A stretch of 21,150 nt of DNA from Myxococcota bacterium (GTDB lineage Bacteria; Myxococcota_A; UBA796; GCA-2862545). The notes beneath the pieces were generated by a model. That model was not told the DNA's origin, ran no database searches, and saw only the letters and a list, made by a program, of their open reading frames with translations. Within the stretch, counting starts at the first letter, position 1; each line of letters begins with the position of its first letter. This document shows, piece after piece, positions 1 to 21,150 of this stretch. Both the position numbers and the translations under genes were made by a program. The DNA is taken from NCBI GenBank assembly GCA_039208735.1, contig JBCCQY010000168.1, positions 1 through 21,150 on the forward strand, written 5' to 3'.

Positions 1-2
1 AC

Positions 3-1532
3 CATCTCATCGATCTGGACTCGGCTTGCCTCGGCATCGAAGAACGTCAGCAGGTTCAGTGAGGCGAGGTTGCAGGCCGTGTCGTCGAGGAACATGTACT
101 CGGAGCACGGATTGCTGGCGTTGATTCGTCCATCTCCGGGACAAGTATGCCACTCGTTGATCGTGGAGTCGAACTGAACCCCCGGATCCGCGCAGGCCCA
201 GGCAGCAACACAGACCTTTTCCCATAGTTCATTAGCAGGGACGGTCTTGGCGACGCCACCATCGGTACGGCGAATGAGGCGCCAGGGCTCATCACGAAGC
301 ACCGCATCCATGAAGGCATTCGTGAGACGAACCGAGTTGTTCGAGTTCTGACCTGACACGGTCTGGTAGGCATCGGACTGCCAATCCGTATCGAACACCG
401 GGAACTCGATGTGCGTGTAGCCCTGCTGAGCGAACTGGATCGCCCGATGAATCGAGTTGTCGGGGACCGCGCTACGACGCGCCTCCCGCAACGCTTCCGC
501 CAACCCGGGGTTGTGGCGCGGATCGTAAGCCATGGAACCCGGTTCCTGGCTCATATGAATGGCCTTCAGGATCGCATTGAGGCAGCGCTCGTTGGTCTTG
601 CTGCCCGTGACCATGGCCGCGACCTTCTGCTCCTCGGTGTCCTTCCACGTGATGAAGTTCTCGACATCGGGGTGATCGATATCGAGGCACACCATCTTGG
701 CCGCGCGACGCGTGGTGCCTCCACTCTTGATGGCACCCGCCGCACGGTCGCCAATCTTGAGGAAGCTCATCAGCCCACTTGAACGGCCGCCTCCCGACAG
801 CGGCTCGCCCTCACCTCGAAGCGCGCTGAAGTTCGTGCCCGTGCCACTGCCGTACTTGAACAGTCGCGCTTCACGCATCCACAGGTCCATGATGCCACCG
901 TCATTGACGAGGTCATCTCCGACCGACTGAATGAAGCAAGCGTGGGGCTGCGGACGCTCGTAGGCCGACGTTGAAGCGACCGTATCGCCGCTCTTGGGGT
1001 CGACATAACGGTGGCCCTGTGCAGGACCGTCAATGCCGTATGCCCAATGCAACCCTGTGTTGAACCACTGTGGCGAATTGGGGGCCACCATTTGACGCGC
1101 GAGCATGTAGCGAAGCTCATCGTAGAAGGCGAGAGCATCGTCTTCACTGTCAAACATACCTTCACGGTGGGCCCAATACGTCCAACAACCCGCCAATCGA
1201 TCGAAAACCTGCCGGGAATCCCGCTCACCTGCGAACCGTTCCGCGTCCGACAGCTTGCGCATGGCCTTGCTATCCGGCACGGACCGCTGCAACCATTCAG
1301 GTACTCCCTTCTCAGAGACCCGCTTGGTCTTCGCCGGAATTCCGGCCTTACGGAAGTACTTCTGAGCCAGGATGTCGGTCGCGACCTGACTCCACCCCGA
1401 AGGAACCATCACCCCGTCGGCTTCGAAGACCTTGGTTCCGTCTGGATTCCGGATCTCGGACCGCCGGGATTCAAAGGAAAGTCCCTCGTAAGGTGAAATC
1501 TGGGCGTCAGTGAATCGGCGTTGTACGCGCAT
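3..1532 (-). CDS. nrdJ: Class II adenosylcobalamin-dependent ribonucleotide reductase, N-terminal ~510 aa (runs off the left edge; absent from the ORF track)
   Basis: Manual translation from ATG at 1532: MRVQRRFTDAQISPYEGLSFESRRSEIRNPDG...WSQVATDILAQKYFRKAG, PQPHACFIQSV, FKYGSGTGTNFS, KSGGTTRRAAKM, and the active-site loop NPCSEYMFLDDTACNLASLN (Cys codon at 105-107, in frame). GAGGT RBS just upstream. Confidence 0.96.
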   Translation of the reverse strand, partial: MRVQRRFTDAQISPYEGLSFESRRSEIRNPDGTKVFEADGVMVPSGWSQVATDILAQKYFRKAGIPAKTKRVSEKGVPEWLQRSVPDSKAMRKLSDAERFAGERDSRQVFDRLAGCWTYWAHREGMFDSEDDALAFYDELRYMLARQMVAPNSPQWFNTGLHWAYGIDGPAQGHRYVDPKSGDTVASTSAYERPQPHACFIQSVGDDLVNDGGIMDLWMREARLFKYGSGTGTNFSALRGEGEPLSGGGRSSGLMSFLKIGDRAAGAIKSGGTTRRAAKMVCLDIDHPDVENFITWKDTEEQKVAAMVTGSKTNERCLNAILKAIHMSQEPGSMAYDPRHNPGLAEALREARRSAVPDNSIHRAIQFAQQGYTHIEFPVFDTDWQSDAYQTVSGQNSNNSVRLTNAFMDAVLRDEPWRLIRRTDGGVAKTVPANELWEKVCVAAWACADPGVQFDSTINEWHTCPGDGRINASNPCSEYMFLDDTACNLASLNLLTFFDAEASRVQIDEM

Positions 1533-1717
1533 GGGCAGTCACCTCGGCGAGTCGTCCGGGAGCGGACGGAAGTCCCCGTGCAGCACGGGTGCATACCGCA
1601 TCCCGGCCCGGGTCTATGTGGTTGGTTGGGGGGTCGACGGTGGGGGTAGCCAAAAGGCCGACCGTACGACGCGGCGGACGTCGTGCAGGCTTCTCCCCAC
1701 TCCGTTCCGCGACCTGG

Positions 1718-1765
1718 ACACAATATCTAGTGGCACCCCGGCCGCACAACCCCAACATCTTGTGG
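1718..1765. promoter_or_regulatory. Tandem NrdR boxes upstream of nrdJ
   Basis: ACACAATATCTAGTGG (1718-1733) and CCCCAACATCTTGTGG (1750-1765) match the NrdR consensus acaCwAtATaTwGtgt. They start 32 bp apart, the typical tandem spacing, ~190 bp upstream of an RNR gene. Confidence 0.9.
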
Positions 1766-1791
1766 TTTCCCGCCGATTTGCACCAAGAGGG

Positions 1792-2023
1792 TTGTCCACA
1801 CTCCCCCACAAACCCAAAAGCACCCCCACCTGGAGTTCGATGCGCAAATCCGCATCGATTGTCCGCAGGCGTCCCCAGGCCGTCCGCAAGTTCTCCACAG
1901 GTTGCTCCGCAAGCAAGCTCACGCCCCATCATTCTGTACCATCCTTGAAAGTCGACGAAATCTGGGCCCGAGATCGCCCCAACCTGGGGAAAGCTTTGCG
2001 ATCGTCCGATCTTGTTACACACA
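1792..2023 (+). promoter_or_regulatory. Cluster of DnaA-box-like 9-mers including a helically phased array
   Basis: TTGTCCACA 1792-1800, TTCTCCACA 1891-1899 and TTACACACA 2015-2023, plus degenerate co-oriented units TTGTCCGCA, GCGTCCCCA, CCGTCCGCA and TGCTCCGCA between 1859 and 1911. Confidence 0.5.
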
Positions 2024-2275
2024 AACGTTCACCTATGAACGTCTCGTCAGTAACCCAGAGGCCCGCCGATCGCGACGACGGGGTTCGGCCCCATACGGTT
2101 CGCTACCTTGCAGACTTCCGATCGCGCGCTCGTCCTCGCCCTGGCTGCCGAAGGCGCGTTCACCACGACCTTTGGCCTCACGAGGACGGCCGCATCATCG
2201 TCCTTGGGCTCCCGCGACGGTTCGAGCCGAGGTGCTCTTCACCTTTACGGGGAACCTTGCTGCCGGGGATTGGAA

Positions 2276-2464
2276 TCAGTGATGATCTAGTTCACGGGCG
2301 AGATCTTCGAGCCGCCGCTGCATCAACTCGAGTTCACGGCGCAGCTTCACCCGCTCCTTCTCCCAATCCGTCGTCTCGGCGGAAGGCTGCTCGAGTCGAT
2401 ACACGATGAGGTCGATCTCACGGGCCACATCGTCGAGTCGTAGGGCGGCGTCAGCAGGGTTCAT
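2276..2464 (-). CDS. Small hypothetical coiled-coil protein (62 aa)
   Basis: MNPADAALRLDDVAREIDLIVYRLEQ...KLRRELELMQRRLEDLARELDHH has heptad L/E/R periodicity and GC3-rich codons. It fills the gap divergent from the sulfatase. Confidence 0.65.
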   Translation of the reverse strand: MNPADAALRLDDVAREIDLIVYRLEQPSAETTDWEKERVKLRRELELMQRRLEDLARELDHH

Positions 2465-2528
2465 CTCGCACCGTTAACGACTTTCGCGGTCCTCGGCTTC
2501 GCTCGGACTCCGGCTTACGTGCTGAGCG

Positions 2529-3923
2529 GTGGACGAAACCAAGCCCCATTCCAATCCTTGGACCCCCTCGCGTCGTCAATGGCTCGCCGCCGCAGGTGGG
2601 GGCTTGGCTGCAGCCGCGCTCGCAGGGTTGGGCGCCTTTCGACGTCCCCCCAACTTCATCCTGATCCTGACCGACGATCAAGGCTACAACGACCTCGGCT
2701 GCTACTATACGCCCCCGAATCCTGAGGCTGCGTACGGGGCCATTCGCACTCCCGCATTGGATCAATTGGCTCGCGAAGGGGTTCGCCTGACCGACTTCTA
2801 CGTCGGGGCGGCGGTGTGTACCCCCTCACGCGCCGCACTGCTCACCGGCTGCTACCCGCCACGGATCGGGTTTGGGGCTAAGCGTGGGGTCGGCGTGCTC
2901 ACGCCACGCTCGCGAACAGGTCTTTCGCCCACCGAAGAGACGATTGCGCGGCGCCTCAAACAACACGACTACGCCACGGCCTGCGTGGGCAAGTGGCACT
3001 TGGGGCATCACCCACCGTTTCATCCGCTGAGTCACGGATTCGATACGTTCTTCGGTATTCCTTGGAGCGCCAACCAACGTCCGCTCCACCTCTTCCGCGA
3101 CCACACCCGACTTCGACGACTCGACGATGAGCCGGTTCTCGTCGATGTGTTCACCCGTCGGGCGATGGACTTCGTCACCGACCATCGCGACCAACCGTTC
3201 TTTTTATACCTTGCCTACTCAGCCCCTCATGAACCGTGGGCGGTGCTCCCCGAGTACCAAGGTCGCTCCGCTCGTGGACGCTATGGCGACGTCATCGAGA
3301 TGGTCGATGCGCATGTCGGCAAGCTGGTCGATCATCTGGACCGACTCGGCCTTACGGAACAGACCCTCATCGTCTTCACGTCCGACAATGGGCCGTGGCT
3401 CGAAGGGCCCGCAAAGCCCAGCGCTCATCCGCTACGAGGCGGGAAGGCGACCGCTTTCGAAGGGGGGTTTCGTAGTCCGTGCCTCTGGCGCTGGCCCGGC
3501 GTGCTCCCCGCGAAAACCGTGCGCAAAGGCCTCGTGACCGCCCTCGACCTGCTGCCCACTTTTCTAGGACAGGCCGGAGTTCGCAGGCCGGTCGCCCCCA
3601 TCGATGGACACGACGCATGGGCGGTCCTCGCCGATGGTGCTCCAAGCCCCACCGAACACGTGTACTACTACGCACGGGGCCGGCTCGAAGCGGTACGCAA
3701 CGACCGATTCAAGTGGATGTTTCCGAGTCCTCGACGCCGTCCTCCGGTGCCCGCCGCACTCTTCGATCTCGAGGCAGACATTGGGGAAACGACGGACGTG
3801 AAGCGGTCCTACCCCGAGCAAGTGGCTCGGCTAAGGGCGGCTGCTCGACGGATGCGAGGCGAACTTGGGGATTCGCTGCGCGGCATTCAAGGTCGCGCGG
3901 TGCGGCCCATCGGGCGCGTGTAG
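2529..3923 (+). CDS. Arylsulfatase-family (formylglycine-dependent) sulfatase with Tat signal
   Basis: Twin-arginine SRRQWL plus hydrophobic stretch, PNFILILTDDQG, CTPSRAALLTG (CxPxR signature), GKWHLG, FTSDNG and LRGGKATAFEGG. Confidence 0.95.
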   Translation: MDETKPHSNPWTPSRRQWLAAAGGGLAAAALAGLGAFRRPPNFILILTDDQGYNDLGCYYTPPNPEAAYGAIRTPALDQLAREGVRLTDFYVGAAVCTPSRAALLTGCYPPRIGFGAKRGVGVLTPRSRTGLSPTEETIARRLKQHDYATACVGKWHLGHHPPFHPLSHGFDTFFGIPWSANQRPLHLFRDHTRLRRLDDEPVLVDVFTRRAMDFVTDHRDQPFFLYLAYSAPHEPWAVLPEYQGRSARGRYGDVIEMVDAHVGKLVDHLDRLGLTEQTLIVFTSDNGPWLEGPAKPSAHPLRGGKATAFEGGFRSPCLWRWPGVLPAKTVRKGLVTALDLLPTFLGQAGVRRPVAPIDGHDAWAVLADGAPSPTEHVYYYARGRLEAVRNDRFKWMFPSPRRRPPVPAALFDLEADIGETTDVKRSYPEQVARLRAAARRMRGELGDSLRGIQGRAVRPIGRV

Positions 3924-3940
3924 GCCTCGCTTGCCGCTGA

Positions 3941-4147
3941 TCAATCCCGCTTCACGTACGGGAGCAGCGAAACCTGACGAGCCCGCTTGATGGCGCGAGC
4001 AATCTGGCGCTGCTGCTTGGCGGTGAGGCCCGTGGCCCGGCGGGGAAGGATCTTGCCCCGTTCCGTCAGGAACCGCTGAAGCTTGCGGAAGTCCTTGTAG
4101 TCGACGGTTTCACCAGGCTGTAGGGGAGAACTCTTGCGTCGCGACAT
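3941..4147 (-). CDS. rpsR: 30S ribosomal protein S18 (cysteine-free form, 68 aa)
   Basis: [64 protein letters not shown] carries the S18 signature. The start is placed at ATG 4147 rather than the longer ORF-track start. Confidence 0.96.
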
Positions 4148-4256
4148 GCCGTTCACACCGATTGGAGGGCCAAGCGTCGACCGGACGCCGGCGAGGTTCG
4201 ATTCGTTGGGGTGGCGTGCCCGACGCACGCACCCGCAGGCGAGTGTGGTAACGGGA

Positions 4257-5990
4257 TCAACCCGGTTCGTCACCTTCGGGGGCCGGCTCTTCGGGAGTGG
4301 GATCGTAGACCCGCAGGGCGCGAAGCAGCTGGCTCACTTCATCCCCGACGACCACCCCGAGGTATCCGGTGGGGTTGCTGCCAACATGACTTGGCAAACC
4401 ACGCGGGCTGATCACGAGCTGGGAGTGAAACGAACCCTGCCGCGCATCGATCACGGTCAAGGGGCTCGCTCCGACATAGATCCACTGGCCGTTGTCGGAC
4501 CAGGCAATGGGCATCGGCTCGTCGCCCAAGTTGAGAGGCGTGCGAAAGATGGGCCGCCCATCGGCCGAGAAACAGTGCAGCGTTCCTGCGTCATCGACGA
4601 CCGCAAGGCCCAATCCATAAGGGCCCACCGCGATCGATCGGGGCAACCGGCCCGGGCCCAGACGCGGCGCCGGACGAGGCGTGCCGTCGGCCTTGAAGGG
4701 ATGGACCTGATCGGCTGCGAGCACGGCGTAGCCCTTTTCACCGACGGCCAAGGCCTGGGCCTGCTCGATCGCGTAGCTAGGCTTGCCCTTGCCGGGCTTC
4801 GAACTCACGCGGGCCCGCCCCTTCTTGTCGAGTGAAACCCAAGCCCCATTGCCCATCCGACCAAGGGCCACCGACTTCGACCGCTGCGGCTTGCCGATCG
4901 CTTGTCCAACCCCGTCGTAGCGAGCCACCGTGCCGCTCGACGACGCGACCCACACTTCGCCTTCGGTCGCCCCGACCCCCACGGGCCGGCAGGGCGACCC
5001 GCACTCGGGCACGGGAACCTCATACACGACATCGCCAGCTGGCGTGGCCCGCGTCAGACGACCGTCGCTCGTCACGATGAGCCAATCGCCGTTCGACGTG
5101 GCCGAAACCCCGGTCACCGTCTGGCCGGTAGGCACCGAGAACGCGGTTTCCACCGCATCGCTTGGGGCTTCCTTCCACCGGCGAACGCGATCGCCAGTCG
5201 CCGCCCAAAGCGCACCATCGGCCGAGAACGTCGAGGCGGTGACATTGGCTCCCAAGCACAAATCACTGCCCGCCACACAACCATCGACGAGCAACCATTC
5301 GCCAGAGGGATGTGCGGATGCCTCGTTGACTCCCGGGGCGACGGGAATCGGGTCGAGCGGCGCAAACGTGGCCGGGTCCCAAGCTTGCGGGGCACCGGTC
5401 GCCTGACGCGTGTACAGCGCCTTGGGCGTCCACGAAAACCAAATTGCGGGATCTTGGTCGAATCCGCCCGCCACGCGACCCTTGAAGGTCCGCAGGATCA
5501 GGTTGCCCGTCTCAATGGCGGCAATGACCCGAGACCCTTCGCGGTTGAACGTGACCCCAAAGGTCTCACCCGACCGCGTCCACAGCTGCTTTCCGTCGGC
5601 CGCTCGGTGGAGCGTGACACCGTCGGTCGCAGCGACCGCGAGCAGCGTTCCATCCGAGGAGAGCGCAAGGTCGCGCACACGACCCGAGTAGCCCGTGAGA
5701 CGCAGTGTCTCCTGACCATTTGCGCCGTGAACCGTCACTCCCCCTGCATGGGCAAGGGCCACGATTCCCGCGTTTGAAACATCCGCCGCAAAAATCCCAC
5801 CACTCTGGAGCGAAAACTGTCGTCCCTCACCGACCAGACGAACCACGGTGGTGTCGGTCACCGCGATGACATGACGTCGGTTCATGCTGGACTCGAGGCG
5901 CAGCACTTCGGTTTCGGTCTGCTGTTCGCCCTGTGCGATCATGGCGCCAGGCGCGGCAGCGTGGGCCGCGGCGATCCAGCCAAGCCACAT
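4257..5990 (-). CDS. Secreted WD40/YVTN-like beta-propeller protein (~577 aa)
   Basis: GGAGGA RBS before ATG 5990 and a short signal peptide [13 protein letters not shown]-like blades include [42 protein letters not shown] and [13 protein letters not shown]. Confidence 0.8.
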
Positions 5991-6019
5991 TCGGTCCTCC
6001 CTACGGCGTCGGGCGCATG

Positions 6020-7288
6020 CTATCGCGTGCGCCGCACCGATGCGCCCATCAATCGATCGAGACGGTCTGACTCCCGGGAAAGGCCGTCTTCGGTCAATCG
6101 ACCATCCAACGGAACCACCCGACCTCCCTCCGGATCCTGAACCGACGCCACCGGCTCCCAAGCCATCCCACTGACCCCACCCGCCCGATCCAATGAAACG
6201 TGACCGACGATCCCGACCTGAAGCGGCAGCGTCGCAAGCTGGGTGCCGAAGTTCCCGAGGGAGTAGAGGATCGCGGCGTCACGTGGCTTTCCGTCGGGCG
6301 TTCGTACGCTGCAGGTACCGACCCCAGGAACCACTTCGGGACGGTTCACCGCGCACTGTTCCATGGGCTGTGGCGTGTGCGGACCATGACCGACGATCAC
6401 GTCAGCACCGGCTTCAACGAGCCGACGGCCCCACTGCAAGAACCGGGGGTCGGGGTAATACTCGTATTCGTAGCCCCAGTGGAGCATGAGCACGACGTGC
6501 GTGGCCCCTTCGGTTTGGGCCCGCGCAATGTCATCGGCGATCCGACCCGGCTCCACCGGAGCGTCGGGTCTTCCAAAGGGCACGATGGCCAGGTCGATGG
6601 AGGACGTGGCGGCATCTACGTTGCTGCCCCAAGTGTAGGCCAGGATCGCCACCGTGAGGCCGTCGATCTCGGCCAAGACCAGGTTGTCGTCCAGCCCGAC
6701 CGTCGTGTAGCCCTGGGCCTCGAGCACCTCTTGGGTGGCGACAAACCCCTCATCCCCCAAATCCAACGAGTGGTTGTTGTTGATTTGAAGCACATCGAAG
6801 GGGAGCTGGCGCGAAAACGCCACCGGGGCATTGAATGCGTACAATCCAAACTTCTGTGACAGCGCGTTCGGATCGGTCGGATGCAATGGTGAAACCGGGG
6901 TTTCGAGATTGCCAATGCGGAGCCCACCGTCGACCAGATCCTCGACCGTCGCCATGGGGGGGTCTTGGAAGTTCGGAATGCGCATGATGTCGCCGGCGAA
7001 CGAAAGCCAGGGATCCGTCCGATCAAGGGCGGTCGGGCGCGTTTCAAAATGCGTGATCACTTCGTCCGGAGCCGAAGGTCGATGCTCAATCGACTTCAGC
7101 ACGTACAGACCGGTTTCCTTGGCATCGACCAACGGCGTCCACGTCTCGGTTTCGAAGCGAACCTCTTCGTAGGGCTCTAAGTCGGTCTCGGGGGTGAATA
7201 CCCAAGGAAACACCTCGGTGTTCGCCGGCCAGTCCCGGTAGGGATCGGTGGTGCAGGCCACGAAGAGCAGCGCGAAGAGGAGCCTCAT
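6020..7288 (-). CDS. CapA/PGA_cap-family metallophosphoesterase lipoprotein
   Basis: Lipoprotein signal MRLLFALLFVAC. Motifs AGDIM, GNLETP, NNHSLDLG, LHWGYEY, GHGPH and YSLGNF. ATGA overlap with the upstream ALDH stop. Confidence 0.88.
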   Translation of the reverse strand: MRLLFALLFVACTTDPYRDWPANTEVFPWVFTPETDLEPYEEVRFETETWTPLVDAKETGLYVLKSIEHRPSAPDEVITHFETRPTALDRTDPWLSFAGDIMRIPNFQDPPMATVEDLVDGGLRIGNLETPVSPLHPTDPNALSQKFGLYAFNAPVAFSRQLPFDVLQINNNHSLDLGDEGFVATQEVLEAQGYTTVGLDDNLVLAEIDGLTVAILAYTWGSNVDAATSSIDLAIVPFGRPDAPVEPGRIADDIARAQTEGATHVVLMLHWGYEYEYYPDPRFLQWGRRLVEAGADVIVGHGPHTPQPMEQCAVNRPEVVPGVGTCSVRTPDGKPRDAAILYSLGNFGTQLATLPLQVGIVGHVSLDRAGGVSGMAWEPVASVQDPEGGRVVPLDGRLTEDGLSRESDRLDRLMGASVRRTR

Positions 7289-8826
7289 CGCTTCGGCCCG
7301 ACAAACGACCGGATCGAGGTAACACGCTTCGAAACAAGGCTAATCAAGCGGAAGACTTGGGTCCACGCGCCGAGCGCGAACGCACTCACCGCATCCCCCA
7401 GCTCCATCAGCGAGCCATCCACCGGCTTCCAGAACACGTCAGGCCTCGAAGAGCTGTCGATCACAATGGTGCGACGCCGTACGAACGTGGGGTAGGCGTG
7501 GATGCTTGCCGCCGTCCCCGTGCCGGTCCATTTGGTTCCCGTCCACGGAATTTGCGGCACCGAACCCGGAAAGCTGTGGTTGTTGACGAGGGCGATTCCC
7601 ACGTCGAGCTGACGCGCAATTCGCTCACCGCGAGCCAAGTTCTTCGTCCACACCGAGCCGCACAATCCATACCGACTCGCATTGGCCTTCGCGATGGCCG
7701 ACGCCTCATCGGGTACGCGCACGACGGCCACGACCGGCCCAAAGGTCTCGTCGGTGATCACCAACATGTCATCGGTGCACGCATCGAGAACGGTGGGCGC
7801 AAAGCCCAGGCCATCGCCGGTGGCTTCACCGCCGGCGCGAAGCTTCGCGCCCTTGGCCAAGGCATCCGCGACGTGTGCGGTCACCACCTTGAGCTGCGCC
7901 TCGTTCTGGAGCGGCCCGAGGTCACGGCCGTGAGGCACGACTTGCAAACGCTTGGCCGTCGCCGCGAGCTGGTCGACAAACTGATCTGCGATGGCCTCCA
8001 CCACATAGACCCGTTCGATGCTCGAACAATCTTGCCCTGCATTGTGCATCGACCATTGCAGCACCCCGGCCACGGTGCGCTGCAAATCGCAGTCCTCTAG
8101 GACAATGGCCGCATCCTTGCCGCCAAGCTCGACGGAACAAGGGATGAGGCGCTCAGCACACTTGGCGGCGATCCGCCGACCGGTGTCCACAGAACCACAG
8201 AACACGACGGCATCGACATCGGCAGCCACCAATGCCCCCCCTACGACCCCATCGCCCTGGACGACCTGAACTACACCGGGAGGGAGTTCGGCCGCGCATT
8301 GTTCGGCCAACCAAGCCCCCGTGCGAGGGGTGTGTTCACTCGGCTTCATGATCACCGCATTACCGGATAACAAGGCCGGGAACAGTGGCTTGTAGAACTG
8401 GAGCAGAGGATAGTTCCAGGGTTCGATGATCGCGATGACTCCGCGAGGCACAGCCTCGATCACCGCGCGCTTGCCCGGAAAATCTACGGGCGAGAGGCGC
8501 ACCCGCTCGGTGGCGAGGGCCCGTTTGGCGACTCCGACGGCGCCGTTGGCGTAGGACAGCACGAAGGCGACCTCGCCAAGGAGGCTCTCCGCTGGATCCC
8601 GACCGGTCTCTTCCTGCAACAGCGCGAGCGCTTCCTCCCGATGGGCCAAGATGCGCTTTGCGATGGCGACAACCCGGGCACAACGGTCCTCGAAGGGGAC
8701 TTCACCCCAGACCTTTTGCGCCTCACGGGCCAGGTCGAGCGCCTCGTCCATCGCAGACGTCGGCGTCCACTCCACATTGCTGAGGGGATCGAGGGTCGCC
8801 GGGTTCAAATGGCCGGGCAGGGGCAC
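7285..8826 (-). CDS. NAD(P)-dependent aldehyde dehydrogenase
   Basis: PWNYP, KPSEHTP, FCGSVDTG, ELGGKD, NAGQDCSS (catalytic Cys), ETFGPV and YGLCGSVWT. GGAGG RBS 5 nt before the GTG start. Confidence 0.96.
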   Translation of the reverse strand: MPLPGHLNPATLDPLSNVEWTPTSAMDEALDLAREAQKVWGEVPFEDRCARVVAIAKRILAHREEALALLQEETGRDPAESLLGEVAFVLSYANGAVGVAKRALATERVRLSPVDFPGKRAVIEAVPRGVIAIIEPWNYPLLQFYKPLFPALLSGNAVIMKPSEHTPRTGAWLAEQCAAELPPGVVQVVQGDGVVGGALVAADVDAVVFCGSVDTGRRIAAKCAERLIPCSVELGGKDAAIVLEDCDLQRTVAGVLQWSMHNAGQDCSSIERVYVVEAIADQFVDQLAATAKRLQVVPHGRDLGPLQNEAQLKVVTAHVADALAKGAKLRAGGEATGDGLGFAPTVLDACTDDMLVITDETFGPVVAVVRVPDEASAIAKANASRYGLCGSVWTKNLARGERIARQLDVGIALVNNHSFPGSVPQIPWTGTKWTGTGTAASIHAYPTFVRRRTIVIDSSSRPDVFWKPVDGSLMELGDAVSAFALGAWTQVFRLISLVSKRVTSIRSFVGPKR

Positions 8827-8876
8827 AAAAACCTCCGTCTTGCCAACCCATAGCCCGATGGTTCACACCACTGCGG

Positions 8877-9689
8877 TCACGGTAGTGCGGCCGCGATCTC
8901 TGCCAGACCGTCCACTGCCGTCGCCTCAAGGGCCACGCCACGACCATACTCGTTCGCGATTTCACGAAACGGATTGTCGTCGGGACTCACATCGATGAGC
9001 ACCGCTCCGTTGCGCACCGCGGCCGTCACTGCATGGTACGGCACCGCAGCGGCCCCGCTCGTGCCACAGACGACACAGATCGCCGCCCGTGTGGCCTGCC
9101 CGATGGCCGTATAGAACCGGTAGTTCTCCTCATCGTAGACCTCATCGAACCACAGGACGTGAGGACGGGTCGGATGACCGGTGGCGGGATTCACCAAACG
9201 AGCGAACGTCTCGTCTTCAAGCGCCGTGTCCCGATCGGGGATGACGATGTCTTCGGGAATGTCGAGCCGTTCTCCGGTAACGGTGTCACGCATTCGATCG
9301 ATCGAACCGTGAACTTCATAGGTTCGAGCACGGGAACTCCCCGCACGATAATGCAGCCCATCCACGTTTTGGGTAATCACCGCGAACCCGTCGCCGAACT
9401 GTTCTTCCCAGGCGACAAGCTGTTGATGAGCGGGGTTGGGTTCCGCGGCGCGACACACGGCGCGACGATAGAGGTACCAGCGCCAAACCTCTTGCGGCAT
9501 TTCCGCGAACGCCGCCGCCGTCGCCATGTCTTGGGGATGGTAGACTTCCGAGCCCACCGTCCAATAGCCGTCTGGTCCTCGAAACGTCGGAATGCCCGAG
9601 GCCACGGAGAGTCCTGCTCCCGTGACCACGACGAGCGGGCGTTCTTCTGTGGGACGATAGGTTTCGAGCAAGGTCTGAAGCTTGGACAT
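8877..9689 (-). CDS. cobB: Sir2/CobB-family NAD-dependent protein deacylase (class III-like)
   Basis: [25 protein letters not shown] (Tyr/Arg acyl pocket), [22 protein letters not shown] and GTSG. Confidence 0.92.
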
Positions 9690-9741
9690 TCAGAAGGTTA
9701 CCGTTCCTGCCCGAACTCCGCTTCCCTCCACCGAGAATGAC

Positions 9742-9984
9742 ATGATTCGCTGGATTCTCATCGCGCCCATCCGCTTCTACCGGGCCTACATTTCCCCACT
9801 CACGCCGCCGTCCTGCCGGTACACCCCCACGTGTTCGGCCTACACGATGGAGGCGATCGAGGTTTGGGGGGTGTACGGCGTCTGGCTTGGAATCAAGCGG
9901 ATTCTACGTTGCCACCCGCTTTACCCAGGCGGCCATGATCCCGTTCCGCTGCCCGGACCCACCGATTCGTCCGAGGTGTCGTGA
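9742..9984 (+). CDS. yidD: Membrane protein insertion efficiency factor YidD (80 aa)
   Basis: [25 protein letters not shown]...[17 protein letters not shown] is the classic YidD signature with three Cys. Confidence 0.95.
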
Positions 9985-11477
9985 AGGCTCCGGACGAAGC
10001 GAGAACGCTCGCCCTGCTTGCGGACATCGATGAAGCATGCCGAGAGGGCACCGATCTCGACGCCCTGTTGGCCCGCGTCCTAAGGCGCCTCGACCAAGGT
10101 CTGGGATGGGAGCGCCCCACCATCGCCCTGCTCGACCCCGCTCGCGATGAACTCCTCATCGAAGCCGCGCTGGGCCTCACACCGGCCGAAGCGCGACGCG
10201 CCCGCTGGTCGCTCGGCGAAGGTCGCACCGGCGTGGTCGCCTCGACCGGTGAGGCCTGCGTGGTGGACTCCTCCGATCCGTTGGTGCTCGACAAATCCGG
10301 TGCAGGCGTTCCCCCGGAGCGCACCTTCGTGGCAGTTCCACTGGCCGCAGCAGACCGAGTGTTCGGCGTCCTATCAGGATTTCGGGTCCCTGCGTCCCCC
10401 AAGGCCCACCACCTCGCAACGCGGGATCTGCAACTCGTCGCCTCGCTCGTCTCGAGCCGCGTGCAAGACGCCATCGAACAGCGCGAACGGCATGCAAGCG
10501 ACACCCCCCGGCATCGCTTTCAGCCTCGAGGGCTCTTGGGCACGTCCCGAGCGATGCGGGAGATCTTTGAGCTCATCGGCCGGGTTGCGCCCAGCCCGAC
10601 CACCGTGTTGCTGCGAGGCGAGAGCGGGACGGGAAAGGAACTGGTGGCCCGGGCGCTCCATGAGTACAGCCCCCGTTCTCGCCGACCGTTTGTCGCCGTA
10701 AACTGCGCCGCACTTCCCGAATCGCTGGTGGAGGCCGAGCTGTTTGGCCATGAACGAGGGGCGTTCACGGGGGCCGAACAACGTCGCGTGGGCCGATTCG
10801 AAGCTGCACACCAAGGGACGCTGTTCCTCGATGAGATCGGCGACTTGCCCATCCCCATGCAGGTCAAGTTGCTGCGGGTGCTTCAGTCGCGAGTCATCGA
10901 ACGCCTGGGATCCACCCATTCGGTGGACGTCGATGTGCGCATCATCGCAGCCACCAGCCGCGATCTCGAGTCGATGGTCGCCGGCTCGACGTTTCGAGAA
11001 GACCTCTACTATCGACTCAACGTCTTCCCGATCGGCTTGCCGGCCTTGCGCGACCGCAAGTCGGATGTGCTGCTCCTCGCCGACCATTTCGTCGAGACGT
11101 TCAATCGATCCCATGGCAAGGCCGTCAAGCGGCTCGCCACCTCGGCTATCGACATGCTGATGGCCTACCACTGGCCCGGCAATGTTCGGGAACTGGAAAA
11201 CTGCATCGAACGAGCGGTGTTGATGGCCCGCGACGACGTGATTTTGGGCCACCACCTGCCACCGACTCTGCAGCTACCGGCTGAAGCAACGTCAGAAGCC
11301 CCCATGAGCCTGCAATCTCAGCTCGATCGGGTCGAACAAGACCTCGTCATCGATGCGCTCAAGGCGAGCCGGGGAAACATGGCCAAAGCAGCTCGCGCCC
11401 TCGCCATCACAGAACGGCAGATGGGCTTGCGGGTGCGCAAATACGCGCTGGATCCGCGGACCTTCAAGTCGGGTTGA
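9981..11477 (+). CDS. Sigma-54-dependent transcriptional activator, GAF-AAA+-Fis HTH (NifA-like architecture)
   Basis: N-terminal GAF ([19 protein letters not shown]), [40 protein letters not shown] and [10 protein letters not shown], with a C-terminal HTH ([24 protein letters not shown]). GTGA overlap with yidD. Confidence 0.95.
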
Positions 11478-14400
11478 CCACCCACCAGCGCAGGGCGGTG
11501 ACCGCGCGTCCAGGACCCCTGGCCCACGCCTGAACCTGGTCGCCAAGCGACATCCCAAGCGTCGAACGCCCTTGCGCCTTCAACATCTCGGCGAGCAGCG
11601 CAAGTGTCGCAAACACCTCGGGATCTGCCGGTCCGGGAACGGACAGGACGTCGGTCGCCTCCCCCAGTCGGTTGGCATCGGTCAGCCCCACTGCCACCAG
11701 CCCACTCACCGCGTGTGCAAAGCGCTGATGGCTCTGATCGGCTCTTCGAATCGCTTCGACGGTGGCGTTTCGAACCAGCGGTTCTGCCTCGGCGTACCTC
11801 CCTGCCAACACGTGAAGGACCGCGAGTTGAAGCTGGGGTCGCACCCGATCGCTTCCTCCGGAACCCCTCAGCTCGTTCAACAGGGCTTCGAACCGAACCG
11901 TCGCTTCGTCCCGACGACCGGCTGCCCTCGCCAGCTCTGCCTCCGCGGCCTGCCGTGCAAACCGCACCGAGGTCCACCGCTCTCGCTCCCCGACTCCGTC
12001 GAGAAGGGTCGAAGCGCCCACATCGCCTTGCCACATGGCAATGCGAGCCGCCCACACCGCGCCCAATCCCCCAAACGGTCCAGACTCGGTATCAAGAGAG
12101 CGAAACTTGGCTTTTGCCTCGTCAAAGGCGCCGTCACGAATCAACGCACGTCCTTGCCAGAACCGGCCCGCCGCAAACGACACCGCAGGAATCGGCGTGC
12201 CCCGTTGGAGAAACGCCCCCACGGCCGGCCAAAAGCCCTCGGGCTCTGCCGGAATGGCCCATCCGCCTTCGAGCGCCGCCCGCTGGGCAAGAGCCCCCAA
12301 AACGCGCACCGCCTCGTCGCGGGTCGCCAACGCCCGCGCCCGCTCAATGAGCCACGCGGCCCCCGCAGGATCCCCACGCCCCAAATACACCTTGGCGGCC
12401 ACAATCCAGGCATCGACCGCTTCCTCGACCCGGCCCGCTTCGAGGAGTTGCTCGCCCCACGTCCAGCGCCCCCGTGGTGGGTTCTCAAGCTGATGATCGA
12501 CCACCAACCGATGATTCGCTTCGGTGCGGCCTGCCGCACGGGCACGGTCGTTCAACACCCGTCGACGCCCCGGCGTCACAAAGCGAAGGCGTTCGTGGGC
12601 CCCCCGTTCGATGATTCCGGCGCGCACCAGGCGCTCCATGGCCTCGGCATCGAGGTCCACGTCGCGTTGAGCCGCGAGTTCCCGCCAAGCCTCGAGTGAG
12701 ACGATCTGGCCCATGGCGGCGGCAAGCTCGAGCACTTCGGCCAGTGCGTCGGGGATCGAAGCGAGAAGTGCGATGTCGGCGGGCTCTGCCGGCAGTGGCG
12801 CGTGTGAGCCCGACTCGGCCGCCTGCCGCACCAGGGCCCGCGCGACCCCAAGGTGGCCCGCGGCCTCGCGCACCAGGCGTACGGTCTCGGTTTCGGGCAG
12901 CCCGATCCAGGACCGGACCACGGCGCGCATTACTCGGGCCGGAAGGGGTCCCACCGGAAGGCGACGAACGCCCGGTCGTCCCGACCATCGCGCCATGAGC
13001 CGACGGTCGTTGGCGACCCACACCACCAACACGGGCGTCGGTTGCCGATGCCGATTGGCGACCACCCAATCCACGAACGCTTCCAGGCCCTCCTGTTCGG
13101 TGGGATCGGGTTCGAGCATGACCAAGACAGGTCTGCGCGCCCCTAACGCCGCCAAATGCCGCCCCAGCGCGGCCAGCAGATCTGCAGAAGGCCGTTCGCC
13201 CATCGCCAACGCCGCGAGAGCTGCATGGTCGCGGGGGTCGGCCGTGCCGTGGCGACGTGCGACCTCGGCAACGCGAAGATCGTCGGCCGCTTCCGCCTCC
13301 TCGAGGCCAAGGTGCGCCCGCAGCAAGGCAGGCAGCGACGGCGACGCGAGCTGGGCGCGGTTGGCCCCCAGCGTCCACGCCATACCGACTTCGTGGGCCC
13401 GATGCGCCAAATCAGAGACCAGCCGGGTTCGCCCGACCCCTGGCGGACCATTCACCAGGACCAGCCCTGCCAATGGCACACGATGAACCTCGACCAATGC
13501 ATCCCAGAGCGCCCGCTGCTCATTGGTCCGGCCCTCGACCGGGCCTTCACGAATCAGGGTCCCGCCGACGGGGCGCAACCCCAACAGGGGCGGCGCGCGC
13601 TCCTCGGGACGAAGGCTCGGGGTCACAACCGCGGGTGGAGGCCGTTCGTGGCGCCCGACGTCCGCCGCCGGTTTGGCTGAGACGGGGTCCGCCTCGAACT
13701 CAACGGCGTGGGACTCGGCGACCAGCAGTTCGGGGGGAACCTCGATCGGGTCGAGCGTAGGAAATGAATCGTCGGCCTTCCTTTCGACCGGAGACATGGC
13801 ATCCAGGATGGCTGCCGCGTCGGCCGCGCATTGCAGGCGACGGGCAGGGTCTTTGACCAGCAGCTCACGCAACCACGCTTCGAGTTCGACCGGGCCGTCG
13901 TGGTCGGGCAAACGGGGAATTGGAGCCGAAAGATGAGCCTCGCGGACCGCGGTCCACGCCTGGCGAGGAAACAACGGTTGACCGGCGATGAGCGTCCACG
14001 CCAGGCAACCGAACCCGTACAGGTCGGACCACGGCCCCAAGTCACGCCAGGTGTCTTGGAATTGTTCGGGCGCCATGTACGACGGCGTACCCGCTCGCAT
14101 GAACAGGGGTTGACCGCGACGATGCGCAAGTCCAAAGTCCGCGAGGACCGGGCGTCGGGAAGGCGCGATCAACACGTTGGAGGGCTTCAGGTCGCGATGT
14201 ACCCAGCCACGAGCGTGCACATGGCCCAACGCATCGAGAAGGGCCCGAAGCACCGGTTGCAGCGCCGGCCAGGCCATTCGCCCCCGATACCGCCACAGCG
14301 ACCCATGGGGGAGCCAATCGAGCACCGCATAGGGAGCGCCCTCGCGAAGTCGCGTGTTGGGCACGGACTGCGGAACCGTTCCTCGATCGTGGACGTTGAC

Positions 14401-14634
14401 CACGTGCGGGTGGTGGAAGATGCGGAGCGCCGACGCCTCTTGCGCAAACTGAGCGCGATGATGGGCTTTGTCGACGCGATGCGGCAGCAGGATTTTGACG
14501 GCCACCAATTGGTCGTCGTCCACGTGACGCGCGCGCCAAACCTCGGCCATGCCGCCCTGTCCTACGGGCTCTTCAAGAGACCAAGGACCAAGCTGCAACG
14601 GGTACGCCGAGTCGGGGAGCGTCGGTGAGGCCAC
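11464..14634 (-). CDS. Hanks-type Ser/Thr protein kinase fused to a degenerate STAND/AAA-like domain and helical (TPR-like) repeats
   Basis: GQGGMAEVW, VAVKIL, HRDLKPSN, DFGLA and GTPSYMAPEQ, followed by the P-loop-like GPPGVGRT and an Ala/Arg-rich helical C-terminus. The start is placed at GTG 14634 to avoid overlap with hrpB and is uncertain. Confidence 0.88.
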   Translation of the reverse strand: MASPTLPDSAYPLQLGPWSLEEPVGQGGMAEVWRARHVDDDQLVAVKILLPHRVDKAHHRAQFAQEASALRIFHHPHVVNVHDRGTVPQSVPNTRLREGAPYAVLDWLPHGSLWRYRGRMAWPALQPVLRALLDALGHVHARGWVHRDLKPSNVLIAPSRRPVLADFGLAHRRGQPLFMRAGTPSYMAPEQFQDTWRDLGPWSDLYGFGCLAWTLIAGQPLFPRQAWTAVREAHLSAPIPRLPDHDGPVELEAWLRELLVKDPARRLQCAADAAAILDAMSPVERKADDSFPTLDPIEVPPELLVAESHAVEFEADPVSAKPAADVGRHERPPPAVVTPSLRPEERAPPLLGLRPVGGTLIREGPVEGRTNEQRALWDALVEVHRVPLAGLVLVNGPPGVGRTRLVSDLAHRAHEVGMAWTLGANRAQLASPSLPALLRAHLGLEEAEAADDLRVAEVARRHGTADPRDHAALAALAMGERPSADLLAALGRHLAALGARRPVLVMLEPDPTEQEGLEAFVDWVVANRHRQPTPVLVVWVANDRRLMARWSGRPGVRRLPVGPLPARVMRAVVRSWIGLPETETVRLVREAAGHLGVARALVRQAAESGSHAPLPAEPADIALLASIPDALAEVLELAAAMGQIVSLEAWRELAAQRDVDLDAEAMERLVRAGIIERGAHERLRFVTPGRRRVLNDRARAAGRTEANHRLVVDHQLENPPRGRWTWGEQLLEAGRVEEAVDAWIVAAKVYLGRGDPAGAAWLIERARALATRDEAVRVLGALAQRAALEGGWAIPAEPEGFWPAVGAFLQRGTPIPAVSFAAGRFWQGRALIRDGAFDEAKAKFRSLDTESGPFGGLGAVWAARIAMWQGDVGASTLLDGVGERERWTSVRFARQAAEAELARAAGRRDEATVRFEALLNELRGSGGSDRVRPQLQLAVLHVLAGRYAEAEPLVRNATVEAIRRADQSHQRFAHAVSGLVAVGLTDANRLGEATDVLSVPGPADPEVFATLALLAEMLKAQGRSTLGMSLGDQVQAWARGPGRAVTALRWWVVNPT

Positions 14635-14656
14635 GAACCCGGTTAACCGAGCGGTC

Positions 14657-17038
14657 GTGGACCTCCCGATCGATGCCGTGCTGGACGAGCTGTGGACCGC
14701 GACGCACGCGTCCCGCGGCTTTGTGCTCGTGGCCCCTCCCGGCGCCGGCAAGACGACCCGTGTCCCGCGGATTCTCGCGGACCGGTCGCCGATGCTCTCC
14801 GGGCAGATCCTGGTGGTGCAGCCTCGTCGGGTTGCCGCACGCAGCGCCGCGGCCCGGCTCGCGAGCGAAGATGGGACTCCGCTGGGTCAGCGGATGGGCT
14901 ACGCCGTTCGCTTCGATCGTCGCGCCAACGCCCAAACGCGCGTCGTCGTGATCACCGAGGGGATCTTGCTGCGCCGTCTGCAGTCGGATCCCTTCCTGGA
15001 GGACGTCGGTGCCGTCGTACTTGACGAGTTTCACGAGCGATCCCTTTCGTCGGATCTCGCGCTTGCGCTGCTCGCCGAGGTGCGCCGAGATGCTCGGCCC
15101 GACCTCGTCGTCGCTGTCATGTCGGCGACCCTCGACCCTGAACCGGTGGCGCGGTTCATCGGCGACGTTCCCATCGTCCGTTCCGAAGGTCGAACCTACC
15201 CCCTGACCATTGCCCATACGCCGACCGATATCGGACCGGCGAGTTCGGCACGTGAACTGGGCCGAGCTACCGCGGCCGCCGTACGCCATGCTCTTGAGGA
15301 TGCCGAGGGCGATGTGCTGGTGTTCTTGCCCAGCCTGCGTTCGGTGGGGGCTACGGTCGAAGCCCTGCAGTCCCACACCGAGGTGGACGTTCTTCCCTTG
15401 CATGGCGGACTCTCCGCAGCCGAACAGGATCGGGCCCTCAAGCCCAACCCGAGTGGGCGTTGTCGCGTAGTGGTCGCCACCAACCTCGCCGAAACCTCGG
15501 TGACCGTTCCGGGCGTGCGGGTGGTCGTGGATGCGGGGCTTGCGCGTGCGCCTCGGTTTCGCTCGGCGACCGGGCTCGACCGCCTCGAGACGATCCGAAT
15601 CTCCAAAGCCAGTGCCGACCAACGGGCGGGTCGTGCCGGCCGAACCGCACCCGGCCACGTGGTTCGCTTGTGGTCAGAGCGATCGCATGCCTCGCGTCCC
15701 GACTTTGAACCGGCTGAGGTGCACCGTGTGGATCTGGCCGGCGTGGTGCTGCAGTTGCTGGCGTGGGGAGCCTCTCCCGGGGCCTTTGGTTGGTATGAAC
15801 GGCCGCCGCAGGGCACACTCACCGCAGCGCAGGACTTGTTGGCTGCCCTAGGCGCCACCGAATCCGGTGGATTGACCTCGCTCGGTCGGCGAATGGCGGA
15901 TCTGCCGCTTCATCCGCGGCTCGCCAGGCTCGTCTTGGAGGGCGGCGACGATGCGCGATGGGTGGCAGCGTGGCTCGGCGACGGAGGACGTCAGGCATTG
16001 CCCGCCGACCTTGAACGAGCCGTGGAACGCTTGCGTAGCGCCCCTCCACGATCCATCCGACGGGCCTACGATCAGCTCGGTCGACTCACCTCCGAACAGG
16101 GCGGTTCGATCGCCTTGCCTCAAGCAGCCCTGGCCGCGTGGCCCGACCGGGTCGCCCAACGACGGCCTCACGCTCCCGAGCGGGCGCGGCTCGTCGGCGG
16201 ACGAGGGGTCCGCTTTACGCCCGATGACCTCCCTGATTCGCCCTACGTCATTGCGTTGGACGTCGACGATCAGGGGACCGAAGGTTTCGTACGGCACTGG
16301 TGTGCGATTGACGTCGACGATCTGCCCGTCATCGAAGACACCCAGACCCACTTCGACCCGGACGCGGGCACGGTGCAGACCCGCCACGAACGGCGATATG
16401 GCGACATTGTCTTGGCCGCGCATCCCGCGCCCCTCGATCCTCATGCGGCGGGCGAACAGCTCGCAAAGGCTGCAGCGAGCGACCTGACTCGAGCGCTGCC
16501 AGACACGCCCGCCTTCGTGCAACTCCGTCACCGGGTGGCCTTCGCGCACACCCTTGATGACGCGATTCCCGAGCCCAGCGATGCATTTTTGGCGGCCCTC
16601 GTGCCGACGATTGGGTTTGGGCTTCGGTCGCTGGCAGCCCTCCGAAATGCAGATTGGGCAGGAGCGATGCGCGATGCCATCGGGTATGCGACGTGGCAAC
16701 GCATGCAATCGCTCGCGCCCGAGCGCATCTCGGTGCCCTCAGGGTCGATGCGAAAGCTCGATTATGCCCACGATGGCCCTCCGGTCCTCGCCGTTCGGAT
16801 GCAGGAACTGTTTGGTCAGGCGGACACCCCTCGTGTGGGTGGCGGACGGGTACCGGTGCGGCTCCACCTCCTCGCACCCAATGGCCGGCCCCAACAGATC
16901 ACCGACGATCTTGCCGGTTTTTGGGAGCGAACGTGGCCAGAGGTTCGCAAGGAGAATCGGGCCCGCTACCCCAAGCATGCCTGGCCCGAAGACCCGGTCA
17001 ACGCAAGGGCGGAGGCTCGTCCGAAACGGCGTCGGTGA
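14657..17038 (+). CDS. hrpB: ATP-dependent DEAH-box RNA helicase HrpB
   Basis: LPIDAVL, APPGAGKTT, QPRRVAAR, DEFHERS, MSAT, ATNLAETSVT and QRAGRAGR, plus the HrpB C-terminus LAVRMQELFG...LLAPNGRPQQITDDLAGFW...RYPKHAWPEDP. Probable start GTG 14657. Confidence 0.96.
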   Translation: MDLPIDAVLDELWTATHASRGFVLVAPPGAGKTTRVPRILADRSPMLSGQILVVQPRRVAARSAAARLASEDGTPLGQRMGYAVRFDRRANAQTRVVVITEGILLRRLQSDPFLEDVGAVVLDEFHERSLSSDLALALLAEVRRDARPDLVVAVMSATLDPEPVARFIGDVPIVRSEGRTYPLTIAHTPTDIGPASSARELGRATAAAVRHALEDAEGDVLVFLPSLRSVGATVEALQSHTEVDVLPLHGGLSAAEQDRALKPNPSGRCRVVVATNLAETSVTVPGVRVVVDAGLARAPRFRSATGLDRLETIRISKASADQRAGRAGRTAPGHVVRLWSERSHASRPDFEPAEVHRVDLAGVVLQLLAWGASPGAFGWYERPPQGTLTAAQDLLAALGATESGGLTSLGRRMADLPLHPRLARLVLEGGDDARWVAAWLGDGGRQALPADLERAVERLRSAPPRSIRRAYDQLGRLTSEQGGSIALPQAALAAWPDRVAQRRPHAPERARLVGGRGVRFTPDDLPDSPYVIALDVDDQGTEGFVRHWCAIDVDDLPVIEDTQTHFDPDAGTVQTRHERRYGDIVLAAHPAPLDPHAAGEQLAKAAASDLTRALPDTPAFVQLRHRVAFAHTLDDAIPEPSDAFLAALVPTIGFGLRSLAALRNADWAGAMRDAIGYATWQRMQSLAPERISVPSGSMRKLDYAHDGPPVLAVRMQELFGQADTPRVGGGRVPVRLHLLAPNGRPQQITDDLAGFWERTWPEVRKENRARYPKHAWPEDPVNARAEARPKRRR

Positions 17039-17975
17039 GGTAGCCACGCTCGGTGAGCACCCGTTTGAGGCCAAAGGTGTAGAGCGTGCGGCCACGCCCG
17101 TTGAGGTGATGGGGATCTGAAAAGAGTCCATCGCGGCCGAAAAACAAGCTCTCATGGTCGAGGAGTAGGTGGCGCTCGGGGTCCACGATCGAACCCACAA
17201 TTGTCTCATCGATGGCGTGTCGGGCTTCGCCAAGCCTTAGCGCGTAGGCACGCGCAGCTGGAAAGCGGATGAACACCAGCCGAATGCCGCGTGCTTCGGC
17301 CCACGTCACCAACTGCTGGAGCGCCCAGGCTTGGGTGGGATCGACCAGCTTGCCGCCGGCAAGGTGAGCCTCGGCGGACTCGATGGCGGATTGCCGCCGG
17401 ATCCGAGGGGGTTGAGCACCGTAGTTGCCGTTGGGCAGCCCCGCGCCAAATCCGTAGCGGCCCGTGCGGATCTGATTGAGAGACCGCAACTCGCCCATGT
17501 AGGGCACGACGTGCGCCTCGAGCCAGTAGCCGAGGTAGCGAAACGGGTCGCTATGGACCACCGCGAGTTCAACGAAGTCGACGTACTGACCCCACACCAT
17601 CTCGGGGGCGTACTGATGGCTGTTCCAACTCGTGAGCGTCACAGGGTCGAGCGGCACGATCATCACGTCCACATCGAAGTCATGACGCTCGATGAGCGTG
17701 CGCGTTCGGTAGTACGACTTTGTCATGTGCTGGCCGCCAATGGCGGCGTTTACCACCGCAGGGCCGAGGCCTCGCGGGTCGATCGCGGTTCGGGGGTGCG
17801 AATCTCCGGTGATCCAGACGCGGACGTGCGTTGGCGCTTGGGCGACGACGGCGTCACTGCGCAGGGCCTTGTGACGAGGGGCGACGAGCTGCCAGTACGA
17901 AACGGACAAGGCAACGTGAACGAGCAGGCCGAGGCCAAGCCAGGTCAGAATATACGGCCAAGGAACTCGCGTCAT
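16998..17975 (-). CDS. Membrane-anchored SGNH/GDSL-like protein (~325 aa)
   Basis: N-terminal TM segment (YILTWLGLGLLVHVALSVSYW), ITGDSH (GDS block), VVNAAIGGQ and the C-terminal FSDPHHLNGRG (DxxH). Start placed at ATG 17975, since the longer ORF-track extension lies in lower-GC sequence. Confidence 0.72.
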   Translation of the reverse strand: MTRVPWPYILTWLGLGLLVHVALSVSYWQLVAPRHKALRSDAVVAQAPTHVRVWITGDSHPRTAIDPRGLGPAVVNAAIGGQHMTKSYYRTRTLIERHDFDVDVMIVPLDPVTLTSWNSHQYAPEMVWGQYVDFVELAVVHSDPFRYLGYWLEAHVVPYMGELRSLNQIRTGRYGFGAGLPNGNYGAQPPRIRRQSAIESAEAHLAGGKLVDPTQAWALQQLVTWAEARGIRLVFIRFPAARAYALRLGEARHAIDETIVGSIVDPERHLLLDHESLFFGRDGLFSDPHHLNGRGRTLYTFGLKRVLTERGYLTDAVSDEPPPLR

Positions 17976-18086
17976 TGCCGAGTCTAGCTTGCTCATGTGC
18001 TGTGTGCAGTGGAACAAGTGCCCGCTCGCTACCCCCATTGATTCGTCAGGGAACAGTCCTGTGCAATCGCACCGAAGGTCACCGTC

Positions 18087-18191
18087 CTGACGGAATTGCC
18101 GCGTGATTCTTCGAAGTCGGTGTACTCGATGGGTCAGCGTGGTGGCAAATCCAAGGAGTTCAAGCTGCCGGGCATCGTTGTAAGTGACAGA
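18087..18191 (+). pseudogene. Possible decayed fragment of an L-domain/LRR lipoprotein gene paralogous to 19856-20548
   Basis: 18130-18191 reads WVSVVANP, then after a frameshift EFKLPGIVVSDR, versus WLSVRSNPKLRQFKLPKLRVVGGR at 20297-20368. LTELP at 18087-18101 resembles LTDLNLP. Confidence 0.4.
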
Positions 18192-18470
18192 CGTCGACCG
18201 ACGACTGTCGTCGGCAAGTCGTCGGCCTTGAACCTTCACCTATCGGTGCATCCACCGCACGCTTGTGACGAATGTCGGCCTGCGCAACGCTAGAAACTGC
18301 TCATTCGATGTGCATGCCGCTTGCACTGGCACGAAGTCCGTTCGGCGGCATCGGCTGGTGCGTCGCACGTGAAGAAAACTCAACACAGAGGTACTAGAAA
18401 AGTGGAACAACGTAAATCATCGACTTGGAAGCCTTGCGGAATATGGTTTTGTGCGTTCCTCGGAAGGCTG

Positions 18471-19856
18471 ATGACGGCATCGGCATTAGGGTTCCTACCA
18501 TATCTCACGGTTCTAAGCTTACAGCCCGTTTCACAAGCTGTAGCGAGTAGCGCAGGCACAGTAGGGCCCGGCGGAGGAGGGGTAAGCCATCCCAGCGATG
18601 ACGCGACGGAAGACCCCGGTAACACAGACACTCCACATGGCTCAGATGACCTGAATAATCAGGCATATGATGGCGGCGCCCTCAACCCCAACCCAGATAA
18701 TGGACGACAGGCCAGTGACTCCTCTTACTGCCCAATGGGTTGGATTTGGTTCGCGGGAGAGTGTAAGGACTCGCTCTTCTTCTACGAGCAACTGGGGTTC
18801 GAAGAAAGATCAGTCCAGTACTACCAAGTTTATGGTTTCGTGCCTGGCGCATCGGCAACCTACGCGGCCCTGGAGGCATGGGAGTCACTTGCGCCTGGCG
18901 CCGTGTTGTACGTCGAGCAGAAAGACGGCAGCCAAAGCTGGTTGCGAATTGCCGACGTTAATGGCGAACCAGTTATCGTGCGGTCAGAGGAGCTTCGAAC
19001 GAACTATTACGGTGGCTGGTCTCTGATCACCAAGGCAAACTACAACCTTCCAAACCACGAAATTTGGTCGGAGCACACCGAAGACATCAGGACCTCAGTT
19101 GATGATGGGATGACTTCCCATACATACGGTCCCCAATCGATGTGGATCTCGGGAGTAGAGCCGAGTTGGTGGGAAACGAGGGGGGAGTCAGGCCAACGAT
19201 GGTTCACGACTGGCACCGATCATGAAGGAGCCAACGTTGCCATTGCATCTTCCACCGGCGAGGACGCCTGTGAACCTTATGGGGATCGAGTCCGCATCGA
19301 ATTTCTCAGACAATGCGGGTCAGTGCGAGTTGAAATGCTTGATGAAATGGCGGATGATTTGCAGCGCTATACCGAAACGGGAATAACATGGACCGGGATA
19401 GCACTAACCTTCGCCGCAATTGCGATCATCGCGACTCCCGCCGGCCCAGCCATCGCGGCCGCTTCCCTGTACCTTGCCTTGGGTGGGGCGGCCGCAACAG
19501 GATTTGCGTTTGCTCAGGCCCAGCAGAGCCAAGCCATGTCAAACTTTCAAGCTGAAGGCCAAGCCTACTGCGAAACCGAAGCTGCTGATAGAGGGAACGA
19601 GGCGGCTACCAACTGCGTAGTGCAAGTCAGACGCGCGAACGAAGAAGGTGTCGTGGAATTGTTCATGACCGAACCCCCGATGGACGACGGAGAGTGCCCG
19701 CCAGGCTCGAATCTGGAACCCGCCGGCACGATGATCACGTCATGTCAACACGCGGAGGTCATCGTTCACACGGGAGAAGATGACCGGTACTCCCAGTCGA
19801 AATACTGCATTAACATCACACTGAATCGCCCGACCTGTGTTCGAAGGATTATGTAA
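18471..19856 (+). CDS. Hypothetical, probably secreted Cys-rich protein (461 aa) with a central hydrophobic helical hairpin
   Basis: Long ORF in lower-GC DNA with GGAAGG before ATG 18471. Signal-like N-terminus, acidic Gly/Pro/Asp linker, CPMGWIWFAGEC motif, 10 Cys, and the hydrophobic segment GIALTFAAIAIIATPAGPAIAAASLYLALGGAAATGFAFA. Confidence 0.8.
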   Translation: MTASALGFLPYLTVLSLQPVSQAVASSAGTVGPGGGGVSHPSDDATEDPGNTDTPHGSDDLNNQAYDGGALNPNPDNGRQASDSSYCPMGWIWFAGECKDSLFFYEQLGFEERSVQYYQVYGFVPGASATYAALEAWESLAPGAVLYVEQKDGSQSWLRIADVNGEPVIVRSEELRTNYYGGWSLITKANYNLPNHEIWSEHTEDIRTSVDDGMTSHTYGPQSMWISGVEPSWWETRGESGQRWFTTGTDHEGANVAIASSTGEDACEPYGDRVRIEFLRQCGSVRVEMLDEMADDLQRYTETGITWTGIALTFAAIAIIATPAGPAIAAASLYLALGGAAATGFAFAQAQQSQAMSNFQAEGQAYCETEAADRGNEAATNCVVQVRRANEEGVVELFMTEPPMDDGECPPGSNLEPAGTMITSCQHAEVIVHTGEDDRYSQSKYCINITLNRPTCVRRIM

Positions 19857-20548
19857 TGCCAAGGCTAGATATAGCCATTCTTGCTTCCCTGATCATAGCC
19901 TCGAGTTCAGCGTGTAGCAGAAGCTCGTCAGGTCCAGAGCATGACGCCGAATGTTCTACCTACGTTCGTGGCGGAAGGCGTGGGGTTCGAGTCGACTCCT
20001 CATCGGATTTACAGTGCACGGAGGTGGTCGAGGGCAACCTCTCGATTATCACAAAAGAAAAGGTGTCATTACCCAAGCTGCGAGAAATCCGTGGGAGCCT
20101 CATCATCGGCCGTGGCAGCCCTCCGAGCGTATCCCTTCCTGCCCTGACGACGATTACGGAAGGGCTGTCCGTCTACCAGAGCGCGTTAGCATCATTTGAC
20201 GCAGGTAAGCTTCGGAATGTCGGCACCGATCTGGGGGTAGAGCGTAATGAGCATTTGACTGATCTGAACTTGCCATCACTAGAAACCACGGGCCTGTGGC
20301 TATCCGTCAGATCGAATCCCAAACTACGCCAGTTTAAACTTCCGAAATTACGTGTTGTAGGTGGAAGGTTTCAAGTTTTCGACAATCCGTCGGCTGAAAC
20401 CTACAGCTTTCCTGAGCTTTACCTCGTGAAGATGCCGTTCACTATGGACGCGATTCAGTGCGATGACCCGCTGATAACCCGGTTGGCGGAGGCGAATCCC
20501 AGCTTGGACATCACCGTTTCAGGAGGGAACTGTGGTTCCATGCCGTAG
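19856..20548 (+). CDS. Putative lipoprotein with Receptor-L-domain/Ecm33-like leucine-rich repeats (230 aa)
   Basis: Signal MPRLDIAILASLIIASSSAC (non-canonical lipobox), cap CTEVVEGNLSI and ~22-aa repeats (VSLPKLREIRGSL, VSLPALTTITEGL, LNLPSLETTG, FKLPKLRVVGG, YSFPEL). TAATG overlap with the upstream stop and an AAGGA RBS. Confidence 0.82.
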   Translation: MPRLDIAILASLIIASSSACSRSSSGPEHDAECSTYVRGGRRGVRVDSSSDLQCTEVVEGNLSIITKEKVSLPKLREIRGSLIIGRGSPPSVSLPALTTITEGLSVYQSALASFDAGKLRNVGTDLGVERNEHLTDLNLPSLETTGLWLSVRSNPKLRQFKLPKLRVVGGRFQVFDNPSAETYSFPELYLVKMPFTMDAIQCDDPLITRLAEANPSLDITVSGGNCGSMP

Positions 20549-20634
20549 CACGGCGGCGGCGAGGCGCTTCATCTCTTCGTAGTTACAGCCTACAGGCAAT
20601 ACGAGTTAGTGATGGTCTGCACGGAGCCCTAGGA

Positions 20635-21053
20635 ATGGATGATGAGTTGCTCGCTGACCTTCCAGATGCGCTCGTGGTCCAGTGGTCCCATACGTCACTT
20701 GTGTTGAAGCACAAAGGAAGTAGCGAACAACGCAAGCTCGTGGGTTGGTGGCTGGCACTCGCATCCCTTCCAGCCCTATTGCCGATTCTCGCCGGCAGAA
20801 TCAAGGATGTTGCTTCTATTACGGAGCTGCTTGCTGTTTGGGCGCTGGGCCTCGGCATTTACGCCGTGTCGATGGCCTTCCAGGCAAAACGGGAGGTCCA
20901 GGTGACGGCGAAGTCTATCGAAATGCACCGGAGTTGGACAAAACCCGTAGCCCTTGAGGAGGTTCGGTCGGTTCGAGCGCTCGGCTCTTGGGGACTCGAG
21001 TTCACCATGGAGAACGGCCGAATACGCCGTTTAGTACTTGGGGGTTGGCCTTG
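20635..21053 (+). pseudogene. Two-TM membrane protein with a possible PH-like C-terminal part, interrupted after ~139 codons by a group II intron fragment
   Basis: Manual translation: MDDELLADLPDALVVQWSHTSLVLKH...LVGWWLALASLPALLPILAG...LLAVWALGLGIYAVSMAFQAKREVQVTAKSIEMHRSWTKPVALEEVRSVR...LEFTMENGRIRRLVLGGWP, with a GGAG RBS. The frame stays open to the window edge but reads through intron-derived sequence from 21054. Confidence 0.65.
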
Positions 21054-21125
21054 GTCGGGTAGACCGCCGGGTCACTCCGACGGCCCCCCACAGATCCGGA
21101 CGTGCAGATTTCCCGCATCCGGACG
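21054..21125 (-). mobile_element. Group II intron 3' end (domains V and VI), antisense to the host ORF
   Basis: Minus strand reads CGTCCGGATGCGGGAAATCTGCACGTCCGGATC-TGT-GGGGGGCCGTCGGAGTGACCCGGCGGTCTACCCGAC. This gives a DV-type stem with GAAA loop and AC bulge, a fully paired DVI stem with a bulged A (21060), and a terminal AC. Confidence 0.88.
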
Positions 21126-21150
21126 TCACTACACTTCTGTCAAGAAGATC

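Follow-up and report, generated by a model that had tools for sequence, protein, structure and literature searches.

A candidate membrane-inserting toxin with twin C-x14-C motifs, encoded beside an L-domain gene in a Myxococcota genome

The gene pair and its genomic setting

The window analyzed here, a stretch of 21,150 nucleotides, is an entire contig (C168) of the 9.4-Mb, 64% GC assembly of a Myxococcota bacterium, and it carries two overlapping genes within a stretch of lower GC content (Table 1). The first gene encodes P0001, an acidic protein (63 D+E vs 28 K+R) with 12 cysteines, 10 of which lie in the mature part, and the second encodes P0002, the start of which overlaps the stop of P0001 (TAATG). 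From the sequence we infer that P0001 starts at the GTG at 18402, with AGAGGT at 18387-18392; the public gene call P0003 begins 111 codons downstream of this GTG, and the leader and C110 are thereby lost. The hydrophobic leader of P0002 ends in Cys20 in a lipobox-like, not canonical, context, and the protein is probably lipid-anchored.

Table 1. Features of the window and predicted parts of P0001 (feature, position, strand, remark)
Feature	Position	Strand	Remark
396-aa ORF	16998..18188	-	no Pfam match; convergent with hrpB
Low-GC stretch holding the gene pair	18001..21150	.	about 0.55 vs 0.64 for the genome
ORF P0001, 484 aa	18402..19856	+	relatives align along full length
Likely Sec signal peptide	18402..18545	+	A-x-A sites at residues 46-51; cleavage site inferred
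Acidic Gly/Pro/Asp-rich linker, likely disordered	18546..18728	+	variable length
C110-x10-C121 (CPxGxxWxxxxC) mini-hairpin	18729..18764	+	both Cys invariant in 6/6
Predicted beta-rich body, residues about 114-281	18741..19244	+	model, most blocks pLDDT 65-84
Predicted long helix 1, residues 287-325	19260..19376	+	model; C290 and C305
Uncharged Gly/Ala-rich tip of 59 residues, 326-384	19377..19553	+	PAGP inside
Predicted long helix 2, residues 369-414	19506..19643	+	model; C390 and C405
Predicted C-terminal beta part	19656..19853	+	model; C432, C448, C469, C479
Partner P0002, 230 aa, Receptor L domain repeats	19856..20548	+	PF01030, E=8.7e-7, above cut-off
Group II intron domains V-VI	21054..21129	-	RF00029, 36.3 bits, E=9e-5; gathering score 40

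The GC3 of the P0001 gene (0.58) falls within the lowest 0.3% of 4,662 long frames. The join of the gene pair to the host genes is real, since one contig from run X1, which may be the source sample, is identical throughout 16900-20112 and an X3 contig from a different study bridges 17955-18401. Close strain variants were present in runs of three studies, from marine and microbial mat sources, and the four variant sites translated inside the gene spare the cysteines. The X3 strain also has a 40-base insertion at window position 18114, near the start of the 396-aa gene. Genome G004 keeps hrpB and the 396-aa gene together, and the retrieved DNA of G004 and of G002 contains no such gene pair upstream of the latter. 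Around the pair no insertion repeats were found, promoter and terminator matches stayed at chance level, and P0001 has no second copy in its own genome. Pieces identical to the intron end contig C174 and start contig C153, and the window probably breaks off at this multi-copy intron, which would interrupt the last ORF (20635 onward) near 21053.

Within the class, 2 of 182 genomes yielded a member of the P0001 family, as did 2 of the 5 genomes of the genus, and none of the 401 genomes searched from another class did. Scans of non-viral metagenome contigs gave no family match, and no RNA data set was listed as carrying the sequence. In genome G001, the relative P0004 is likewise overlapped by a 213-aa L-domain protein, in surroundings unrelated to those of the window, so that an overlapping L-domain gene lies directly downstream at both of the loci with DNA context. 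As L-domain genes number only a few per genome, chance recurrence of such a neighbor is unlikely. P0002 and the G001 partner share 28% identity (E=1e-9) and four cysteines; the two are not each other's best match among the L-domain proteins fetched. The GC content of the G001 pair falls only slightly below that of the flanking DNA, and directly behind the pair lies an Hcp gene (PF05638, E=2.6e-23; L002:310-873 on the minus strand, G001:C52), the only Hcp found in the five genomes of the genus. In G000, the 92.7% complete genome to which the window belongs, no Hcp gene was detected. Secretin genes are present in all five genomes.

Cysteine spacing in a seven-member family

The pattern C-x14-C-x40-PAGP-x40-C-x14-C given in the preliminary description was confirmed: the Cys codons at 19269, 19314, 19569 and 19614 are in frame in the P0001 gene and correspond to C290, C305, C390 and C405, and PAGP (19437-19448, residues 346-349) is central. 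Such exact symmetry had been considered unlikely to arise by chance. In the 25,380 six-frame open frames of the genome, the pattern C-x(8-20)-C-x(50-130)-C-x(8-20)-C had 606 matches, and 40 of these were equally spaced on both sides, close to the expected 1 in 13, so equal outer spacing in a single sequence is unremarkable. Equal outer spacing together with a hydrophobic center occurred in one of the 606 matches, namely P0001.

An exhaustive HMMER search returned seven matches, comprising P0001 itself, five full-length relatives and one fragment, and the only named relative is a hypothetical protein of a Myxococcota bacterium. Family proteins are 426-492 aa long, and pairwise identity among the six full-length proteins (P0001 included) is 27-35%. 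All ten mature cysteines, that is, the four of the motif and six more, are invariant in these six proteins, where 36 columns are invariant in all. Each of the six full-length proteins retains both C-x14-C spacings, as had been anticipated for homologs, so that x14 was observed in 12/12 motifs of the six independent sequences and in the single motif of the fragment; P0012, a cluster mate of P0009, likewise keeps both. The later C-x15-C and C-x9-C spacings are unchanged in all seven members, and indel-free 16-residue windows across all six rows number only 67 of 360. As the inner Cys-Cys length varies (84, 98, 89, 95, 90 and 91 residues) and PAGP is present in one full-length member of six, the staple appears to be conserved and the perfect 40/40 symmetry incidental; a proline lies within 6 residues of the midpoint in five of the six. 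The argument from symmetry thus fails for the 40/40 centering and for PAGP, both of which the relatives lack, and the real evidence for the motif is its conservation in relatives, not symmetry in one sequence. In addition, the C-terminal region is homologous in all seven members and shows no swapping between relatives. Judged from these alignments, the four cysteines are a feature of a rare, undescribed seven-member family.

Scans of P0001 against Pfam and PHROGs gave nothing significant, and the NCBIfam scan gave one weak match, to HblD, in one of the seven members (E=0.0032). No significant match for P0001 was obtained among PDB sequences, where the best contact with a pore-former was 7nmq (Hbl L1, E=0.26, about 80 positions in the hydrophobic stretch). 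The word-indexed protein search returned only P0001 itself or members already known, and the ESM Atlas gave no usable match for P0001 and two clusters without a name, below 0.8, for P0008. Ten weak genome matches (L003, L004, L007-L013, L039) were dropped after a search with the family profile failed to return them at E<=0.1. The literature searched, in which subscription papers are thinly represented, yielded no description of the family or of a membrane-inserting protein with twin C-x14-C motifs.

Predicted structure and the hydrophobic tip

A hydrophobic leader is present in 6/6 full-length members and an A-x-A-type site in five of the six, as judged by hydropathy. In the mini-hairpin that follows the linker, the C110/C121 spacing is 10 in five members and 9 in one, and the element weakly resembles the chitin-binding peptide scarabaecin (1iyc, E=0.03). 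CP-x-G motifs occur at both ends of the mature protein (18729-18764 and 19695-19745), and one relative has a weak CBM_14 match (E=0.2). An AlphaFold model built from 8 alignment rows (mean pLDDT 62, pTM 0.54) predicts a beta-rich body, which is a candidate target-binding or assembly domain, followed by two long helices that carry all four motif cysteines with a helix confidence of 56-73. Across the family, helical periodicity is 92-94 degrees in the helix 1 region and 96-98 degrees in the helix 2 region. The four C-terminal cysteines are all invariant in the family, and C448 directly faces C469 on a predicted long beta-hairpin (index sum 709, equal to the hairpin center sum of 709).

The helical hairpin put forward in the preliminary description was borne out in part, in that the four cysteines lie on two long predicted helices, but the tip (pLDDT 25-42) was not built as helices; a single-sequence model, uninformative at pLDDT 43, renders it as two helices with the turn at PAGP. 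The six further conserved cysteines, the beta-rich body, the leader and the partner gene did not feature in the preliminary description. With the pLDDT-62 model, fold searches of viral models and the PDB gave nothing at E<=0.001. A search of 48,161 chains, run on the whole model and barely covering the beta body alone, gave a best Z of 6.9, to generic two-helix hairpins, and a second look gave a best Z of 4.7; neither ClyA-family nor viral fusion proteins were among the fold matches listed. Ten short two-helix chains, hand-picked from 50 listed rows, cover the model from residues 177-185 through to 306-316; their end sums are 487-501 (mean 491), and the nested C1-C4/C2-C3 register needs 487. 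On the model, these matches imply an antiparallel stalk near the nested register, a fit that by itself does not prove the bonds, and the two long helices are likely stapled by the motif cysteines around a greasy tip. It is very improbable that the cysteines pair otherwise, for instance as C290-C305 and C390-C405, closing two loops and leaving no stapled hairpin. The limited helix confidence would leave room for such pairing, but a single continuous helix does not allow a bond between two of its cysteines 15 residues apart, and identical invariant spacings combined with a free inner length are what a ladder of two cross-links predicts.

Residues 326-384 contain no charged residue, reach a Kyte-Doolittle 19-mer peak of 1.93 and could form two membrane spans. 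The first hydrophobic segment has a KD of 1.9-3.0 across members, and the tip is free of charged residues in four of the six. Compared with 1,286 membrane hairpins of the same genome, a control whose hydrophobicity threshold favors bulky residues, the tip ranks at the 98th-100th percentile for G+A+S and at the 0-16th percentile for bulky hydrophobics in 6/6 members.

Cysteine-stapled antiparallel helices are known from other proteins. Mitochondrial twin CX9C/CX3C (CHCH) proteins are described as having two equal-spaced Cys pairs on antiparallel helices with I-IV/II-III bonds (PMC12114033, available text), and the vicilin-buried peptides of plants as having I-IV/II-III bonded Cys pairs on antiparallel helices (bioRxiv 10.1101/2020.05.26.118075, available text). 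P0001 resembles both in its two Cys pairs of equal spacing and its predicted antiparallel helices, and VBP-8 aligns to the model stalk over 49 residues (Z 5.2, a generic score; rmsd 3.0). The suggested likeness to twin-CXnC hairpins did not extend to membership, since the spacing is 14 in all 13 motifs, not 9 or 3, the inner linker of 84-98 residues is not short and includes a hydrophobic core, and the proteins have 426-492 aa vs <25 kDa. The sequences show no sign of homology to CHCH proteins or vicilin-buried peptides, and the staple of P0001 would be convergent with theirs.

Possible functions of the pair

Of the readings considered, we tentatively prefer P0001 as a candidate exported alpha-pore-forming toxin on a new scaffold, with P0002 as its candidate immunity lipoprotein. 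P0001 would be exported by Sec and oxidized in the periplasm to form C290-C405, C305-C390, C110-C121, C432-C479 and C448-C469, and might be released via a secretin system or vesicles. The beta body would dock to the target, the two hydrophobic segments would insert into the membrane of a rival while the stapled stalk stays rigid, and P0001 would oligomerize into a pore; in the envelope of the producer, the lipid-anchored repeat protein P0002 would capture the toxin. The invariant cysteines and x14 spacings, the two predicted helices, the unusual tip composition and the likeness to the Hbl L1 tongue make such a toxin quite conceivable. A toxin is made similarly plausible, if no more than tentatively, by the L-domain gene at both loci with unrelated flanks, the patchy distribution and the low GC3. 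Two features of toxin-immunity pairs are present, namely an export leader in 6/6 members and a small coupled downstream gene at 2/2 loci.

The closest counterparts of the tip are found in the ClyA family. The Hbl L1 tongue is described as an extended hydrophobic, Gly/Ala-rich segment that has a proline at its center and is predicted to span the membrane twice (PMC8065917, available text). Like the Bacillus cereus toxins Hbl L1 (7nmq) and NheB, P0001 combines a probable signal peptide with a Gly/Ala-rich hydrophobic segment of ~60 residues, a central proline and two predicted spans, and this tongue feature of alpha-PFTs is present across the P0001 family, with a proline near the midpoint in 5/6. 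The body of ClyA, Hbl and Nhe alpha-PFTs is a bundle of several long alpha-helices, whereas that of P0001 is predicted to be beta-rich with only two long helices (model pLDDT 62), which argues against a toxin of the Hbl kind, and P0001 is therefore kept outside the ClyA family. P0001 further differs from that family in its ten invariant cysteines with twin C-x14-C, and from the Hbl/ClyA systems in that an L-domain protein takes the place of a second ClyA-like subunit as its partner. The matches to Hbl L1 are weak, do not extend beyond the hydrophobic stretch and could be due to composition; this too, like the failure of the better model to build the tip as helices, speaks against the toxin proposal.

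As a rule, the gene of an antibacterial pore-former has an immunity gene next to it, and the immunity proteins are normally located in the cytoplasmic membrane, with one outer-membrane exception named, according to the available text of one account (PMC9558359). The same text describes colicins as exiting by lysis, with the hairpin buried among about eight other helices and with cytoplasmic-membrane immunity. In pore-forming colicins, as proposed for P0001, the part that inserts is a hydrophobic hairpin of two segments, and a small gene adjoins (PMC9558359); P0001 differs from them in its Sec-type leader, predicted Cys-stapled stalk and probable lipoprotein partner. Immunity proteins with leucine-rich repeats have been reported, and one that is a lipoprotein is described as exceptional (PMC3482391, available text); by analogy with the immunity proteins in these two sources (PMC9558359, PMC3482391), the probable lipid anchor of P0002 would count against an immunity role. 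Against the toxin proposal there also stand the facts that the partners are not mutual best matches, that L-domain proteins are widespread and that the linkage comes from two loci, those of two of the seven members, as well as the closeness in GC of the G001 pair to its flanks and a C-terminus that is not swapped as in polymorphic toxins. Two-gene toxin-immunity loci of myxobacteria, often on mobile DNA, are known as SitA/SitI, where SitA is a lipoprotein with a polymorphic C-terminal nuclease (PMC8546572, available text). P0001/P0002 is likewise a two-gene locus, by inference from the same phylum, but here the second gene encodes the probable lipoprotein, and the C-terminus of P0001 is conserved and membrane-directed. 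Assignment to polymorphic toxins, SitA included, was rejected because the C-terminal region is homologous in 7/7 members.

As the main alternative, the same anatomy could belong to a resident protein of the inner membrane, in which the two segments form a permanent anchor with a tiny cytoplasmic turn, the arms and disulfides are periplasmic, and the stalk keeps the beta body in contact with the partner lipoprotein in an envelope, sensing or adhesion complex. We consider this unlikely, though not strongly so. The leader and two spans would provide the topology, every cysteine is explained equally well, the hydrophobicity of the first segment would suffice for a true span, and L-domain lipoproteins are common envelope proteins in this bacterial family; however, the turn lacks Lys and Arg in five of the six full-length members, small residues are far more abundant in its hairpin than in other membrane hairpins of this genome, and a cytoplasmic domain for signaling is missing. 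The rare, non-syntenic, low-GC occurrence also fits conflict genes better than housekeeping genes. A further alternative, and an improbable one, retains the membrane-inserting protein but makes the partner a helper instead of an antidote, which would mask the tip, tether the protein to the surface or to vesicles, or trigger it; prey bacteria or protists would be conceivable targets, with a pore or membrane fusion as the outcome. The anatomy is the same as for a toxin, and a soluble state would need shielding for 59 uncharged residues, for which only two long helices are predicted. The weak scarabaecin-like motif would hint at glycan binding, although at E=0.03 this hint is not significant. In the usual toxin-immunity order, the membrane-active gene comes first and is overlapped by a small second gene, and P0001-P0002 follows this order, which argues against a helper. 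In favor of a helper, MafA/MafB is a reported case of a toxin gene accompanied by a lipoprotein that serves as anchor (PMC3482391, available text). Cargo or a translocator of a type VI or phage-tail-like system is suggested by the sole Hcp of the five genus genomes, directly behind the G001 pair, but is hardly to be credited: no Hcp was found in the 92.7% complete genome of the window, and the Sec-type leader and ten conserved cysteines point to periplasmic folding. Type VI delivery was rejected on the grounds of the leader and the absence of a detected Hcp from G000.

Beyond the tentative toxin assignment, we raise the rather doubtful possibility that a beta docking body and a stalk with two disulfides 15 residues apart, driving a 60-residue Gly/Ala tip, represent a new class of pore-forming or membrane-fusing proteins without a relative of solved structure, which the L-domain lipoprotein would neutralize or arm and which would serve as a weapon in myxobacterial predation or rivalry. 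Very little is known of the weapons that uncultured Myxococcota lineages use. If P0001 is pore-forming, the alpha-pore-forming class gains a scaffold and a bacterial L-domain lipoprotein a defined job, and the disulfide-locked stalk would offer a clean test of hairpin insertion without the usual unfolding of a helical bundle. If P0001 instead resides in the inner membrane, it would be a rare component of the envelope, and its interest would be modest.

Of the 49 genomes of the bacterial family, 33 encode L-domain proteins, most of which are long. An expanded set of such long proteins was observed on contigs C1, C24, C27, C47 and C74 of the window's genome and in relatives, several of them with Cys/Asp-rich repeats ahead of the L repeats, and the copy at C27:60570-62359 appears to be split across two frames.
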